NCBI GenBank assembly: GCA_964611205.1
Contig: CAZSZB010000002.1
Location: 10,609-74,608, forward strand
Direction: 5' to 3'
Length of the DNA stretch: 64,000 bases
DNA from: an uncultured Candidatus Saccharibacteria bacterium
Lineage (GTDB): Bacteria; Patescibacteriota; Minisyncoccia; Phycocordibacterales; UBA918
Shown: in pieces, positions 1-64,000 of the stretch
Numbering within the stretch: the first letter of the stretch is position 1
Layout of the letters: each line of letters begins with the position of its first letter
Program-made: the position numbers and the translations under genes
Notes under the pieces: model-generated
What the model saw: the letters and a program-made list of their open reading frames with translations, nothing else
Told to the model about the DNA's origin: nothing
Databases searched by the model: none

Positions 1-94
1 AGCATTCACGTGATAAACAGAAAAACTACTGAAGAAAAATACGGTGACTAAAAAAATAATGTACAAAGATTGTTCACGCATGATATCCGTGACA

Positions 95-1180
95 TTATTT
101 TTCTTTTCTCTTAAACTCAAAAGACTTGAAGAACCTCATAATAAACCATATTACCACAAACAAACCTACGAATATTGTAGCAACTATTTTCCAAGGAATG
201 ACCCAGAATGAAATCTGAGCTTCATCAATAATGTCATCATAGCCACGATTTAGATTCAAAGTAGCAGTATAACGACCGAATAATAGATCACGGTTCCAAC
301 TGATTTCTCGAGAACGCAATGATTGAGGTAAAGCAAACCAGGGTTTAAGTTCTACAAAACCAACATCTTCTCCTAGGACATTGGATATTCTTATTTCACC
401 ATAAGGATTAAGGTGTAAAGACCCTTCATTTTCATAAAGTATTTGAAACTCTATAGGACCTTTTTCGTACCACTTTTTATTATTCAAAGTAGAAAAGCTC
501 TTAAGCTCTCCTGCTATTTCTGTTTCTCCAGGCACCGTAACAAAAATAAGTGAACCGATACGACTAATTATAGCTGATCTTGGAGCAGCACCGTCTTCAG
601 AACCGGGATCGGCCTCGGTTGTAACTGTTTTAACTAAAACACTACCGTATTTTCCACCTGCTTCTGCGTCCTTAGGAACAGATACAGTTACCGGGATTGT
701 TACTCGAAGATTCGGTTCTAAATCGAATTTATATTTAGGAACAGAAATATAGTCCTTTAAAGTGTAGGGGCCTCGGTCGTCACCCAAAAGCACAACTGAT
801 TCATTGATATCTGTTGAACCACTAATATCCTCGATATCAATTTCAAAACGTTTGGTTTCTGCCATCCGGTTGGAAATGTTTATATAAACAGTTTTCGTTT
901 GACCTGGTAGTAATTGTAATTCTAACTTCCCTGGACCAAGAACAAAATCATCAAAAACTTTATCGCCAAGTAGAGCTTCTGTTGGGTAAGGATTACTGAA
1001 ATCAGGCAAAGGGTCTGTCTCTACCTCATCCGAAGAAGTAGCATTATTTTGAATTATTTCATTCGTTTCTGAAGCAAAATTGTTTTCCTGTGCAGCTGTT
1101 TGAGACACAGCTATTACCAAAAGAAATAGTAAGGCACTAAGGGAAAGGAGACTTGTATATCTTAGCCAAGAAGCGGTCAT
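95..1180 (-). CDS. hypothetical exported protein with an N-terminal signal peptide and a C-terminal transmembrane anchor
   Basis: 361 aa ORF. Hydrophobic N-terminus (LLSLSALLFLLVIAV..AAQ). C-terminal hydrophobic helix followed by a basic tail (FKRKEK). No recognisable catalytic motif. Confidence 0.45.
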   Translation of the reverse strand: MTASWLRYTSLLSLSALLFLLVIAVSQTAAQENNFASETNEIIQNNATSSDEVETDPLPDFSNPYPTEALLGDKVFDDFVLGPGKLELQLLPGQTKTVYINISNRMAETKRFEIDIEDISGSTDINESVVLLGDDRGPYTLKDYISVPKYKFDLEPNLRVTIPVTVSVPKDAEAGGKYGSVLVKTVTTEADPGSEDGAAPRSAIISRIGSLIFVTVPGETEIAGELKSFSTLNNKKWYEKGPIEFQILYENEGSLHLNPYGEIRISNVLGEDVGFVELKPWFALPQSLRSREISWNRDLLFGRYTATLNLNRGYDDIIDEAQISFWVIPWKIVATIFVGLFVVIWFIMRFFKSFEFKRKEK

Positions 1181-1201
1181 AATTAGTTAAGTAAGACTAA
1201 A

Positions 1202-1909
1202 CTAATTATCTAAAGCAGTCAATGTGGCGGTAGCAACATAAGTACCACTTGGAACTGCTGGAGTTGGTCCATTAGGAATAGTGATCCTGAATTTAACAGT
1301 AGAAGTAGAGCCTGATGCCGGAGTTGGGGCTCCTGAGTAGATTAGAGTGGTGGCCGCGTTTTCATCAGTAGAAGAAGCACCGCGCCAACAGTTATCGACT
1401 GTGAAGGTCGTGTTATTACTTGTCCCACAGTTACCACCAGTATGAGTAAACACACTGGAGACTTCACTGGTATTAGAAGCATTTATTGTAAAACCAAATT
1501 GAGCATTAGGTAAAGAAGTGTCATACCCAGTCGGATAAGAAGACATATCGGAAGAGTAAACATAGTTAGCAATAGTATCGTTACTACCATTTCTCTTCAT
1601 AGCAGTAGTGCTACTAAACTTAATCGTCATATTGTAACCACTAACGTTGTTACTGGTCACACGAACAGATGTTTCCCCCAGAGTAGTACCGCCGGTAAGA
1701 CCGTTTAGAGTACCACTCATGGTGACATCGCTAGCAGTAGCCGCAAAAGCAATAGCTGAGGAAACAGTTTGCGTAACAGTAAATTCATCTGTTACCGCTT
1801 GCCCTACTATTGGTTCAGAAACCAAATAAATAGCGAATATAATGGATAGTATCAGTACAGCTGCAAGCAATGAATCGTAGCTACTTCTAATTAAATTTTT
1901 GATGATCAT
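1202..1909 (-). CDS. Ser/Thr-rich putative cell-surface protein with an N-terminal TM/signal helix (pilin- or WxL-like architecture)
   Basis: 235 aa ORF. N-terminal hydrophobic segment, then a long Thr/Ser/Asn/Gly-rich, beta-strand-like sequence. Sits 22 nt from the upstream exported protein, so likely co-transcribed. Confidence 0.4.
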   Translation of the reverse strand: MIIKNLIRSSYDSLLAAVLILSIIFAIYLVSEPIVGQAVTDEFTVTQTVSSAIAFAATASDVTMSGTLNGLTGGTTLGETSVRVTSNNVSGYNMTIKFSSTTAMKRNGSNDTIANYVYSSDMSSYPTGYDTSLPNAQFGFTINASNTSEVSSVFTHTGGNCGTSNNTTFTVDNCWRGASSTDENAATTLIYSGAPTPASGSTSTVKFRITIPNGPTPAVPSGTYVATATLTALDN

Positions 1910-2001
1910 AAAGAATAAATATTATAAATAATAGTAACTTTTTTTACCAACGGTATCTACACAATACTGCCAAAAGGTGGGGATATTTATATCTTAATAA
2001 T

Positions 2002-2253
2002 TTAAATTAAAATAGTTGCTTGATTATTACTTATTTCTAGTGTTCCTGAATCAATTTGGTACTCTTCTTTTTGTTCTTTGTTAATTTTGATTGTCAGAGT
2101 CCCAGTCTTCAGAGGAGAAATTAATGGCTCGTGATCAGCCATTATTTCCATTTCACCAGCTGCTCCCGGAACATGTACGCTCAAAACTTCACCTTCAAAA
2201 ACAGGAGCATCAACTCTAGAAACTATTAATTTAAGTAATCTTTGTTCGGCCAT
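2002..2253 (-). CDS. atpC: ATP synthase F1 epsilon subunit, short form
   Basis: 83 aa ORF immediately downstream of atpD with a 2 nt gap. Size and position match the N-terminal beta-sandwich of epsilon. Lacks the C-terminal helical hairpin. Confidence 0.7.
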   Translation of the reverse strand: MAEQRLLKLIVSRVDAPVFEGEVLSVHVPGAAGEMEIMADHEPLISPLKTGTLTIKINKEQKEEYQIDSGTLEISNNQATILI

Positions 2254-2255
2254 AT

Positions 2256-3674
<1,419 letters not shown>

Positions 3675-3853
3675 TTATAAATTGATTTTGATAATGGTTT
3701 AATTTAATGTTCTTCATCATTTCCCGGACGAAGGAAAATTATCCCGAACCAAATAAAACATAATCGCTCCCGCTCATTGTTTTATTCGTCTCTCACTCAG
3801 TACCACTGAGTATCCAAAGTCCGTAAGACTCTGGCTACTTAGTACTACGCAAA

Positions 3854-4759
3854 CTATTTCATTGCTTCTACCCCCGCGGTTATTTCTGACACCTCAGCTG
3901 TAATGGCCGTCTGGCGAGCTTTGTTATATTTAATTGTTAAAGCTTTGATTACTTCCTTGCTTTTATCGGTAGCATTCTTCATTGCCACCATTCGAGCAGA
4001 ATGCTCAGACGCTTTGCTCTCCAAAAGAGCATGATAAATAATAATTTCAATCAAGCGTGGTATCAGGGATTTTAAAACCTCTTCTGCTGAAGGTTCGATG
4101 GTATAGGACACAATAGCTGTAGCCGGCTCTATTTCTTCACTAAATTTTCCTTTTTTAGGACGGATACCGCGTAAAATATAATGAATTTCTGCTGGATCAA
4201 GCGGTAGAATAGTACGCTTAGTCGGCAACTGTTCGAAAGTAGAAAGAAAATTCTGATAAATAATTTCAATTTCTTTGTAAGCTCCTGTATTAAATCTGTC
4301 TAAAATAACTTTAGACATTTCATAAATATCTGCCATCGTAACAGCATCCGAAACATTATTATGCTCTTCAATGATTTCAAGCTTTTCGCGACGTGCAAAA
4401 TCCCCGGCTTTGCGACCAATACAAATGACTTCTATTTCTGCTCGGTACTTGTGAACTACCTCCTCGGCTTTTTTAATAACAGCACTGTTAACACTACCAG
4501 CCAAACCCTTATCACTAGTGACAATAACCAAAATCCTTTTACCTTCTTCTTTCTTGGTAGTGTAATTGCTGTGTCTTAAGTCTGGTGAGCTAGCTAGACG
4601 AGAAAGAATTCGCATAGCAGCGTGGACATACGGCCGACCAGCGAAAGCTCGTTCTTGAGCTTTACGCATCTTAACCGCTGAAACAGACTCCATGGCTTTG
4701 GTTACCTGTCCGGTTTTCTTGGTAGAAATTATTTTGTTTTTTACTTGTTTAAGTGCCAT
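3854..4759 (-). CDS. atpG: ATP synthase F1 gamma subunit
   Basis: 301 aa. Lies between atpA and atpD. The N-terminal MALKQVKNKI..TKAMESV motif is typical of gamma. Confidence 0.9.
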   Translation of the reverse strand: MALKQVKNKIISTKKTGQVTKAMESVSAVKMRKAQERAFAGRPYVHAAMRILSRLASSPDLRHSNYTTKKEEGKRILVIVTSDKGLAGSVNSAVIKKAEEVVHKYRAEIEVICIGRKAGDFARREKLEIIEEHNNVSDAVTMADIYEMSKVILDRFNTGAYKEIEIIYQNFLSTFEQLPTKRTILPLDPAEIHYILRGIRPKKGKFSEEIEPATAIVSYTIEPSAEEVLKSLIPRLIEIIIYHALLESKASEHSARMVAMKNATDKSKEVIKALTIKYNKARQTAITAEVSEITAGVEAMK

Positions 4760-4779
4760 AAAATAATGCGAGGATCTTC

Positions 4780-6351
4780 TTAAGCAACAGGTTTGTAGTT
4801 TTGAGGGTGGGCTTCTTTATAGTCTTTAATAGCTTTATCGAGCTTTTCTATTATTTCGTCAGTAAGTTCACGACCTGTTTCAATGTCGGTTAAAATCTCC
4901 TTTCGATCACGTTCTACAAACTCGATAAAAGTCTGTTCAATCTTTCGAGTATTTTCTACTGGGGCTCCAAAGAAGATACCTTGGTTAGCGGCGTAAATAG
5001 CAATCACTTGTTTTTGGAATGGAACCGGTTGGTTTTGGCCCTGTTTCAACAACTCAACATATTTACGACCTGATTCGATACGATTTTTTGTATCTTCATC
5101 AAGATCTGAAGCAAATTGCATAAAAGCCTCTAACTCTCTGAATTGTGCCAATTCAAGACGAATCTTACCTGACACTTTCTTCATCGCTTTAGTTTGAGCG
5201 GAAGAACCTACTCGAGATACAGAAATACCGACATCCAGAGCTGGGCGGATACCTTTATTAAACAAATCAGTATCTAGGAAAATCTGACCATCAGTGATTG
5301 AAATCACGTTAGTTGGAATATAAGCAGACACGTCACCTTCTTGGGTCTCAATAATAGGCAGGGCAGTAATCGATCCACTACCGAGTTCAGCTGAGAGTTT
5401 AGCAGAACGCTCTAATAATCGAGAGTGGAGATAAAAGATATCACCTGGATAAGCTTCGCGTCCCGGCGGACGACGTAGAAGTAGAGACATTTGTCGATAG
5501 GCATTAGCGTGTTTAGATAAGTCATCCAGAATAATCAACACGTCTTTACCTTGCTGCATAAAATATTCACCAATAGCCATGCCTGCAAATGGTGCCAAGA
5601 AAAGAAGTGGTGACGCTTCTGAAGCTGAAGTAGCTACTATTGTTGTGTATTCCATTGCTCCGGCTTCTTCTAACTTAGCCATGATGCTTACAGTTTTTGA
5701 ACGTTTCTGCCCAATAGCTACATATATACAAATTGGTCTTTTTTCTGCTGGCTCGTGTTTCTGGTTGATGATTGTGTCAACAGCAATGGTTGTTTTACCA
5801 GTCTGTCGGTCACCAATAATCAACTCTCTTTGTCCACGACCGATAGGAATCATAGAGTCAATAGCTTTGATACCAGTGTGGATAGGTTCATTAACACTTG
5901 AACGATCCATCACCCCATAAGCAACTCGCTCGATTGGCATGTCTGCTTCCCCTTTTACTGCACCCTTACCGTCAATTGGCTCACCAAGTGGACTGACCAC
6001 TCGTCCAACTATTTCTGGACCAACTGGGATAGAAAGTAGTTTTTCAGTTCGCATTACCCGCATACCCTCTTTTACCCGAGTAGATTCGCCTAGCACTACT
6101 ACTTTAACCACGTCTTCTTCCAAGTTGAGGATCAGACCATAGAGAGCATCCTTAGCAGCAATCGTTTCAGCCAGTGATTTGCCGTCACTATCAGAAAACA
6201 CCACCATTTCCATCATCTGGGCTTCCGAAAGACCGTCAATTTCAGCAATTCCGTCACCAACTGCTGTAACCACACCGATTTCTTTCGGTGCCGATGACAG
6301 GTCGATGTTTTCTATTTCTTGCTTTATTTTATCTATAATGACTGAGCTCAT
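4780..6351 (-). CDS. atpA: ATP synthase F1 alpha subunit
   Basis: 523 aa. Walker A GDRQTGKT. Conserved alpha-subunit blocks. Confidence 0.95.
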   Translation of the reverse strand: MSSVIIDKIKQEIENIDLSSAPKEIGVVTAVGDGIAEIDGLSEAQMMEMVVFSDSDGKSLAETIAAKDALYGLILNLEEDVVKVVVLGESTRVKEGMRVMRTEKLLSIPVGPEIVGRVVSPLGEPIDGKGAVKGEADMPIERVAYGVMDRSSVNEPIHTGIKAIDSMIPIGRGQRELIIGDRQTGKTTIAVDTIINQKHEPAEKRPICIYVAIGQKRSKTVSIMAKLEEAGAMEYTTIVATSASEASPLLFLAPFAGMAIGEYFMQQGKDVLIILDDLSKHANAYRQMSLLLRRPPGREAYPGDIFYLHSRLLERSAKLSAELGSGSITALPIIETQEGDVSAYIPTNVISITDGQIFLDTDLFNKGIRPALDVGISVSRVGSSAQTKAMKKVSGKIRLELAQFRELEAFMQFASDLDEDTKNRIESGRKYVELLKQGQNQPVPFQKQVIAIYAANQGIFFGAPVENTRKIEQTFIEFVERDRKEILTDIETGRELTDEIIEKLDKAIKDYKEAHPQNYKPVA

Positions 6352-6384
6352 AATGAATGATTTATTTTAGTGGATAATTTGTTG

Positions 6385-6765
6385 CTAGGTGGTTAATGCC
6401 CGGTAAAGGTTGACCAACTTTGTTTTATAACTTTTGTCTAATATTTTATTATTAGCTTCTACTAGCCATCCCCCAACTATGGTGGGGTCGATAACAACTT
6501 CTGGTTCACCAGTAGCTGCTAATTCTGCTAAAGCTTCTTTTATTTTAGCTAATTCTTTCTCGTAGACATTGTCGTTTGGAACTACTACTGTAATTTTATT
6601 TGTGCCAGTAGCTTCTAATACCTTCAAAACACCACGCAGAATCGGAGCATAAAGTCTCTGGTGACCTCTTTCTTTAAGAGTGCTTTGTAGTCCTTTTATA
6701 ATTTTATCTAGGCTATCGCCTGTTTTAATTTTTTCAAGAACTGCTGTGATGTAGTTGTCTTTCAT
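6385..6765 (-). CDS. atpH: ATP synthase F1 delta subunit (OSCP)
   Basis: 126 aa ORF between atpF and atpA. Assignment rests on position in the operon and size. Confidence 0.65.
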   Translation of the reverse strand: MKDNYITAVLEKIKTGDSLDKIIKGLQSTLKERGHQRLYAPILRGVLKVLEATGTNKITVVVPNDNVYEKELAKIKEALAELAATGEPEVVIDPTIVGGWLVEANNKILDKSYKTKLVNLYRALTT

Positions 6766-6783
6766 AAGAATGAATACGTAAAA

Positions 6784-7233
6784 CTAAGCTTGCTTATCGG
6801 CTAAGATTTTCTCTGCAGTAAGAACCGCTAGTTTAGCTATTTCAGCCTCACTATCTTTGCGCGCTTGAGTTTGTAGATTGATTGCTTTTTCTTCTGCTTG
6901 AGAAATTATATTTGATGCTTTCTCATCTGCCGCTGCTGTTATAGCTGCAGTTTTTTCATCAGCAAATGTTTTGGCTCTTTTAGCAATAGCTTCGGCTTCT
7001 TTATGAGCAGTTGCTAAAACTGTTTGTTTTTCTCCCTCAGCTTCAGATAAAGCACGGGCCGCTGTCTCTGCGTCTTTAATACCTTGCCGTACTTTTTCTT
7101 CTCTTTCAGCCAAAAGCTTAAGAACTGGTTTGTACAAAAAATAAGAAAGAACTGCCACTAAAATAGTGAAGTTAATGATTTGTACGACAATCAATTTTAC
7201 ATCGATGCCGAAAGCTTGAATAAGTTGTTCCAT
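6784..7233 (-). CDS. atpF: ATP synthase Fo subunit b
   Basis: 149 aa. Single N-terminal TM helix, then a long Ala/Glu/Lys-rich coiled coil. Confidence 0.75.
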   Translation of the reverse strand: MEQLIQAFGIDVKLIVVQIINFTILVAVLSYFLYKPVLKLLAEREEKVRQGIKDAETAARALSEAEGEKQTVLATAHKEAEAIAKRAKTFADEKTAAITAAADEKASNIISQAEEKAINLQTQARKDSEAEIAKLAVLTAEKILADKQA

Positions 7234-7349
7234 AATTTTATCTAGATAACTAGGTTTTAGTTACTGTGTGACTTCCCTGCTTTAATCTAAAAATCTACAT
7301 AATCGAGATTTTCAGACAGTTGTTTAGCTCGAGAATTTGCTTAATTTGT

Positions 7350-7613
7350 TTAAGCAAATTTGATGATAAACGATACAACTAAAGCGAAAATTGCCAAAGC
7401 TTCAACGAATACGATACCGAGGATCATAGTACTTTGAATCTTTGAAGCTGCTTCTGGATTACGGCCGATAGCATCAAGGGCTCGTGATACTAAGATACCA
7501 ATACCGATTCCTGGACCAAGCACACCGATACCGGCGGCTAAAGCCATAGCGATAGATTTGATTGCGTCAGCGCTCATTTCTGAAGCCTGAAGAGCTAATT
7601 CTATTTCTGTCAT
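7350..7613 (-). CDS. atpE: ATP synthase Fo subunit c
   Basis: 87 aa. Two TM helices with a Gly-rich first helix and a conserved carboxylate (E) in the second (..FVEALAIFALV..). Confidence 0.85.
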   Translation of the reverse strand: MTEIELALQASEMSADAIKSIAMALAAGIGVLGPGIGIGILVSRALDAIGRNPEAASKIQSTMILGIVFVEALAIFALVVSFIIKFA

Positions 7614-7676
7614 AATTTAATTCTTTATTAATAATTATTAAGAGTCGACATGCCAATGTAAACTCTATAGTAATTA

Positions 7677-8495
7677 CTAATGGGGCTCAGCTACTGCTAA
7701 CTTTATAAATATTAAAGTCAGGAAAGCAAAGACTCCAGCCTGAATCATCCCGACAAAAGTTTCATAAAGCAGGATAGGTACCGGCAAAATGAGCGGGACA
7801 AAAAACATCGCCACCAAGAGAAGGGTCTTACCAGCAAAAATATTTCCGAATAAACGGAATGAGAAAGACACAATCCGACCGATTTCACTGATAAGCTCGA
7901 TTAGCCCAACTACGAAGCTCATCGGTGACGAAAAGTTTATAAACTTACCGCCATATTTCCAGGCCCCTAAAGCTACTATACCGGCAAATTCTATCACAGC
8001 CATGGAAATAAAGGCGAAAGCAATAGGAATATTTAAGTCAGTAGCAGGAGGATACAAGAAAGGAATTAGATGACCATGTTCATTGAAATAGCCGATTGAA
8101 GTAACTCCGGGGAGAAGTCCTACCCAGTTCATAGTCAATAGAAAAATAAAGATGGTAATCAAAACTGGAAAGTATTTTTTGGCTAACTTCTCACTCTCTA
8201 GAGTTTCAACAACATAATTATATAGACCACCGATAGTTAGTTCTATTATCGACTGACTTTTACCAGGAATAGTCTTTAAAGATCGGTTCAACAAAAAAGC
8301 ACCTACAATAAGTAGCAACATGACCAACCAAGAAGTTAGTAGGGTTGAGGTGATTGGCATATTTCCAATATGACCTAACACGTACGGTGCTAAATGAACG
8401 GAAATTCCTTCGCCTCCCTCCTCCGCTGCTTGTGCAATATTAATGAATTGAAACATATACATTCCGAACAAACCAGAGGAAATGCTTTGTTCCAA
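7677..8495 (-). CDS. atpB: ATP synthase Fo subunit a
   Basis: 272 aa polytopic membrane protein. First gene of the atp cluster. Conserved Arg-containing motif (..FSFRLFGN..). Confidence 0.85.
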   Translation of the reverse strand: MEQSISSGLFGMYMFQFINIAQAAEEGGEGISVHLAPYVLGHIGNMPITSTLLTSWLVMLLLIVGAFLLNRSLKTIPGKSQSIIELTIGGLYNYVVETLESEKLAKKYFPVLITIFIFLLTMNWVGLLPGVTSIGYFNEHGHLIPFLYPPATDLNIPIAFAFISMAVIEFAGIVALGAWKYGGKFINFSSPMSFVVGLIELISEIGRIVSFSFRLFGNIFAGKTLLLVAMFFVPLILPVPILLYETFVGMIQAGVFAFLTLIFIKLAVAEPH

Positions 8496-8754
8496 AATAA
8501 TTCAGGACAATTGAAAATGTGAAATTCTCGTTCAATACGACGGTACCCTCAGAATGTTTGAGAGTCCGGTTATTCACAACTTTGGTCATCCAAAATTACT
8601 TCTAAAAACAAACCAGTTCAATCCAATTTGCGACTGCATATTATCATATTGAAGACGATTGTAAACTTTGACTCTGTTGAAAGAACCTAATCGAGACCTG
8701 GTCTCTAACTTAATTTCTTTGTAAAAGTAGCAAATGGGAGTTCTTAATTTATTT

Positions 8755-8985
8755 TGTGGACCAGACAGGATTCGGTCACTCTCGTGGATATTTTCTTCGT
8801 TCTATGAACTCAAAAATATCTCACTCCCTCGAATCTTACAGATTCTGTACAGGTTTCGCTCTAGCGAGCTGCAACCTTGTAATAAAATCTCCCAGACTTT
8901 ATTACACCATTCGTCGCGGTCCTCGGCTTAAGCCTGCGGACTCCGTCGCGACTCAGTTCGAATCCTGTCAAAGTCTCTCAAAAAC
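8755..8985 (-). repeat. long variant (A1) of the tRNA-linked hairpin element; ends in a third copy of the tRNA-Ala 3' end
   Basis: Read on the minus strand it has GACAGGATTCGAAC, which is the reverse complement of the tRNA-Ala T-arm 3' half. A long GC-rich hairpin follows. Then comes GTAATAAAGTC-TGGGAG-ATTTTATTAC, a hairpin with the family's TGGGAG loop. Then AGGTT..AACCT pairing and a TACAG-AAT-CTGTA hairpin. It ends ..CCGAATCCTGTCTGGTCCACA, which matches 20 nt of the tRNA-Ala 3' end. Confidence 0.5.
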
Positions 8986-9020
8986 AACAAAACCAAAGCA
9001 TTCGCTTTGGTTTTGGTTTT
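8975..9020 (-). terminator. terminator-like hairpin between elements A2 and A1
   Basis: Minus strand reads CCAAAGC-GAAT-GCTTTGG followed by TTTTGTTGTTTTTG. T-rich on both strands, so orientation is ambiguous. Confidence 0.4.
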
Positions 9021-9147
9021 TGTGGACCAGACAGGATTCGAAACATACTGTTTCAGTACAGGTTGTCAGTATTCTTAATGAATTAAGAATACTAGGCAAC
9101 CTCTTCGAATCCTGACGTAAAGCCTCCCAGGCTTTACTTCTGGTCCG
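9021..9147 (-). repeat. tRNA-linked hairpin element A2; candidate structured ncRNA or miniature insertion, built on the tRNA-Ala 3' end
   Basis: Minus strand parses as follows. CGGACCAG-AAG. Then GTAAAGCC-TGGGAG-GCTTTAC, the first hairpin. Then GTCAGGATTCGAAG-AGGTTGCC. Then a 12 bp hairpin AGTATTCTTAAT/TTAAGAATACT. Then GACAACCT, which pairs with AGGTTGCC. Then TACTG-AAA-CAGTA. Then GT-TTCGAATCCTGTCTGGTCCACA. The last 22 nt equal the tRNA-Ala 3' end. The first segments are its reverse complement, split by the YGGGAG hairpin. Confidence 0.6.
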
Positions 9148-9182
9148 AAATAAACAAACCGCAGACAAGCTGCGGTTTATTT
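9148..9182 (-). terminator. terminator-like hairpin directly downstream of tRNA-Ala
   Basis: CCGCAG-CTTGT-CTGCGG followed by TTTGTTTATTT on the minus strand. Confidence 0.5.
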
Positions 9183-9184
9183 TG

Positions 9185-9257
9185 TGGACCAGACAGGATT
9201 CGAACCCGCTGCCTCCTCAGTGCAAATGAGGCGCTCTACCAATTGAGCTACTGGCCC
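9185..9257 (-). tRNA. tRNA-Ala (anticodon UGC)
   Basis: 73 nt cloverleaf, GGGCCAGTAGCTCAATTGGTAGAGCGCCTCATTTGCACTGAGGAGGCAGCGGGTTCGAATCCTGTCTGGTCCA. G3:U70 alanine identity pair. Anticodon loop TTTGCAC. T-loop TTCGAAT. T-stem carries two G.U pairs. CCA is not encoded. Confidence 0.9.
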
Positions 9258-9372
9258 AAACGAGATAGTAAATATTCACTACTGATTACTGAGTCAGAAA
9301 GCTTCGCTTACTGCCCAACAAAATCTCGTAAGTGCCGCATATATTACTACACTCACAAGCAGAGTCAATCAG

Positions 9373-9897
9373 TTATTTCCAAGGCTGATCGCTAGAGTGA
9401 GATTGGAAATCATTTATCGTCAACAAATCATCATCAGACCAAGGGTTATCATTATAATTTAAAACAACCACTCCTTCAGTGTCTGGTAAAGAAACCAGGT
9501 GTGCAGTATCTTTTTCGATATCGTAAACAACCGGCACACAACCTTCGCTGGTCATAGATAGTAATTCACAGTAAAAAATAAATTTTTTACTTGGTGAAAC
9601 CTGAGCGTTTGTTATTTTATGATGAAAACCAACTCTTTCTATATCAGCATCCATAGATAGACTGTTTTTATTAGCACTAAGTATGCGTTCATTGTCACCT
9701 TGCTTTATAAACAAACCAACATCGTTTAGGATTAATTCCCAATCATTTTTTTCCTCCATTACTTTCCCAGTGCTGGCAATCTGCGGTACAGAATTAGGCT
9801 GATTCAGTGACTGATTAAAGGCTATAAAAGCAGTCGTAAAACCAATAATATAAGCTAAGATAATTAGTAGCGATCTCTCAAAACGAACACTTTTCAT
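9373..9897 (-). CDS. hypothetical membrane-anchored or secreted protein
   Basis: 174 aa ORF with an N-terminal hydrophobic helix. No recognisable domain. Confidence 0.4.
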   Translation of the reverse strand: MKSVRFERSLLIILAYIIGFTTAFIAFNQSLNQPNSVPQIASTGKVMEEKNDWELILNDVGLFIKQGDNERILSANKNSLSMDADIERVGFHHKITNAQVSPSKKFIFYCELLSMTSEGCVPVVYDIEKDTAHLVSLPDTEGVVVLNYNDNPWSDDDLLTINDFQSHSSDQPWK

Positions 9898-9957
9898 TAC
9901 TTGAATTATACCAGCTTTTATTTTGGCAATACTTATTTGTCACCAGCTCTTTTCTAC

Positions 9958-10926
9958 TTAAGGTCGAGCAGTCTTCACTAGATGATCTATCAGTTCATTG
10001 TAATTACTACCGATAGCATTAATTGATTTAGGGAAAAGAGACTCTTCCGTCAAACCTGGCAAGGTGTTAACTTCCAAGAAGTAAACTTCTCCATCGGAAA
10101 TGATAAAGTCTGATCTTGAATATTGGGAAAGATTTAGTTGCTTATGAACTTCTAAGGCAGCCTCAGCCAGTTTCTGTTTTTCTGTTTTAGAAAAGCGCCC
10201 AGGACAAATTTCTTCAGTACAACCAGAGTACTTTGCTTCATAAGAGAATAAGGGAGATTCATCAGGCGATATTATTTCTATGTCTGGTAATACATAATGT
10301 TTTTGGTCTCTAAACCCTTCTAATATACCCACCGTTGCTTCCTTGCCTTTAACAAATTCCTCCACCAAAACTTCGCCGTATTTATTAAGTAATTCTTCCA
10401 ACATTGTAGATAATTCCCCTGAATGATGAGCTATCAGAGTATCAACGGAAGAGCCGCCAGAAACAGGCTTAATTACATAATGGGGACCAAAAGCTTGCGT
10501 CAAACCAAAAACTGTTTTCTGTAAATTAGTTACGTCCTGTCTCAAAACACGGGCGTGTTTTGGCATTTTAATACCAGATTCTTTAAGATGTTCTTTAGTT
10601 ATGAATTTATTGATTGCGATAGCAGAGGCATACGGATCACTACCCGTGTATGGCAAATTTAATCTCTTGATCATTCTTTGTACGGTGCCATCCTCCCCGT
10701 AAGAGCCATGTAAAGCTATAAAAACAACATCAACATCAGATAAAATATTTTGTTGATCACGGCAGAGACCATCACAAAGCCATTCCCCATTTTTAGTAAT
10801 GGTTATATCTTTGGTTGAATAACCTAAATCGCGTAGGGCACGCAACACATTAGACCCAGTTTTTAAGGAAACTTCGTATTCGGCACTAGGTCCGCCACGC
10901 AAAACTGCAACCCGATTATATTTCAT
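9958..10926 (-). CDS. ddl: D-alanine--D-alanine ligase
   Basis: 322 aa. Conserved N-terminal block of the Ddl family (VAVLRGGPSAEYEVSL). ATP-grasp C-terminal half (..FLEVNTLPGLTE..). Confidence 0.9.
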   Translation of the reverse strand: MKYNRVAVLRGGPSAEYEVSLKTGSNVLRALRDLGYSTKDITITKNGEWLCDGLCRDQQNILSDVDVVFIALHGSYGEDGTVQRMIKRLNLPYTGSDPYASAIAINKFITKEHLKESGIKMPKHARVLRQDVTNLQKTVFGLTQAFGPHYVIKPVSGGSSVDTLIAHHSGELSTMLEELLNKYGEVLVEEFVKGKEATVGILEGFRDQKHYVLPDIEIISPDESPLFSYEAKYSGCTEEICPGRFSKTEKQKLAEAALEVHKQLNLSQYSRSDFIISDGEVYFLEVNTLPGLTEESLFPKSINAIGSNYNELIDHLVKTARP

Positions 10927-10967
10927 AGGTAAATAATACCATGCAACAATATTCCTAGGTAATAATC

Positions 10968-12209
10968 TTAGTTTAAAAAGTTTTTACGTCTTTTTTGTTT
11001 ATGATAAGTAATAGCAAAGCGGTGGGCGTCAGCGTTAGCTAGAAGAATTTCGTTCTCATATAAAGTTAAGATTTTCTTTGCTGCAATGAGTCGCACTGGT
11101 TTATGACGCTCGTCTTTTACCACGGCGACTACTGGAATAACCAAGCCAGCTTTCTGTAACACCATTTCGGCAACGTTCTTTTGGGCTTTTCCGCCATCAA
11201 CTACTATGATTTGTGGTAATGGCCACTCTGGATGGGTTAACCTGCGATTAAGAATTTCCTTCAAGGCTCCTGGGTCATTACTACGATCTATGGTCTGTAT
11301 TTTAAATTTTCGGTATTCGGACTTTCTAAGTTCTCCTCCCTCGACCACACTCATCACTCCCACCATATCCTCTCCACCTAAATGAGCTACGTCGTAAGCT
11401 TCTATGCGGATGGTTTTTTCATCTCTATATATTCTATTCTCATCTTTTAGCAAAGAAATATCTTCAATGTGTTTAAGAGCAAATATCTTTCTTTTAATTA
11501 TCGCGGCTGTCTCAAAATTCTCTTTCTTTGCTTCTAACAACATTTCTTTTTCTAGTTCTTTTATTATCTCCTTCTTTTTACCAGAAAAAAATAACTGGAT
11601 GAAATGAATGGTTTTTTTATATTCCTTATGATCTGTTTGTTCGGGAAATAATCCAATTTGTCGATTGAAATCTATTTTACCCCTACTTATTTTACTTTTT
11701 TCTTTTCCTAGCGGGTCTTTTGTATCATAGAATTTAAATAGTTTTCGAACTATTTTTAATGCCTCACGGAAAAGGCCAGAGCTGGGAAAAGGTCCGTATT
11801 CATGCAGTATCTCATCAGGAGTAAATTTTTCAGCTAAATCCTTGGCTCTTACCACCAGAACCCGGGGCCATTTTTCATTGGTAATAACTAAATGATTATA
11901 GCTTTTGTCATCCTTGGAAATTGTATTGTACTTAGGTTTATGAGTTCGAATGAGATTTACTTCCAATAACAAAGCCTCCAGCACACTATCAGTTACAGTC
12001 CACTCCACCGTCTTAGCCTCTTTTACCATTCTTTCAATCAACTCAGAACGTTTCTCTTTTAAATCAGTGGCAAAGTAGCTACGTACTCGGTTATTTAAAT
12101 TAGTGGCTTTACCAATATACAAAATCTCTTTTTTTGTACCCAAAAAGAAGTAAACTCCCGGTGTACTTGGTAACTTTTTTTTACTAAGGCTACTTTTTTG
12201 CATAATCAA
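10968..12209 (-). CDS. uvrC: excinuclease ABC subunit C, compact form without the C-terminal HhH domain
   Basis: 413 aa. N-terminal GIY-YIG motif (GVYFF..ILYIGKA..N). C-terminal RNase H-like endonuclease block (YDVAHLGG..YRKFKI). Immediately upstream of uvrA. Confidence 0.75.
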   Translation of the reverse strand: MIMQKSSLSKKKLPSTPGVYFFLGTKKEILYIGKATNLNNRVRSYFATDLKEKRSELIERMVKEAKTVEWTVTDSVLEALLLEVNLIRTHKPKYNTISKDDKSYNHLVITNEKWPRVLVVRAKDLAEKFTPDEILHEYGPFPSSGLFREALKIVRKLFKFYDTKDPLGKEKSKISRGKIDFNRQIGLFPEQTDHKEYKKTIHFIQLFFSGKKKEIIKELEKEMLLEAKKENFETAAIIKRKIFALKHIEDISLLKDENRIYRDEKTIRIEAYDVAHLGGEDMVGVMSVVEGGELRKSEYRKFKIQTIDRSNDPGALKEILNRRLTHPEWPLPQIIVVDGGKAQKNVAEMVLQKAGLVIPVVAVVKDERHKPVRLIAAKKILTLYENEILLANADAHRFAITYHKQKRRKNFLN

Positions 12210-12231
12210 ATATGTAAACCTATTGAAAAGC

Positions 12232-14886
12232 TTATTTCTTTAGGATTTTTTTAAGGTATATACCAGTGTATGATTTTGGATTTTCGGCTACTTCTTCTGG
12301 TGTTCCCTTAGCTACCAATTGACCACCGCCCGCTCCTCCCTCAGGGCCTACATCGATGACATAGTCGGCTGACTTAATAAGATCTAAATTATGTTCAATA
12401 ACCATCACGGTATTGCCACGATTTACCAACTCCTGCAATATTTCAATTAGCTTAGCAACATCTTTATAGTGTAATCCTATAGTAGGTTCATCAAGTAAAT
12501 AGATCGTCTTTAAAGTATGAGGTCGATACAATTCAGAAGCGATTTTTACACGCTGAGCTTCTCCACCTGAGAGAGTAGTAGCACTTTGACCTAAACTTAT
12601 ATAACCTAGACCGGTATTTACCAAAGACGCCAGGCGTTCATAGATAGCTGGTACATCACTGAAAAACTTAGTGGCTTCCTCAATATTCATATTCAATACC
12701 TCATGGATATTCTTACCCTTATAGCGTACTTCCAGAGTTTCTTTAGTGAAGCGCTTTCCGTCACAAACATCACAAGTCACATACACAGTTGGTAAAAAGT
12801 GCATCTCTACAGCTACCACACCGTTACCCTGACAAGCTTCGCAGCGTCCGCCTTTGACATTAAATGAGAAGCGACCCGGCTTCCAACCTCTAGCCCTAGC
12901 TTCGCTAGTTGCAGCAAACATATCCCGAATATGAGTGAAAGCTCCGGTATAGGTAGCTGGGTTAGACCGAGGAGTACGACCAATCGGAGACTGGTCTATC
13001 AAGACAGTTCGACCCAGATATTCTGTTCCTTCGATAGATTTAACGTTATAAGTTTTGGCAGTGCGATAACGCTTTTCAAGACGAGCCAACAAGTTTTTAT
13101 GTAATATTTCATACATAAAGGTAGATTTTCCCGAACCAGAGACACCGGTTACGGCAATCAATCTACCCAACGGGATATCTATATTTAGATTTTTAATATT
13201 AAAAGCTTTTCCGCCTCTGATTTTTATTGAACCTTTTTCTGAACTACGTCGTTCTGGAACTTCAATTTTTCTGTCACCTCTTAGATAATCCAGAGTCAGA
13301 GAACCACTATCGTTATTTTTAGCTTCTAAAAGTGGCTGCAAGTAACCCGCCACCACTATTTCTCCACCATGAACACCCGCTCCGGGACCAACATCAACGA
13401 TGTAATCAGCCGCGAAAATTGTATCTTCGTCATGCTCCACCACTAAAATAGTGTTACCTAAATCACGTAACTCTGTCAGAGTCTTAATGAGCTTGTCATT
13501 ATCACGTTGATGTAGTCCGATAGTTGGTTCATCCAACACGTACAAAGCTCCAACCAAACCAGAACCCAACTGCGAAGCTAAGCGTATACGTTGTGCTTCC
13601 CCACCAGAAAGAGTGTTAGCTCTGCGATCTAGAGTTAGGTATTCAATACCAACATTTTTCATAAACTCTAACCTTTCAATAATCTCACGCAAAGCCGGCC
13701 AAGCTATCTCCTGCTCTTTTTTCGTTAATTTTATATTAGTTATAAAATCGGCAGCTTCAGATACGGTCAAACGGGTAAAGTCCACTATATTTAATCCTAG
13801 TTCGGAAGTCTGATTCTTGAACTTGGTTGTTGAAGAAAGATAAATTCGCAAAGCTTCAGGACGAAGTCTGGCTCCCTTACAAGTCGGACAAACATCAGAG
13901 TTAAATATGCCCACCACCCCTAATCCATTACATTCTTCACAAGCACCATAAGGAGAGTTAAAAGAAAATAAACGTGGTTCTACTTCAGGAAATGATGAGC
14001 CATCAACTGGACAAATAAATTTAGCTGACAAGGTTCGTTCCTTTCCGTCTGGTGATTTAATCTTCACCATTCCACCTGATTGATCTAAAGCAATTTCGAC
14101 CGCTTCTGAAAGACGTTCATGCGAACCTTTCGGATCATCCGTAAATTCACTAACATATATTTCGTCCACCAAAACATCGATATCGTGTCTCTTAGTCTTA
14201 GTTAGGATGATTTTTTCTCGTAGTTGTTTGATTTCTCCATCTATCTTTACTACCTCGAAACCTTTATTGAGAAGATCGTATAAAAGTTGATAATATTCAC
14301 CTTTACGACCAACCACTACTGGAGAAAAGATAGATACTCGTCCCTTACTTAGATTTATACCCATCACCTGTTCATCTTTTTGAGCCTTTTTTACTTCTTT
14401 ATCCTCAATCGATTTAAGAATTATATTTAGAATTTCATCTTGCGATAATTTCTCAATTGCCACGTCCACGTCAAGACAATATGGACGACCAATACGAGCA
14501 TAAAGAATCCTTAAATAATCATAAATCTCCGTAATAGTAGCGACGGTGGAGCGTGGGTTACGACTAGCTGATTTCTGATCTATTGAAATTGCTGGTGATA
14601 AACCAGAGATTTCGTCAACGTCCGGTTTCTGCATTTTATTCAAAAACTGTCTAGCATACGGTGAAAGACTTTCTACATAACGACGCTGTCCCTCAGCAAA
14701 AATAGTATCGAAAGCCAAGGATGACTTACCTGAGCCAGACGGACCAGTAATAGCTATCATTTTATTACGCGGCATTTCTACATCAACATTTTTTAAGTTG
14801 TGTGTCCTAGCACCACGAACAACCAGACGTTTTTCGCCATCGTTTTCCCATTCTGTTTTAGTTGGTTTTTTACTCATACAACACAA
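12232..14886 (-). CDS. uvrA: excinuclease ABC subunit A
   Basis: 884 aa. Two ABC ATPase modules (GPSGSGKSS and GVSGSGKST Walker A; LSGGEAQR signatures). Zinc-finger Cys clusters. Confidence 0.95.
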   Translation of the reverse strand: MCCMSKKPTKTEWENDGEKRLVVRGARTHNLKNVDVEMPRNKMIAITGPSGSGKSSLAFDTIFAEGQRRYVESLSPYARQFLNKMQKPDVDEISGLSPAISIDQKSASRNPRSTVATITEIYDYLRILYARIGRPYCLDVDVAIEKLSQDEILNIILKSIEDKEVKKAQKDEQVMGINLSKGRVSIFSPVVVGRKGEYYQLLYDLLNKGFEVVKIDGEIKQLREKIILTKTKRHDIDVLVDEIYVSEFTDDPKGSHERLSEAVEIALDQSGGMVKIKSPDGKERTLSAKFICPVDGSSFPEVEPRLFSFNSPYGACEECNGLGVVGIFNSDVCPTCKGARLRPEALRIYLSSTTKFKNQTSELGLNIVDFTRLTVSEAADFITNIKLTKKEQEIAWPALREIIERLEFMKNVGIEYLTLDRRANTLSGGEAQRIRLASQLGSGLVGALYVLDEPTIGLHQRDNDKLIKTLTELRDLGNTILVVEHDEDTIFAADYIVDVGPGAGVHGGEIVVAGYLQPLLEAKNNDSGSLTLDYLRGDRKIEVPERRSSEKGSIKIRGGKAFNIKNLNIDIPLGRLIAVTGVSGSGKSTFMYEILHKNLLARLEKRYRTAKTYNVKSIEGTEYLGRTVLIDQSPIGRTPRSNPATYTGAFTHIRDMFAATSEARARGWKPGRFSFNVKGGRCEACQGNGVVAVEMHFLPTVYVTCDVCDGKRFTKETLEVRYKGKNIHEVLNMNIEEATKFFSDVPAIYERLASLVNTGLGYISLGQSATTLSGGEAQRVKIASELYRPHTLKTIYLLDEPTIGLHYKDVAKLIEILQELVNRGNTVMVIEHNLDLIKSADYVIDVGPEGGAGGGQLVAKGTPEEVAENPKSYTGIYLKKILKK

Positions 14887-14981
14887 GCGAACATCTCTAC
14901 ATGATGATAGAGGAAGTCAACGTTTTATTATACTTATATATTATGATTTCACCAGCACCGCAGAAACTTTGGTTCAATAAA

Positions 14982-17018
14982 TCATTTCTTCATACTTTTG
15001 CTTCCCGCTTTTTCTAAATACCCTATTTCATCACGCAGGATAGCTGCTGTTTCAAAATCTAGAATAGCCACTGCTTCTTCCATCTGTCGTCTTTTTTCTT
15101 TCAATACCTTTTTAGGATTCTTTTTGAATAGTTCCATATCTATCTTAAGCAGAGTATCGACTGTTTCATCATGCTCACTACGCATTTGATCTGTGATAGA
15201 TTTTATTTCCTTCTTAATAGTTGTTGGCGTTATGCCGTGTTTTTCGTTGTAAGCAGTTTGTATTTCTCGTCGTCGGTTTGTTTCAGAAATAGCGTATTCA
15301 AGCGCCGGAGTCATTTCATCGGCATAAAGAACCACCCGACCATTAACATTACGGGCTGCTCGCCCAATTGTCTGAATAAGAGCTGTCTCACTGCGCAGGA
15401 AACCACTTTTATCAGCATCAAGAATAGCTACCAATTCCACTTCAGGTAAATCCAAACCTTCTCGCAGTAAGTTAACACCCACCAAACAATCGAACTCTCC
15501 TCTTCGAAAATCATTTAGTATCTCGATTCTTTCTATGGTATCGACATCACTGTGAATATATTTAGTTTTTATTCCTTTTTCTTCTAAAAAGTCAGCCAAG
15601 TCTTCAGCCATTTGTTTAGTCAGAGTAGTGGTTAAAACCCTTGCTCCTCCAGCTATTACTTTCTCCGCTTCACGAATAAAATCCTTTATTTGTCCTTCAT
15701 AAGTACCCTTGCCTGTCACTGGACGCAAATCTATTTCTGGATCGATTAAACCAGTCGGACGAATTATTTGCTCAACTATCTGCCCCTTCCCTTCTGCTAC
15801 TTGTTCCATTTCGTATTTTCCTGGCGTAGCCGTAGTGTAAATCACTTGCCCTACTCGCTCTTTCCACTCAGCAAACTTAAGTGGTCTGTTATCTACAGCA
15901 CTCGGCAGACGAAAACCATGCTCTACTAAAGTATCTTTACGAGACCGGTCGCCAGCGTACATGCCATTTATTTGCGGAACTGTGACATGCGACTCATCGA
16001 CAATAGTGAGAAAGTCTGGTGTGCCATCTTTCTTGTGTGGAAAGTAGGATAATAAAGTATACGGTGCATCACCGGGCTTGCGACGATCAAAGTGTCTAGA
16101 GTAATTCTCTATCCCGTTACAGTATCCAACTTCTCGAATTAAGGCTAAATCATGTTCTGTTCTTCTCTTTAAGCGCTCCGACTCTAGTAACTTCCCTTCC
16201 TTTTTAAACTTAGCCAACTGACTTTTAAGTTCAGCTTTAATGTCTTCATAAGCCACTTTTCTTTCATCCTCTGGAGTAACGAAATGTTTAGCTGGAAATA
16301 AATAAAATACCTCTGGCTCTTCAATTATCTGTCTAGAAATCGCATCTATCTTAGTCAAATGAGATACACTGTTACCAGTAAAATTTAACCTGAAAATAAC
16401 TCTCTCATTGGTTGGCATAATTTCTATAGTATTCCCAACGGCTCTGAACATACCCGGCGATAAATCGGCGTTGGTACGAGTAAAATACATACTCACAAGC
16501 ACCCGTAACATATCAGCTCGAGTAGTTGCAAAACCTTTTTCTATTTTTTGGTGACGTTTTTCGTATTCGGCCGGTTCTCCCAAGCCATAAATACAGGACA
16601 CTGAAGCCACAATGATGACGTCACTGCGCGTCAAAAGCGCCTGAGTGGAAGCATGTCGTAAGCGATCAATTTCTTCATTGATTTGAGCCTCCTTTTCGAT
16701 ATAAGTATCTGAAGTTGGCATATACGCTTCCGGTTGATAGTAGTCATAATAAGAAACGAAATAATGTACAGCGTTATTCGGAAAAAAATCACGATACTCT
16801 TGAGCTAATTGAGCAGCCAGGGTTTTATTGTGAGCGATAACCAGTGTTGGTTTTTGTATTTGTTGGATTACATTGGCCGCTGTAAAGGTTTTTCCTGAGC
16901 CAGTCACACCCAAAAGCGTCTGGTCAGTCATACCAGCCTTTAACCCTTCTACCAGCTTTTTTATTGCCTGCGGCTGATCACCAGCTGGTGTTTTTTCTGT
17001 ACTTAAATCAAACTTCAT
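14982..17018 (-). CDS. uvrB: excinuclease ABC subunit B
   Basis: 678 aa. Helicase motif I GVTGSGKT. DESH box. Conserved UvrB C-terminal region. Confidence 0.95.
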   Translation of the reverse strand: MKFDLSTEKTPAGDQPQAIKKLVEGLKAGMTDQTLLGVTGSGKTFTAANVIQQIQKPTLVIAHNKTLAAQLAQEYRDFFPNNAVHYFVSYYDYYQPEAYMPTSDTYIEKEAQINEEIDRLRHASTQALLTRSDVIIVASVSCIYGLGEPAEYEKRHQKIEKGFATTRADMLRVLVSMYFTRTNADLSPGMFRAVGNTIEIMPTNERVIFRLNFTGNSVSHLTKIDAISRQIIEEPEVFYLFPAKHFVTPEDERKVAYEDIKAELKSQLAKFKKEGKLLESERLKRRTEHDLALIREVGYCNGIENYSRHFDRRKPGDAPYTLLSYFPHKKDGTPDFLTIVDESHVTVPQINGMYAGDRSRKDTLVEHGFRLPSAVDNRPLKFAEWKERVGQVIYTTATPGKYEMEQVAEGKGQIVEQIIRPTGLIDPEIDLRPVTGKGTYEGQIKDFIREAEKVIAGGARVLTTTLTKQMAEDLADFLEEKGIKTKYIHSDVDTIERIEILNDFRRGEFDCLVGVNLLREGLDLPEVELVAILDADKSGFLRSETALIQTIGRAARNVNGRVVLYADEMTPALEYAISETNRRREIQTAYNEKHGITPTTIKKEIKSITDQMRSEHDETVDTLLKIDMELFKKNPKKVLKEKRRQMEEAVAILDFETAAILRDEIGYLEKAGSKSMKK

Positions 17019-17107
17019 GTAGCTGAGTATACAGAGTACAACTCAAAAATCAAAACCCAGCCTCATAATTTAGTATTAGGTCTAATTTGAAAGATTAGCG
17101 ATTATTT

Positions 17108-18373
17108 TTATAATGAATCTGACAAAATCTTCACTCTTAATTTTTTAGTGTAATTCACAATTGTCCAAAGGTTATGCAAACTAGCTAAATGACCACCTAA
17201 GATTTCGTTGGCTTTGAATAAATGGTGTAAATAAGACTGCGTATATTTATTTATCGGACTCTCTCCAGTGTCTAAAGGTTCATAGGAACGAGCGAATTTA
17301 GCATTTTTTAAATTTATCTTTTCTATTACCGGTAAACCAATTTCATCTTTTTTTCCAGTATCGATATAAATAGTTCCTGTCCGACCCAGCCTAGTCGGCG
17401 CTACACAATCAAAGGTATCACAACCCATCAAAACTCCTTGTTTGATATCCTCCGGTTCTCCGATACCTAGCAGATGACGTGGCTTATCTTCTGGCAGAAT
17501 TTCATTAACTACGCGTAGCGATTCTCCTAGGTCTTCCTTACTAAAAGAACCACCTATCCCAAAACCATCAAAGTCCATTGAAGCTAATACCCGAGCACTT
17601 TCTTGTCTTAAATCGAGATGACGACCACCTTGCACTACTCCGTAAATACCTTGTTTTTTAAGAGCATTATAATTTTGCTTATGAGCCATAATGCTCCGTT
17701 TGGCCCAACGGTGAGTTCTGTCCATCGCTTCCTTTTGGTAATCATAATCAGCCGTCGGTGAGGTACATTCATCAAAAGCAATAATGATATCAGCGCCGAT
17801 ATTATGCTGAATATCAATTGATCGTTCCGGTGTAAATCTATGCATCGAACCATCTATGTGTGAAGTAAAAGTAACTCCCTCTTCATCTATTATGCAAAGC
17901 TTACCGTGTTCGGTAGCCATCTCTTTACTGTAAATATTCAAACCCTCCTTCTCGGCCACTCTATCAGTCGCTTCCGCATCTAACGCGAACTTAGTCACCC
18001 CTTTACCAAACGCAGCCCCTAAACTAAAAACCTGAAAACCACCGCTATCAGTCATTGTAGGAAGCTGCCAATTTGCAAAGGTATGCAAACCACCAGCCTC
18101 TTTAATGATTTTATCACCAGGTTGTAGAAAGAGATGATAAGTGTTTGCTAAAGCTACTTCTGCTCCAACAATATCGGTCAGATCTTCCGGTTTAAGACTT
18201 TTTACCGTTGCCTTGGTACCAACAGAGACAAAAGCCGGAGTTTTGATGTCACCATGAGGAGTGCGAATAACACCAGCCCGAGCCAGAGACCCAGGGTGCT
18301 TTTTGACAATCTCAAAACTAACCGGTTTATCTTTCATAGGTACGTACTTAGAGGTACGTACTAAAGTACGCAC
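17108..18373 (-). CDS. tgt: queuine tRNA-ribosyltransferase (tRNA-guanine transglycosylase)
   Basis: 421 aa. Conserved Tgt blocks (..FMPVGT.A.VK.., ..LGIGEPED.., Zn-binding CC..C..H region). Confidence 0.85.
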   Translation of the reverse strand: MRTLVRTSKYVPMKDKPVSFEIVKKHPGSLARAGVIRTPHGDIKTPAFVSVGTKATVKSLKPEDLTDIVGAEVALANTYHLFLQPGDKIIKEAGGLHTFANWQLPTMTDSGGFQVFSLGAAFGKGVTKFALDAEATDRVAEKEGLNIYSKEMATEHGKLCIIDEEGVTFTSHIDGSMHRFTPERSIDIQHNIGADIIIAFDECTSPTADYDYQKEAMDRTHRWAKRSIMAHKQNYNALKKQGIYGVVQGGRHLDLRQESARVLASMDFDGFGIGGSFSKEDLGESLRVVNEILPEDKPRHLLGIGEPEDIKQGVLMGCDTFDCVAPTRLGRTGTIYIDTGKKDEIGLPVIEKINLKNAKFARSYEPLDTGESPINKYTQSYLHHLFKANEILGGHLASLHNLWTIVNYTKKLRVKILSDSL

Positions 18374-18380
18374 CAGATTT

Positions 18381-18920
18381 CTACTGTACGGCGATTAGCT
18401 CAACAGCAAATATTAGAGTCGAATTAGCAGGAATTGGTCCCATGACTTTTTTACCATAAGCTAATTCCGGCGGAATAACTAAAACTCTTTGTCCTCCAAC
18501 TTTCATTCCTAAGAGTCCTGTTTCCCAACCAGCAATAACCTTCCCTTCACCTAATGTAAAAGTTAACGGCTGATCATTATTATATGAATTATCAAATTGC
18601 TGTCCGTTACGCAGGGTACCAATGTAATGAACAGTTACGGTGTCACCTTCTTTTACTTCATTGCCTGTACCGATATGTACATCGTTAATAATCATTTTTT
18701 CTACCTGACCACGCTTGTCTACTGCCATTGCAACGGTATCGCGTAGAGCCTCATTATTTCCTCCTTCAGTAACTACTGATAAGGCGGCCACCTGAGAGTC
18801 GCCATTGTTGTTAGAGCTATTTACAATAGAGCTTGTATTGTCTATTCGTAAAAGAAACAGTGCTAAAGCCATTAAACTAACGCTGGCTAAGATTCCTAGT
18901 AGTTCGTATTTATTTATCAT
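18381..18920 (-). CDS. FKBP-type peptidyl-prolyl cis-trans isomerase with an N-terminal signal/TM segment
   Basis: 179 aa. C-terminal FKBP domain (VTVHYIGTL.NGQQFDNS.....P..F.LG.G.VI.GWE.GL.GMKVGG.R.L.IPP.LAYG). Confidence 0.8.
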   Translation of the reverse strand: MINKYELLGILASVSLMALALFLLRIDNTSSIVNSSNNNGDSQVAALSVVTEGGNNEALRDTVAMAVDKRGQVEKMIINDVHIGTGNEVKEGDTVTVHYIGTLRNGQQFDNSYNNDQPLTFTLGEGKVIAGWETGLLGMKVGGQRVLVIPPELAYGKKVMGPIPANSTLIFAVELIAVQ

Positions 18921-18964
18921 GATTACGCCATATTATTAGATAATGAACAAATTGCAACCCCAAA

Positions 18965-20026
18965 TTATTGACTTAGTCCTTTTAAATCTAAAATACCAGC
19001 TAATATCTGAGGGGTTAGACGAGGGTCGCTGCGTTTGGCTAAAGCCTGTAGAAAATTATCTTTATCTGCGGGATTCATATAATAAGGAGAGCTGAGACTT
19101 CCCATACTGCTCACCGGTAACAATTCTATTTGTTCCTCCTTTTTAGACTTAGTAAGCTTAACCAACAGACCCATCTGTACATCTTCACTAAAATACTGAT
19201 CGAAAATAAAGTTGCCTAACGAATACAAAACTAATTTCCCATTAATGATTTGTATATCTTGTACCACATGCGGGTGATGACCGATAATCAAATCGGCACC
19301 TAAATTTATCCATTCTGTAGCAAGAGCTTCTTGGTTAGCAGAGTGTTGCAGCTCATATTCTTCTCCCCAGTGTACGTAGACGATTTGTTGACCAGCCTTA
19401 GTGTTGGCTTCGGAAAATATCTGTTTCAATTTTTCTTGGTCAGGTATTCTATAGACGGCATAAATTCCGATTAAAGCAATTTTGTCTTTTCCATGATTTA
19501 TATAAGTAACTGTGGTAGAAGGATTCAAAACCTGATCTCCAAAAGATTTAATGTTAGTCTTATCAATTACGCTCTTGGTATGAAGAAAATTCGATGCACC
19601 AAAGTCATAACTGTGATTATTAGCCAAACTCAAATGAGTAAATCCATGATTCTCTAGTAAGGTAAGAGAACTTTCTGGTACTGAGAAGGAAAAAGTGAAA
19701 CTAGCAGTTGGATGATGGACTTTTGGTATAGAGCCCTCAAAGTTACCAACTAAATAATCTAACGAGGAATCAAATTTAATATTTGCTAAAGGATAATTAA
19801 CCCCTTCTCTTTCCATAAGTTTCTCCACATGACGAGCCAACATAATATCTCCAGTAAAGAGAATATCTAAAGGTTTAGAAGTCGACAAAAAAGCCGGTTG
19901 TACATTTTCTATTTTGTTACTAACTGAATTAAGTAAGGTTACTTCCTCTGGAAAATAATTGACTGCCACAACAGAGACAACGACTAGAATCGGAAATGTG
20001 AGAAAGAATAGTGTTTTGTATTTCAT
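18965..20026 (-). CDS. CapA/PgsA-family metallophosphoesterase-like protein
   Basis: 353 aa. N-terminal TM. Calcineurin-like motifs (..LANNHSYDFG.., ..GHHPHVVQ..) typical of the CapA family. Confidence 0.6.
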   Translation of the reverse strand: MKYKTLFFLTFPILVVVSVVAVNYFPEEVTLLNSVSNKIENVQPAFLSTSKPLDILFTGDIMLARHVEKLMEREGVNYPLANIKFDSSLDYLVGNFEGSIPKVHHPTASFTFSFSVPESSLTLLENHGFTHLSLANNHSYDFGASNFLHTKSVIDKTNIKSFGDQVLNPSTTVTYINHGKDKIALIGIYAVYRIPDQEKLKQIFSEANTKAGQQIVYVHWGEEYELQHSANQEALATEWINLGADLIIGHHPHVVQDIQIINGKLVLYSLGNFIFDQYFSEDVQMGLLVKLTKSKKEEQIELLPVSSMGSLSSPYYMNPADKDNFLQALAKRSDPRLTPQILAGILDLKGLSQ

Positions 20027-20054
20027 ATGTTGCGATGAACACGCCCTTTCGTCT

Positions 20055-20468
20055 TTAAACTACTGGATGAAAGAAACCTATTTTGAAAAACCACATAGCA
20101 GCAAACATAAAGATGACTGACAAAATAAAAGAAACTACACATATTTCCAAAATAATTCCATAACTAATATGCCTATTGCCACGAGCTCTAGTAACAGTTA
20201 ACGACTTTGGTGGTATATCCATTTCAATTCCCAATAATTCATTTATGTCAGATGGGCTGAGTTTTGCTTTACCACGAAATAAGTTCTGCACTGCATCAAC
20301 ACGTTTTTCGTGAGTCTTTATGTTCTCACGCCACACGACTAAAGCCGACTGGACGTCACCATTCTTCCAGTTGGCTTTTAAAAGAGCGGACTTAATTTCC
20401 TCATCATCGGCAGTTGGCGAGACTCCTTGTTCTACTAAAATTTTCTCTAGTACTTCTTTAGTAATCAT
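20055..20468 (-). CDS. hypothetical protein with a C-terminal TM helix
   Basis: 137 aa ORF overlapping the upstream AI-2E transporter gene by 4 nt. Likely co-transcribed. Confidence 0.4.
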   Translation of the reverse strand: MITKEVLEKILVEQGVSPTADDEEIKSALLKANWKNGDVQSALVVWRENIKTHEKRVDAVQNLFRGKAKLSPSDINELLGIEMDIPPKSLTVTRARGNRHISYGIILEICVVSFILSVIFMFAAMWFFKIGFFHPVV

Positions 20469-21505
20469 GTTTGATTCTCATTTGTGGCCGCCGATATATG
20501 AGTGGCATAAATTTCCAACAAGACCACAAACAAGCTTAATATCACCGGTCCAACTATAAATCCAACTGGTCCAAAAACAGAAATACCTCCCAACACAGAT
20601 AACAGAATCAAAAATGGGTGTAATTTATTACCGCGACTTATCAAATACGGCCCAAGCAGGTTATCAATCAAACCGACAGCAAGTGACGCCCAGACAGTTA
20701 GACCAATGGCATTCACATATTCTCCTAAAACAATTAGATATATAATCGATGGTACCAAAACAATTGATGTACCGACGCTCGGAATCAAAGCTCCAAAAGC
20801 AGCCATGGTTCCCCATAAGATAGCTCTGTCGAAACCAAAGACATAAAGACCAATAGCCGTTAACACTCCTTGTATCAAGGCTATAGATACTACCCCAGTT
20901 AAAACCGATCGTACTGAAGTCGCCATTCTTCTAAGAATTATTTCATCATCTCCGTCTGGCAGTGGACTGATAGCTACTAGCTTCTTTGTGAAGTCTTTAC
21001 CATCACGGAACAGATAAAACGATCCTATAAAGGCGATAAAGAAAAGGAAAACAGTCGTAGCCGTACCAGCAAAAAAGGCACCTAAGTTTCCAGCCGCCCA
21101 AGCGGTCGCCTGTCTGATGTATTCAGTAAAGTTAAATTCAAAACCAGGAATAATATTTTGAGCAGTTTCTTCGAAGGCATTTATGCTTTCTTCAAATCCT
21201 ATCTGTTGATTTCCGGCTAGGTTATATAGAGAAACAGCTTCGTTAATAAGAGAAGATAAAATAAAAGAAAGTGGGATTACCACGATGACGATAACAATAC
21301 AGGTTGTAAAAAAAGCTGCTAAAGACCTGTTTTGTCTAGGCATTTTAGTAGTAATCTTTTCATAAAGAGGATAACTGACAGTCACGATAATAGCAGCTAA
21401 GGCTAAGGCTGACACAAATGGAGCCATCATTTTCCAAACTAAAAATCCTACTACGGCCATAAAGCCATAGAAGAAAACATACTCCACAATTCTATTAGTT
21501 AACAT
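20465..21505 (-). CDS. AI-2E family transporter (UPF0118/PerM-like)
   Basis: 346 aa. About 8 TM helices. Characteristic AI-2E organisation and conserved Gly/Pro-rich C-terminal TM region. Confidence 0.65.
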   Translation of the reverse strand: MLTNRIVEYVFFYGFMAVVGFLVWKMMAPFVSALALAAIIVTVSYPLYEKITTKMPRQNRSLAAFFTTCIVIVIVVIPLSFILSSLINEAVSLYNLAGNQQIGFEESINAFEETAQNIIPGFEFNFTEYIRQATAWAAGNLGAFFAGTATTVFLFFIAFIGSFYLFRDGKDFTKKLVAISPLPDGDDEIILRRMATSVRSVLTGVVSIALIQGVLTAIGLYVFGFDRAILWGTMAAFGALIPSVGTSIVLVPSIIYLIVLGEYVNAIGLTVWASLAVGLIDNLLGPYLISRGNKLHPFLILLSVLGGISVFGPVGFIVGPVILSLFVVLLEIYATHISAATNENQT

Positions 21506-21918
21506 ATGTAATATTGTAGCAAACTATCTTTATTAATAAAACGAACAAAGACCCAGCAAAGCTAGGTCCTTTGTCATCTATCTAAGGATTAAGAGTGCTT
21601 ATCTGCACTTCTGTAACTAAGGCGGCTGTCTGCAATGTATTGAAAGTTGCTACTGTTGCTGACTCAAAAGCGACAAAAGCATCATTCAGCAAAACTGACA
21701 AACCATAGATAATGATGATAAATCCAATGGCTCTAAACATATTTGTTTAAAATTACTTCCCATTGACCCAGACACGACTAATATCAGGGGAATCTAAACG
21801 ACTCAAGGGAACCTTGGTGACGAACAACTTAACTACCAAAAATATAACACAAATTATTGAAATTGGAAGATTCTATAAAACACCGGGCAGTGCCATGTTC
21901 AATGAACCTAATCTATCG

Positions 21919-22944
21919 TTATTTTAGAGTCTGCTTAATATCTTCGATTTCTTTACCTATCAAGGTTTCCGAAACAGCTAAAGTCTTATTTAGGTTAGAT
22001 ATGACTTCTTTTTCCTTTTTAGTTAACCTGGGTTTTTTATCAAGAGTGTCTATTTGTTCGTAAATCTCATCTCGTAGAGCGGTGAAGATTTTTTGCATTT
22101 GCTCCTGCACTTCCCATGTCTCATTCATTACTTCAATTTTCTGCCTAGCCTGTTCACGTAAGTTATAGATAAGATAGAAAAATAAAACTAGAATCACTAA
22201 GACTAGATTTACAATCAACCAATTGATCCCCAGTGGTGGAGCAATATTAGTATTGCTGGCATTCGTATTTGTAGTATCTGTAAAATTTAAAAGCAAAGGG
22301 ACAATACTGTTGGTTTTATTTCCCGCTTTATCTACTGCAACCACTCTCACAATATGTGATCCTAAAGATACATTATCTAGACTGTAACCTAATTGGGCTT
22401 CTTCTGGAGATATGATGACGGTCTTATGGCCAGAGATGGTGACTTCATAATAATCTATCCCCGACATAGTGTCAGTTGCTTCAAAATATAAAGTTGGTTT
22501 TTCACCTGCTGCATCACTAACTAAACGATGTAAAAATGGCAGTGGTGGAGTATTGTCTATCAGTAATTTCTGACTAGCTACTTCTCCCCACCCTTCATCA
22601 TTTTTAAACTGAACATTCAAAAACCAAGTTCCGTCTTCTAAGTCACTAGTATCTAAAACAAACTCCGAAATTGGAGGCCGAAAAGATGTCATCGGTTCTG
22701 TATCAGATGAAGTTGCTACATCAACGGCTACTGCTACAACATCTTCTGGTAGATCCCAGACAAAAGAATAGGATTTGGCTTCTGGCCAAGAGTTCTTACT
22801 CACTGTTTCCGTCGGTTTTATGACTGGGGTATTGTCAGCAGTAGCTGTATTAAAGAAAATAAAAAAACTCAATGACAAAAACACTGTCATGAGCAACAGA
22901 CGAATAAAACCAAAATAGAATGAACGTAAGGAAGGAACTAACAT
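21919..22944 (-). CDS. hypothetical type-I membrane protein with a cytoplasmic coiled-coil tail
   Basis: 341 aa. Signal peptide. Extracellular beta-rich region. Single TM near residue 240. Charged coiled-coil C-terminus. Confidence 0.4.
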   Translation of the reverse strand: MLVPSLRSFYFGFIRLLLMTVFLSLSFFIFFNTATADNTPVIKPTETVSKNSWPEAKSYSFVWDLPEDVVAVAVDVATSSDTEPMTSFRPPISEFVLDTSDLEDGTWFLNVQFKNDEGWGEVASQKLLIDNTPPLPFLHRLVSDAAGEKPTLYFEATDTMSGIDYYEVTISGHKTVIISPEEAQLGYSLDNVSLGSHIVRVVAVDKAGNKTNSIVPLLLNFTDTTNTNASNTNIAPPLGINWLIVNLVLVILVLFFYLIYNLREQARQKIEVMNETWEVQEQMQKIFTALRDEIYEQIDTLDKKPRLTKKEKEVISNLNKTLAVSETLIGKEIEDIKQTLK

Positions 22945-23003
22945 ATAACTTACATTAACATTATGACATATAAATTAATCAATGTTGTCCAGTTATATCC
23001 ACT

Positions 23004-23405
23004 TTAATCAAATAACAAAGGCAGGCTTAGAATGAGAATTCCATCTTTTAATTTAGCTTGTGCCTGATCAACATCAACCCTGGCTGGTAAAAAAATCTTT
23101 CTTTTAAAATTACCCCAGACACATTCTTCAGTACAAAAATCACCATCTTTTTCTACCTGAGCAATCAAATGTTCTGGTCGTAATCGCTTACCTCTTATTA
23201 TTAAAATATCTGCCTCTCCTTCCACTGACACGTCTATGCTAGACATATTAGCTCCTGCCACCTGAGCGTAGACAATTATGCTATCGGACGCTTGAAAGAC
23301 ATCAACATTAAGACGGGCCAAACTTGGCACAGGAATGCTTTCTTCTGATATTAAATCATTTTTAGTCTGTTCTTTTTTCTTTCTATTTTTTCTAAAAAAA
23401 GACAT
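23004..23405 (-). CDS. Hsp20/alpha-crystallin family small heat-shock protein
   Basis: 133 aa. Alpha-crystallin-domain pattern (..VDVFQ.SDSIIVYAQV.G......V.VEG..L.I.G.R...). Confidence 0.6.
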   Translation of the reverse strand: MSFFRKNRKKKEQTKNDLISEESIPVPSLARLNVDVFQASDSIIVYAQVAGANMSSIDVSVEGEADILIIRGKRLRPEHLIAQVEKDGDFCTEECVWGNFKRKIFLPARVDVDQAQAKLKDGILILSLPLLFD

Positions 23406-23514
23406 GTCTAATCATTCTACCTGATTAATCCTATATATTTATTTATCTTATGCACAAAGACAGCTTATTAGAGACGGTATACACTAATACGACATAAGAG
23501 ACTGTCCCTTTGCC

Positions 23515-24765
23515 CTATTTTGCTACTACCCTGGGGATATCTATCCACACCGTCGTGTAGTGAGGGGAACGTAATTTAGTACTTGTATTAGGCCCGCTTT
23601 TTAAAACCACTCCCTGTCTTAAGGTACCGGCGCCAAAACGGTTGTTCAGTTGGTCACGTATTTTATCTAATTCATCGGATTTTTCCTCAGTAGAGGTAAA
23701 CAAAGTCACGGGTAACATATCTTCTGGGATAAGACCGGAAACTGTTATCCCGACTTTTTTGTAAGGAGTGGTTGCTTCATAAATTTCAGACAATCCTTTA
23801 AGGGCTAATTTGGTCAGCTCGATCGTATCATTCGTAGGTCTCTCTAAAACTATATTACTCGTACTCTTCTTTAAGTTGAAATCACTGTGACGACTAGCTC
23901 TGGCTAAGATATTTATGTTCCCAGCTAATAATTTTTTTGTTCGTAATTTTTTTGCTACTTCTGACACATGAAAAACAAGAGCACTTTCTAAACCTTTCTT
24001 CTCTTTAATAATTTTTGAAAATGACCTTGTGCTAGCAATACTCTTATTTGGCTCTCGACTATTAACCCCTATTTTATGAACACTAATGCCGAGTAATTCA
24101 TCTTGAATACGACGACCACTAATACCAAAATTATATGCTACAAAAGACTTTTCCAAATTCATAAAATCAGCAGCCGTAGTGATATTGTTTGTTCGTAACT
24201 TAGCTGTCATGGCCGGACCTAGATTCCATACTTCTTGACAGAGATAGTCGCTAGCTAATTTATTCCACTTCTCTTCATTAAGTAAACAAACTCCCGTTGT
24301 ATTTTTTTTGCCCAGACTGCTACCAATTTTTGCTAAAGTTTTAGTTTTTGCCGCACCGATAGAAACTGGAATTCCTACACTTTTTATAATTCTTTGTCGT
24401 AAGGACATTAGGTCTTTTTCTGAGATATTGTTTGTTAAGGTAAAAAAAGCCTCATCAACAGAATAAATTTCGCATTCCCCTACTTCGTCAGCCAAAACTC
24501 TCATTACTCGTCTGGAAATATCTCTATATAAGGAAAAATTAGTTGAAAAGAAAGTCACTCCACTCATATCGACTAATTTTTTGGCTTGGAAAAGCGGAAT
24601 ACCCATCGGTACTCCCATAGCTTTAACTTCATTGCTGCGAGCAACTATAACCCCATCATTACCGGAAAGTACCACTACTGGCTTATGTTCCAGATCTGGA
24701 CGAAAAAGCCGTTCACACGAAACGAAGAAGTTATTACAATCCATTAAACCTATCATTATCAACAT
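23515..24765 (-). CDS. umuC: Y-family DNA polymerase, UmuC-like (translesion synthesis)
   Basis: 416 aa. N-terminus closely resembles UmuC (DCNNFFVSCERLFRPDL..KPVVVLSGNDG.IVARS.E.KA.GV.MG.P; IYSVDEAF). Confidence 0.8.
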   Translation of the reverse strand: MLIMIGLMDCNNFFVSCERLFRPDLEHKPVVVLSGNDGVIVARSNEVKAMGVPMGIPLFQAKKLVDMSGVTFFSTNFSLYRDISRRVMRVLADEVGECEIYSVDEAFFTLTNNISEKDLMSLRQRIIKSVGIPVSIGAAKTKTLAKIGSSLGKKNTTGVCLLNEEKWNKLASDYLCQEVWNLGPAMTAKLRTNNITTAADFMNLEKSFVAYNFGISGRRIQDELLGISVHKIGVNSREPNKSIASTRSFSKIIKEKKGLESALVFHVSEVAKKLRTKKLLAGNINILARASRHSDFNLKKSTSNIVLERPTNDTIELTKLALKGLSEIYEATTPYKKVGITVSGLIPEDMLPVTLFTSTEEKSDELDKIRDQLNNRFGAGTLRQGVVLKSGPNTSTKLRSPHYTTVWIDIPRVVAK

Positions 24766-24859
24766 TTTACCATTCTTAGATTTCTAAATGTAAGGATTTT
24801 ATAATTAGTACGTCACCACTTAATGAGAGAATTACTAGATAATTTAAAATAAAATAAAT

Positions 24860-25114
24860 ATGAGTATGCGTAAATTAAGTTTACCTGCTGCGATTTGTGC
24901 TATTGGATTATCAGTAACAATGTTTCTACCAACCATAACTAATGCTTCTTACACGGAAGGTTTCAGTCAAAATAGACTGGAGGAACAAAAAAGGATAGTG
25001 CTATTAGAAATGGTAGATGTATTAGAGGAGGAGGTAAAATTATTACAGATGAATCTAATTAACCACCTAGTCTATCGAGTCGAACAACTTGAAAAGCAAA
25101 TAGCAGCGAAGTAA
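24860..25114 (+). CDS. small secreted protein with a signal peptide and coiled coil
   Basis: 84 aa ORF. Hydrophobic N-terminus. Followed directly by a strong hairpin terminator. Confidence 0.4.
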   Translation: MSMRKLSLPAAICAIGLSVTMFLPTITNASYTEGFSQNRLEEQKRIVLLEMVDVLEEEVKLLQMNLINHLVYRVEQLEKQIAAK

Positions 25115-25150
25115 AAAATAGCCGGCACCCATTGGGTGCCGGCTATTTTT
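25113..25150. terminator. bidirectional rho-independent terminator
   Basis: AAAAAATAGCCGGCACCC-ATT-GGGTGCCGGCTATTTTT. An 11 bp GC-rich stem flanked by an A-run and a T-run. Lies between convergent genes. Confidence 0.8.
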
Positions 25151-25161
25151 AACTAAATTTC

Positions 25162-26391
25162 TTAAAATAGTTTCCAAATATTTTTATCTTCTGAACCGTC
25201 TAGCTTAAAGAAAGCTACTCCTTTGAGACCATACTTTTTAGCTAGATCTACTTTATCTTTAGCAGCCTTAGAATCGCTAACCTCCACATAACGAACTGGT
25301 ATCTCAACTCCAGCGTAAGTAGCTACCAAAAGTGCCTTAGCGGCGGCTTCGTAACCTTTAGGTGTACCTTCAGGTGTTGGTAGTTGGTTAAAAATCTTCC
25401 ATACTGAATCTTCTGGGAAATATGTGATGACCGCTTCTCCGCCTTGGCTACGACCGATTTTAAGATCATATTTTTCAGCTAGCTCAGGTATTCGAGAGTA
25501 ATTCAAACTAGCTACTCTTTTATAATCTCGATACCAATCAGCCGCTACAGTTACATCATATGCTCGACCGTATGTAGGGATACCTAACATTATTTTATCC
25601 TTATCTATACCTTCAAGAGCAAACTCTAAAACATGCTCTACCCAGTCAATATCAGCTACTGGACTATAAGGAACACCCTGACGTTTTTTGTTAAATACTA
25701 TATCGGCTCTTTGCTGATCATAAGCCATTATTTCTATAATATCGCAATGACGATTTATCGCTTCGTAATCATTGGCGTACTTGATCTCAGCCGGAATCTC
25801 TAACCAGCGATGCTCTGGGCGCATTCTTGCCTCAATTGTACAAGCCAAACTAGCTCGACCTAATTCGTCATCTAACTCTTTTAGAAACTCAGAAAAATAA
25901 TCTTTAGTTTCTGACCATTTTTCTTCAAAGTCGATATCAATACCGGCATAATTGTTATCTGTAACAAGCTCTCCGATATCTTTTACTAATCTCTGTCGCT
26001 GCACCTCATCTGAAAGTACTGCATGAATACCCTCTCCATTAAACCAAGCAATGGTTGGAATCACCTCTACTTTATTCTTTTTAGCTTTCTTTATAAGATC
26101 CTTCCAGACTCCTTTTTTAAGATCCGCTTTAGCAACAATCTTTCCACCTTCTTCGACTTCATAAACAAAAGGATAAATGACATCTAACTCATCTACTTGT
26201 TTGGCCACTTTTCTTACTCCATCGTCCTCAGTCCACCACGGAATCCAACCGGCTACATCTCCCTGATAACTAGCTTCGACCAAAGTTGTTGTACCCAACA
26301 TAATGAAACAGCTAACAACTACTAGCTGTATACTTTTGAAAATCTTTTTATTCATACTGTTGATGACGTACGTATTCAACTTCTCTTTCAA
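25162..26391 (-). CDS. glycoside hydrolase family 18 (chitinase-like) protein, secreted
   Basis: 409 aa. Signal/TM N-terminus. GH18 catalytic motif DGIDIDFE (DxxDxDxE). Confidence 0.7.
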   Translation of the reverse strand: MKEKLNTYVINSMNKKIFKSIQLVVVSCFIMLGTTTLVEASYQGDVAGWIPWWTEDDGVRKVAKQVDELDVIYPFVYEVEEGGKIVAKADLKKGVWKDLIKKAKKNKVEVIPTIAWFNGEGIHAVLSDEVQRQRLVKDIGELVTDNNYAGIDIDFEEKWSETKDYFSEFLKELDDELGRASLACTIEARMRPEHRWLEIPAEIKYANDYEAINRHCDIIEIMAYDQQRADIVFNKKRQGVPYSPVADIDWVEHVLEFALEGIDKDKIMLGIPTYGRAYDVTVAADWYRDYKRVASLNYSRIPELAEKYDLKIGRSQGGEAVITYFPEDSVWKIFNQLPTPEGTPKGYEAAAKALLVATYAGVEIPVRYVEVSDSKAAKDKVDLAKKYGLKGVAFFKLDGSEDKNIWKLF

Positions 26392-26415
26392 GAATGCAAT
26401 TTCAGGCCTAAATAT

Positions 26416-27141
26416 ATGATAAAATTACAATTTATGAAGGATAAACGAATATTTTACGGGATTTTATTTACTATTACAGTAACAATCGCAATTATTATCT
26501 TTGCCCTTTACAATGAGGGAGTTTTTTTAAACAAAACCTATCACAATCAACTTTTAGACTACGACATCACCATCCCTAGAGGATACAGGCTGGGAATCGA
26601 ATATATGGCATTTTTAGCTACTTTGGATGATAGGCCATTACGTATAAATACCAATACTTATTTCGATCCTAATACTGCTGAATTAGTGGTTTTAACCAGA
26701 CAGAGTAAAAGCCAAGAAAAAACAAATGTCAGTCGTCTAGATAGTCGCCGCGTCACTAGCCTTGAGCAGGTTTGTGATTGTATTGTGCTGTCACCTATTT
26801 TCAAACCCCAGCAAATCACAGAGATGATAGATGATAAAGAACTTACCAAAGGCTTAAAAACTAAAGCTGGTGAAATAACCTACGCAAACGGTAAAACTAC
26901 CAATATCTACCACTGGAAGCTAGCTACCATCGCTGTTAATGACACTACTCAAGCAGCTACACCAATCAAGGCTGTGAGAGCAGTGTCAGATATTTACTTT
27001 CGAGAACCTCGATCTTTTGCTTTTGATAATGAGTACACCATTAATTACCAGTTAGACGTCTACGGTCTCCAACTAACTAGTTTTGTCCAAAATAATAATT
27101 CTTCTCCTTTCCAAAAAATAGCTCGAGCTATTACTTTCTAA
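26416..27141 (+). CDS. hypothetical membrane-anchored protein
   Basis: 241 aa. N-terminal TM helix. No recognisable domain. Confidence 0.4.
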   Translation: MIKLQFMKDKRIFYGILFTITVTIAIIIFALYNEGVFLNKTYHNQLLDYDITIPRGYRLGIEYMAFLATLDDRPLRINTNTYFDPNTAELVVLTRQSKSQEKTNVSRLDSRRVTSLEQVCDCIVLSPIFKPQQITEMIDDKELTKGLKTKAGEITYANGKTTNIYHWKLATIAVNDTTQAATPIKAVRAVSDIYFREPRSFAFDNEYTINYQLDVYGLQLTSFVQNNNSSPFQKIARAITF

Positions 27142-27146
27142 AATTT

Positions 27147-27596
27147 TTAGCGACTAAACTGACGGACACTGCCCACTACCACTCCCCAGATAGTACAATC
27201 TTCATCCTCAGAGATCTTAATCGGTAGATAATTTACATTTTCTGATACCAGTAAACCTTCTTTACCCGCTGCAACTCGTAGGCGCTTAACCACCATCTCA
27301 CCGTTGACCGCCGCCACAACAATATCATTGTTCACAGCTTCTATTCCTCGATCAATCACCAGAACATCACCTGAAAAAATGCCGGCGCCTTCCATCGAAT
27401 CTCCTTCTACTCTAACAAAAAAAGTCGTAGCCGGATTTTTTACCACCAAATCGTTGATATCTAAAACGTTTTCTACCTGATCATCACCCGGAGACGGAAA
27501 ACCGGCGGCCGGACGTGAAGCATACATAGGTCTAGCATTCTTTTTATTAGTCTTGGCTTTTCTGATATCTTTCACAGTTGTCTCACTTTTAATCAT
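27147..27596 (-). CDS. umuD: UmuD-like S24 peptidase (SOS mutagenesis protein; LexA C-terminal-domain fold)
   Basis: 149 aa. AG cleavage site before GFPSPGDD. GDSM Ser nucleophile. VVKRL Lys. Alignable with E. coli UmuD. No HTH domain. Confidence 0.75.
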   Translation of the reverse strand: MIKSETTVKDIRKAKTNKKNARPMYASRPAAGFPSPGDDQVENVLDINDLVVKNPATTFFVRVEGDSMEGAGIFSGDVLVIDRGIEAVNNDIVVAAVNGEMVVKRLRVAAGKEGLLVSENVNYLPIKISEDEDCTIWGVVVGSVRQFSR

Positions 27597-27675
27597 CCAT
27601 CAATTATAACTTTCTCCGCAATCAAAACAAAAGACTAAACACTCTGTGTTTAGTCTTTTGTAGTAATTATTCTTG

Positions 27676-28734
27676 CTAAATTATCGTTGCCCCAGCAGTC
27701 ACTAGGATATGAATCTGATAAAGTCCCGCCATCATTATTAGTAAGACAAAACTGTAGGCAACCTGAATTGGATTTTGGTATTTAATATCAATCAAAATAG
27801 ATAATAATAGCGAACCTACTACAAACAAAGCAATTACAAGATATAAAATTTGTAGGATTGATCGTGGGCTAGTCGCCAATTTGCTAAGAACATTCGCTTC
27901 TCTGACTGTTTCTCTGGGTTGATTGTCAGCACTAATTGAAGCCGGAACTCCACCAGTAGAGGTGGAAATATGATTCGAGTAGACCGCCACCTGATTGCCT
28001 GAAACATCGATATTTTCAACCGCTGTTGTGTTTACTGATTCTGACAAAACTTCACTCTGTAAATTATTAGTCAAACTTACTTCCCCACCGTTATTCGATT
28101 CGCCTAGGGAAGCTAAAGAGTCATCAGTTCTAGCTGGAATTATTTTTTTAGTTACCTTATCCGTTAAATTTATTCCCGGGGTACCAAACATTTGCACCAC
28201 ATATACTGTTGGATAACCATCGTAGACTCCTTTGGCAGTTCCTACACCAATCTCAGTATATTTGCCGTCCATTATGTTGGCCCGATGAGTCGGAGAATCC
28301 ATCCATGCTTTTACAACAGCATCTGAATCATTGAAATGTATTGCTAGGTTTTCTCCAGCGTGTACAAAATTATATTGCACGTCGTTAAACCAATACCAAG
28401 GAGAGACGCCAGTTGGGCTGAAGTGAGCAAAATACTCATGTTCAGCCATATCTTCTGCTTTGCGAGTGGCTGCCAAATCTAAAGTAGGATTCCTTTTTAG
28501 ATAACTTAGAGAATCTGAAGCTCTCTCTTGGTTAGTCAGATCAACAATTACTGCCGGTAACACTGTCGATACCAGCCAATCCGAGCTAACCCACAGCAGA
28601 GATTGAATATTTATAAAAGCAAACGATAATAAGACCAAAGCAAACATGCCTACCATGGCTGCTTTTTGTAGACTATGAGGAGAATAATCGTTCCCTTCGT
28701 GTGGAATAAAGCAATCTTTCAGGCTCCTTTTCAT
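27676..28734 (-). CDS. CAP/SCP-domain (YkwD-like) protein with N- and C-terminal TM segments
   Basis: 352 aa. CAP-domain motifs (..HEYFAHFSP.G.., ..GENLA....D.D..VKAWMDSP.HR.NI..). Confidence 0.6.
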   Translation of the reverse strand: MKRSLKDCFIPHEGNDYSPHSLQKAAMVGMFALVLLSFAFINIQSLLWVSSDWLVSTVLPAVIVDLTNQERASDSLSYLKRNPTLDLAATRKAEDMAEHEYFAHFSPTGVSPWYWFNDVQYNFVHAGENLAIHFNDSDAVVKAWMDSPTHRANIMDGKYTEIGVGTAKGVYDGYPTVYVVQMFGTPGINLTDKVTKKIIPARTDDSLASLGESNNGGEVSLTNNLQSEVLSESVNTTAVENIDVSGNQVAVYSNHISTSTGGVPASISADNQPRETVREANVLSKLATSPRSILQILYLVIALFVVGSLLLSILIDIKYQNPIQVAYSFVLLIMMAGLYQIHILVTAGATII

Positions 28735-28752
28735 TAAGATTATTATACAACA

Positions 28753-30006
28753 TCAAACTGACTCTCCAGCCACCCGTCCACTGGTCCAACATAACTGGAG
28801 TGAGTATCCTCCACTCGGACGATTAACATGTAAAACATCTCCAATTAAGAAAAGATTATCCACTTTCTTTGAGCGCATAGTCTTGGTATCTATCTCTTTA
28901 AGATCTACTCCACCATCAGATATCACCGCCCAGTCCATCCCCATGGTACCGGTTATAGTAAGCGGCATAGCTTTAATAAGGTCAGCCAAAGCGTAACGTG
29001 CTTCGCGCGACACACTATGGACCTTTTCTTCAAGTAATTCCGGTTCGAGATGGCTACCTACTGCCTCGCTCATACCATGGGGGACAAACTCTTTCAAAAC
29101 ATTTTTAAAAGTTTTATTTTTATTTTGTTCAAATACTCGTAGGATTTTATCTCGCAAAGACCCAACCTCCGTATCAGGATACATATCAATAGTAGCTAAT
29201 ATCGGGCCACCTTTTAATATTTTTTTTACTTCATGGGCAGCGTTAAGAATAAGTGGTCCAGACAAACCAAAATGAGTAAAAAGAATTTTACCTACTTTAG
29301 AAAACCGACCTTGTTCTTTGCTTAAGTCACTACCAAAAGTAATCTTCATAAACGACAAGGTTGTACCTGAAAGCTCTTTAACCCAATCGTCAGCTACAAC
29401 CAAAGGAACAATGTTGGGATTAGGTTCATGTACTGTATGTCCAAATTGTTTTAACCAGTTAATCCCCTCACCGGTCGACCCTGTTTCACTACGCGATGAT
29501 CCACCAGTAGCCAAAATGAAGTTGTTACCACGCAACACTCCATCATTGGTTCTGATAGCTATTAGCTTACCGTTTTCTGTTACAAAATCCTGAACTTTTG
29601 TCTTCAGTTTTAATTCCACATTGTTATCAGTACAGAATTTCCGCATAAAAGCTGTAACGTCTTCTGCATTTTGACTAACGGGAAAGACTCGGTTCCTAGC
29701 TTCAACTGTTAAGGATAAGCCCTCCTCTTCGAAAAAATCCCAAGCGTCTTGCATACCAAATTGGGCAAATGGTGAAAATAAGTATTTAGCAGCTTCACCA
29801 TAATTATCTAGTAACTGTCGAGTGTCTTTTTCCGCATTTAAAATATTACAACGACCACCACCCGTTATAGATAGCTTCTTCCCTAAATCTTTATTTTTTT
29901 CGACTAGTAAAACTTTTTTACCTCGACTGGCAGCGGTGCCGGCGGCCATCATTCCTGCTGGACCACCACCAATTACGATGACGTCATACACATGATCACT
30001 TGACAT
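28753..30006 (-). CDS. HI0933/BaiN-family FAD-dependent flavoprotein
   Basis: 417 aa. N-terminal GxGxxG dinucleotide fold (YDVIVIGGGPAGMMAA). HI0933-like conserved blocks (..ITGGGRCN..). Confidence 0.8.
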   Translation of the reverse strand: MSSDHVYDVIVIGGGPAGMMAAGTAASRGKKVLLVEKNKDLGKKLSITGGGRCNILNAEKDTRQLLDNYGEAAKYLFSPFAQFGMQDAWDFFEEEGLSLTVEARNRVFPVSQNAEDVTAFMRKFCTDNNVELKLKTKVQDFVTENGKLIAIRTNDGVLRGNNFILATGGSSRSETGSTGEGINWLKQFGHTVHEPNPNIVPLVVADDWVKELSGTTLSFMKITFGSDLSKEQGRFSKVGKILFTHFGLSGPLILNAAHEVKKILKGGPILATIDMYPDTEVGSLRDKILRVFEQNKNKTFKNVLKEFVPHGMSEAVGSHLEPELLEEKVHSVSREARYALADLIKAMPLTITGTMGMDWAVISDGGVDLKEIDTKTMRSKKVDNLFLIGDVLHVNRPSGGYSLQLCWTSGRVAGESV

Positions 30007-30023
30007 AACGGGGAAATATTAGC

Positions 30024-30755
30024 ATGATGTGCCGACAAAACAAAGTTATGTCTAAAGAAATACGGATAAATAAAAGATTAGCTGAACTAGGACTATGTTC
30101 CAGACGTGAGGGCGATGACCTAATAAGTAGGGGCCAAGTTTTAGTGAACGGAAAGAAGGCTGTTATGGGTGAGAAGGTATCAGAACGAGACAAAATCGAA
30201 ATTAAAGGCAAACAAATTGAGAAGAAATATCTGGCTTATTATAAAGGTCGCGGCATAATCACCCACTCACCTAGTGAAAATGAAGTTGATATAGCGACTA
30301 GGTTAAAGAAAGACTACAAATTAGAAGACGTGTATCCTATTGGGCGTTTAGACAAAGATTCCGAAGGTCTAATAATCCTAACTAACGATGGTCGTATTAC
30401 TGCTCCACTACTAGATCCTGAAAATAATATCGCCAAAACATATGAGGTGGAAGTCGACAAGCCAGTTAGTAACTTTTTACTTAAACACCTTCAAGCCGGA
30501 GTAAATATTGAGGGTTATGTAACCAAACCAGCTCTAGCTGAGAAAAAATCAGACAAACACTTTCTACTCACTATCTCCGAGGGAAAAAAGCACCAAATTA
30601 GGCGCATGTGTATTGCTTTGGGTTTTCAGGTACAAACTTTAAAGCGTCTAAAGATTGCTAACATCGAGTTAGGGAAACTTAAACCTAATCAATACCGAAA
30701 ACTCACTGGGGAAGAACTTGGTGATTTATTTGCTATTTTAAATATTAAAAACTAG
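30024..30755 (+). CDS. RsuA/RluB-family rRNA pseudouridine synthase (S4 domain + catalytic domain)
   Basis: 243 aa. S4 RNA-binding region (RINKRLAELGLCSRREGDDLISRGQV.VNGK). Catalytic Asp motif GRLDKDSEGL. The true start may be the internal Met at 30051. Confidence 0.8.
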   Translation: MMCRQNKVMSKEIRINKRLAELGLCSRREGDDLISRGQVLVNGKKAVMGEKVSERDKIEIKGKQIEKKYLAYYKGRGIITHSPSENEVDIATRLKKDYKLEDVYPIGRLDKDSEGLIILTNDGRITAPLLDPENNIAKTYEVEVDKPVSNFLLKHLQAGVNIEGYVTKPALAEKKSDKHFLLTISEGKKHQIRRMCIALGFQVQTLKRLKIANIELGKLKPNQYRKLTGEELGDLFAILNIKN

Positions 30756-30756
30756 A

Positions 30757-31023
30757 TTAACTTCTAATCAGTTTTTCTTTCTCACTTTTAGTTAGTTTTT
30801 TCCAGGCTGCTTCTTTGGTAGCAGCAGCTGATTTGTCTGAGCATCGTGTTTGGTAGACTAACTCTACTGGTCTCCTCACCCTTGTATATTTAGATCCTTT
30901 ATCCTTACCAGTCCCTAACCCATTATGCTCGGTTAATCTTCTATCTAAATCAGTCGTAATACCTGTGTACAAGGTCTCATCTGAGCAACGCACCATATAA
31001 ACAAACCACTTACTCTTAGACAT
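30757..31023 (-). CDS. stand-alone GIY-YIG nuclease-domain protein (UPF0213/YhbQ-like)
   Basis: 88 aa. WFVYMVRC.D.TLYTGITTDL.RRL.EHN motif. Confidence 0.75.
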   Translation of the reverse strand: MSKSKWFVYMVRCSDETLYTGITTDLDRRLTEHNGLGTGKDKGSKYTRVRRPVELVYQTRCSDKSAAATKEAAWKKLTKSEKEKLIRS

Positions 31024-31028
31024 AAACG

Positions 31029-31607
31029 TTATTCTGTACGAGGAAACCAGTCAATTAACAACGCTCGTAAACTAAAGGATAGTTCTGCTTCCACGTTTTC
31101 AATAGCCATCATTTCCCACAAATCTAATAATTCTTTATATAACGGAGTATTGTAGAATCTCGTCCCGCAGGAATTAAGTTCGTAAGCTATTCCGTCTAAT
31201 ATCACATTGTAGCGATAACCAATCCCATTGTCGGTGGTCTGACAATAAGGACCTGGTTTTTGTAACTCTAAAAGATCTAACTTTTTAACCATATTCTTCA
31301 ATTTATCGAATTCGGCTCGAGGTATATAACCAGTTACAGGTTCGGGAGTTGGTTCAGTTAAAGAATGAGCTCCTATATAGCGATATTTTCGGTTAGACAA
31401 TAATTCAAAAGACGGACAGACTACTCCTGCCATACCGCACACACCTTCCTGCTCAGCTCTAATAGCAAATGAATTATCTAAAACATTTTCATCTACTGGA
31501 ATCTCATTATTATAATTAGGAGCAAAACCAGTTACATAAACATAGAAGCCAGAAAATAAACCAATCGCAAAAGTAAATGCCAGTACAAAAATTTGTTGTT
31601 TTGTCAT
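31029..31607 (-). CDS. hypothetical membrane-anchored protein
   Basis: 192 aa. N-terminal TM. Cys-containing extracytoplasmic region. Confidence 0.4.
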   Translation of the reverse strand: MTKQQIFVLAFTFAIGLFSGFYVYVTGFAPNYNNEIPVDENVLDNSFAIRAEQEGVCGMAGVVCPSFELLSNRKYRYIGAHSLTEPTPEPVTGYIPRAEFDKLKNMVKKLDLLELQKPGPYCQTTDNGIGYRYNVILDGIAYELNSCGTRFYNTPLYKELLDLWEMMAIENVEAELSFSLRALLIDWFPRTE

Positions 31608-31705
31608 TTTTTAAATTATAACCTGTTTAAATCAACTAAACATATCATATCTACATTTCTTTAATAAAATCGCAATACAAGTTATGATAGTCTCGCACAA
31701 ATACT

Positions 31706-31867
31706 GAGAGATGGCTAAGTGGAGCAAAAGTGAAGTGTTTCACTTTTGCTCCGGTCTTCGAACGAAGTGAGAAGATTGGCCGTTGTGAGCGAATGAGAAC
31801 AGGCCAAAGGAGGAAACGTAGTCGAACGCCTAATGAAGAACAAGCGTTCTTACAAAAACAAGTATAT
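31706..31867 (+). repeat. tRNA-Ser 5'-end-initiated repeat unit C1
   Basis: Begins GAGAGATGGCTAAGTGG, a copy of the tRNA-Ser 5' end. A 14 bp hairpin follows (GGAGCAAAAGTGAA-GTGT-TTCACTTTTGCTCC). Then GGTCTTCGAAC. It shares GTTGTGAG and AGGAGGAAAC with unit C2. Ends in a small hairpin. Confidence 0.5.
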
Positions 31868-32029
31868 GGAGAGATGGCTGAGTGGATGAAAAGCAAACTG
31901 CTTTGCTTTTCATCCGGTTTGCGAACCTGAGAGCAAAAAGGTCGTTGTGAGTTTACGAGCAGACCTTAGGAGGAAACCGAATCGAATGCTTATAATACAA
32001 TAAAGCATTACGTAAAAAAACAAATATAC
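31868..32029 (+). repeat. tRNA-Ser 5'-end-initiated repeat unit C2
   Basis: Begins GGAGAGATGGCTGAGTGG. The 14 bp hairpin GGATGAAAAGCAAA-CTG-CTTTGCTTTTCATCC co-varies with the C1 stem. GGTTTGCGAACC, GTTGTGAG and AGGAGGAAAC motifs shared with C1. Confidence 0.5.
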
Positions 32030-32123
32030 GGAGAGATGGCTGAGTGGATGTAATTGTCTGGGAGACAATTACATCCGACCAGAGGGAGGTGGACGAACTT
32101 GTTCGACCCGAAGCCATCTCTTC
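32030..32123 (+). repeat. tRNA-Ser 5'-end-initiated element C3 with a TGGGAG-loop hairpin and closing inverted repeat
   Basis: GGAGAGATGGCT-GAGT. Then the hairpin GGATGTAATTGTC-TGGGAG-ACAATTACATCC. Then ..GGACGAAC-TTG-TTCGACC... Then AGCCATCTCTTC. The ends are an 11-12 nt inverted repeat of the tRNA-Ser 5' end. The loop is the same YGGGAG as in elements A2, B and C4. Confidence 0.55.
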
Positions 32124-32136
32124 AAAAAGAAATAAC

Positions 32137-32223
32137 GGAGAGATGGCTGAGCGGTCGAAGGCGCACGCTTGGAAAGCGTGTGAGGGTTTACGCCCTCCGG
32201 GGGTTCGAATCCCCCTCTCTCCG
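32137..32223 (+). tRNA. tRNA-Ser (anticodon GGA), type II with long variable arm
   Basis: 87 nt. Acceptor GGAGAGA/TCTCTCC. Anticodon arm CACGC-TTGGAAA-GCGTG. Variable arm TGAGGGTTTACGCCCTCC. T-arm GGGGG-TTCGAAT-CCCCC. CCA not encoded. Confidence 0.9.
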
Positions 32224-32230
32224 CGAATAC

Positions 32231-32262
32231 AAAATAGCACCCTTTTTGGGGTGCTTATTTTG
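32231..32262 (+). terminator. terminator-like hairpin immediately after tRNA-Ser
   Basis: AAAATAGCACCC-TTTTT-GGGGTGCT followed by TATTTTGTT. Confidence 0.6.
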
Positions 32263-32265
32263 TTC

Positions 32266-32397
32266 GCGGAGAGAGGAGTAACTGTCTGGGAGACAGTTAC
32301 GTGGGATTCGAAAAGCTTTTGAGCTATTTTCAAGCTGGCGTAGAAAATAGCCAAAAGGTATACAGTCCATGTAATGGACGAATCCCCCTCTCTCCGC
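32266..32397 (+). repeat. tRNA-linked hairpin element C4, built on the tRNA-Ser 3' end
   Basis: GCGGAGAGAGG-AG. Then GTAACTGTC-TGGGAG-ACAGTTAC. Then GTGGGATTCGAAAAG-CTTTTGAGC. Then hairpin TATTTTC..GAAAATA. Then GCCAAAAGG. Then hairpin GTCCAT-GTA-ATGGAC. Ends GAATCCCCCTCTCTCCGC, copying the tRNA-Ser 3' end. Same architecture as A2 and B. Confidence 0.6.
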
Positions 32398-32474
32398 TAA
32401 ATTAAAAACCCCCATATTGCCAATTAATCTAGCGGGGGTACTATAGTGAGTAATACAAAATAATAAATTTTATT

Positions 32475-32957
32475 ATGAAATTAGTCTATGTGTCTTTGGT
32501 GGTTGTCATTATATTCATTGTCGGGGTTTTTACCTTCAGCAATTATTTAGATTTCAACACAAATACTGATAACGATACTAAATCAACCGAAATTGAAGAG
32601 GAAACTCCTAATGTGGACGAGGTTGATGAAGATTTAATCTTAGTCACTAATCCAGAACCAAATACAGTGGTAGATAACCCAATTACCATAACCGGTGAAG
32701 CCAGGGGATACTGGTTTTTTGAAGCTTCCTTCCCTATCGTAGTGACAGATTGGAAAGGTTTAATAATTGGTGAAGGTTATGCAACAGCTGACAGTGACTG
32801 GATGACTGAAGACTACGTACCTTTTACAGCTACAGTCTCTTATGATCTACCAGCCGATACTCCTTATATGCGAGGCTATCTTATTTTAATGAAGGACAAT
32901 CCTTCAGGTTTACCAGAACATGACGCGGCTATAGATATCCCCATTCTCTTTGAATAG
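32475..32957 (+). CDS. hypothetical secreted or membrane-anchored protein (possible Ig-like beta-sandwich)
   Basis: 160 aa. N-terminal TM/signal helix. Acidic low-complexity linker. C-terminal beta-rich domain. Confidence 0.45.
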   Translation: MKLVYVSLVVVIIFIVGVFTFSNYLDFNTNTDNDTKSTEIEEETPNVDEVDEDLILVTNPEPNTVVDNPITITGEARGYWFFEASFPIVVTDWKGLIIGEGYATADSDWMTEDYVPFTATVSYDLPADTPYMRGYLILMKDNPSGLPEHDAAIDIPILFE

Positions 32958-32991
32958 AAACTACACTTAATAATCTTCTTTTAAGAAATCA

Positions 32992-35328
32992 CTATAAACC
33001 AGGCTCCTCTATTCGAAGTCCAACATTAGAAACTGCTGACGGAGTATGAGCGGTGATCCTCTTTACTAAAGAGAAATCATGAGCGTCGTACACTTCTATT
33101 TCATTAGCAGTCTGCGAGACGACATAAACATATTTACCATCAAAGGTAAATTCAGGGTGCCAAGAACTTTCCCCGGCCACAGGTATTATTGTCTTAACTA
33201 TCTTATTAGTACGGGCATCAATTACATAAATTTCGTCGTGATGATCACCAAATGCAGTATCGGCCCAAACATACGGATAGTCAGGGTTTTTGTGGTAGGA
33301 TCGAATAAATAAACCTGGACCAGCTGTTTCAATATAAGCGATGGGCTTCCAGATCTTGGTATCGATAGCAGTGATTAGACCTTCTCCAATAGCTGGTACA
33401 TAAGTAGTGGTTCCCCAAGTAGCTCCCGGTCCAGTGTGTGGAGTATCACCGGTTTGTACCTCGGCTACTTCAGTCCATGTTTTAGTATCTAAAACCCAGA
33501 CTTTATTTGCTCCCATAGCCGCAACTATATAAAAGTTACCATCAGGAGTTAAGTAAGCATCATGTAAAGGGGTTTCATTTCCTCCGATATTCCAATATTT
33601 GTTTTTTACTGGAAATGATTCATCTGTTGCGTCAATAACCCAAACACTGTTTAAATCCTTTAGAGCCACAATAATGCTGCTACCCTTTTGAACTACTGCC
33701 CCTACTCTAGATTCTACTTTTTCACCATTCAGTTCTCCAGTAGTAGGGATGGTTTTAAGAATTTTCATTGTCTTAGCATCAATTATTACCACATTACCGG
33801 GTGCGTAATTTCCAATAGCCAAATATTTTCCATCATCTGTAAGAGCGGTGCCTCGAGAGTTGTCTCCTACATCGATACTAATGACAGGATTGAAGGTATC
33901 TAAATCAACTTTGGTCAACCAACCATCGCGCGAAATAATGTACATATATTTTGCATCAGGTGAAAAGACAGAAGTGTGTGGTTGGAAGCCAATATCATGA
34001 ATACGACCTAACTCATTATGAGTTCGGCCATCAAGAAATAATAATTTCTCTGCATCCTTCTCTACTACCATCATTAATTCCCGATTATCCCAACTACCGG
34101 CCTCAACATATAATTCTGCATAAGGTTTTAATTGGGTCTTTTTTTCAACCGGATTACCATCTGGGACAATTGTTACCCCCTCATCGATTCTTCCTATATA
34201 CATCCGCATCATCTTATCGCTGACTCCACTACCATGATTACGATGATAGTTGATACTGGCGTCAGTACCACAATTAAAAGCGGCCGGATGAAGCTTGGCT
34301 TCAGGAGTAGCATCAAAGACCATATTATCTATCACTAACCAGCAACTATCCTTGGTATTGTTACTTTGAACTTCACTAAAATCAAAACCGACGCTTCCGA
34401 TGTGATAAGAGCGCACTCTGTCGCTAATACCATCAGGACTCATTTCTTGGTAAGCGGTTGTTATATCTTTACCACATTCATATAATTCCGGATATTTCTC
34501 AGCCGCAGGAGTAACATCGTATACTTCACCGGCTATCACCACCCAACATTCTTCTATATTGGATCGCTTAGCTACCTCAGAGAGAGGGAAAGTCGGATAA
34601 ACAGTAGCGCCGGTCACTTCTTCAGATGACTTTTCTATTTTTGAATCGCTATTTTTAAAAACAACAAAATAATAAGTCGAAAGTGTAATTGCTAATAAAA
34701 TTATTAAAAAACCACCAACTTTATATATAGTATTCTTTTGTATTTTATTTAAAATACGACTAATGACAGAAATATAGAGATATCCTATAAACAACAAAGC
34801 TAAGAAATATAGCGATATGGCTAACCAGAAGCTTATTTCAGCTCGAAACAAAGCGTGATGAACCACCAAAAATAACCAGGATACTATTGAAACAATTACA
34901 CTGATAGCAAAATAAGTAGCTATATTTTTGTCTATTTCTTTTTCTTTCTTATCATCTAGCTTAGACTTAACTGCCGGCAGTAACCAGTAGTGAACCAGAA
35001 AAGTATTAATTACCAAGATCAGAGCCACCACCATGCTGGCCTGAAAGATTCCCAGTCTGAGCATAGCTTCATACGACATTGTAAATAAACCGATGCCGAA
35101 AAAAGCATAAAGTAACAAACCTGCCCAAACAACTGTATAGCTACCATTTATAATGTGATACTCATCACTTGATATATGACGGTCTTTTAAAACAGTAAGT
35201 AACGACATCCCGTTTAAAAGAGTGGCGCCGGCTCCGATAGCTAAACCAATAGAAAAAAATATTAAATAAATGTCATGCAAACTGACAACAGAAAAAATGC
35301 TCATACTGCACACAATTATAGCAAACAA
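32992..35328 (-). CDS. large polytopic membrane protein with two degenerate cytochrome-b5-like repeats and a C-terminal YVTN-type beta-propeller
   Basis: 778 aa. About 8 N-terminal TM helices. Two repeats resemble the b5 fold start (ECWVVIAGEVYDVTP.. and SCWLVIDNMVFDATP..) but lack the HPGG/His ligands. C-terminal ~400 aa has repeated beta-propeller blade patterns (YVxxxxxxxIxVID..T.K). Confidence 0.55.
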   Translation of the reverse strand: MFAIIVCSMSIFSVVSLHDIYLIFFSIGLAIGAGATLLNGMSLLTVLKDRHISSDEYHIINGSYTVVWAGLLLYAFFGIGLFTMSYEAMLRLGIFQASMVVALILVINTFLVHYWLLPAVKSKLDDKKEKEIDKNIATYFAISVIVSIVSWLFLVVHHALFRAEISFWLAISLYFLALLFIGYLYISVISRILNKIQKNTIYKVGGFLIILLAITLSTYYFVVFKNSDSKIEKSSEEVTGATVYPTFPLSEVAKRSNIEECWVVIAGEVYDVTPAAEKYPELYECGKDITTAYQEMSPDGISDRVRSYHIGSVGFDFSEVQSNNTKDSCWLVIDNMVFDATPEAKLHPAAFNCGTDASINYHRNHGSGVSDKMMRMYIGRIDEGVTIVPDGNPVEKKTQLKPYAELYVEAGSWDNRELMMVVEKDAEKLLFLDGRTHNELGRIHDIGFQPHTSVFSPDAKYMYIISRDGWLTKVDLDTFNPVISIDVGDNSRGTALTDDGKYLAIGNYAPGNVVIIDAKTMKILKTIPTTGELNGEKVESRVGAVVQKGSSIIVALKDLNSVWVIDATDESFPVKNKYWNIGGNETPLHDAYLTPDGNFYIVAAMGANKVWVLDTKTWTEVAEVQTGDTPHTGPGATWGTTTYVPAIGEGLITAIDTKIWKPIAYIETAGPGLFIRSYHKNPDYPYVWADTAFGDHHDEIYVIDARTNKIVKTIIPVAGESSWHPEFTFDGKYVYVVSQTANEIEVYDAHDFSLVKRITAHTPSAVSNVGLRIEEPGL

Positions 35329-35377
35329 CTTCTACAAATAAGTAAACTAACCTGCCGATAACTAACAATCTACCTAC

Positions 35378-35953
35378 CTAGGACTTACGATGTCCTAGGT
35401 TAGTTTTTTTCCAGCAGCTGACTAGATGATCGTCAACCAGACCAACCGCTTGCATATAAGCGTACATAATTGTGCCACCGACAAAAGTCATACCACGTTT
35501 TTTAAGATCTCGGGCCAAAGCTTTACTTTCAGGGATGTTGGTAGGAATTTCTGCAGCAGAGCGCCAATGATTGATGATTTGTTTTCCGTCGACAAATTGC
35601 CAAAGATAAGTACTAAAAGTACCAAACTCTTTTTGTATCTCAATAAAAATTTTGGCGTTGGTACGAACCGAAAAAATCTTTAATCGGTTGCGTATAATTC
35701 TCTCATCTTTTTGTAAAGACAGTAATTCCCCATCAGTCATCTGAGCTATTTTGACAACATTAAAATTATGAAAAGCTTTTTTATAACCGGCCCGTTTTTT
35801 AAGTACTGTTTCCCAAGATAAACCTGCTTGCGCACCTTCAAGGACCAAAAACTCGAAGAGTTTTTGGTCCTTGAAAACTGGCACACCCCACTCTGTATCG
35901 TGATAGTTTTTCATGTGCTCTTTATCTCCAACCCATGGACAACGATTCTTCAT
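35378..35953 (-). CDS. tag: DNA-3-methyladenine glycosylase I
   Basis: 191 aa. Tag-family blocks (CPW.....Y..YHD.EWG.P; LEG.QAGLSW..VL.KR..Y; zinc-ligand Cys/His positions). Confidence 0.8.
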   Translation of the reverse strand: MKNRCPWVGDKEHMKNYHDTEWGVPVFKDQKLFEFLVLEGAQAGLSWETVLKKRAGYKKAFHNFNVVKIAQMTDGELLSLQKDERIIRNRLKIFSVRTNAKIFIEIQKEFGTFSTYLWQFVDGKQIINHWRSAAEIPTNIPESKALARDLKKRGMTFVGGTIMYAYMQAVGLVDDHLVSCWKKTNLGHRKS

Positions 35954-36139
35954 ATTTATTGATATACCAACTGACCAGCACTTCTTTCAGAAGCTGTTCA
36001 GGTTGTCGCTATTCTTTACAGAACAGCTGGCAACCTTCTACAACAGTCCCACTCTTTATCACGATAATGAGCATAGATTTCTTTTCCTGGTTTATTACCA
36101 AAACATCAACATCTTTATCTATTATTTAATTATAGGTCA

Positions 36140-37033
36140 TTAACCTATATCCATGCCTCGTAATTTTGCCACCCGGTCAGCAGCCGGTGGATGAGTTTGA
36201 AAAAGTCCTCCAATTTTTTGCATAATGCCGCGACTTCCTTTGTAAGGATCTGAAATAAATAGATGAGCAGTGGCAGTAGATGCGTGTTTCAACGGTCTTG
36301 GATCTGCAGAAATTTTTTCCAAAGCTGAAGCTAGGCCTTCAGGATAACGGGTCAATAATGCTCCAGTGGCGTCTGCTAGATATTCTCGTTTTCTTGAGAC
36401 TGCCATTTGTATTAATTTTGCAGCCAAAGGAGCTAAAATAATTCCCACCAATCCCAAGATCATAAACCAGGGTGAACCTTTACGGTCATCATTACTAAAA
36501 TAAAGACTTCTAGTAAGAAGATCAGCTAAAATTGCTACAAAACCAGCCAGTACCACAGCCACGGTCATCACTAACATATCGCGATTACCGATATGAGCCA
36601 TTTCGTGAGCTACCACCCCCTCTAATTCGTTGCGGTCTAATATCTGTAACAGACCAGTGGTAACCGCTACTACAGCGTGTTCTGGATTACGTCCGGTAGC
36701 AAATGCGTTTGGTGATGGATCGTTGACTATATATACCGCTGGCATTGGTAGCCCGGCCGTGATAGCTAGGTTTTCTACCACATTGAACAGTTCCCTGTTA
36801 CTTTCTAGAGTAGCTGGTTTAGCATTAGTCATTTTTAATACTAACTTGTCCGAAAACCAGTAACTACCAACATTCATCACTAAGGCAAAGATAATCGCTA
36901 AATATAAAATAGCTGAATTTCCCAAATACCAAGCCACCGCGTAACCAATGGCTATCACCATCACTAAAAACACAGTCATTAACAACCAAGTCTTACGGAT
37001 ATTTTTAGCTTGTTGTGTATACAGGGTTGCCAT
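36140..37033 (-). CDS. htpX: HtpX-family M48 zinc metalloprotease
   Basis: 297 aa. HEXXH motif (VAHEMAHIGNRD). Multiple TM helices. Typical HtpX arrangement. Confidence 0.85.
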   Translation of the reverse strand: MATLYTQQAKNIRKTWLLMTVFLVMVIAIGYAVAWYLGNSAILYLAIIFALVMNVGSYWFSDKLVLKMTNAKPATLESNRELFNVVENLAITAGLPMPAVYIVNDPSPNAFATGRNPEHAVVAVTTGLLQILDRNELEGVVAHEMAHIGNRDMLVMTVAVVLAGFVAILADLLTRSLYFSNDDRKGSPWFMILGLVGIILAPLAAKLIQMAVSRKREYLADATGALLTRYPEGLASALEKISADPRPLKHASTATAHLFISDPYKGSRGIMQKIGGLFQTHPPAADRVAKLRGMDIG

Positions 37034-37039
37034 TTTCTT

Positions 37040-37624
37040 CTAGAAACTCACTTTCACCACCTCTCTCTCAACTGATCCTTCTTCTAATTCAAAATATTCT
37101 TCCTCCTTAAAGCCAAACATATTTCCAACTATGTTACTTGGAAAAGATTGTAATTTAATAGCTAAATCTCGAACATTTGTATTGTAAAAACGTCGAGCTG
37201 CTTGAATCTTATTTTCAGTATCAGATAATTCTGTTTGTAATTGAGAAAAGTTTTGACTAGCCTTTAAATCTGGATACGCTTCAGCCACCGCTAACAACTT
37301 ACTTAAAGCTCCTGACAAAGCATCTTCTGCCCCAGCCATAGCTGTAATTTGCTCTGGTGTGATGTTAGCAGGATCGACATGAATTCTGGTCGCTTCAGCT
37401 CTAGCCTGTGTCACAGCCTCTAGTGTCTCACGCTCATGGGACATATAACCCTTTACAGATTCAATGAGGTTGGGAATCAGATCATAACGACGTTTTAGTT
37501 GGACATCTATATCTGCCCAAGCTTCTTTTGTTCTCTGTGTTAAACGAACAAAACCGTTATAAGCAGCAATTGTCCACACAGCGATTATCGCTGATACGGC
37601 TACTACAATCCATAGTGCAATCAT
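37040..37624 (-). CDS. lemA: LemA-family membrane protein
   Basis: 194 aa. Single N-terminal TM. Conserved LemA region (..AWADIDVQLKRRYDLIPNL..). Confidence 0.8.
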   Translation of the reverse strand: MIALWIVVAVSAIIAVWTIAAYNGFVRLTQRTKEAWADIDVQLKRRYDLIPNLIESVKGYMSHERETLEAVTQARAEATRIHVDPANITPEQITAMAGAEDALSGALSKLLAVAEAYPDLKASQNFSQLQTELSDTENKIQAARRFYNTNVRDLAIKLQSFPSNIVGNMFGFKEEEYFELEEGSVEREVVKVSF

Positions 37625-37725
37625 ATAATTTGTAAATTATTTATCTTATTTAATTATCTATAATTATAACAAATATTTGCTTTTTTGGCAGAAAAGTCTA
37701 AAGTTGTAAAAAAGGAGGAAACAAG

Positions 37726-37980
37726 ATGACAAAATTTGTGGCCTTTGGATCTTTGGAAAACGGTGCAGAATTTTTGGCAGAGGATAAGAGGTGGCGCAAA
37801 ATACAAGGTGATCTTTTTCACAACGCTATCACTGTGGAAAGCAGAAGGTTATTTGAAGCTTTTCGTTTTGATGCAAGGAGGTTGGTCCAGCTACCTAGTC
37901 AGGAGTCAAATATTCTGTACTTCCCATCTCGGGCACTAATAGTGTCCAGACATCATGCTAAGGGCGGCGAATCAACGTAA
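37726..37980 (+). CDS. small hypothetical protein with a consensus ribosome-binding site
   Basis: 84 aa ORF. AAGGAGG sits 7 nt upstream of the ATG. A strong hairpin terminator follows immediately. It occupies an otherwise empty ~415 nt gap between lemA and groEL. Confidence 0.55.
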   Translation: MTKFVAFGSLENGAEFLAEDKRWRKIQGDLFHNAITVESRRLFEAFRFDARRLVQLPSQESNILYFPSRALIVSRHHAKGGEST

Positions 37981-37990
37981 GAACCAAAGG

Positions 37991-38021
37991 AAAAGGGCGA
38001 TGATTCGCCCTTTTTCTTTTT
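37991..38021 (+). terminator. rho-independent terminator of the small gene
   Basis: AAGGGCGA-TGAT-TCGCCCTT followed by TTTCTTTTTC. Confidence 0.7.
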
Positions 38022-38039
38022 CTAATCTATTTTATATTG

Positions 38040-39704
<1,665 letters not shown>

Positions 39705-39710
39705 TTAAAT

Positions 39711-40037
39711 TTAGCCAATAATCCCCAATACATCAGCTTCTGATACTACCCAGTATTCCGCTTTATCAATCTCGACTTTTTCACTCCAACTTTTAAAAAG
39801 TACTCGGTCTCCTATTTGAACCTCAATCTTAATATGATTACCTGAGTCGTCTTTTGCGCCAGGCCCAACCGCTACCACCACACCCTGGTCACCTTTTTCC
39901 TTAGCTACTGAATCAGGAATAATAATGCCAGAAACTGATGTGTTTCCAGATTCCTCATCAGTTAATGGGCGAATTACAATTTTGTCACCTAACGGTTTTA
40001 TTTTCACATCTGACATACAAAATTTAAATATTATCAA
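39711..40037 (-). CDS. groES: co-chaperonin GroES (Hsp10)
   Basis: 108 aa. IKPLGD..V.R mobile-loop region. Lies 9 nt upstream of groEL. Confidence 0.9.
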   Translation of the reverse strand: MIIFKFCMSDVKIKPLGDKIVIRPLTDEESGNTSVSGIIIPDSVAKEKGDQGVVVAVGPGAKDDSGNHIKIEVQIGDRVLFKSWSEKVEIDKAEYWVVSEADVLGIIG

Positions 40038-40055
40038 TAATCCAATAAGAATTAT

Positions 40056-40077
40056 CGGGTAAGATTTAAATTACCCG
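40056..40077. promoter_or_regulatory. inverted repeat between the groES promoter and start codon; candidate operator or 5'UTR structure, not CIRCE
   Basis: CGGGTAA-N8-TTACCCG. Lies directly downstream of the predicted -10 element. Does not match the CIRCE consensus TTAGCACTC-N9-GAGTGCTAA. Confidence 0.4.
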
Positions 40078-40084
40078 TGTTGTC

Positions 40085-40113
40085 ATTATATATAAAGATT
40101 TAACAGAGTCAAA
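40085..40113 (-). promoter_or_regulatory. sigma70-like promoter of groES-groEL
   Basis: Minus strand reads TTGACT, a 16 nt spacer, then TATAAT. Near-consensus -35 and -10 hexamers about 45-75 nt upstream of the groES ATG. Confidence 0.6.
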
Positions 40114-40177
40114 AACAAGCGATTTTTAGAGAATTACCAGACTTCCTCAGACTTACTATTGCCAAAACTCTACCTTC

Positions 40178-40438
40178 TTGCTACTATCGTCTCACATGGA
40201 ATTCATACAAAATGCAGTGCTTCCAGTACTCCCGTATGTACAATTAATTCTCTCCATCCTGCTAGTGGCTGCGATTCTCTTACAGCAACGCGGATCGAGT
40301 CTTGGGGGAGCTTTTGGAGGTGATAATTTTAGTGCAACTTTCCACAAAAGACGTGGTAGTGAACTATTTCTGTTTCGAGCAACTATCGTGTTAGCGGTAC
40401 TTTTCGTTTTATCTACTTTAATAACTATCTTAGCTTAA
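40178..40438 (+). CDS. secG: preprotein translocase subunit SecG
   Basis: 86 aa. Two TM helices separated by a Gly-rich loop (LLQQRGSSLGGAFGGDNF), as in SecG. Confidence 0.65.
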   Translation: MLLSSHMEFIQNAVLPVLPYVQLILSILLVAAILLQQRGSSLGGAFGGDNFSATFHKRRGSELFLFRATIVLAVLFVLSTLITILA

Positions 40439-40567
40439 ATTCACTCAATTTAGTTTTCTCTCCAAATAAACTTATATTAAATAGGCTTCGTAAACTGTAA
40501 AGCTTAACTACTTGTTCTCATTTGATTTGTATTTTGCGTGGTCAACTAAAGTGACTTCTAATAACAC

Positions 40568-42307
40568 ATGAACCAGACAAAAACACCAAGATTTAATCTT
40601 ATTAAAAAATACTTTTCATTACTAGAAAATCGTAAACCTAGTGATAAATTCTTTTTGCAAGCTTCTTTGTTAGCTTTTATCATCGCTTCTGTATATTTTG
40701 TATACATTTTAAATGAACGATATACAGTATCAATACCAACTAGAGGTGGTGTTTTGGTAGAAGGAATAGTAGGAACTCCTCGTTTCGTCAATCCAGTACT
40801 GGCCACCACTAGAGCCGATAAAGATATCGTTGAACTTGTCTACAGCGGTCTATTGAAGATAAATAGTGAGGGAGACTTAGTGCCAGACTTGGCTGAATCA
40901 GTTGAACTTTTAGAGAATGGTCAAACCTATCACGTCAAATTGAAAGATAATATCTACTTCCATGATGGATCAAAGGTTACAGCCCGTGACGTAGCTTATA
41001 CTATCGCCTTAATCCAAAATCCGGACTTAAAAAGTCCCCTGCGCGGCAACTGGGAAGGAGTCTTGGTAGAGGAACTAGGAGAGAAAGAACTTAATATTGT
41101 CGTCTCTAAACCCTACACTCCTTTTATAGAAAATTTGAAGGTGGGAATCATCCCTAGAGAAATATGGGATAACTTACCAACTGAGCAATTACCTTTTAGT
41201 CAAAACAACACAAATCCCGTTGGTTCTGGACCATACCAGATTACAAACACTACCTACAATCAATCAGGCTTGATTACTCACTACACTTTAAAAGCTTCCG
41301 ATAGTCACAGAAATCTTACTAACATAGAAAAGTTGGAACTATATTTCTACACTACTGAAGAAGAATTATTAACAGCTCTCAATGCTGGTAAAATAATGAG
41401 TACCGCCAGCTTGGGTGCGGAGAACTTTTCTTCGATTAACATGGATAAGTTTGCTATCTCTAACCACGAGCTACCGCGTACTTTCTCAATTTATTTCAAC
41501 CAAAACAAACTGCCTGCGCTACGATCTCAAGCAGTCAGAGAAGCTTTGCAAATAATGATAGATAAGCAAGATTTAGTTGATAAAGTTCTCTTAGGCAATG
41601 GTATGGTAACTAACTCACCTATTCCAGCCGGCTACGAAAAGCAAAGCCTAGATACAGAGAACCAAGAGGCTGAGCAAGACTTCGACCCATTAACTAAAGC
41701 TAGTAGCATTTTAACCAACGATGGCTGGACAAAGAATGAATCCGGAAACTGGATTAAAAAAACAGACGATTCAGAAATGGAATTGGCGATTGAAATAAGC
41801 ACTGCTAACAGTCCTTTTTTCAACGATACGGCTGAATATATCGCACAAAGTTGGCGGGATCTGGGAGTGATAGTTAATGTAGCTCAATTTAAACAAACAG
41901 ATTTGGTGCAGGCTATTATTAGACCGCGCAGTTTCCAAGCTTTATTATTTGGCGCGGAACAGGACCGTATCATCGATCTTTATCCTTTCTGGCATTCATC
42001 ACAGAAAAATGATCCTGGTCTTAACATTGCTGGCTACACCAGTATTGAAGTAGACGCTCTATTAGAAAAGGCTCGAAAAGCAACGAGTTCAGATGCTCGT
42101 TTCGAATTAAACCAAGAAGCTATTAAGCTCATAAAAACTGACTCTCCAGCTATCTTTTTATTTACCCCGACTTTCAGTTACGTTCACGATAAAAACTTAC
42201 TTTTAAGCATACCGCCTAGATTAAGTAATCACAGTGACCGCTTTTCAGATATAGGTTCATGGTCCGTATCGACTGAGAACATTTGGCCTGTGTTTAAGAG
42301 AGATTAG
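40568..42307 (+). CDS. ABC transporter substrate-binding protein, family 5 (oligopeptide/nickel type), membrane-anchored
   Basis: 579 aa. N-terminal TM. SBP_bac_5-like conserved segments (..LVPDLAES.E.. , ..HDG..VTA.DV.YT..). Confidence 0.7.
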   Translation: MNQTKTPRFNLIKKYFSLLENRKPSDKFFLQASLLAFIIASVYFVYILNERYTVSIPTRGGVLVEGIVGTPRFVNPVLATTRADKDIVELVYSGLLKINSEGDLVPDLAESVELLENGQTYHVKLKDNIYFHDGSKVTARDVAYTIALIQNPDLKSPLRGNWEGVLVEELGEKELNIVVSKPYTPFIENLKVGIIPREIWDNLPTEQLPFSQNNTNPVGSGPYQITNTTYNQSGLITHYTLKASDSHRNLTNIEKLELYFYTTEEELLTALNAGKIMSTASLGAENFSSINMDKFAISNHELPRTFSIYFNQNKLPALRSQAVREALQIMIDKQDLVDKVLLGNGMVTNSPIPAGYEKQSLDTENQEAEQDFDPLTKASSILTNDGWTKNESGNWIKKTDDSEMELAIEISTANSPFFNDTAEYIAQSWRDLGVIVNVAQFKQTDLVQAIIRPRSFQALLFGAEQDRIIDLYPFWHSSQKNDPGLNIAGYTSIEVDALLEKARKATSSDARFELNQEAIKLIKTDSPAIFLFTPTFSYVHDKNLLLSIPPRLSNHSDRFSDIGSWSVSTENIWPVFKRD

Positions 42308-42334
42308 ATTAGATAAGAATATTAAAACAATTAT

Positions 42335-44284
42335 ATGAATTCATCAGAAAATAAAAATCATTCAAGCCAACAACCAAAACGAGATCCTCGACAGAATACT
42401 CGTCGTTTTGGTAATCAGCCAGCTAGCAACAGCACGAGAAAACACACTTTCAAGAAAACTACTCGTAAAGTAACTAAAAAAACAACCAGTAAAAAACGGG
42501 GGAAGAATCCTCGACATAACCAACGTCGTCGGAGCATGACTAATCCTGCCCTAACCCACCGCCTAGCGACTACCGATGATAAAGCTCCAACTTTGCCAGA
42601 AGTAACTGATGAGGATACCGTTCGTATCATTCCGCTGGGTGGTGTAGAAGAAATTGGTCGCAATATGACAGTGGTAGAAACAAAAGATGACATTATTGTG
42701 TTTGATGCTGGCTTTCAATTTGTTTCTGCTGAGGCTAACGCTCCAGGAGTAGATTATATTCTTCCTAATACACAGTACTTAGAAGAGAGAAAGCACAAAA
42801 TTCGAGCCCTGGTAGTCACTCACGGTCACCTAGACCATATTGGGGGTATTCCCTTTTTGATGGAAAGAATCGGAAATCCACCAGTTTACACTCAGTATTT
42901 GACCTCTCTGATGATTCTCAAGCGCCAAGAAGAATTTCCTCATCTAGAACCTATTGAGATGACAATTGTAAAGGAGGGAGAGCACTTTACCGTTGGTAAA
43001 ACGAAAATTAAAACTTTTCCAGTTACCCACTCTATTCCTGATGCTATGGGAGTTTCAGTTGAAACTAAACATGGTGACGTTGTTATAACTGGCGACATAA
43101 AATTAACTCATGAAAATGGTGAGGTAATCAAAGAAGAACGTGAAGCTTGGGAAAAAGTCGGTAAAAATAAAAACATTTGTCTAATCTGCGAATCAACCAA
43201 TGCTGAAAAAGAAGGTTGGTCAGCTCCCGAAGGAGTGGTTCTGCACAATCTTGACGAAATCATACGAAATGCAACCGGACGGTTGATTGTTGGTACTTTT
43301 GCATCTCAGTTCGATAGACTTTTCGCTATCATCAATGCTTGTGAAAAATACAATAAAAAAGTAGTCCTCGAGGGACGAAGTATTAAAAACAACGTCGACA
43401 TTGCCATGACTGCAAAATTGCTGGAGCCAAAACCGAACACCTTCATTTCAGCTAATGATATGTCTAACTATCCAGCAGATAAAATAGTTATCCTATCTAC
43501 TGGAGCTCAGGGAGAAGAATTTGCTGCTCTGATGAGAATGGCTACTAATAACCACAAGTATATCAACCTCACCGAACGAGATACCGTCGTATTATCATCT
43601 TCAGTTATTCCTGGTAACGAAATAGCGGTTCAGAAATTAAAAGACAACTTGTTCCGTCGTGATGTGCGAGTAGTCAATTACCGTAGCGCTAGCGTCCACT
43701 CATCCGGTCACGGGAACGTGGGAGAGCTAATTTGGGTAAACCAAACAGTTAAACCAAAATTCCTAGTTACAGTACACGGACAACATTCAATGTTAAAAAG
43801 CCATAAATATGCTGCTATTGAAAATGGCTTCCCTGCTGAAAACATCGTTGTCCCAGACAATGGATTCTTAATCGATATCAAGAACGGTGAGGAACTTACT
43901 GTCCAAAAAGATAAAGCCCCTAGCGCTCCAGTGATGGTAGACGGGTTTGCAGTAGGAACTAAACAAGAAGTAGTGCTGCGCGACCGTCAGTCCTTGGCCG
44001 AAGATGGTATGTTCGTTATTATTGCGACAGTAAACACAAAGACTGGTAAATTAAGAAAATCTCCCGATATTATTTCTCGCGGTTTTATTTACCTACGAGA
44101 AAATCAACAACTGTTGTCCGAGGCTCGAGTTCTGATTAAAAAAACAGTTGAGAAAAATACCTCAGGCATGCAACCAATTGATCTTGATATGGTTAAAGAT
44201 GAACTGTCTGATGTAGTCAGCGGGTTCTTGATGCAAAAAACTCATAAGACACCGATGGTGATCCCGGTACTTATTGGTATATAA
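42335..44284 (+). CDS. rnj: ribonuclease J with a ~95 aa Lys/Arg-rich N-terminal extension
   Basis: 649 aa. Metallo-beta-lactamase motif HGHLDHIGG. Beta-CASP and C-terminal domains. The canonical RNase J start (IIPLGGVEEIG.N) begins near residue 99, after a basic low-complexity region. Confidence 0.85.
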   Translation: MNSSENKNHSSQQPKRDPRQNTRRFGNQPASNSTRKHTFKKTTRKVTKKTTSKKRGKNPRHNQRRRSMTNPALTHRLATTDDKAPTLPEVTDEDTVRIIPLGGVEEIGRNMTVVETKDDIIVFDAGFQFVSAEANAPGVDYILPNTQYLEERKHKIRALVVTHGHLDHIGGIPFLMERIGNPPVYTQYLTSLMILKRQEEFPHLEPIEMTIVKEGEHFTVGKTKIKTFPVTHSIPDAMGVSVETKHGDVVITGDIKLTHENGEVIKEEREAWEKVGKNKNICLICESTNAEKEGWSAPEGVVLHNLDEIIRNATGRLIVGTFASQFDRLFAIINACEKYNKKVVLEGRSIKNNVDIAMTAKLLEPKPNTFISANDMSNYPADKIVILSTGAQGEEFAALMRMATNNHKYINLTERDTVVLSSSVIPGNEIAVQKLKDNLFRRDVRVVNYRSASVHSSGHGNVGELIWVNQTVKPKFLVTVHGQHSMLKSHKYAAIENGFPAENIVVPDNGFLIDIKNGEELTVQKDKAPSAPVMVDGFAVGTKQEVVLRDRQSLAEDGMFVIIATVNTKTGKLRKSPDIISRGFIYLRENQQLLSEARVLIKKTVEKNTSGMQPIDLDMVKDELSDVVSGFLMQKTHKTPMVIPVLIGI

Positions 44285-44311
44285 ATTGGCATATAAATTC
44301 TCATAATTAAA

Positions 44312-44346
44312 AAACAAACCCTCGTTTACACGAGGGTTTGTTTTTC
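44312..44346 (+). terminator. rho-independent terminator after rnj
   Basis: AAACAAACCCTCG-TTTACA-CGAGGGTTTGTTTTT. Confidence 0.8.
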
Positions 44347-44382
44347 ATATGCTAGATTTTATCAGGGGAAAAGCAAATTCAA

Positions 44383-45603
44383 ATGATTTTTACGCGGTAC
44401 AATATAAACTATATGCTGATTGATCAATGTCATAAATTTACCAATAAAATAATAGAGTTTTGGTATATTTACCCACTGTCTGTATTGTTTGTTTTCCACA
44501 TTTCTTTGGTTGCATACATCAACTCCAGTTACATGGAGCAGTTTATGTCCACCGAGGGAGTAAGTATTCTTTTCACTGTCAGCTCAGCTGTTTCGGTACT
44601 GACCTTTTTATTTTTTTCGCACGCTTTGAAAGCCGCCGGCAATGTGAAGCTAACACTCATTCTGGCTGTAATTGATTTACTTTGTTTGATTATACTAGGC
44701 TTAAACCCAGAGCGAGCTATTGCTATTACAGCCTTCTTTATATTTTTAGTGACCAGTCCTCTGCTATATTTAAATATCGATATATTTTCTGAGGCTTTAA
44801 TCGGTCATGATGAAGAATCTACTGGTAATAAACGCGGTCTTATTTTAGGGTTTATCTCCCTTACGGGAGTTTTGGCCACTGTCTTGGTGGGCCTTATCAT
44901 GGATGGGCACACTAATTTTAGTGCTGTTTACTACACAGCAGCAGGTACTTTAGTTCTGTTTATTGTTTTTTTGCTTACTACTTTCAGTGATTTTACCGAT
45001 CCTGATTATGATATATTTCAAATTCGTACTTCCCTGCGCACCATCTGGCTGAAACCCAATATACGTAATGTGATGTTTTCCCATTTTCTTTTGCAGGTAT
45101 TTTTCATTTGGACAGTCATATATTTCCCGCTTTATCTATTTACTGAAATGGGTTTTGCCTGGGATAAAATTAGCTACATATTAGCATTTGGCTTACTAGC
45201 CTATGTCTTACTCGAATGGCCAATTGGTATCATCGCTGACCGCTGGTTCGGCGAAAAAGAAATAATGACTCTGGGTTTTTTGATACTTACCATAAGTGTT
45301 ACTAGCATAAGCTTTATTACTTCAACTAGTATTTTAGCTTGGATGTTGATTATGTTCGCTACTAGGGTAGGTGCTGCCTGTGTAGAAGCCACTACAGAAA
45401 TTTATTTCTTTAAACATTCAGACGGTGATGATGCTGATACTATAAGTTTTTTCCGTCTATTAAGACCTTTGGCAGCCGTAGGTGGTACGTTATTAGGAAG
45501 TGTAGCTCTACTCTATCTACCATTTCAAATGATATTTGTGGTCTTAGGCTTTTTCCTAATCCCTGGATTATTCTTTTCTTTTAATATCGAAGATACTAAA
45601 TAA
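44383..45603 (+). CDS. putative MFS-type transporter
   Basis: 406 aa. About 12 predicted TM helices. The true start may be an internal Met near 44533. Confidence 0.5.
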   Translation: MIFTRYNINYMLIDQCHKFTNKIIEFWYIYPLSVLFVFHISLVAYINSSYMEQFMSTEGVSILFTVSSAVSVLTFLFFSHALKAAGNVKLTLILAVIDLLCLIILGLNPERAIAITAFFIFLVTSPLLYLNIDIFSEALIGHDEESTGNKRGLILGFISLTGVLATVLVGLIMDGHTNFSAVYYTAAGTLVLFIVFLLTTFSDFTDPDYDIFQIRTSLRTIWLKPNIRNVMFSHFLLQVFFIWTVIYFPLYLFTEMGFAWDKISYILAFGLLAYVLLEWPIGIIADRWFGEKEIMTLGFLILTISVTSISFITSTSILAWMLIMFATRVGAACVEATTEIYFFKHSDGDDADTISFFRLLRPLAAVGGTLLGSVALLYLPFQMIFVVLGFFLIPGLFFSFNIEDTK

Positions 45604-45610
45604 CAAGCAG

Positions 45611-46300
45611 CTACAGTTCATAAATCATATCCTTGCGCTCAACCACAATCTTCCAGCCCAAACGTTTAGCTTCATTATATAAAGTTTGATTAGGATTAAA
45701 ACAAATAGGATTCTCCACTAATTCCAACATAGATATATCGCCTTCTGTATCGCCTATGGCAAAAGATCCCTCCTTTGTGAATTCATTAGATTCAAACACC
45801 CTTTTAACTATATTTGCCTTGTTTTGAATCAGGTGTTCATCCACTACTACACCAGTAAATCTGTCGGTGGGTCCGATCTCATAAATGCGACCATAAACTT
45901 TATCAAAACCATAATTTTGACAAAATTCGTCTAAAATAACTTTCGGTGATTGTGAAATGGCTACCGTATAATACCCTTCCTGCTTAAGCTGTTGTAATAA
46001 ATTTTTAGTGTAAAGATAAATTTTTCGGCTGTGTCTAGCCACCACTAGCCTGCCTAAATCTGCCATATCACCATAATAAACTCCTTTGATATGATTAAAA
46101 AAGGTAGTTATCATTGCATCTATATAACTTTCGTAGTCACCTTCCCTGTTAAGCCAAGAATGAAATTCATCATTATATTCATCGCGGGCAGAAATGGGAA
46201 ATTTTCCCTCATCGATCAATTGCTCTACTAATTCAATGAATAGACTCGAGCGAAAAAATGTACCGTCTATATCAAAAAAAGCAACTTTTCTCATAATCAT
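45611..46300 (-). CDS. HAD-superfamily hydrolase (subfamily IB-like)
   Basis: 229 aa. Motif I FFDIDGT. C-terminal GD.EGD motif. Confidence 0.7.
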   Translation of the reverse strand: MIMRKVAFFDIDGTFFRSSLFIELVEQLIDEGKFPISARDEYNDEFHSWLNREGDYESYIDAMITTFFNHIKGVYYGDMADLGRLVVARHSRKIYLYTKNLLQQLKQEGYYTVAISQSPKVILDEFCQNYGFDKVYGRIYEIGPTDRFTGVVVDEHLIQNKANIVKRVFESNEFTKEGSFAIGDTEGDISMLELVENPICFNPNQTLYNEAKRLGWKIVVERKDMIYEL

Positions 46301-47193
46301 TAATCTACCATTATAAATATCGATTGCAATTCTCGATATTCATTTTGAGTCAAAATTGTTTTACGATAAATACCTTCCTTGGGCCAACCGACCTCAGAAA
46401 TAGTAATTCTGTAGTCATCAAAAACAGACTCAATAAAGGCTAGCTGGCCAATATCGTCCACTATGTACTCCATTACTGCTAGTGGTTGGGGTGAAATGCT
46501 TATATGAATATTGGATTGACCCCGAAGTTTCTGTTGCCATGTTCCAGGAATACGGGAGGAATTTTGTTGCCATTTTATGAATTTATTGTTTTGTAGTAAT
46601 CTGTAGAAAACGTACTCAGCACTAGTTAAAGATAAACCAGCTCGTGCTCCAGAAAACTCATCGGCTATCAAGGCCCGTAACTTAATGGTCTCAACATTAT
46701 GGGCAGTATAATCATTTCCATTAACAAATTGGGGTTGGATATCACTCTGATTGCGAACCAGAACATCTTTTAAAACCCAGCCATTATAATCATCAGTTTT
46801 TACCTCCGCCCATCTACCCCCTAATTTTTCTAAAATAACTGTTTGTCCGTATGACAAAGGACAAATGACTGAATCAAAAGTTATTACTGGATCACTGTAT
46901 AGGTATACTTCGGTCGAACCAATGAAGTATTTTTCACCATTTACAAAATTACTAATGGAGGTCGGTTTTAATCTGATTTCATCACCTGAAAATAAAAGCC
47001 CCTGCTCTTGATTGTTAGCAAGGGTATTTTGCAAAGCTAAAGTCTTAGGAATCTTATCTGTATCTGTGTTTTTAATTACTCCGAATAAGCTAGTGTACAC
47101 AAACTTCCATAGATCATCTATAACGGCCAACCAAACATTCATATTAAGAGTATAATAACACTTTCTTGTTAGAAAGAGACAAACAAAAAACAC
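46300..47193 (-). CDS. hypothetical protein
   Basis: 297 aa ORF. Its stop overlaps the start of the HAD gene. No recognisable motif. Confidence 0.4.
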   Translation of the reverse strand: MFFVCLFLTRKCYYTLNMNVWLAVIDDLWKFVYTSLFGVIKNTDTDKIPKTLALQNTLANNQEQGLLFSGDEIRLKPTSISNFVNGEKYFIGSTEVYLYSDPVITFDSVICPLSYGQTVILEKLGGRWAEVKTDDYNGWVLKDVLVRNQSDIQPQFVNGNDYTAHNVETIKLRALIADEFSGARAGLSLTSAEYVFYRLLQNNKFIKWQQNSSRIPGTWQQKLRGQSNIHISISPQPLAVMEYIVDDIGQLAFIESVFDDYRITISEVGWPKEGIYRKTILTQNEYRELQSIFIMVD

Positions 47194-47250
47194 ACCTGAG
47201 TATGCTTTTTGTTTACTATTATTCTAGTATTAGTTGAATAGTATTACTTT

Positions 47251-47454
47251 TTATGAGGGACAGAATTTTTTGAAAGTGATAAGCATGTACACTGCAGAGA
47301 TACCTACTACAATATAGATTAGTCTCTCTAACCAATCCACACTTCCTAAGAGCATATTCACCAAGTTTAGGTCGAACAAGCCGACTGTCAGCCAATTCAA
47401 ACCACCGATTATTACCAGTAAGACTGGTAGAGTATTTAACATTTTATTGTCCAT
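47251..47454 (-). CDS. DUF378-family small membrane protein
   Basis: 67 aa. Two TM helices with the conserved IIGGLNW motif. Confidence 0.6.
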   Translation of the reverse strand: MDNKMLNTLPVLLVIIGGLNWLTVGLFDLNLVNMLLGSVDWLERLIYIVVGISAVYMLITFKKFCPS

Positions 47455-47514
47455 ATAAAATTATGTTATAAATAATACTAATAAACCCTAATCTCACTAT
47501 ACAATACAAATCAA

Positions 47515-48639
47515 CTATTTATTACTAAGCAGTTGATAAAGCCTGGTGACTATAATACCCACTGAAAAGGCTGTAATTAATAGAATCAAAGCCGGGCCAA
47601 TTATCGGCAAGATAATAATCAGTTGCAATACAGCAGTACCAACAAACAACCATAGCAGAGTAACTTGTATCTTGCCTGTAAAGAATTTAGCTAAATAAGC
47701 ACCGCTGACAATACTAGATAGAGCATAGCCAGTTGCTAATAGTATAGCAGCAAGACCAGCTGTCATAAGTCCTACCAAAAATCCCAATACGGTTAATATC
47801 AGAAAGATGGCTGCTAGTGGCATAAATATAATCACAGCAAAACCAATCAGAGTTTTGGTTATATGATGATTGTCTGTCCGCTTTAATAAATTAAGCAGAT
47901 TACGACTAAACAATAAATATAATGTTAACGAAGTAAATAACGTTATCAAAAAAGGTACTAAATTGATCACCATCTTACTGTCCTTGTTTTGATTGTTTAC
48001 AAAAAGTTGGCGCTTCTGAACATCTCCTTCGATGGTGACCTCAGGAGCTCTTACTAAAGTTGAATTACTAGCATAAGTCACATTCCCAACAATCGAAGCC
48101 TGGCTTCCCAGTGTTAATTGTTTATGGATATTAACATCAACGTCTTTGCCGACAGAACCATTAATAGTGAGGTTTTGACTAGTGCCGTGAATAGCTCCAT
48201 CTACCTTACCTTCAATAATGCCTGAGCGGCCGAAAAAATAAATATTTCCTCCGATATGAGCTGAGGAGAGAACTTTTAGATTACTGGCAATGACAAAAAG
48301 GTCGCCTTCTATGTCGTTAGCTATAACTACTTCTCCCGATAATATTCTGACGTCATCCTTAACCGTAGCGTGTATTTGTGAGACTCCACTTAGAATTACC
48401 AAATCTTCATTAACCACACCGTTAACTGTTACTGAACCTCCCAAGGCATACATATCGCCCAAGACCTCTCCGGACATACTGGTGTTGCCTAAGGGACCAA
48501 CGGAGACATAATAATCACCTTTAATAGATTGTGATTTCTCAACAGATATAGCATTACCAGTTCGAACAACAGTTTCAGCCAGCACTGAATAAGGTAAGAA
48601 TATGAGAATTAATATAAAGATGTAGTTGTATAATTTCAT
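47515..48639 (-). CDS. secreted bactofilin-like beta-helical repeat protein with C-terminal TM anchors
   Basis: 374 aa. Signal peptide. About 200 aa of ..G.V.GDV...G..-type beta-helix repeats. 3-4 C-terminal TM helices. Confidence 0.45.
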   Translation of the reverse strand: MKLYNYIFILILIFLPYSVLAETVVRTGNAISVEKSQSIKGDYYVSVGPLGNTSMSGEVLGDMYALGGSVTVNGVVNEDLVILSGVSQIHATVKDDVRILSGEVVIANDIEGDLFVIASNLKVLSSAHIGGNIYFFGRSGIIEGKVDGAIHGTSQNLTINGSVGKDVDVNIHKQLTLGSQASIVGNVTYASNSTLVRAPEVTIEGDVQKRQLFVNNQNKDSKMVINLVPFLITLFTSLTLYLLFSRNLLNLLKRTDNHHITKTLIGFAVIIFMPLAAIFLILTVLGFLVGLMTAGLAAILLATGYALSSIVSGAYLAKFFTGKIQVTLLWLFVGTAVLQLIIILPIIGPALILLITAFSVGIIVTRLYQLLSNK

Positions 48640-48641
48640 AT

Positions 48642-49385
48642 TTAACTCTCTAGTTCCTTTCTAGCCAGCTCATCATTACTTATTTCTTTGGCGATAGCAG
48701 CTTGTTCCTTTTGCTGAATTTCTGATTGTTTTTTGATGGTTGAAGTAGCTATACCTTGCTTATCATACAGATTCATCAATGAAAAACTAACCATAGCCGC
48801 GAAAACTACTCCAAAAAGATTCATTATGAGCAACACAGAGGAGCCTTTAATGACAGCAACATCTAGATAAGCGATTCCGACTCCTACCACTGCTAAAGGC
48901 GGGATAAGAGCCACTGAAATAGCAACGCCAGGCAAGGTTGAGCTCCACTCTGGATTAGCTAGAGCAAAAGCTACAGCCGCACCGGATACCACAGCCACTA
49001 GGAAGTGAATCAGGGACGGCGTTGTGCGACTCAATATTTCGGCTGTCATCAGTCCGTCACCTAAAAATAAAGCAGCTAAGATTGAACAGCCCAAACCTAT
49101 TGATAGGGCTTTTCCTAAGGTAAATAATGATCTTTGTAAAACAATTGTATTAGACATAGAAAGTCCGAGCGCAACTCCAAGTATAGGATACAAAACTGGA
49201 GCAATTAACATGCTCCCTATAACAATCGATGTACTATTAATAATGACCCCAAAAGTAGCCATAATAACCGATAGTGCAGTTAAGTAGAAAAAATCAAAAT
49301 TTGGTGTACTACTTTCCATCAACTTCCTGACCACCGCAGCTTTATCTTTATCTTCAATGACTCTAAATCGTGCTAGAAAATCCAT
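48642..49385 (-). CDS. DUF389-family integral membrane protein
   Basis: 247 aa. Hydrophobic core with a TIGR00341-like pattern. Charged C-terminal tail. Confidence 0.5.
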   Translation of the reverse strand: MDFLARFRVIEDKDKAAVVRKLMESSTPNFDFFYLTALSVIMATFGVIINSTSIVIGSMLIAPVLYPILGVALGLSMSNTIVLQRSLFTLGKALSIGLGCSILAALFLGDGLMTAEILSRTTPSLIHFLVAVVSGAAVAFALANPEWSSTLPGVAISVALIPPLAVVGVGIAYLDVAVIKGSSVLLIMNLFGVVFAAMVSFSLMNLYDKQGIATSTIKKQSEIQQKEQAAIAKEISNDELARKELES

Positions 49386-49468
49386 AATTTATTTATATAT
49401 TGGCAAACAGTGACATTATATCATGATAAAAACGTACTTAACGCCCTTTTACTGAAAAACAGCGGAGC

Positions 49469-50470
49469 CTAGTTGTTTGAAAATAAACCTTTACCCATTT
49501 CCCACATTTCTGGGTCTCCTTGTTCTTTCAACCAATACCACCATTCTGCTCCCCATAGATATTGTTTTTCTAAGTGTGTTTTTTCTGCATATTCAAGAAT
49601 AGAAGCAAATTTCTCTGGATTCATACGAGTATATTGAGTTTCAATATCAACATCCGTGACCGGCTCAATCAACCAAGGTTCTATCGACAACTCTATTAGC
49701 ATCACTTCTTTGGGATTTAAAGCTGTGAGTATTCCGGTACGCAGACGATACCAAATTGGTGGCAAAATGGTTCTGAATTGACCTAATTCTGGATTCCAGA
49801 AATAGACATAGACACTAGTCCCGAAAGCATCAGCTTGTTTGTAAGGCTTCCACCAAGTACCTAAATTACCGCTATCTGTAACGAGCAAAGGTCTAGTGTT
49901 GTCTAGTGTTCGGAAATACTCTATCTCATACTCGAAAAATTCTTGATCAAAAGGACCACAATGATCTTTAGCAAAAACTTCTAAGTAAGGCTCATTTTCT
50001 ATTTGCCAATATTTTATAACTGATCTGTCTTTATAACGATTAGCAACAACTTTCATGTAATCAAGTAACTCTGCTTGTTGTTGTTCCCAAGTTTTATCAT
50101 CAGCCCAGTCGGGAATATGGCATTCTGGCCACCGTGGCAAACGGCGACCAACAGCTAATATAACATCAGCTCCAACTTCTTCTGCTCTGTCCAATTGATA
50201 ATCCAAATCAGAGAAATCATAAACTCCATCTATTGGCTCTACCATCGGCCAGTGCGCTGCTAACCGAAGATGTCGTACTCCAAGATCATCCAAAATAGCG
50301 TCGTACACAACCTTTGGTTCCAATCCTAAATCTCTAGTATAAAAAGTATTGAAGGACATACCGTACTGGATCCTCTCAGGCTTATCTCCAGCTATCAAAA
50401 ATCCTCCAACGACGACAAGCAGTAACCCGGCTAAACCTAAGGCTATCAATATTTTATATAGAATTCGCAT
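49469..50470 (-). CDS. clan GH-A glycoside hydrolase (GH5/GH113-like), membrane-anchored
   Basis: 333 aa. N-terminal TM. Catalytic acid/base NEP motif (WQIENEPYLE). TIM-barrel-like pattern. Confidence 0.55.
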   Translation of the reverse strand: MRILYKILIALGLAGLLLVVVGGFLIAGDKPERIQYGMSFNTFYTRDLGLEPKVVYDAILDDLGVRHLRLAAHWPMVEPIDGVYDFSDLDYQLDRAEEVGADVILAVGRRLPRWPECHIPDWADDKTWEQQQAELLDYMKVVANRYKDRSVIKYWQIENEPYLEVFAKDHCGPFDQEFFEYEIEYFRTLDNTRPLLVTDSGNLGTWWKPYKQADAFGTSVYVYFWNPELGQFRTILPPIWYRLRTGILTALNPKEVMLIELSIEPWLIEPVTDVDIETQYTRMNPEKFASILEYAEKTHLEKQYLWGAEWWYWLKEQGDPEMWEMGKGLFSNN

Positions 50471-50496
50471 ACAGGTATTATAAAGGGGTTATGTTT

Positions 50497-51429
50497 TTAT
50501 ACAAACAAAATTATGAATCCTATGAAAATAATACCTACATAAATAGTTTTTCGTATGATAGTTTTTAGATCAAATTCATTTTCACCAGCTGTTTCTGGTA
50601 TTAGACGACCAATAAAAATGCCGATAATGATGATGAACACATATTTCAATCCATCCAGAGCTTGAACTACTGCTACCTCACCTAAGTCAGTAGCTTTCAA
50701 TATCAAAAAGGAAGCAACTCCAGCCATCATTTTATTCCCCAATATAAGGAGGCCTCCTTTTTTACCAGTCTGTTCTGTCTGTTTCTTTATCTTTTCTAAA
50801 TAAGCGGGGACTAATAATAACGATAGAGCAAAAGCAAAGAAAGCTATCCGTGACCAGAAAAACCCGTCATCAAAACTAGTTTCGGTAAACAGACCCTTCA
50901 TTGCTATGTAATGGAGAGCAAAGAAAATACCACTATGTAAAGTACGTAAAGCAGTGGAGGCAGAGAAGCGCATTTGGGATACTAAGGCAGTACCCAAAGC
51001 TAGAATAGCGATACCCCAAATAAAATTATGAGTTAAGCTGGTGCCTAAAAATAGGTAGGCCATTCCGAATGACGAAATGGCTGAAACCGCTCCAATTACA
51101 GGCATCACATCAGACGCATCCGCTTCCTTCAAACCGTCATACATAGACACCAGAGCCATAAAGAATGTGTAGGCGGCCAAAAATGACATTCCTACTACCT
51201 GTATAGTGGGGGACTGTACATTCTTCAAAGACGGAGCCCCTAAACTATCTAGACCAGGAATAAAACCAAATAAGTAAACCGCAATCCAGCCACCAGTAAT
51301 AAGGCAAGAATAAAAAGCATACACAAACGGTCGTGGCAACAACTTTTCATCACTGACGATATGCTTATCTAGCAAAGCAACAATAGCGTTGAGAAATTGA
51401 CCGAAGGTGGCAAGTATTATCCAATTCAT
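50497..51429 (-). CDS. polytopic membrane protein (DMT/EamA-like, uncertain)
   Basis: 310 aa. About 10 TM helices. Confidence 0.4.
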   Translation of the reverse strand: MNWIILATFGQFLNAIVALLDKHIVSDEKLLPRPFVYAFYSCLITGGWIAVYLFGFIPGLDSLGAPSLKNVQSPTIQVVGMSFLAAYTFFMALVSMYDGLKEADASDVMPVIGAVSAISSFGMAYLFLGTSLTHNFIWGIAILALGTALVSQMRFSASTALRTLHSGIFFALHYIAMKGLFTETSFDDGFFWSRIAFFAFALSLLLVPAYLEKIKKQTEQTGKKGGLLILGNKMMAGVASFLILKATDLGEVAVVQALDGLKYVFIIIIGIFIGRLIPETAGENEFDLKTIIRKTIYVGIIFIGFIILFV

Positions 51430-51501
51430 TATTTAGTATTATCCCATTATTTTTTTGGTTGCTTGTGGGTTTATGCCCATAAAGATATCTGGCTTGAAAA
51501 A

Positions 51502-51541
51502 TTAATCACCGCTTTAATGCCGGCATTAAAGCGGTGATTAA
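51502..51541 (-). terminator. perfect 20 bp inverted-repeat terminator after the GH1 gene
   Basis: TTAATCACCGCTTTAATGCC|GGCATTAAAGCGGTGATTAA followed by T-rich sequence on the minus strand. Confidence 0.7.
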
Positions 51542-51573
51542 ATCTTTCATTGCAAATGAAAGGTTTTTCTTTG

Positions 51574-52845
51574 TTAAAGGCTGTTCTTTTCTATCAATTC
51601 TTTATAGATCCAAGCAGACGGTCGGATTTTTCGTTCTAAAGTCTCATAGTCGATTTCTACCAAACCAAATTTTTTCTCTATACCCAAAGCCCATTCATAA
51701 TTATCAATCAGTGACCAATACATATGACTACGAACATCCATACCTCTCTCTAGGGCTTTTTTAGTCGCTTCAACTTGCTTGGTTATGTAATCTGCTCGGT
51801 ATTTATCCTCCGCATCAGCTATTCCCGCCTCTGTAATATAAAGTGGTTTTTTATACCTCCACAATATCTGTAGTGCTCCATAAATTCCTTCTGGATAAAT
51901 ATCCCAATCCATATCAGTTTTCTTATAAATTTCCTTATCTCCAAATTTTTTATGGAAATAATAATTAAGGCCGATAGAATCACAGTACTTATATGTGCGT
52001 CGCATAAAAATATCAGTCCAGAAATAATTAGCTAAGCGAGCTTTTAAAATATTAAGAGGATTCCGGTTGGAGTGGAAATAAATAACATGCTTCACTACCC
52101 CTACATCGAGTCTAGGATTATTTTTCTTAATAGCCGTATAGGCTGCATTATGTGCCAATGCAAGATTCTTCATAACTCGCCAGTATAGGAATAATGGCTT
52201 GAGTCCTTTAGTAGATTCTGGCTCAAAAATCTTTCCTGAGTTTGTTATTGAGACCAGGTCGGTTAAGGCAAAGCGTTTAAATGGCGGCCAACTTCCCCGT
52301 AACCAACCATTGCTACCAAAAACATTAGGTTCATTAATGGTGGAGAAATTATGACAAAATTCTTCCAATGATGAAGCTACCTTACTACAATAGCGAGCAA
52401 AAATTTCTGGTGAATCTTTACGCTCAAAACCACCCGATTCTGAGAACCATAATGGGAGTGTAAAGTGCCAAAGAGTTACAAAGGGTTCTAAGTTACGAGC
52501 TCGGAGAGCTCGTAACACTTCTTTATAGTGCTCTAACTCAGCTTCATCGAACTCTCCTTCTCGAGGTTCTATTCTGGCCCACTCGATAGATATGCGATGG
52601 GCATTATGTCCCAGTTCTTTAGCGATATCAAAATCCTTTTCGTATAAATTATAATGATCTGCCAATCGTCCAGCCGGTGGCACTCTATCTTCTTTTGCCG
52701 CCTTAGCCCAATCAGTATTTTCAATATTACCTTCTACTTGGTAGGAGGCGGTGGCAGCGCCCCAATAAAAACCTTCCGGAAATTTTTTCATAGGCAAATT
52801 ATAGCAGAAATCCGCGCCCTGATGGTGGGCGCGGACTTGATTCAA
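51574..52845 (-). CDS. glycoside hydrolase family 1 beta-glucosidase-like protein
   Basis: 423 aa. N-terminal GH1 signature (FPEGFYWGAATASYQVEGN). Acid/base NEP (TINEPNV). Nucleophile region ITEAG, a variant of the usual ITENG. Confidence 0.85.
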   Translation of the reverse strand: MNQVRAHHQGADFCYNLPMKKFPEGFYWGAATASYQVEGNIENTDWAKAAKEDRVPPAGRLADHYNLYEKDFDIAKELGHNAHRISIEWARIEPREGEFDEAELEHYKEVLRALRARNLEPFVTLWHFTLPLWFSESGGFERKDSPEIFARYCSKVASSLEEFCHNFSTINEPNVFGSNGWLRGSWPPFKRFALTDLVSITNSGKIFEPESTKGLKPLFLYWRVMKNLALAHNAAYTAIKKNNPRLDVGVVKHVIYFHSNRNPLNILKARLANYFWTDIFMRRTYKYCDSIGLNYYFHKKFGDKEIYKKTDMDWDIYPEGIYGALQILWRYKKPLYITEAGIADAEDKYRADYITKQVEATKKALERGMDVRSHMYWSLIDNYEWALGIEKKFGLVEIDYETLERKIRPSAWIYKELIEKNSL

Positions 52846-53306
52846 ACGAAGGTTGCTTTACCAACCGAATCGACAAAGATCTTCATTTCTGAGTACCCCA
52901 AGATCAGGGGTTGGTCATGACCGTAAGGGTCATAAAAAGATGGTTTGCGAACCATCCCGTATTCGTTGACGGTGACCACCCAGAAAGGTTCAGGTCCCAC
53001 TCGCATAGCGAACAAGCGAGTTTTAAGCGGGAGCCAAGTTGTCATGGCCATTGCTTCCCCTTGGGGTTTGGACCAAAAGACACACGGGCGACATTCCAAG
53101 GGACCCAACGATGAAAGAAGAACCCATCTCTGATTTTTTCTCCAGTTGGGATCAACTTGTTTACTTGTATCGCGAACCAAGGGAATCTTCAACACATCAA
53201 GATCCTCAGCCGAAGAGAAAAGTAGAGGCGCCCGCCATCTTTTATGCAACCAGTCGTCTTCGGTCACGAAATTGAGGAACCGAGTAATAAGAGCATTTTT
53301 CATCAT
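52842..53306 (-). CDS. hypothetical protein in a GC-rich patch, translationally coupled to the GH1 gene
   Basis: 154 aa ORF overlapping the GH1 start by 4 nt. Local GC is clearly above the window average. Several overlapping antisense ORFs are an artefact of the higher GC. Confidence 0.4.
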   Translation of the reverse strand: MMKNALITRFLNFVTEDDWLHKRWRAPLLFSSAEDLDVLKIPLVRDTSKQVDPNWRKNQRWVLLSSLGPLECRPCVFWSKPQGEAMAMTTWLPLKTRLFAMRVGPEPFWVVTVNEYGMVRKPSFYDPYGHDQPLILGYSEMKIFVDSVGKATFV

Positions 53307-53352
53307 CCTTCTCCCTTTGGATGGGTTCTTTGCCTAAATTACAATACTTACA

Positions 53353-54078
53353 TTAAAAGTCAATGTTTTTAAAGCTTTCTGGAGCTAAATAGCTATACCA
53401 CTTCTGATAGAGTTTAGTTGTGGCAATAACATTTGCCATACTATGATGAGCGATATCAAGAAATTTCTTCTGCCGATAAAATTCCGGAACACTATTATTT
53501 TCGTTAATCTGTCTTGGGCTATCTATACCATAAGCGCGACAGAACATATGAAGTGAAGGCCGGCGACGCATAGCTCCATAAAAAGTTAACTGATCTTGCA
53601 AATCTACATGAGAAATATTCTGTTGTAATGATAAATAACGGCTATTCATCAGATTTTTAGTGGGGAGCAAATTGTGGACAAGCGAACGATGTAAGATGAA
53701 TGGAATAACAAACGATCGGCCACAGAAAGTAACAAAAGTATCATAACTTTTAGCACCTTCCCAAAAATCCTCCAAAATGTTTTTCTCGTTGCTTGCTTTA
53801 AGAACAAACTCATCGACCTTTTTGTTCTCAATCTTTCCTTCAGCAGTATAGTAAATCACTCCCTTTTTTCTCTCTAAGTCGTATAAACCTAACGTAATTA
53901 CTTTGCCCGTTAAGGGAGAAAAGCGTAAATTTTCTTTTACGTCTTTTATATGCTTTGCTCTATCAGACTCTCCCCTTTTTGACTGCTCAATCCAATATAT
54001 TAAATTATCTTGAGTTACTTCATCAATATCTTCCCAGTTTTCCCCAATCGTTTCAATACTGACTATCAAAGTTGCCAT
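53353..54078 (-). CDS. RNase H-like fold protein resembling the PolB-type 3'-5' exonuclease domain (YprB-like), possibly degenerate
   Basis: 241 aa. Exo-I-like SIETIGE where DxE is expected. Later Y..D-type motif (RAYGID). Confidence 0.45.
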   Translation of the reverse strand: MATLIVSIETIGENWEDIDEVTQDNLIYWIEQSKRGESDRAKHIKDVKENLRFSPLTGKVITLGLYDLERKKGVIYYTAEGKIENKKVDEFVLKASNEKNILEDFWEGAKSYDTFVTFCGRSFVIPFILHRSLVHNLLPTKNLMNSRYLSLQQNISHVDLQDQLTFYGAMRRRPSLHMFCRAYGIDSPRQINENNSVPEFYRQKKFLDIAHHSMANVIATTKLYQKWYSYLAPESFKNIDF

Positions 54079-54080
54079 AT

Positions 54081-54839
54081 TTATTCACCGACAAAGTTCT
54101 GTGGTGTAGCTCGGTAACAGTTTAGAATCTTATTATTTTCGGAACTCAGATAATATCGATATTGTCCTGCCAACTCAACTCCACCACACTCATCTACAGT
54201 GCCTGAGTAATTTCCATAAACTGGAAAGCCGTCCCGAGCATAACCAACCAAATCACCAGCTGTCTTTGAACGATAAACTATTGCGTCAGAATTAAACAAT
54301 AAACCACCCGATACTGTGACTCCCACGATAGTATCTGACACACAAGTAGAATTCGCAGCTGGGGATGGGCGTAGAGGCAATAGTAAAAGGGTTTTAATAG
54401 AGTTAGTTGAGCCAACTACTTGTGCTTGGCTGTTGTCTAAATCCTCACCGGAAGTGATATGGACAACCTGTCTCACTCCTTCTGTTTCTCTAACCTTCAC
54501 TCCCTCTCTAGGCCAAGCTCTCGCTAAAGTTAAGTTGTCCCTTTCTGTACATTTTTCACCTGTATTAATAATCACCTCCTCCTCTATTTCTTCAGTTGGA
54601 GTAACGGCCATAACTATCTCTTCACCTTTAATAGCTTCTCTCAAATGAGCAATGGTTGAATTCCTATCAATTTTTGGTTCTTCATAAATCACTGCCTTAG
54701 TCGATATTTCTTGGTTATCAAAAATAACCTCAGCTAAAGTGTTAGCTGCTTTAGTGTCTCTATCTAAAGTAAACATTATTGCTAATAGCAAAAATATAAC
54801 TACTAGTACAAACAATAATAAGTCTTTTGTGTTGAGCAT
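54081..54839 (-). CDS. hypothetical membrane-anchored extracytoplasmic protein
   Basis: 252 aa. N-terminal TM. No recognisable domain. Confidence 0.4.
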   Translation of the reverse strand: MLNTKDLLLFVLVVIFLLLAIMFTLDRDTKAANTLAEVIFDNQEISTKAVIYEEPKIDRNSTIAHLREAIKGEEIVMAVTPTEEIEEEVIINTGEKCTERDNLTLARAWPREGVKVRETEGVRQVVHITSGEDLDNSQAQVVGSTNSIKTLLLLPLRPSPAANSTCVSDTIVGVTVSGGLLFNSDAIVYRSKTAGDLVGYARDGFPVYGNYSGTVDECGGVELAGQYRYYLSSENNKILNCYRATPQNFVGE

Positions 54840-54898
54840 AGATGGTTACATAATACCAAAGGCCGGCGAGCTTCGCTCGCCGGCCTTTGTATAAACAA

Positions 54899-56233
54899 TT
54901 ATTTTTTCTTAGTAACTTTTTTAGTTTCTCTAGTTACTTTTTTGGCCGCCGCCACGCCACGTCTATTATTTACTTTAATGTTTATCATCTGCTCGATTCT
55001 TCTAATATCAGCCAGGAGTTGTGAACGCTCACTGTTATATAGGAACAGAGTGAAAATTGCTCGCCCACCATTACGTGAAAAAACAGCTCGATCTCCTACT
55101 TTTTTGTTAACTATAATTTTTTCAAACGAATTAAGCGATTCAATCTTTTTTATACCTTTTGTTTCAGTTATTATTCCTTCTTTGCCAGCGAAATATTTCA
55201 TATAAGCTGCAAAGCCTTTACACTTTTTAGGAATGACTACTTTGCGTGGTATTCTCACCGCAATATCATTCATATTGTGATTGATGTCACAGCTCATCTT
55301 ATGAAGAACGTCTCGAGCACCGCCAGCTCGGGGACCAATTTCTATAATTTTCCAATCATCATCAACTTTCATCAACTCAACATGAGTTGTGGTACTTCGT
55401 AAACCTAGCGCGTGAATGGCTGTCTCAGCAACTGATTCAGCTTTTTCAACAGTAGTTTTTTTAAGAGCAGTCGGAGTAATCTGTAAGTAGTTATAGAAAT
55501 CATCATGACCTATTTCCCGGGCTGTTTTCTGCCTGACTAAAGGACAGTGTTTTACCACACCTCTCGAATCGACGTATGAATCAAGTGAATAAAGGTCTCC
55601 TTCTAAAAACTCTTCCGCTATGACCTTCGGTATTTCTTTGCGCTCATCTTTATCATAAGCTACTTTCAATTTTCTAAACAAAGTTCGCAGAGTCTTGTCT
55701 AGCTCATCTTCATGATAGCAAATGGTCACAAACAAACTTCCGGCTAAACTAGCTGGCTTTACAATCATCGGAAATCGTACCTTATCGATAACTCGTTTTC
55801 GTTCATCTTTAGTGTTGCTTTTTACCCAAGTGAACCGCGGTGTATTTTTAGAGTCATACAAATTTAGACGTTTACGCATTTCATACTTATCAGTTGCCCA
55901 AGCTAACGATTCGGTAGATGGCGTTCGAAGATATGGCACATGAGGTAAGACCTGGATGAATCGAGCTATGTGTTGTTCATAGCGACAAGTAACAGCTAGT
56001 AACTCATCCTTGTAGGGCAACAGAGCCTGAGCAATCTTCCAAGGCTTAGAAAAATCACACTCTACAACAATATCGTAATCAGGTGTTTCAGTTGGTTTCT
56101 TCAGACGGGAATCACGAATATTCATTATTCTATAATGTTTGTCATTAGACTTGGCATAAGCACGGACATCGTCAATCACAGCCTGACGAGTACCCATTAC
56201 ATACAATATTATGTTTTTAGGATTCTTTTCCAT
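54899..56233 (-). CDS. ATP-grasp fold ligase with a Lys-rich C-terminal tail
   Basis: 444 aa. ATP-grasp core (..FPMIVKPASLAGS..; ..IAEEFLEGDLYSLDSYV..; ..HVELMK..IIEIGPRAGG). The last ~25 aa are Lys/Arg-rich (RRGVAAAKKVTRETKKVTKKK). Confidence 0.6.
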   Translation of the reverse strand: MEKNPKNIILYVMGTRQAVIDDVRAYAKSNDKHYRIMNIRDSRLKKPTETPDYDIVVECDFSKPWKIAQALLPYKDELLAVTCRYEQHIARFIQVLPHVPYLRTPSTESLAWATDKYEMRKRLNLYDSKNTPRFTWVKSNTKDERKRVIDKVRFPMIVKPASLAGSLFVTICYHEDELDKTLRTLFRKLKVAYDKDERKEIPKVIAEEFLEGDLYSLDSYVDSRGVVKHCPLVRQKTAREIGHDDFYNYLQITPTALKKTTVEKAESVAETAIHALGLRSTTTHVELMKVDDDWKIIEIGPRAGGARDVLHKMSCDINHNMNDIAVRIPRKVVIPKKCKGFAAYMKYFAGKEGIITETKGIKKIESLNSFEKIIVNKKVGDRAVFSRNGGRAIFTLFLYNSERSQLLADIRRIEQMINIKVNNRRGVAAAKKVTRETKKVTKKK

Positions 56234-56396
56234 TATTTAAAAAAATATAACCTGATAAATTAATGCAAATCAGGCCTTTAGATGAAAAGCATACTATAAA
56301 AAACCGTTTTGTATAGACCGCAACACAGCACAGAGAAAAATCAACTCTTGACAAGAAAAAACATCTATCCGATTTTATATGCTATAACTACCTACT

Positions 56397-57290
56397 ATGC
56401 GACATACTAAATATAGAATTGGTGTTCTGACTAACCTTCTGGGCCCCTCCATGAACGACCTTATGGCTATGGCTGATAAAAATGGAGTAGTTTTTGAGCA
56501 AATCAGTTATCCAGCCATTCCTTTGGCCGGTTTTCACAGTAGCGAACTAATTAGACACATTTGTTCTTATGACATTGTTTATTATCGGACTGGTATGCAA
56601 GGCTCAGTCATTACCGAATTAGCTAAAATCTTAGAAGAAAAGAATATTCCCTGCATAAACGGTACTTTAACTCATCCTTTTATTCATAAAAAAATCCGCC
56701 AAGCTCTCATTGCTGATAGATATAATATTTTACAGCCCAAAAGCTTTGTGATGAACAGTTTAAATTATGAAGATATCTCTTCTGTTTTAGGTCCAAGCTT
56801 TGTCGTAAAACCTGATATCGGATCTAAAGGTATAGATGTAACCCTCATAAACTCAAAGACAGAGCTAGATACCTTTATCACAACAAAAACTAAAAAAGTT
56901 TATCTTTGCCAAGAATATTTGGACAATGCCGAAGAGTATCGTGTCTATGTAGTAGGTCAAAAAGGAGTAGCGACCTACAAGAAAATCTCCCACGGAAGCG
57001 ATTTTCGAGCTAACTTACACGCTGGAGGCAGTATGGAGGAAACTGAAGTGAAGATGAACAAACCCTTGATTAAATTTGGAGAAGAAATAGCTCAGCACTT
57101 TGGAGTTGATATCTGTGGGATAGATATCTTAGTTAAGAATGATCAGCTCTATTTCTTAGAACTAAACTTACAGCCCGGTTGGGAAAATTTAGAAGAAATA
57201 ACTGGTACTAATTTATGCCGAGAAACAATTCAGTACACCCTTGATCGTGCTCACAAGAGTAAGCCTTGGTATAAGAGACTGGGAAAATAA
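56397..57290 (+). CDS. RimK/GshB-like ATP-grasp ligase
   Basis: 297 aa. ..FVVKPDIGSKGIDV.. ; ..EYRVYVVG.. ; ..GIDILV.NDQLYFLELNLQPG.. typical of RimK-type glutamate ligases. Confidence 0.7.
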   Translation: MRHTKYRIGVLTNLLGPSMNDLMAMADKNGVVFEQISYPAIPLAGFHSSELIRHICSYDIVYYRTGMQGSVITELAKILEEKNIPCINGTLTHPFIHKKIRQALIADRYNILQPKSFVMNSLNYEDISSVLGPSFVVKPDIGSKGIDVTLINSKTELDTFITTKTKKVYLCQEYLDNAEEYRVYVVGQKGVATYKKISHGSDFRANLHAGGSMEETEVKMNKPLIKFGEEIAQHFGVDICGIDILVKNDQLYFLELNLQPGWENLEEITGTNLCRETIQYTLDRAHKSKPWYKRLGK

Positions 57291-57291
57291 A

Positions 57292-57978
57292 TTAAATACC
57301 AAATTCTATTACTCCTTTGTTGTCGCTATTCTCAGGCGTTTCAGTAGTACCATTAACTGCCACCTCAATCTGATCTCTAAAATCCTGAAGACTTTCGATA
57401 ACCATCGGTTCACCGTTTAAAAAGAAAGTAGGTGTACCAGAAAGGCCTAGAACACGGGCTTCTTCAAATTCTGCCTTTACTTTATCTTCTAAAATAGAAG
57501 ATTTCAGGTGTCTTTTAAACAGATCTGTATCAAGACCTAAGTCCTCTGCATACTGGATAAAGTAAGTCCGTGCACTAACCGGACTAGATGACCACTGCGT
57601 TTGGTTTTCAAACAATTTATTAGCCATAGCAAAAAACTCTCCTTGTTGTCCGGCTGCTTCAGCTGCTACGGCTGCCGGTATAGCGTGTGGGTGAATAGAA
57701 ATAAGAGGAAAATGCTTATATTCAAATCTAATATTCTCTCCGTAGGTTGCAATAACATCTTCCACAATCGGCTGGAATTGAGCACAAGCGGGACACTGAA
57801 AGTCACTGTATTCAATGAGAGTGACAGCAGCGTTTGGGTTACCTAATATATGTTCTGATAAAACCACTCCCTCATTAGCACTCTTCTTTGACACACTTGC
57901 GGCATAGAAAGCACCTACCATAAGGAGTACGGCTGTAGCAATTATTATCTTCCAACTATGTTTTTTCAATGTTTTCAT
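57292..57978 (-). CDS. DsbA-like thiol:disulfide oxidoreductase (thioredoxin fold), membrane-anchored
   Basis: 228 aa. N-terminal TM. CPAC active-site motif (YSDFQCPACAQF). Confidence 0.75.
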   Translation of the reverse strand: MKTLKKHSWKIIIATAVLLMVGAFYAASVSKKSANEGVVLSEHILGNPNAAVTLIEYSDFQCPACAQFQPIVEDVIATYGENIRFEYKHFPLISIHPHAIPAAVAAEAAGQQGEFFAMANKLFENQTQWSSSPVSARTYFIQYAEDLGLDTDLFKRHLKSSILEDKVKAEFEEARVLGLSGTPTFFLNGEPMVIESLQDFRDQIEVAVNGTTETPENSDNKGVIEFGI

Positions 57979-58067
57979 ATTTTATATTGATTGATTATCC
58001 TAAATATATCATAAATCCGTACCCTAAACAGCAACTAGAGACCCGGTCTCTATATATCCTTTCGTGT

Positions 58068-58268
58068 TTATAAACTATTTAATAATGAAGCGTATTCATT
58101 AATAGCTTTAGGAACAATAAATAACAAAGCGGCTAAAGGCAAAACAAACATTATTGCTGTTACCCAAACCGTGATAGTTATATATTTTCTGGTCTTCTCT
58201 ACAGAAGCTAAAATGGTATCAATTTTTTCCTCTAAGATCTGTAACTTCTCCTGAGTTGTTTGCTCCAT
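58068..58268 (-). CDS. small membrane protein
   Basis: 66 aa. N-terminal charged helix then one TM helix. Confidence 0.35.
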   Translation of the reverse strand: MEQTTQEKLQILEEKIDTILASVEKTRKYITITVWVTAIMFVLPLAALLFIVPKAINEYASLLNSL

Positions 58269-58273
58269 ACTGT

Positions 58274-59242
58274 TTATTCTTTTACTACATTAGGCGGTGT
58301 TTCGTCATTAAAGAAAGCAATAATATTTTGCGCTGCCATCTCAGACATCTTGTTCCTAGTTTCTTCACTAGCAGAGGCGATATGTGGAGTAACGACAACA
58401 TTATCGAGCTCATTAAGACCTGGTGCTAGAGCCGGTTCATTTTCATAAACATCTAGACCTGCCCCCTTAATAGTTTTGTTACGTAAAGCTTCTACTAAAG
58501 CAGCTTCATCTATTACCGGACCACGAGAAGTGTTGATCAAATAAGCCGAAGGTTTCATCATTGATAAACGCTCTGTGTTTATCAGGTGATGAGTCGAATC
58601 TAGTAATGGCACATGGACTGACACTATGTCAGCTTCTTGTAATACAGCCTCTACTGTATCTCTATATTCTGCTCCAAAAGCTTCAATATGCTCCCTTGGT
58701 TTAATATCATAGTAAACAACCCGCATATTGAACCCTTTTACCAACCTTTCTGCTACACCAGTACCAATTCGTCCCGCACCTAATATACCAAGTGTCTTAC
58801 CCTTAAGATCACTACCGAGCAAGAGTTCTGGAGCCCAAGCTTCATACTTACCAGCACGTGTAAACCGATCAGCTTCGGGAATCCGTTTAGCTACAGACAA
58901 TATTAAGGAAACCGCGTACTCCGCTACAGTATCTGTTAGAACGTCCGGAGTATTGGTCACCACTACCTCACTTAACTTAGCCCCTTCTATATTTATATTG
59001 TTAAACCCAACTGCATAATTAGCCACTATCTTAACGTTTGGAGCAGCTGTAAAAACCTCTTTATCTATCTGATCAGTAAGAAGACTCAGGACAGCGTCAT
59101 AGGGTTTCTTACTAAGTGCAGTGAGTAATTCTTCTTTTGATAAAACTCCATCTTTTTCACTAATATCTACTTCATGCCCAGCAGCAGTTAAAAGACTAAG
59201 TCCTACTTCTGGTATTTTCCTAGTTACAAATATTTTAGCCAT
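58274..59242 (-). CDS. D-isomer-specific 2-hydroxyacid dehydrogenase (glyoxylate/hydroxypyruvate reductase-like)
   Basis: 322 aa. NAD-binding GILGAGRIG. Catalytic R/E/H signature region (..NTSRGPVID.. ; ..LDVYENEP..). Confidence 0.85.
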   Translation of the reverse strand: MAKIFVTRKIPEVGLSLLTAAGHEVDISEKDGVLSKEELLTALSKKPYDAVLSLLTDQIDKEVFTAAPNVKIVANYAVGFNNINIEGAKLSEVVVTNTPDVLTDTVAEYAVSLILSVAKRIPEADRFTRAGKYEAWAPELLLGSDLKGKTLGILGAGRIGTGVAERLVKGFNMRVVYYDIKPREHIEAFGAEYRDTVEAVLQEADIVSVHVPLLDSTHHLINTERLSMMKPSAYLINTSRGPVIDEAALVEALRNKTIKGAGLDVYENEPALAPGLNELDNVVVTPHIASASEETRNKMSEMAAQNIIAFFNDETPPNVVKE

Positions 59243-59271
59243 GTCAGAATTATAACAGACTGCGATAGAAC

Positions 59272-59307
59272 AAAAAGCACGGCGGCCCTGGGGCCGCCGT
59301 GCTTTTT
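59272..59307 (-). terminator. rho-independent terminator after the cupin gene
   Basis: AAAAAGCACGGCGGCC-CTGG-GGCCGCCGTGCTTTTT. A 16 bp GC-rich stem. Confidence 0.8.
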
Positions 59308-59318
59308 AAAACCGACTA

Positions 59319-59714
59319 TTACTCAGTGGTCACTCCGTCGAAATGCTCTTCTTTTTCATCTGCCTTGGTGGCTTGGACAGTACCATCTTTATGTTCTGGT
59401 GGAGAATAAAGAGTATATAACTTAAGAGGTTTATCACCAGTGTTGATTACGTTATGAGCTACACCAGCTGGAACTATTACAATAAAATCATCCTCCAGCT
59501 TATGTTCTTCAACCTTGTTAAGCACTACTTTAGCCTCCCCTTCTTCTACACGAATGAATTGATCGTGTCCATCATGAACTTCTTCTCCAATTTCATCACC
59601 GGGAGCAATGTTCATTACTACCAACTGCATATTTGCTCCAGTGTACAAAACTCGACGATAGTCGTTGTTATTTTCTGTCTCTTCTTCAATGTTTACAATG
59701 TATCCTTTTTTCAT
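59319..59714 (-). CDS. cupin-domain protein
   Basis: 131 aa. Cupin motifs (G.E.GEEVHDGHDQF..V..G and ..P.G.AHNV.N.G). Confidence 0.6.
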   Translation of the reverse strand: MKKGYIVNIEEETENNNDYRRVLYTGANMQLVVMNIAPGDEIGEEVHDGHDQFIRVEEGEAKVVLNKVEEHKLEDDFIVIVPAGVAHNVINTGDKPLKLYTLYSPPEHKDGTVQATKADEKEEHFDGVTTE

Positions 59715-59781
59715 AATTGATATTTAGTTTATGGATATAACTACATTATAACACTTATCCCAATATATAAATTTTCCTCTA

Positions 59782-59802
59782 TACCTTAGTCAGACTAAGG
59801 TA
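59782..59802. promoter_or_regulatory. perfect 21 bp palindrome TACCTTAGTCaGACTAAGGTA; candidate operator, copy 1
   Basis: 10 bp arms with a single central base. Lies about 70 nt upstream of the cupin start codon. Confidence 0.5.
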
Positions 59803-59843
59803 TAAAAAAAATTAAAAGTTAAGAAATTAGGCCTAAATTAAGA

Positions 59844-59864
59844 TACCTTAGTCTGACTAAGGTA
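59844..59864. promoter_or_regulatory. perfect 21 bp palindrome TACCTTAGTCtGACTAAGGTA; candidate operator, copy 2
   Basis: Same arms as copy 1. Its start is 62 bp from copy 1, about 6 helical turns. Confidence 0.5.
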
Positions 59865-59873
59865 AGAAAGAGT

Positions 59874-59912
59874 AAAAAAACAAAGTACGGGTAGACCCCG
59901 TACTTTGTTTTT
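59874..59912 (-). terminator. rho-independent terminator after the 59937-60683 gene
   Basis: AAACAAAGTACGGG-TAGA-CCCCGTACTTTGTTTTT. Confidence 0.75.
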
Positions 59913-59936
59913 AGACAATCTTTGCCTTACAGATTT

Positions 59937-60683
59937 CTATTCACCCTGAAGGTGGAATAAATACTTTACGTTTACCCCTGCTTCAGTCATTTCTCCCTTT
60001 ACAACCACTTTAGAGGCTTCAGTAAATTGATCTGGACTACAAGCGATTTCGGTTCCACCTTCTTCAACACACTTACTAGAGGCATCAAAGAAAAGTGGAG
60101 CGGTGTGACCCATTACACCATCCTCTTCAAAAACTAAATGCCAGTATTTAGAATCAAGTGGTGGTGGTACGCTTTTTAGAAGATAACCATCCTTCTCGAA
60201 ACTGTATTCTCTATCTGGAGCAGTTTCACCACTGAGACATTCAATTTTTGAAATCTGCCATTCCCCATCTACAGCTGTTAGTGACATAATAGTCTGTTCT
60301 GGAGCTGCAGTTTTACCGATCCTTCCTAACACCTGAACTTGAGCTTTATTATCTTTGGTAAACAACAACTTTGCTCGAATAGCATCTGGAACACCAGCCT
60401 GACACAATACAGGATCCATTTCCGAGTCCTTATTTTCTTCCAAGTAAGCTTTCACTTCTTCTGAAAGTACAGAATCTTTAGCTAATCCTGTCTCATACGG
60501 AGTTGAACTGCTTGTAACAGCTTCTATCCAAGAATTATAAAAGTTCAAAACGGCGTCTTCAGGAGCCTGATCCGGTATTTTTGTTGAGTTATCATTTGTC
60601 TTATTGCCAACCAGTGACCACACAACCAATACAATAACTACAACAATTACCGCCAAACCTATAATTTTATATTTTGTCTGCAT
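59937..60683 (-). CDS. hypothetical membrane-anchored extracytoplasmic protein
   Basis: 248 aa. N-terminal TM. No recognisable domain. Confidence 0.4.
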   Translation of the reverse strand: MQTKYKIIGLAVIVVVIVLVVWSLVGNKTNDNSTKIPDQAPEDAVLNFYNSWIEAVTSSSTPYETGLAKDSVLSEEVKAYLEENKDSEMDPVLCQAGVPDAIRAKLLFTKDNKAQVQVLGRIGKTAAPEQTIMSLTAVDGEWQISKIECLSGETAPDREYSFEKDGYLLKSVPPPLDSKYWHLVFEEDGVMGHTAPLFFDASSKCVEEGGTEIACSPDQFTEASKVVVKGEMTEAGVNVKYLFHLQGE

Positions 60684-60795
60684 AAATAAATATTACTTAA
60701 ATTTACTGATAAGAATAACACATTATTCTTAAAATAATACTTCTAGTTCACGTTATAACCAGCATTATATCTACACAGAAATAATATAGGAGAAA

Positions 60796-61140
60796 TTAAA
60801 CATTATCCTGCTCCTCTAAACTTTCACGAGCTTCATAAGGTTCTACGTCGCGATTCATAACGATTAACTTCACTATCCCCCAAGCTGCTACCCAGTAGAC
60901 AATCATCGCCAACACAGAGCTTATTTCTAGGACACTCCCACCGACTGCCGGAGTACCGAAAACATACTGGAAAGGGGCTATGAAGATATTGGACGTTGCA
61001 TAAATGAACTGGGTAAATCCTGCTCCAGAATTTGCTGCTAATAATTTCAATATTATTCTAAAGGCTATCAGCGCTTCGATAACGTAGAATACATACCAAA
61101 TAAATCTAGTGATACGATACATCTGTTCTTCTTTAGTCAT
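60796..61140 (-). CDS. hypothetical small membrane protein (3 TM)
   Basis: 114 aa. Hydrophobic throughout. Acidic C-terminus. Confidence 0.4.
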   Translation of the reverse strand: MTKEEQMYRITRFIWYVFYVIEALIAFRIILKLLAANSGAGFTQFIYATSNIFIAPFQYVFGTPAVGGSVLEISSVLAMIVYWVAAWGIVKLIVMNRDVEPYEARESLEEQDNV

Positions 61141-61740
61141 ATTTTAATAATTATTTAATAAAATTTGAAATAATTGTTAGTTTGATTCCCTATCATTATT
61201 GTCTTGAGTAGGAATATTTAATTCAACATTGAGACCAGCATCGTTTTCTGGCTGATTATTCTTAAAGAACCAAACTATTCCGAACGCTATAAGACCAAGA
61301 ATCAAAATTAGTATTACAGTGTTCATGCTTGAATTGTTCATAATAATTTATTATCTATTAACTATATATTTAATAATAACACTAACCAAACCACCATACT
61401 TAATATAGACACCCCAATAAGACTAGCAATTATTAGATAATTACCTGTTTCTTTATGAAGAAACTTCAAGAATAAATTAGTTACTGATTTCTTAATCAGC
61501 TCTATATTACGAGTTATAGTTATAATTTGTATCATAGTGAGAGAATGACGCTTTAAACACTATTTTCAAGTGTTTTGAATCTGATAATAGAGTGGCTTAA
61601 TCCTTCTTATACCTACCTTACACCTGTCATTTATTTACACAAGCTTTCCGTATATTGCAGGTAAAAATTAACTCTTGAATTAACTCCGGAGTTAATTCAG
61701 TAAATATCAATGTCACGAACACATCTAGAAAGATATTACT

Positions 61741-61760
61741 AAAAACACTTCCGTGTTTGC
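61741..61760 (-). terminator. terminator-like hairpin downstream of element B
   Basis: Minus strand reads AAACAC-GGAA-GTGTTT followed by TTAG. Confidence 0.35.
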
Positions 61761-61780
61761 GTCGTACCGATTGCTGCCAG

Positions 61781-61903
61781 ACTAGGACTCGAAACTTACA
61801 GTTTCAGTACCCGTTGTCATTATCTTTCATTCTTCAAGATAATAGGCAACGGCTTCGAATCCTAACGTAACAGTCTCCCGGACTGTTACTAGCTTGGCAG
61901 CTC
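61781..61903 (-). repeat. tRNA-linked hairpin element B, built on the tRNA-Gln 3' end
   Basis: Minus strand parses as follows. GAGCTGCCAAGCTAG. Then GTAACAGTC-CGGGAG-ACTGTTAC. Then GTTAGGATTCGAAG-CCGTTGCC. Then hairpin TATTATCTT..AAGATAATG. Then ACAACGG. Then GTACTGAAACTGTAAGT. Then TTCGAGTCCTAGTCTGGCAGC. The last ~21 nt are identical to the tRNA-Gln 3' end and the first segment is its reverse complement. Confidence 0.6.
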
Positions 61904-61910
61904 TAAAGCA

Positions 61911-61935
61911 AAACCACCCTCCTCGGGTGGTTTGT
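61911..61935 (-). terminator. terminator-like hairpin directly downstream of tRNA-Gln
   Basis: ACCACCC-GAGGA-GGGTGGT followed by TTTTGCTTT on the minus strand. Confidence 0.5.
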
Positions 61936-61943
61936 GCTAAGAG

Positions 61944-62014
61944 CTGCCAGACTAGGACTCGAACCTAGATAACATGGACCAGAACCATGTGTCCTACCAT
62001 TAGACGATCTGGCA
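61944..62014 (-). tRNA. tRNA-Gln (anticodon CUG)
   Basis: 71 nt, TGCCAGATCGTCTAATGGTAGGACACATGGTTCTGGTCCATGTTATCTAGGTTCGAGTCCTAGTCTGGCAG. U1-A72 first pair as in bacterial tRNA-Gln. Anticodon loop TTCTGGT. T-arm CTAGG-TTCGAGT-CCTAG. CCA not encoded. Confidence 0.85.
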
Positions 62015-62154
62015 ATGGTAATAATTTGATTTATATCATTCTTTGAACTTTTTCAACAAAAATAATGAAAAATATTCAGATTCAATATAATTTAAATGTT
62101 GACGTAAAGAATGATGGCCATTATATTGCCATATTTTTGTGACTATTCAAGCAA

Positions 62155-62769
62155 CTAATCCCGCACTATCCGCCAGTTTGGTTTTTCATTTGTAATATAT
62201 TGTACGTGGGTCAAACTAGCATTCTTCATTTTAATGATTTTTATCAAAGTTAAAGCGGCCTGCCAAGGCAATAATGCTCTCTTTCTGTTCATATGAACCA
62301 GAAATAAGTTAATGAATACTGAATGCGAAACAATTATAATTCGAGCGTCCGCAGGTTGAATGACTAGAAATTCTTTAGCCTTAGTTATACGATTCCTGAA
62401 AGCTCGATATGATTCTCCTTTTTTTCCACATTCATTGTCACCAGAGTAACCACAGAACCAAAGAATTAGATAGAAAATGGATTTAAAACTACGATGATGA
62501 TTACCATACAGCCGCTGTGGACGACATAATTCTGTAAACAAATCACTGGTCTCAATATCCAAACCAGTTTGTTTGGATATAATCTGTCCAGTTTCTAAAG
62601 CTCGCATTCTTTGGCTTACGAATAAATGGGTGGGATCTAATTCTTTTATCACAGTAGCTACTTCACTGGCTTGCTTGCGACCCAGTTCAGTTAAAGTAGT
62701 ATCTTCCTGCTGATGACGACGCGCTAAATTACCATCCGTCTCCCCATGCCGCACAAAATAAATATCCAT
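62155..62769 (-). CDS. histidine phosphatase family protein (phosphoglycerate mutase-like)
   Basis: 204 aa. N-terminal catalytic RHG motif (FVRHGETDGN). Later His-containing motif (VSHSVFI). Confidence 0.75.
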   Translation of the reverse strand: MDIYFVRHGETDGNLARRHQQEDTTLTELGRKQASEVATVIKELDPTHLFVSQRMRALETGQIISKQTGLDIETSDLFTELCRPQRLYGNHHRSFKSIFYLILWFCGYSGDNECGKKGESYRAFRNRITKAKEFLVIQPADARIIIVSHSVFINLFLVHMNRKRALLPWQAALTLIKIIKMKNASLTHVQYITNEKPNWRIVRD

Positions 62770-62775
62770 AAAAAA

Positions 62776-63810
62776 CTATCCTTGGCAGGTTTCAATTACA
62801 GCTAACTCTAAAGGTAATTGGGGTAGTGGTACTTTCCCTGTCTGTTCCGCCGCTGTTAAAAAACGCATAAGCAAATGTGAGTTAATAGCTCCAACTGATT
62901 CACTCGCTAGACTTTGCAGTCTCTCAGCTTCCGTTGCACTAAAATTGGCGAGAATACTTTCTGCATTTCCGGGAGCATTACGTAGCAGAATAACAGCCCG
63001 CAATCTCTCCAATAGAAGTCTGACGAATAATTTCATATCCACCTGTGATACTACAGCTTCATTAATAGCTTTGATGGCTGATTCTGCATCTTTAGTATTA
63101 AGAGCCGTTACTAATTGCTCTAAAATCTGTAACTTTGGAGCACCGATAATCTCGGCCACTTCATCAGCCCCACCAATCGTATCCCCAGAGGCTAAAATGA
63201 CTTTCTGAGTGATGCCCAAAGCGTCACGAAAAGAACCATCCGCGGCTATCGCTATCAAGTCGGCAGCATCATGACTCAACTTAAAACCTTCTTTTTTAGC
63301 TACTTCAGTTACGACACCATTCAACATCTCTCGCGATGGTTGTCGCATAGTAAATATCTGACAACGTGACAAAATTGTATCCAACAATCTATCTGGTTCT
63401 GTAGTAGCCAAAATAAATATCACATGAGCTGGTGGCTCCTCTAAGGTTTTCAAAAGAGCATTAAAAGCTTCCTTGGTAAGCATGTGTATCTCATCGATTA
63501 TGTAGACTTTTCGTTTACTTTCATAAGGCATAGTATGAACGGCTTCTCGTAAAGCTCTAACATCATCTATCCCTCTGTTGCTGGCTGCATCAATTTCGTA
63601 CACATCTACTGCTTTAACTCCGATTTCTTTAGCAAAGATACGAGCTAAGGTGGTTTTCCCCGTTCCTCTACCTCCAGCAAATAAAATAGCGTGGGGAATA
63701 TTATCCTTCTTAATCGCCCCCTCTAAAACTGTTACGATATGATCCTGACCTTTAACATCCTTAAAGGTTTCTGGCCGATATTTACGATATAAAGCAATAT
63801 TTTCTGACAT
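62776..63810 (-). CDS. dnaX: DNA polymerase III gamma/tau subunit, compact form (AAA+ clamp-loader ATPase only)
   Basis: 344 aa. Walker A GGRGTGKTT. DEIH Walker B. SRC motif (SRCQ). No long C-terminal tau extension. Confidence 0.85.
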   Translation of the reverse strand: MSENIALYRKYRPETFKDVKGQDHIVTVLEGAIKKDNIPHAILFAGGRGTGKTTLARIFAKEIGVKAVDVYEIDAASNRGIDDVRALREAVHTMPYESKRKVYIIDEIHMLTKEAFNALLKTLEEPPAHVIFILATTEPDRLLDTILSRCQIFTMRQPSREMLNGVVTEVAKKEGFKLSHDAADLIAIAADGSFRDALGITQKVILASGDTIGGADEVAEIIGAPKLQILEQLVTALNTKDAESAIKAINEAVVSQVDMKLFVRLLLERLRAVILLRNAPGNAESILANFSATEAERLQSLASESVGAINSHLLMRFLTAAEQTGKVPLPQLPLELAVIETCQG

Positions 63811-63883
63811 AAAGATGATTATAACAGATAATAAAAAAGACGAGTCTTTTACCCGTCTCTTTTATTATTTTCCTAAAACTATT

Positions 63884-64000
63884 TTTTGGCTACTTTTTTT
63901 GTGGCTTTCTTGACTGCTTTTTTTGTGGCTTTTTTAACAGTCTTCTTCGCTGCGCTAGCCTTCCCTGTCATTTTATCTTTAATTTGTTTTCCTTCTTTAA
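63884..64000 (-). CDS. C-terminal end of a Lys/Ala-rich basic protein (histone H1-like or basic tail), truncated at the window edge
   Basis: The minus-strand frame reads ..KEGKQIKDKMTGKASAAKKTVKKATKKAVKKATKKVAKK and stops at a TAG near 63884. The start lies outside the window. Confidence 0.35.

Follow-up and report, generated by a model that had tools for sequence, protein, structure and literature searches.

Covarying elements that copy tRNA gene ends in Patescibacteria and may be protein-less cassettes

INTRODUCTION

Integrases that target tRNA genes leave the tRNA 3' end, from the T-loop onward, as a direct repeat, and integrase identity segments in tRNA genes reportedly begin in that loop. 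The replacement 3' end carried by islands and prophages keeps the tRNA intact. The attC sites of integrons are imperfect inverted repeats that fold on one specific strand, and integron cassettes form tandem arrays of uniform orientation beside a fixed primary site. In the attP site of CTX phage (XerCD/dif), a single strand also folds, pairing two inverted segments into a double-stranded likeness of its chromosomal target. The ends of IS200/IS605 elements, PATEs, and REP/BIME sequences are small and rich in hairpins, and in IS608 a guide in the element end chooses cleavage and target sites by base pairing. Among RNAs, viral tRNA-like structures, mascRNA, the tRNA-like domain of tmRNA, and bacterial Y RNA carry non-tRNA domains on an acceptor-like helix formed by their 5' and 3' ends.

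Here, we describe a family of tRNA-end elements, apparently undescribed so far and Patescibacteria-wide, for which our literature search found no earlier description. The starting point was C4, an element beside a tRNA-Ser gene in a 64,000-nt stretch of a Candidatus Saccharibacteria contig (referred to as the window).

RESULTS

The earlier note had assigned C4 to positions 32137 to 32397. This interval contains C4; its start, however, is the tRNA-Ser gene, and it includes a terminator, so that C4 proper occupies only positions 32266 to 32397 of the plus strand, a tightly folded element of 132 nt on the 3' side of tRNA-Ser (Table 1). Inspection of the sequence confirmed all of the features listed for C4. 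The 3'-terminal duplicate of the tRNA-Ser end (the S copy) was exact in a k-mer map and derives from the last 18 nt of the gene (32207 to 32224). It comprises the last 4 nt of the T-loop, the 3' strands of the T-stem and acceptor stem, the discriminator G, and one further base, so that it takes in four T-loop nucleotides and one base past the discriminator in addition to the parts previously named. The 5' strand of C4 (AS) is complementary to the acceptor 3' strand, the discriminator, and 1 nt more. The S copy doubles as the 3' strand of P3 (32380 to 32386) and the 3' strand of P1 (32387 to 32397). The resulting fold is a three-way junction of P1 (AS:S), P2, and P3 (anti-T-loop:T-loop copy), with P4 and P5 enclosed by P3. 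The earlier note, which suggested no function, had overlooked the P3 pairing as well as the alternative pairing of AS and the strain differences in unit content described below. The minimum free energy of C4 is -63.1 kcal/mol, compared with -31.0 ± 3.7 kcal/mol for shuffled sequences (z = -8.6; none of 200 shuffles was as good). The arms of the terminator at C4 extend the palindrome made by the tRNA-Ser 3' end and AS. The motif GTCTGGGAGAC occurs five times in the window versus 0.5 expected, four times at tRNA loci.

Table 1. Positions of C4 parts and of related elements in the window
Feature	Coordinates	Strand	Basis
tRNA-Ser(GGA) gene	32137-32224	+	ARAGORN; Rfam RF00005, 56.2 bits
Spacer with bidirectional intrinsic-terminator hairpin, then T-run	32225-32265; stem 32236-32255	+	Terminator scan, sequence, co-transcript fold
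AS = P1 5' strand, GCGGAGAGAGG	32266-32276	+	Sequence; antisense k-mer matches at 32275/32276; fold
P2 hairpin GTAACTGTC-TGGGA-GACAGTTAC, stem of 9 to 10 bp, loop U-GGG-A at 32287-32291	32278-32300	+	Fold, family covariation
GTGGGATTCGAAAAG segment of C4	32301-32315	+	Sequence
P3 5' strand GGGATTC (anti-T-loop), pairs with 32380-32386	32303-32309	+	Fold; helix 2 of covariation analysis
P4 long hairpin: CTTTTG/CAAAAG, bulged A32322, GCTATTTTC/GAAAATAGC	32316-32357	+	Fold, covariation
J4/5, GTATACA	32358-32364	+	Family alignment
P5 hairpin GTCCA-TGTAA-TGGAC, 5 bp, loop U-GUA-A	32365-32379	+	Fold, covariation
S copy GAATCCCCCTCTCTCCGC, exact 18-nt duplicate of tRNA-Ser 3' end	32380-32397	+	Sequence, k-mer map
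A1, 3' of tRNA-Ala(TGC); ends in 25-nt copy of tRNA-Ala 3' end and flank	9022-9146	-	k-mer map; fold z = -10.1; covariance model 100.4 bits
A2, variant unit at Ala locus	8756-8979	-	Fold; weak covariance-model match 8828-8905
B, 3' of tRNA-Gln(CTG); ends in 21-nt copy of tRNA-Gln 3' end	61773-61904	-	k-mer map; fold; covariance model 99.2 bits

ARAGORN found three tRNAs in the 84 kb of this genome that was read, and all three carry such an element, so the refuting condition set in the earlier note, a lack of such neighbors at the other tRNAs, did not hold. The view of C4 as a third tRNA-adjacent family member held: A1, B, and C4 match one covariance model at about 100 to 115 bits. At its terminus, each element carries the 3' end of its own tRNA, and the closing stem is built from that sequence, as the earlier note had proposed. 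Exact direct repeats of the tRNA 3' end flank the inserts (18 nt at Ser; 25 nt at Ala, or 29 nt in the strain without A2; 21 nt at Gln). The copies in the 84 kb are tRNA linked, save for one fragment at 35980 to 36037, and their identities range from 0.44 to 0.73. Core identities of 0.54 to 0.57 for C4 versus A1 or B, and of 0.72 for A1 versus B, argue against recent segmental duplication, again in agreement with the earlier note. In A2, AS is contiguous, and the P2 and P4-GUAC-P5 modules lie inside together with two extra hairpins. Related elements (C1 to C3) also lie 5' of tRNA-Ser, and C3 has a mirror-image order (S copy, core, AS, 13 nt, tRNA) that recurs in L019.

A covariance model search yielded 37 strong copies in 26 sources, all of them Patescibacteria, next to Ser, Ala, Gln, Tyr, His, and Asn tRNAs and commonly in tandem arrays. 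Units lie just 3' of the tRNA gene in its orientation and contain no protein gene. Their layout is a spacer, usually with an intrinsic terminator, followed by AS, P2, the anti-T-loop strand, P4, P5, and S. The family core measures about 105 to 120 nt, C4 reaches 132 nt with its closing strands, and variant units are longer; A2 and L080 have the same modules in altered order. S covers the tRNA gene from the T-loop until a few bases after the discriminator, and AS is complementary to S. When the tRNA-sense strand folds, P1 and P3 together form a double-stranded image of the tRNA-gene 3' end, from which the P2, P4, and P5 hairpins stick out.

The P2 stem of C4 differs from that of B by one compensated swap (A-T to T-A), as previously noticed, and the interpretation of this swap as the mark of a conserved paired helix was strongly supported by the family alignment. 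Across 36 distinct sequences with identities of 0.44 to 0.9, 96% of base-pair cells were paired and 24 of 30 pairs had changed on both sides; no shuffle out of 500 was as good, and slid controls were only 33 to 51% paired. Double changes affected six of the seven pairs of helix 1 in P2, a module kept family-wide, all 13 pairs of P4 (helices 3 and 4), and all five of P5 (helix 5). Loop and junction nucleotides are conserved as well (UGGGA, UGUAA, UAC, and a tandem G.A at the tip of P4), and the "AC" of J4/5 is invariant within the consensus (G/A)UAC(N)G. A pseudoknot between the J4/5 "UAC" and the P5-loop "GUA" was rejected, given that variants (CAC) do not covary. On the tRNA-sense strand, G.U pairs outnumber A.C pairs (26 versus 7); with DNA folding parameters, both strands fold equally well. 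P1 had an ungapped score of at least 15 in 23 of 36 copies, including orphan elements, which retain P1 without an upstream tRNA. It often pairs the discriminator and bases past it, and in L020 it carries a compensatory double change relative to its own tRNA.

At genes for the Ser, Ala, Gln, Tyr, His, and Asn tRNAs, S reproduces the end of the local tRNA exactly. It begins in the T-loop and extends past the mature 3' end (e.g., CACAAAATAAA at the Ala locus) with no CCA. Because it carries the genomic 3' flank and lacks CCA, S was evidently copied from DNA, and an origin by reverse transcription of mature tRNA was discarded on the same grounds. AS is also no copy of the tRNA 5' acceptor strand, since A1 has A3 rather than G3 and AS pairs the discriminator.

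In most units, a terminator separates the tRNA from the core. The hairpin beside C4 is followed by TATTTTGTTC and is bidirectional; further terminators lie at the Ala locus, at 9178 to 9156 (found on the plus strand) and 9015 to 8988 (both strands). No promoter-like site was found between tRNA and core, and no unit has a promoter of its own. Two units that follow their tRNA directly, at 25 nt (L027) and 32 nt (L048), must be transcribed because no terminator intervenes. C1 to C3 are transcribed as well, since they lie between the only promoter-like site (31661 to 31688) and the tRNA. AS has a second possible partner, the 3' end of the real tRNA, with which it can pair through the terminator. 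This pairing was adopted in the minimum-free-energy fold of the co-transcript (-140 kcal/mol; z = -11.3), where the distal S closes the tRNA body.

Comparisons among strains and relatives revealed turnover of whole units. A2 and its preceding spacer form a 266-bp unit bounded by a 23-nt S repeat; this unit is present in our contig and precisely absent in L052, L057, and L058, and the flanks are otherwise identical among these near-identical strain contigs, save for one single nucleotide polymorphism. The polymorphism could reflect deletion between the 23-nt direct repeats instead of insertion, and neither an empty site nor a circular junction was seen among the copies and strain contigs examined. 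Strain contigs at the Ser and Gln loci break in the palindromes. Copy number per tRNA varies from zero to five, with arrays of up to four to five heterogeneous units (L024), and copies may be truncated (L049 and L048:7266), chimeric (L046), or decayed (L010 and L078). The one related paper in our literature search, on group I introns at anticodon position 35/36 (PMC13011429), accounts only for the failure of ARAGORN to call the tRNA-Asn upstream of L010. Segments common to different contexts start at the last 4 to 6 nt of S (L017 versus L031/L040; L048), and nearest-neighbor cores cross tRNA identities (Ser versus Ala, 0.87; His versus Asn, 0.82). At the orthologous tRNA-Ala locus, units are retained in distant relatives, which could indicate a host function.

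Pfam searches of 20 window open reading frames (ORFs) and of 128 ORFs from 20 other loci detected no recombinase or transposase consistently nearby; the neighbors are housekeeping genes. This includes the ORFs around the three window loci, where no intI integrase occurs. No tyrosine recombinase was present among the families listed for the 128 ORFs (the top 25 by member count, plus ten ORFs scanned singly). In L015, a different tRNA has one large serine recombinase next to it, and one SF1 helicase adjoins the L041 array. The inserts themselves (about 130 to 270 bp) contain no integrase gene, remnant ORF, or other plausible ORF, and no TnpA or RAYT gene was seen in the DNA examined. Two pattern scans of viral contigs returned no copy of the element, so nothing points to an origin from phage.

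At gathering and E-value thresholds, Rfam 15 recognized only the real tRNAs at the three loci, with no riboswitch, T-box, ribozyme, or group I intron. Over C4, A1, and B, there was no tRNA match even at an E value of ≤10 or 1, and ARAGORN called only the three real tRNAs. Neither program detected a tmRNA, and no ORF is conserved across members. By inspection, hammerhead and other small-ribozyme cores were dismissed, CUGAUGA and similar motifs being missing from the junction. Retron msr/msd, bridge RNA, and TnpB/IscB omega RNA were set aside because they depend on a neighboring gene for a reverse transcriptase, recombinase, or nuclease, and because their guides lie in loops or free ends, whereas those of the present elements are paired.

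DISCUSSION

The reading that we favor, with a probability of roughly 0.4, is that the C4 family consists of protein-less cassettes that are gained and lost at tRNA-end repeats and that, in the folded strand, re-create their target as a duplex. Each unit would be non-autonomous and essentially selfish, and recombination at the S repeats would account for both its insertion and its deletion. The folded single strand would serve as the recombination substrate by mimicking the duplex target, as do integron attC hairpins and the CTX phage attP, and P2, P4, and P5 may be handles for a hypothetical enzyme whose gene would lie elsewhere in the genome. The terminator at the front might keep the tRNA gene properly terminated after insertion and so make the unit tolerable to the host. 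A fold conserved on one strand, a tRNA-specific S derived from DNA, the upkeep of P1, the turnover of units, and the crossing of cores between tRNA types are all consistent with this reading. In addition, the core is poorly placed for expression because a terminator lies between it and the tRNA and no promoter-like site is found there, and the reordered modules of A2 and L080 are easier to reconcile with modular binding sites than with a single rigid RNA fold. On the other side, the enzyme is entirely hypothetical, with no consistent neighboring recombinase or transposase, and the strain polymorphism is explicable by repeat deletion, no empty site or circular junction having been seen. The cassette reading also gives no account of how one core gains both AS and S for a new tRNA, and the R/L box consensus of attC is absent.

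Several observations that weigh against cassettes point instead to a structured noncoding RNA that arises as part of the tRNA 3' trailer, either when transcription runs through the terminator or, in units that lack one, directly. Such an RNA could, for instance, serve a tRNA-binding protein as a scaffold or decoy. Its acceptor-like P1 would then either supply tRNA-like ends for processing by RNase P/Z or shield it from exonucleases. We hold this main alternative to be only somewhat less likely than the cassette reading. Strong covariation with invariant loop and junction nucleotides is more typical of functional RNAs than of attC, the tRNA-sense strand has more G.U than A.C pairs, and the units without a terminator must be co-transcribed. 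The position of C1 to C3 behind the only promoter-like site, the maintenance of P1 in orphan copies, and persistence at orthologous tRNA-Ala loci in distant relatives agree with it as well. However, most units are preceded by a terminator and none has its own promoter, and zero to five copies per tRNA, frequent decay or truncation, and strain differences are unlike a needed RNA. A P1 that pairs the discriminator and bases beyond is unfavorable for RNase P/Z or CCA addition, A1 has A-U in place of the Ala identity pair G3.U70, and an RNA function gives no reason for ends that match the neighboring tRNA. The co-transcript fold, with AS on the real tRNA 3' end and the distal S closing the tRNA body, would suit a cis-acting switch on tRNA maturation, as would the mirror-image arrangement in C3 and L019. 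In one state, AS would pair with the real tRNA 3' end, giving a longer terminator hairpin and unfolded acceptor and T arms; in the other, its partner would be the distal S, and the element would be closed. The core would sense a ligand or protein and set the amount of functional tRNA. Such a switch is improbable: orphan elements maintain P1 without an upstream tRNA, multi-unit arrays would make no sense, tRNA folding and termination precede the synthesis of AS, and Rfam shows no riboswitch or T-box similarity.

Two further explanations treat the elements as remnants. Exact direct repeats of the tRNA 3' end that start in the T-loop, and the occurrence of decayed copies, would be expected of inert debris without selected structure, whether att-site duplications from the insertion and excision of larger elements by integrases or simple local duplications of tRNA ends. 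Covariation largely refutes this very improbable origin: debris would lose compensatory changes, whereas size and architecture are consistent across the phylum and 24 of 30 pairs covary in an alignment that is not one of very recent copies. Moreover, no unit holds an integrase gene or remnant ORF, and simple integration does not produce the inverted copy AS. Least credible of all is a degenerate or unusual tRNA, tmRNA-like, or intron-containing tRNA copy, such as a tRNA-Ser pseudogene with a replaced interior. Its closing helix is acceptor-like and uses the tRNA 3' strand, the cassette looks like a T-loop insertion in the co-transcript fold, and GGAUUCGA resembles the conserved 5' motif of tmRNA. 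Yet neither ARAGORN nor Rfam (even at an E value of ≤10) makes a tRNA or tmRNA call, and the elements lack a D arm, a 5' strand for the T-stem, and a tag ORF. AS is the complement of S rather than a copy of the tRNA 5' strand, as seen from A3 in A1 versus G3 in the tRNA and from its pairing with the discriminator and flank.

A bolder form of the cassette reading, which we regard as unlikely, is a nucleic-acid-guided insertion system. AS would be a programmable guide of 10 to 20 nt, split by P2, that selects a tRNA-gene end by base pairing. By pairing with the upstream S at one time and the downstream S at another, it would also fix the two ends of the cassette. The result would be a retargetable, protein-less mobile element of 130 nt, served by a hypothetical enzyme, with mirror-image relatives of the C3 type targeting tRNA 5' ends. 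Its counterpart at the RNA level, acceptor-stem decoys or scaffolds tailored to individual tRNAs, would be equally novel.

Whether cassettes or RNAs, the elements would be new. Patescibacteria (CPR) have tiny genomes, yet they spend up to several hundred bases by a tRNA gene on covarying elements that borrow tRNA ends. If mobile cassettes, these would be the smallest known target-mimicking insertion units and a pointer to recombination activity on tRNA gene ends with its specificity written in base pairing, of interest for programmable DNA insertion. If RNAs, they would form a new widespread class tied to tRNA biology in a phylum with a large share of bacterial diversity. In either case, metagenome assembly breaks off at tRNA loci because of the palindromes, within which several contigs terminate, and the elements mimic tRNA fragments in annotation.

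Compared with tRNA-like structures, the elements share the acceptor-like helix, the real tRNA sequence, and the attached non-tRNA domains. They differ in having no T arm (the T-loop copy is base-paired), no free NCCA end, a helix sequence borrowed from the adjacent tRNA gene, and no match to Rfam clan CL00001. IS200/IS605 ends, PATEs, and REP/BIME sequences resemble them as small, noncoding, strand-specific units that, on the cassette reading, are mobilized in trans, and AS could act on S as the IS608 guide does on its sites. Those guides, however, measure 4 to 5 nt versus 10 to 20 nt here, and copies of tRNA ends do not occur there. The copies in the 84 kb are also not near-identical repeats scattered over the genome, as PATE and REP sequences are, and no TnpA or RAYT accompanies them. 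With the attL and attR sites of tRNA-targeting integrases they have in common a direct repeat reaching from the T-loop to just past the gene; units of 130 to 270 bp with no integrase or ORF, an inverted copy, and a conserved covarying core set them apart. The CTX phage attP offers the same rebuilding of a target from one folded strand and the same tandem arrays at the target. The target here is the tRNA 3' end rather than dif, the units of about 130 nt carry no genes, and nothing implicates Xer or a phage.

The comparison with integrons cuts both ways. The RYYYAAC/GTTRRRY boxes of attC are absent here, C4 being bounded by GCGGAGAGAGG ... CCTCTCTCCGC, ends that differ at each tRNA. No IntI gene lies nearby at the loci examined, the only "cargo" is a terminator, a tRNA gene end serves as primary site and is copied by the folded site, the apical hairpins are conserved in sequence, unlike the variable terminal structures of attC, and the hosts are Patescibacteria rather than Proteobacteria. 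As in attC, the site is independent of protein, an imperfect inverted repeat (AS:S and anti-T-loop:T-loop) folds on one specific strand, here indicated by G.U versus A.C pairs, and structure is conserved above sequence. As in integron cassettes, the units stand in same-orientation tandem arrays by a fixed primary site, are gained and lost whole, and share segments whose start falls a few bases short of the previous site's end.

The tRNA-Ser locus and its three-way junction

The interval 32137-32397, which the earlier note had described as a family member 3' of tRNA-Ser, comprises tRNA-Ser(GGA), a spacer with a terminator, and the element C4 (see table). All sequence features named there for C4 were found at the locus, among them a terminal 18 nt duplicating the tRNA-Ser 3' end: GAATCCCCCTCTCTCCGC at 32380-32397 is identical to 32207-32224. 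The 5' strand of C4, GCGGAGAGAGG (32266-32276), is complementary to this copy (S, the copied tRNA-gene 3' end; AS, its complement). Folded as RNA, 131 nt of C4 (32267-32397) reached -63.1 kcal/mol, versus -31.0 +/- 3.7 kcal/mol for shuffled sequences (z = -8.6). The architecture is a three-way junction, with the 3' strand of helices P3 and P1 forming one unbroken tRNA copy.

The S of the tRNA, the spacer, and AS form a single long palindrome, and AS is therefore able to pair with either the real tRNA end or the distal copy. When the entire co-transcript (32137-32400, +; tRNA, terminator, and C4) is folded to minimum free energy (-140.3 kcal/mol, z = -11.3), AS takes the real tRNA 3' end, the distal S closes the tRNA body, and the cassette resembles a roughly 175-nt T-loop insertion. 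This capture is a purely thermodynamic prediction; in vivo, tRNA folding and terminator action precede AS synthesis.

Coordinates of tRNA-linked elements and their parts (window positions unless a contig is named)
Feature	Position	Strand	Description or source
tRNA-Ser(GGA)	32137-32224	+	ARAGORN; Rfam tRNA 56.2 bits
Spacer, 41 nt	between tRNA-Ser and C4	bidirectional	centre, intrinsic-terminator hairpin 32236-32255, then T-run; terminator scan
C4 element	32266-32397	+	sequence
C4 P1	32266-76 with 32387-97	+	AS with acceptor 3' strand, discriminator, and one more base
C4 single unpaired A	between P1 and P2	+	fold
C4 P2 hairpin	32278-32300	+	loop U-GGG-A; fold
C4 GU linker	between P2 and P3	+	fold
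C4 P3	GGGAUUC 32303-09 with GAAUCCC 32380-86	+	anti-T-loop strand with T-loop copy
C4 J3/4 GAAAAG	within P3, ahead of P4	+	joining strand; fold
C4 P4, long hairpin	32316-57, within P3	+	fold
C4 J4/5 GUAUACA	within P3, P4 to P5	+	joining strand; fold
C4 P5 hairpin	32365-79, within P3	+	loop U-GUA-A; fold
C3	32030-32123	+	mirror-image element 5' of tRNA-Ser
C1 and C2	31706-32029	+	two tandem 162-nt units, each opening with tRNA-Ser 5' copy
A1	9146-9022	-	3' of tRNA-Ala(TGC)
A2	8979-8756	-	second unit, after A1
B	61904-61773	-	3' of tRNA-Gln(CTG)
tRNA-Ser(ACT) calls	L017 110-197 and 2597-2684; L019 477-564; L031 11754-11843; L049 2139-2226		ARAGORN

Elements at the other tRNA genes of the contig

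The window is taken from a metagenome contig of 165,888 bp that bears ordinary cellular genes. When this contig was read 10 kb beyond the window on either side (84 kb in total), no additional tRNA appeared in the 20 kb of flanks, and all three tRNAs within the 84 kb bear an element. A1 and B share the architecture of C4: the 5' end is complementary to the 3' end, which is that of their own tRNA, so that the closing stem is taken from the adjacent tRNA in all three. In A2, AS is contiguous, and the P2 and P4-GUAC-P5 modules of the others are differently arranged. Core identity is 0.72 between A1 and B and 0.54 to 0.57 between C4 and either, which rules out recent segmental duplication of the three loci, the alternative that the earlier note had raised. 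An isolated P4/P5-like fragment (GGTTGCCAGC...GCGACAACC, then a small hairpin; covariance-model E-value, 6e-4) lies without a tRNA at 35980-36037 (-), between peptidase M48 and methyladenine glycosylase genes.

Upstream of tRNA-Ser, C3 opens with a duplicate of the tRNA's initial 18 nt. Next come a P2-type UGGGA hairpin and a conserved core (CCGACCAGAGGGAGGUGGACGAACUUGUUCGACCCGA) that includes a T-arm-like CUUG-UUCGACC-CGAG; a strand antisense to the duplicate follows, separated from the tRNA by 13 nt. This layout is conserved in another genome (L019 378-466, +). Behind the 5' copy, C1 and C2 each carry a hairpin of 14 bp, then a GGUCGUUGUGAG...CAGACC hairpin, AGGAGGAAAC, and a hairpin whose stem, GAACGC/GCGUUC, covaries; neither has an antisense strand, and another tRNA-Ser has a homologue upstream of it (L017, about 2380-2596, +). 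Because the sole promoter-like site (31661-31688) is upstream of C1, the 5' elements probably belong to the tRNA-Ser leader transcript, C1 and C2 forming part of a leader of about 440 nt from that site. In L048 (2680-2945, +), three hairpin units stand directly upstream of tRNA-Ala(GGC), the last touching its 5' end, and their loops (UCCCA or similar) are complementary to UGGGA. It is conceivable that these leader loops kiss the downstream UGGGA loop in the trailer.

Distribution across Patescibacteria

A 20-base pattern spanning the P2 loop through P3 was scanned in species-representative genomes and JGI metagenomes. The former yielded 11 pattern loci, nine of them real and all nine in Patescibacteria (Paceibacteria, Saccharibacteria, and Parcubacteria); two Chloroflexota matches lay in coding sequence and were rejected as chance. 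JGI metagenomes yielded 35 pattern loci, and viral contigs none. A covariance model trained on 27 cores gave 37 strong matches (74 to 125 bits), drawn from 26 sources, as well as others that were weaker or partial. Wherever an upstream tRNA was detectable (Ser [GGA, GCT, ACT], Ala [TGC, GGC], Gln, Tyr, His, or Asn), it was on the strand of the element, whose end is the 3' end of that tRNA. Tandem arrays contain up to four or five units (L024, L013, L014, and L041). The element matched nothing in Rfam 15 at any threshold, and a literature search found no report of such elements.

In several Patescibacteria contigs, ARAGORN called a tRNA-Ser with anticodon ACT (A34), unusual among bacteria, beside a normal tRNA-Ser(GCT). 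The tRNA ahead of the element in L010 (about 4810-5030) was missed by ARAGORN. This tRNA matches tRNA-Asn over its 3' half, with intron-like sequence before it, which fits the group I introns reported to interrupt Patescibacteria tRNA-Asn at position 35/36 (PMC13011429). Many short-read contigs of other samples (L053-L056, L062-L065, L070-L075, L002, and L004) stop in or at the edge of these palindromic elements, which thus fragment metagenome assemblies at tRNA loci.

Conservation of the fold

The family fold is real. Among 36 distinct model-aligned sequences, 96.0% of cells were paired, compared with 71.4% in shuffles, both sides had changed in 24 of 30 pairs, and none of 500 shuffles matched any measure of pairing or double changes; sliding the partners by 1 to 3 columns lowered pairing to 33 to 51%. 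Because this alignment was fitted to the covariance model itself, the RNAalifold result on a MAFFT alignment matters: 22 of 30 pairs carried compensatory changes. The double changes bear out the conserved helix that the earlier note had read from one compensated swap. Scored apart, P1 had an ungapped score of at least 15 in 23 of the 36 copies, and in L020 a G-C pair of the tRNA is A-U in the element, both strands having changed; selection therefore acts on P1 itself. G.U pairs outside P3 numbered 26, versus 7 A.C pairs, and the folding strand is therefore the tRNA-sense strand; these counts do not discriminate between RNA and single-stranded DNA, and with DNA parameters either strand folds as well as the other.

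Conserved positions outside the 20-base search pattern, and in that sense unbiased, were AC in J4/5, GUA in the P5 loop, and, at the tip of P4, a tandem-G.A/GNA mini-hairpin. The P4 apex is frequently UGAGC-GNA-GCGAA across many members of the family (L005, L043, and L024 among them; columns about 66-85 of alignment A5), a GC-GNA-GC mini-hairpin flanked by tandem G.A pairs. As DNA, such mini-hairpins are known for unusual stability.

Turnover of units

The A2 unit with its spacer (266 bp, 8756-9041, -) is present in L051, the contig of the window, and precisely missing from three contigs of other samples (L052, L057, and L058), whose flanks differ by a single SNP over the aligned stretch and are otherwise identical. 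The gap edges are the 23-nt S repeat, a copy of the 3' end of tRNA-Ala. Around A1, the repeat of the short allele is 29 nt, 8 nt of it past the tRNA, and S was thus copied from genomic DNA rather than from mature tRNA; no S copy carries CCA.

Truncated copies (L049 and L048:7266), decayed S (L010 and L017), and a chimera (L046; Ser end upstream, Ala-like end downstream, P1 broken) were also found. A 537-bp segment common to L017 and L031/L040 (98% identity, unrelated contexts) begins with the final 4 nt of a Ser-type S and finishes at the end of a tRNA-Ser gene; a dispersed partial copy in L048 starts with the last 6 nt of S. Orphan elements (L005, L022, and L026) have a terminator ahead and only a decayed upstream S, and P1 is nonetheless perfect. 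The closest cores often sit at unlike tRNA types (Ser[GCT] and Ala[GGC], 0.87; His and Asn, 0.82; Ser and Asn, 0.82). At the tRNA-Ala locus of two distant relatives, where the synteny UvrC-Ddl-hypothetical-tRNA is kept, both sites are occupied, one by a decayed cassette and the other by one resembling A2.

Cassettes or structured RNAs

[quoted passage not shown] It is strictly linked to and co-oriented with tRNA genes, encodes no protein, and shows arrays, unit-wise presence or absence, decay, and core exchange. By analogy with integron attC and CTX-phage attP, we suggest, with a probability of roughly 0.4, that these are non-autonomous cassettes: recombination at S would insert and delete them, the folded strand being a target-mimicking substrate. 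P2, P4, and P5 would be recognition modules, and the terminator at the unit front would render insertion harmless to the tRNA. Templated perfecting of the S-terminator-AS palindrome might adapt AS and S to a new tRNA. The strain polymorphism of A2 could reflect deletion only.

No enzyme for such cassettes was identified among the ORFs of the window loci or, for 128 ORFs close to elements elsewhere, among the families listed (the 25 with most members, and those of ten ORFs that were scanned one by one). The only mobile-element-like proteins among those families were a large serine recombinase next to tRNA-Leu, 2.4 kb from a tRNA-His element (L015 4851-6518, -), and a 903-aa SF1 helicase directly after a tRNA-Asn array (L041 908-3616, +).

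The main rival, which we hold to be somewhat unlikely, is a functional structured RNA made by tRNA read-through; how strongly loops and junctions are conserved, together with the units without a terminator (L027 and L048), speaks for it, and terminators, variable copy number, and decay speak against it. Three further readings fit less well than either cassettes or structured RNA: a switch on tRNA maturation is doubtful, inert att scars are improbable, and derivation from tRNA or tmRNA is more improbable still.

Comparison with known systems

The observation in the earlier note is thus confirmed, and its interpretation is supported and extended to a phylum-wide class of tRNA-end-clamped structured cassettes, apparently undescribed and of interest whether the cassette or the RNA reading holds. 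The repeat spanning the T-loop to the 3' end resembles integrase att sites, whereas the insert, unlike integrase-bounded ones, has no integrase. Because the element also lacks the R/L boxes of integron attC, has no IntI among the nearby ORFs and families checked, matches no tRNA, tmRNA, or other Rfam model, and is not a dispersed near-identical repeat, we assigned it to no known family. Nearest in proposed working are attC and CTX attP, which it resembles in its folded mimicry of a target and in its arrays.

Follow-up and report, generated by a model that had tools for sequence, protein, structure and literature searches.

A presence/absence polymorphic cassette downstream of tRNA-Gln belongs to a family of structured elements in Patescibacteria whose ends match the upstream tRNA

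In the window analysed here (64,000 nucleotides of an uncultured Candidatus Saccharibacteria bacterium), the tRNA-Gln gene is followed by an element that, according to the original prediction, shares its core with an element next to tRNA-Ala and has ends changed to match the 3' end of tRNA-Gln. What kind of element carries the end of the tRNA in front of it? The observation was borne out overall, and all of the features claimed were present on the minus strand. The gene, tRNA-Gln(CTG), was located at 61943/61944-62014 (-) by ARAGORN and by the Rfam tRNA model RF00005 (59.7 bits, 61944-62014). A 21-mer position search showed that its last 21 nt, TTCGAGTCCTAGTCTGGCAGC, occur exactly twice in the 64 kb, at 61943-61963 as the tRNA end itself (copy 1, 61963-61943, minus strand) and at 61773-61793 as an exact second copy; 100 shuffles of the window gave 0 expected chance matches with up to 3 mismatches. 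The identity includes the discriminator G and one flanking base (C), not the two flanking bases proposed. The element ends at 61773, and the predicted start at 61781 therefore drops its final 8 nt. A general T-loop effect was excluded: the 14 bases past the T loop (CCTAGTCTGGCAGC, comprising the T-stem 3' strand, acceptor 3' strand, discriminator, and C74) are specific to tRNA-Gln, and the elements behind tRNA-Ala and tRNA-Ser end in the sequences of their own tRNAs, not that of tRNA-Gln.

The locus was read from the tRNA outward, with all features on the minus strand. Direct reading placed trailer 1 at 61903-61942, where a terminator-like hairpin, CCACCC-GAGGA-GGGTGG, is followed by TTTTGCTTT; trailer 1, the tRNA-Gln 3' end, and the 5' arm form a single long imperfect palindrome. 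The arm, GCTGCCA-A-GCTA (61901-61890), provides the P1 5' strand and is the reverse complement of TAG-TC-TGGCAGC, as had been predicted for the start of the element; its partners are positions 68-72 of the acceptor 3' strand, discriminator G73, and C74. P2 (61889-61867) is the hairpin GTAACAGTC/CGGGA/GACTGTTAC, also written GUAACAGUC-CGGGA-GACUGUUAC. It corresponds to a conserved GUAA..YGGGA..UUAC module, inserted exactly where the inverted tRNA-end copy crosses the junction of the T stem and acceptor stem, and its loop is a CGGGA pentaloop closed by a C-G pair instead of the CGGGAG loop first described. The GTTAGGATTCGAAG segment (61866-61853, direct reading) contains the P3 5' strand UAGGAUUCGAA (61854-61864, direct reading and fold prediction), which pairs with the part of the copy derived from the T loop and the T-stem 3' strand, UUCGAGUCCUA; one of these pairs is G:U. 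Fold prediction then gave P4, a long variable hairpin (61852-61811), in which the expected CCGTTG..CAACGG pair was found as the base (CCGUUG/CAACGG), with a CC/A internal loop and then an upper stem of 9 bp above it. The GTACTGAAACTGTAAGT segment (61810-61794) holds a 5-bp hairpin, GAAAC/UGUAA/GUUUC; at 61791-61810, the junction GUACU precedes this hairpin, P5 (GAAAC-UGUAA-GUUUC). Repeat copy 2 (61773-61793), corresponding to T54 to C74 of tRNA-Gln, supplies the 3' strands of P3 and P1.

In the predicted fold (-52.8 kcal/mol, z = -6.2), the inverted and direct copies pair as one helix of ~19-21 bp (P1 and P3) with P2 at the tRNA-body side; the 3' strand of this helix is the acceptor/T-arm 3' strand of tRNA-Gln, and the T-loop bases of the copy are paired in P3. 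Beyond the element, trailer 2 (61741-61772) has a weak hairpin, AAACAC-GGAA-GUGUUU, and then UUUAG (DNA AAACAC-GGAA-GTGTTT, TTTAG). Terminator hairpins had been proposed on both sides of the element, and both hairpins exist; the first resembles an intrinsic terminator by eye, the second is weak, and a terminator scan called neither. Trailer 1, the arm, P2-P5, and repeat copy 2 make up a 170-bp insertion/deletion unit at 61773-61942, equally writable as 61794-61963 because of the 21-nt repeat. The structured element inside it, downstream of tRNA-Gln, is ~130 nt long and non-coding, and the unit is overlapped by a single ORF of at least 25 aa, which has 37 aa and lies on the other strand. Housekeeping genes surround the unit, namely those for a histidine phosphatase, DnaX, YggT, and ATP synthase.

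When a profile of 28 parsed copies was searched over the 64-kb window, it matched exactly three times, at 9148-9020(-), 32268-32399(+), and 61899-61771(-), each 36-44 nt downstream of one of the only three tRNAs that ARAGORN found there. The elements are thus members of a common family, as had been claimed, and no copy was found away from tRNA loci within the window. The match at tRNA-Gln begins 44 nt past the tRNA on the same strand, and the Ala and Ser elements start 36 nt and 44 nt past their own tRNAs. The tRNA-Ala element (9020-9148, (-); tRNA at 9184-9257) has the same core, ends that match the tRNA-Ala 3' end, and a predicted fold of -62.7 kcal/mol (z = -9.4); in its inverted copy, GGACCAGA|P2|CAGGATTCGAA is the reverse complement of TTCGAATCCTGTCTGGTCC. 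The tRNA-Ser(GGA) element (32266-32398, (+); tRNA at 32137-32224), which was not among the elements listed in the original prediction, matches the tRNA-Ser 3' end, with GCGGAGAGAGG|P2|GGGATTCG as the reverse complement of CGAATCCCCCTCTCTCCGC and a fold of -67.3 kcal/mol (z = -9.5). A second tRNA-Ala-linked unit of 266 bp (8752-9017, (-)) is built from the same modules, differently ordered, and terminates with a third copy of the tRNA-Ala end, so that the window has one unit behind tRNA-Gln, two behind tRNA-Ala, and one behind tRNA-Ser. Separately, mirror-image elements that copy the tRNA 5' end were seen upstream of tRNA-Ser and tRNA-Gln genes, one of which also copies a promoter-like stretch.

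Outside the window, ~60 further copies were found, and every genuine copy with a named source came from Patescibacteria. We found no prior description of such elements in Patescibacteria in the literature; the family is large and previously undescribed in this group. With an end match defined as at least 14 nt of the upstream tRNA at the element 3' end, allowing one mismatch, elements with the same core showed such a match behind tRNAs for Ala, Ser, Gln, Tyr, His, Asn, and Arg (seven amino-acid types), and in two related species, the element at the orthologous tRNA-Gln locus has the tRNA-Gln end of its own species. These results support the proposal that the ends track the host tRNA. Elements with other cores behind tRNA-Trp and tRNA-Leu also copy tRNA ends. 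The 5' arm is the Watson-Crick complement of the 3' strand and not a copy of the tRNA 5' strand; position 3 of the Ala elements is A, compared with the G of the tRNA's G3:U70 pair. The identity block starts at T54, C56, or T60 depending on the copy. The loci are also variable in composition, with up to five core matches at one locus (L039), arrays containing tandem, truncated, and chimeric copies, copies in which both the arm and P2 are missing (such as L019), two in which the hairpin is swapped for an unstructured spacer (L041 and L048), and related genomes in which the same tRNA is followed by different cores.

Across 26 distinct copies, 92.8% of cells pair, compared with 72.7% in shuffles; none of 500 shuffles reached the observed pairing values, and slid registers gave at most 44%. 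Changes on both sides were observed at 18 of the 28 pairs. Helix 1 (P2) was 98.2% paired with 5/9 pairs changing on both sides, helix 3 (P4 base) showed such changes at 6/6 pairs and had 14 different base-stem sequences, and helix 4 (P5) showed them at 4/5 pairs with 18 different stem sequences; in P3, 202 of 216 cells were Watson-Crick. Loops and junctions were conserved across lineages labelled Saccharibacteria and Paceibacteria/Parcubacteria, and the loops were near-invariant. The non-Watson-Crick cells (13 G:U and 6 A:C among ~730 stem cells) are too few for their asymmetry to count as proof of RNA-level selection, and the stems are almost purely Watson-Crick, therefore giving no clear strand bias of the kind that RNA-level selection usually leaves. 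Hairpin-templated DNA mutation could be an alternative source of the compensatory pattern.

Known RNA families did not account for the element. In Rfam 15, only the three tRNAs passed the gathering score, and a cmscan of the three loci with the complete Rfam 15 set, at E up to 10, returned nothing credible besides tRNA, on which basis a T-box, a riboswitch, and other known RNA families were rejected. A tRNA or tRNA pseudogene with a cloverleaf was likewise rejected; RF00005 misses 61773-61901 at E up to 10, and so does ARAGORN. These results bear on the already disfavoured reading that the element is a functionless leftover, namely a tRNA pseudogene, a partial tRNA duplication that has since decayed, or a scar at the attachment site of an island that has been lost. 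Core-free partial tRNA copies do exist (L065 is a 45-nt 3' fragment of tRNA-Gln), and truncated, decayed copies occur within arrays (L061, L060, and L035). The core, however, is conserved across distant Patescibacteria with the compensatory pairs and near-invariant loops described above, the arm perfectly complements the 3' strand where a decayed tRNA 5' strand would be expected, the tRNA searches gave the element no score, and the ends remain identical to the tRNA while the tRNA diverges between species. We therefore give the leftover reading hardly any credence.

The 5' arm pairs further with the upstream tRNA end and trailer than with the element's own end, at 14/15 versus 11/12 positions (11 bp) for Gln, 18/19 versus 13/14 for Ser, and 21 versus 11 at L035. 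This pairing of the Gln and Ser arms with the discriminator, C74, and the upstream trailer departs from the prediction of a simple tRNA mimic. It agrees with a cis-acting accessory of the tRNA gene, in which the palindrome would be an extended or bidirectional terminator, a processing stalk, or an insulator of the downstream operon and the rest would be secondary. Two chimeric copies (L016 and L057) whose arm matches the upstream tRNA only, and a cassette hairpin and T run stronger than those of the native trailer, point in the same direction. We nevertheless consider such an accessory very improbable. In five copies (L007, two in L037, L040, and L055), the arm matches its own 3' end only, and the arm or hairpin is absent from the copies mentioned above (L019; L041 and L048). 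This model gives no role to the conserved modules P2, P4, and P5 or to their loops, an arm bound to the tRNA's own acceptor strand would harm the tRNA, and the tRNA gene exists cassette-free in an empty-site allele.

This allele was found in contig L005 (Logan SRR31940687_643340) from the same organism, in which tRNA-Gln is joined directly to the distal flank with exactly 170 bp missing, trailer 1 included; the contig aligns to window positions 64000..61943 and then 61793..61737 with a 21-nt overlap. Trailer 2 directly follows tRNA-Gln in the empty-site allele and is thus probably the native tRNA-Gln trailer. The 266-bp Ala unit is absent from three samples (L078, L079, and L081), which join window position 9018 to 8751 across a 23-nt repeat. 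Presence/absence alleles are therefore precise at two loci in one population, with flanks otherwise near-identical, and the Gln cassette is a discrete unit that is polymorphic in the population. In a further contig (L085), unrelated DNA is joined at the tRNA-Gln end.

Such precise alleles with near-identical flanks would also be expected of a non-autonomous mobile DNA element, a miniature integrative module that an enzyme encoded elsewhere would insert into, and excise from, the T-loop-to-3'-end segment of tRNA genes. Candidate enzymes would be a recombinase reading the near-universal T-loop sequence or an enzyme acting on single-stranded DNA hairpins; the hairpins and conserved loops would then be recognised as DNA, and RNA, if made, would be a by-product. 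Direct repeats of the tRNA 3' segment that start at the T loop are the classic signature of tRNA-gene integration, and such repeats are said to have been described by Williams (2002, Nucleic Acids Res 30:866) as flanking elements integrated in tRNA genes. Tandem accretion, truncated pieces, chimeric copies, and different cores behind the same tRNA in related genomes also favour mobility, as do stems that are nearly all Watson-Crick with G:U about as rare as A:C, some chimeric copies adjoining island-like DNA (defence-like or XRE-type genes), a large serine recombinase ~4 kb away in L012, and the unrelated DNA in L085. However, the cassette and its neighbours contain no recombinase or transposase, and we know of no cognate transposase for these cassettes. 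When ORFs from 44 loci were clustered, the sole recurring genes were large serine recombinases at 4 of the 44 (L012, L028, L054, and L058), none of them adjacent to an element. A single enzyme would have to handle ends that differ with each tRNA, and the variable start of the identity block is unlike a fixed crossover point. No copy in the window lies off tRNA loci, and 2.9 million viral contigs gave three pattern matches, all by chance and without the hairpin, so that a phage origin was also rejected. Precise loss is also predicted by enzyme-free replication slippage across 21-23-bp repeats flanking an inverted repeat, and precise excision of Tn10 is independent of its transposase. We regard a mobile DNA element as unlikely, although turnover between close relatives and polymorphism in the population also fit a purely selfish element.

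Comparison with known mobile systems gave a mixed picture. As with integrative elements and islands in tRNA genes (attL/attR), the insert is flanked by a direct repeat that begins in the T loop and extends past the 3' end, the upstream tRNA is intact, further units accrete in tandem at one site, and filled alleles coexist with empty ones; unlike them, the 170-bp insert encodes no integrase or other protein and has no integrase beside it, one core stands behind many tRNAs with ends matching each, and the insert has an inverted repeat copy and a conserved covarying fold. Simple single-crossover integration with the original tRNA end distal fits most loci but was rejected, as two observations demand extra recombination: chimeric copies occur in both directions, and the missing end that it predicts was not found in the examined flanks of L016, L012, and L057. 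The cassettes resemble MITEs, REP/BIME, and PATE in being small, non-coding, hairpin-rich, and multicopy, in their precise loss, and in having inverted termini beside a direct repeat, whereas Patescibacteria copies were found only at tRNA genes and in a fixed orientation, with termini that differ per locus because they copy the local tRNA. A MITE was rejected on the grounds that the inverted termini vary with each tRNA instead of being conserved family-wide and that all window copies are at tRNA genes. Guide-RNA readings were considered because a scaffold followed by a 3' tRNA-end segment resembles a guide RNA; a CRISPR-associated transposon homing guide, a TnpB/IscB guide RNA, an IS110 bridge RNA, and a retron were rejected, with no associated large gene nearby, a guide that would also be self-paired, and housekeeping neighbours.

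The closest parallel was found in the tRNA-linked repeats (TLRs) of E. coli, reportedly the subject of Egan and Landy (1978) and Rudd (1999). TLRs have been known since 1978 and comprise the rtT/rttR units of the tyrT operon and rrA, rrB, and rrF, which are small-RNA genes after 5S rRNA (PMC8144298). By definition, a unit repeats, at its own 3' end, about 18-19 bp from the 3' end of the stable RNA in front of it, and the three E. coli TLRs after 5S rRNA are made by read-through of terminator T1 and then processing (PMC8144298). In E. coli MG1655, we found the tRNA-Tyr end (a 19-mer) six times, with a 178-nt period downstream of tyrV. Every rtT unit contains GGGGAAGGAT, which pairs with the tRNA-end copy and closes a multi-hairpin fold. 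The 3' end of 5S rRNA recurs at the end of the unit behind it; by eye, this unit shares a core with rtT, and the ends match 5S rRNA and tRNA-Tyr, respectively.

Both families are found directly behind a stable-RNA gene and in its orientation (TLRs at one to five per locus), both have one or several tandem units per locus, and both copy the upstream RNA at the 3' end, over 18-19 bp in E. coli and 21 nt (21/21) here. The TLRs after 5S rRNA lie between two terminators and are made by read-through, the layout being the part that is comparable here. In contrast, the two families showed no detectable similarity in sequence, the Patescibacteria core profile matching only tRNA T loops in the E. coli loci (E = 0.11), and the Patescibacteria modules are a YGGGA hairpin, a UGUAA hairpin, and a GAAR/UAC junction. 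The Patescibacteria inverted copy usually runs through the acceptor strand to C74, mirror-image elements copying the tRNA 5' end occur, the density is far higher (3/3 tRNAs in the 64-kb window have an element), and presence/absence polymorphism within a population was shown here for Patescibacteria. The known E. coli TLR property, the population polymorphism, and the pairing of the arm with the upstream tRNA end and trailer, at least as good as with the element's own end, are the points that the original prediction had missed. The P2 loop has GGA and E. coli 5S-linked units bind CsrA, and for this reason a CsrA/Hfq sponge was considered; no CsrA or Hfq homologue was found in the ~0.5 Mb of sequence searched, from incomplete genomes.

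Taken with the anatomy, family, covariation, end-matching, and insertion/deletion polymorphism observed, the parallel with E. coli TLRs leads us to favour, with slightly better than even confidence, a TLR-type cassette that would be transcribed by read-through from the tRNA, matured via its tRNA-like end, and gained and lost by repeat recombination; its transcription, its processing, and all of its functional roles are what we infer. On this reading, the cassette is a self-contained 170 bp of non-coding DNA that would separate tRNA-Gln from the trailer originally behind it, and it consists of its own trailer with a terminator-like hairpin, the P2-interrupted inverted copy, the P4/P5 junction, and the direct T loop-to-C74 copy. 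RNA polymerase would pass through the first hairpin, tRNA end-processing enzymes would excise a stable ~130-nt RNA at the tRNA-like helix, and the second hairpin would end the transcript. Two observations point to read-through: the hairpin-element-hairpin layout, and a search of the minus strand at the Gln cassette that found no promoter-like site, the space between the T run and the arm being too small for a promoter. The mirror-image 5' elements may likewise borrow signals for the expression and maturation of tRNAs. Recombination across the tRNA-end repeat and across the conserved core would account, at the DNA level, for the gain, loss, tandem stacking, and shuffling of cassettes.

By analogy, the acceptor/T-arm-like helix could recruit tRNA end-processing enzymes to set the RNA ends, a processing handle possibly comparable to those of mascRNA from MALAT1, viral 3' tRNA-like structures, and the tRNA-like domain of bacterial Y RNA. 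Unlike these tRNA-like structures, the Patescibacteria element has no cloverleaf and, because the T-loop bases are buried in helix P3, no T loop, and it copies the neighbouring tRNA exactly instead of being generic, the Ala elements having A3:U70 for G3:U70. Beside the TLR-type cassette, we also weighed, as improbable, self-retargeting mobile RNA genes and tRNA-specific acceptor/T-arm decoys. In the former, the arm and GGAUUCGAA may act as an insertion guide to the T-loop-to-3'-end segment of whichever tRNA gene matches; in the latter, a genome-wide set may bind or absorb tRNA-cleaving toxins, processing enzymes, or synthetases. Either would explain why the terminal-helix strands track each tRNA in genomes this small.

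The cassettes have practical consequences, as they cause short-read assemblies to break at tRNA ends, and their partial tRNA copies can mislead the annotation of tRNAs and integration sites. Rearrangements between tRNA loci are also likely to use the cassettes as substrates. Most of the E. coli TLRs, recognised since 1978, have no known function, and the same design, with a common core, a copied 3' end, and an internal complement that closes the fold, is now found in a distant, genome-reduced lineage. In Patescibacteria, these TLR-like elements are abundant, have a modular build and strong structure, and turn over within populations, which makes the TLR puzzle a general one that is open to comparative study. 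If the RNAs are real products, they would constitute an unrecognised class of stable small RNAs in Patescibacteria.

Element B, a structured non-coding repeat, lies 3' of tRNA-Gln(CTG) (62014-61943, minus strand), from which it is separated by a trailer containing a GC-rich hairpin and a T run (61942-61903, minus). It spans 61901-61773 (minus) and is followed by a second, weaker hairpin (about 61758-61741, minus); a strict terminator scan called neither flanking hairpin. The 21-mer TTCGAGTCCTAGTCTGGCAGC was found at exactly two sites in the window, 61943-61963 and 61773-61793, and the chance expectation with up to 3 mismatches was 0 matches. The tRNA-Gln-specific part of this repeat is the 14 bases 3' of the T loop, indicating that the 21-nt identity is not a generic T-loop resemblance. 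Every motif that the original prediction had listed for element B was located in the sequence, but its boundaries needed adjustment: the element ends at 61773 rather than 61781, the hairpin loop is CGGGA rather than CGGGAG, and the identity to the tRNA-Gln end includes the discriminator and one flanking base rather than two. GTACTGAAACTGTAAGT holds a 5-bp stem capped by a UGUAA loop, and the predicted fold of the whole element has an energy of -52.8 kcal/mol (z = -6.2).

In its 5' half, the element carries the tRNA 3' end in reverse complement, and a hairpin module, P2 (A-GUAA..YGGGA..UUAC-GU), splits this inverted copy precisely at the T-stem/acceptor-stem junction. Taken together, the sequences on either side of P2 are the reverse complement of TTCGAATCCTGTCTGGTCC in the Ala element (GGACCAGA and CAGGATTCGAA) and of CGAATCCCCCTCTCTCCGC in the Ser element (GCGGAGAGAGG and GGGATTCG); the Gln element follows the same plan, apart from a swapped dinucleotide and a single G:U pair. 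Because the inverted copy is complementary to the direct copy, the two form a single helix (P1 + P3) of about 19-21 bp, whose 3' strand corresponds to that of the local tRNA's acceptor/T arm. The place of the T loop is taken by a junction (GAAR ... UAC N) bearing P4, a long variable hairpin, and P5, a short hairpin whose loop is UGUAA. The arm, which is the 5' strand of P1, is the Watson-Crick complement of the 3' strand and does not reproduce the 5' strand of the tRNA; at position 3, Ala elements carry an A, in contrast to the G of tRNA-Ala, whose G3:U70 pair is the chief determinant recognized by alanyl-tRNA synthetase. A purely cis-acting role in termination or processing is a poor fit to these conserved modules and appears improbable, and a functionless scar, which fits them poorly as well, is more improbable still.

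Several further features of the ends and tips were observed. Nearly all tRNA genes in the window and the other loci have a C directly 3' of the discriminator and lack a full CCA, and the direct copy and the arm pairing both end at C74 in several copies, including the Gln and Ser copies of the window. Mini-hairpin motifs of the GCGAAGC / ACGAAGT type recur at P4 tips (UGAG..GCGAA; e.g. loci L007, L060, and L041), within the unstructured spacer AGWTGAACGAAGTGAA that stands in for the terminator in L041 and L048, and in the E. coli rtT units (L068; GGGCGAAGCGC). The sequence d(GCGAAGC) is known as an unusually stable DNA mini-hairpin.

The fold was evaluated by aligning 26 distinct copies with MAFFT and taking 500 shuffles as the null. 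The results showed that 92.8% of cells were able to pair compared with 72.7% in the shuffles, and 18 of 28 pairs had changed on both sides. No shuffle (0/500) attained any observed measure, slid registers paired at 34-44%, and distinct stem sequences numbered 17 for P2, 14 for the P4 base, and 18 for P5. The stems are nearly all Watson-Crick, with 13 G:U and 6 A:C among about 730 cells, and since both are scarce, the strand bias normal for RNA-level selection is not evident. Close orthologues, such as the tRNA-Leu elements of L008 and L011, carry runs of neighbouring compensatory changes, a pattern that hairpin-templated DNA mutation could also produce.

The element is present 36-44 nt downstream of each of the three tRNAs in the window. 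The proposal that one family occurs at different tRNAs with its ends re-tailored to each was supported, as the Ala, Ser, and Gln ends follow the local tRNA. The member behind tRNA-Ser(GGA) (32266-32398, plus), which had been missing from the original prediction, has ends matching tRNA-Ser and a fold of -67.3 kcal/mol (z = -9.5). A second unit at tRNA-Ala (8752-9017, minus) is built from the same modules in a rearranged order and has an additional GUCGCGACGG..CCGCGAC hairpin.

Searching one genome per species with an 18-base pattern gave 22 matches, 12 of them genuine, and all 12 came from assemblies labelled Paceibacteria, Parcubacteria, Saccharibacteria, or Patescibacteria. A 19-base pattern gave 31 matches in metagenome contigs (about 27 genuine), a pattern scan of a viral collection gave chance matches only, and a profile built from 28 parsed copies found about 60 copies in the sequences collected. 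Elements with this core copy the end of the upstream tRNA at their 3' end for Ala, Ser, Gln, Tyr, His, Asn, and Arg, and other interiors with the same end-copying lie behind Trp and Leu tRNAs; the smallest form, at a tRNA-Arg (L019), is without the arm and P2. An Rfam search matched no family to the element, and a literature search for a prior description of the family found none. Element B is real, non-coding, and part of a large family absent from Rfam, which was detected only in Patescibacteria in these collections. The nearest relatives of the window proteins, among them a Kaiserbacteria entry, are only 45-55% identical, which makes a Patescibacterium the probable source. Six loci (L033, L035, L045, L053, L055, and L061; e.g. 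L035 477-564) carry, according to ARAGORN, a conserved long-arm tRNA-Ser with anticodon ACT (GGAGAGTTGGCTGAGTGGTCGAAAGCAGCAGTTTACTAAACTGCC...); A34 is unusual for a serine tRNA.

The 170-bp cassette, comprising the element and its trailer, is a discrete polymorphic unit. A contig of the same organism from another sample (L005, Logan SRR31940687_643340), matching the window at 99.9% identity across 2 kb, lacks exactly 170 bp (61942-61773); in its junction, TTCGAGTCCTAGTCTGGCAGC at the tRNA-Gln end is followed directly by AATCGGTACGACG, the sequence 3' of element B, and the two alignments share the 21-nt repeat as overlap. Logan contigs are assembled with k = 31, and because the repeat is shorter than this word size, the junction should reflect real reads. 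Likewise, contigs from three samples (L078, L079, and L081) join window position 9018 to 8751 over a 23-nt repeat, and the 266-bp second Ala unit is absent. The tRNA-Gln locus of related species always has some duplicate of its own tRNA-Gln end, although the kinds differ, and arrays hold duplicated, truncated, and chimeric units. Such polymorphism and arrays, together with the Watson-Crick-only stems, would suit a non-autonomous mobile element whose hairpins act as DNA. We nevertheless regard this main alternative as rather unlikely, since no enzyme gene lies within or beside the cassette, the ends vary by locus, the identity block starts at a varying position, and slippage between direct repeats around an inverted repeat already predicts precise loss.

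Rearrangement was also seen around the elements. In some chimeras the arm fits the upstream tRNA only (L016 and L057), and in others it fits the element's own end only (L007, L037, L040, and L055); island-like DNA adjoins some of them. ARAGORN missed a Saccharibacteria tRNA gene in L016 (about 4683-4998), whose anticodon loop is split by about 230 nt of inserted sequence resembling a group I intron. Downstream of this gene lies a chimeric element with an arm that fits that tRNA and a 3' end from another tRNA type, followed by an XRE-type regulator gene and further island-like genes. In one sample (L085 1-694; Logan SRR30309628_675175), the DNA before the trailer and element B is not tRNA-Gln but unrelated sequence, comprising the last part of a protein gene and then ..GAGGAGGCCAGC; it is joined at window 61946/61947 (..CAGC), suggesting island insertion or rearrangement at the extreme tRNA-Gln 3' end. 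Short-read Logan contigs repeatedly stop right at the tRNA 3' end or just beyond the repeat (L003, L004, L080, L082, L084, and L086), consistent with assembly-graph branch points from coexisting filled and empty alleles. Large serine recombinase genes occur a few kb from some element-bearing tRNA loci (L012 20-1588, L028 4848-6491, L054, and L058), accompanied in L012 by an AAA-ATPase/RloB-like gene pair recognized by eye; none of these four loci has a recombinase gene directly beside an element.

Mirror-image elements, whose start copies the 5' end of the tRNA, were found 5' of tRNA-Ser (window, L033, L035, L045, and L061) and of tRNA-Gln (L065 and L066); some carry the YGGGA hairpin and close with the complement of that 5' end, and L066 additionally shows duplication of a promoter-like stretch. 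In the window, three tandem copies (31706-32125, plus), each starting with the tRNA-Ser 5' end (GGAGAGATGGCTGAGTGGA), precede tRNA-Ser (32137-32224). The first two have a different interior in common (..GGTCGTTGTGAG..AGGAGGAAAC..), and the third (32030-32125) has the CUGGGA hairpin of the family and terminates in a sequence complementary to its 5' end; these types recur 5' of tRNA-Ser in the same four outside loci. The mirror-image elements fit the idea of borrowed signals, because they copy the tRNA-gene parts for transcription start and 5' maturation.

A kept core with an end re-tailored to the tRNA had been put forward as the key novelty; the arrangement is real, but it is already the defining property of the E. 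coli tRNA-linked repeats (TLRs), 22 sequences at ten loci, with 1-5 per locus and a function known for few (PMC8144298). Three TLRs are located 3' of 5S rRNA, in the interval from terminator T1 to terminator T2; they arise by read-through, undergo processing, and bind both Hfq and CsrA (PMC8144298). In the MG1655 tyrT region, AATCCTTCCCCCACCACCA occurs six times, recurring every 178 nt downstream of tyrV, and each unit contains GGGGAAGGAT, predicted to pair with the copy into a closed multi-hairpin fold. The unit after 5S rRNA terminates in the 5S 3' end (AACTGCCAGGCAT) and, by eye, has a CGTTGC..GCAACG.CCCG.AGGG core in common with the tyrT units. TLRs and the Patescibacteria elements thus both combine a common core with an end re-tailored to the upstream RNA, and no sequence homology was detected between them. 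By analogy, element B would work like an E. coli TLR without being homologous to one.

On balance, we lean towards element B being a TLR-type cassette. Its anatomy, the family, the covariation, the match of the ends to the tRNA, and the polymorphism were demonstrated in the sequence data, and we infer its transcription, processing, and any function. The cassette would be transcribed by read-through from the tRNA, the copy and its complement would fold to imitate the acceptor/T-arm helix, the tRNA end-processing machinery would mature the product, and transcription would stop at the second hairpin. For the DNA itself, recombination across the repeat may account for the gain, loss, and shuffling of such cassettes.
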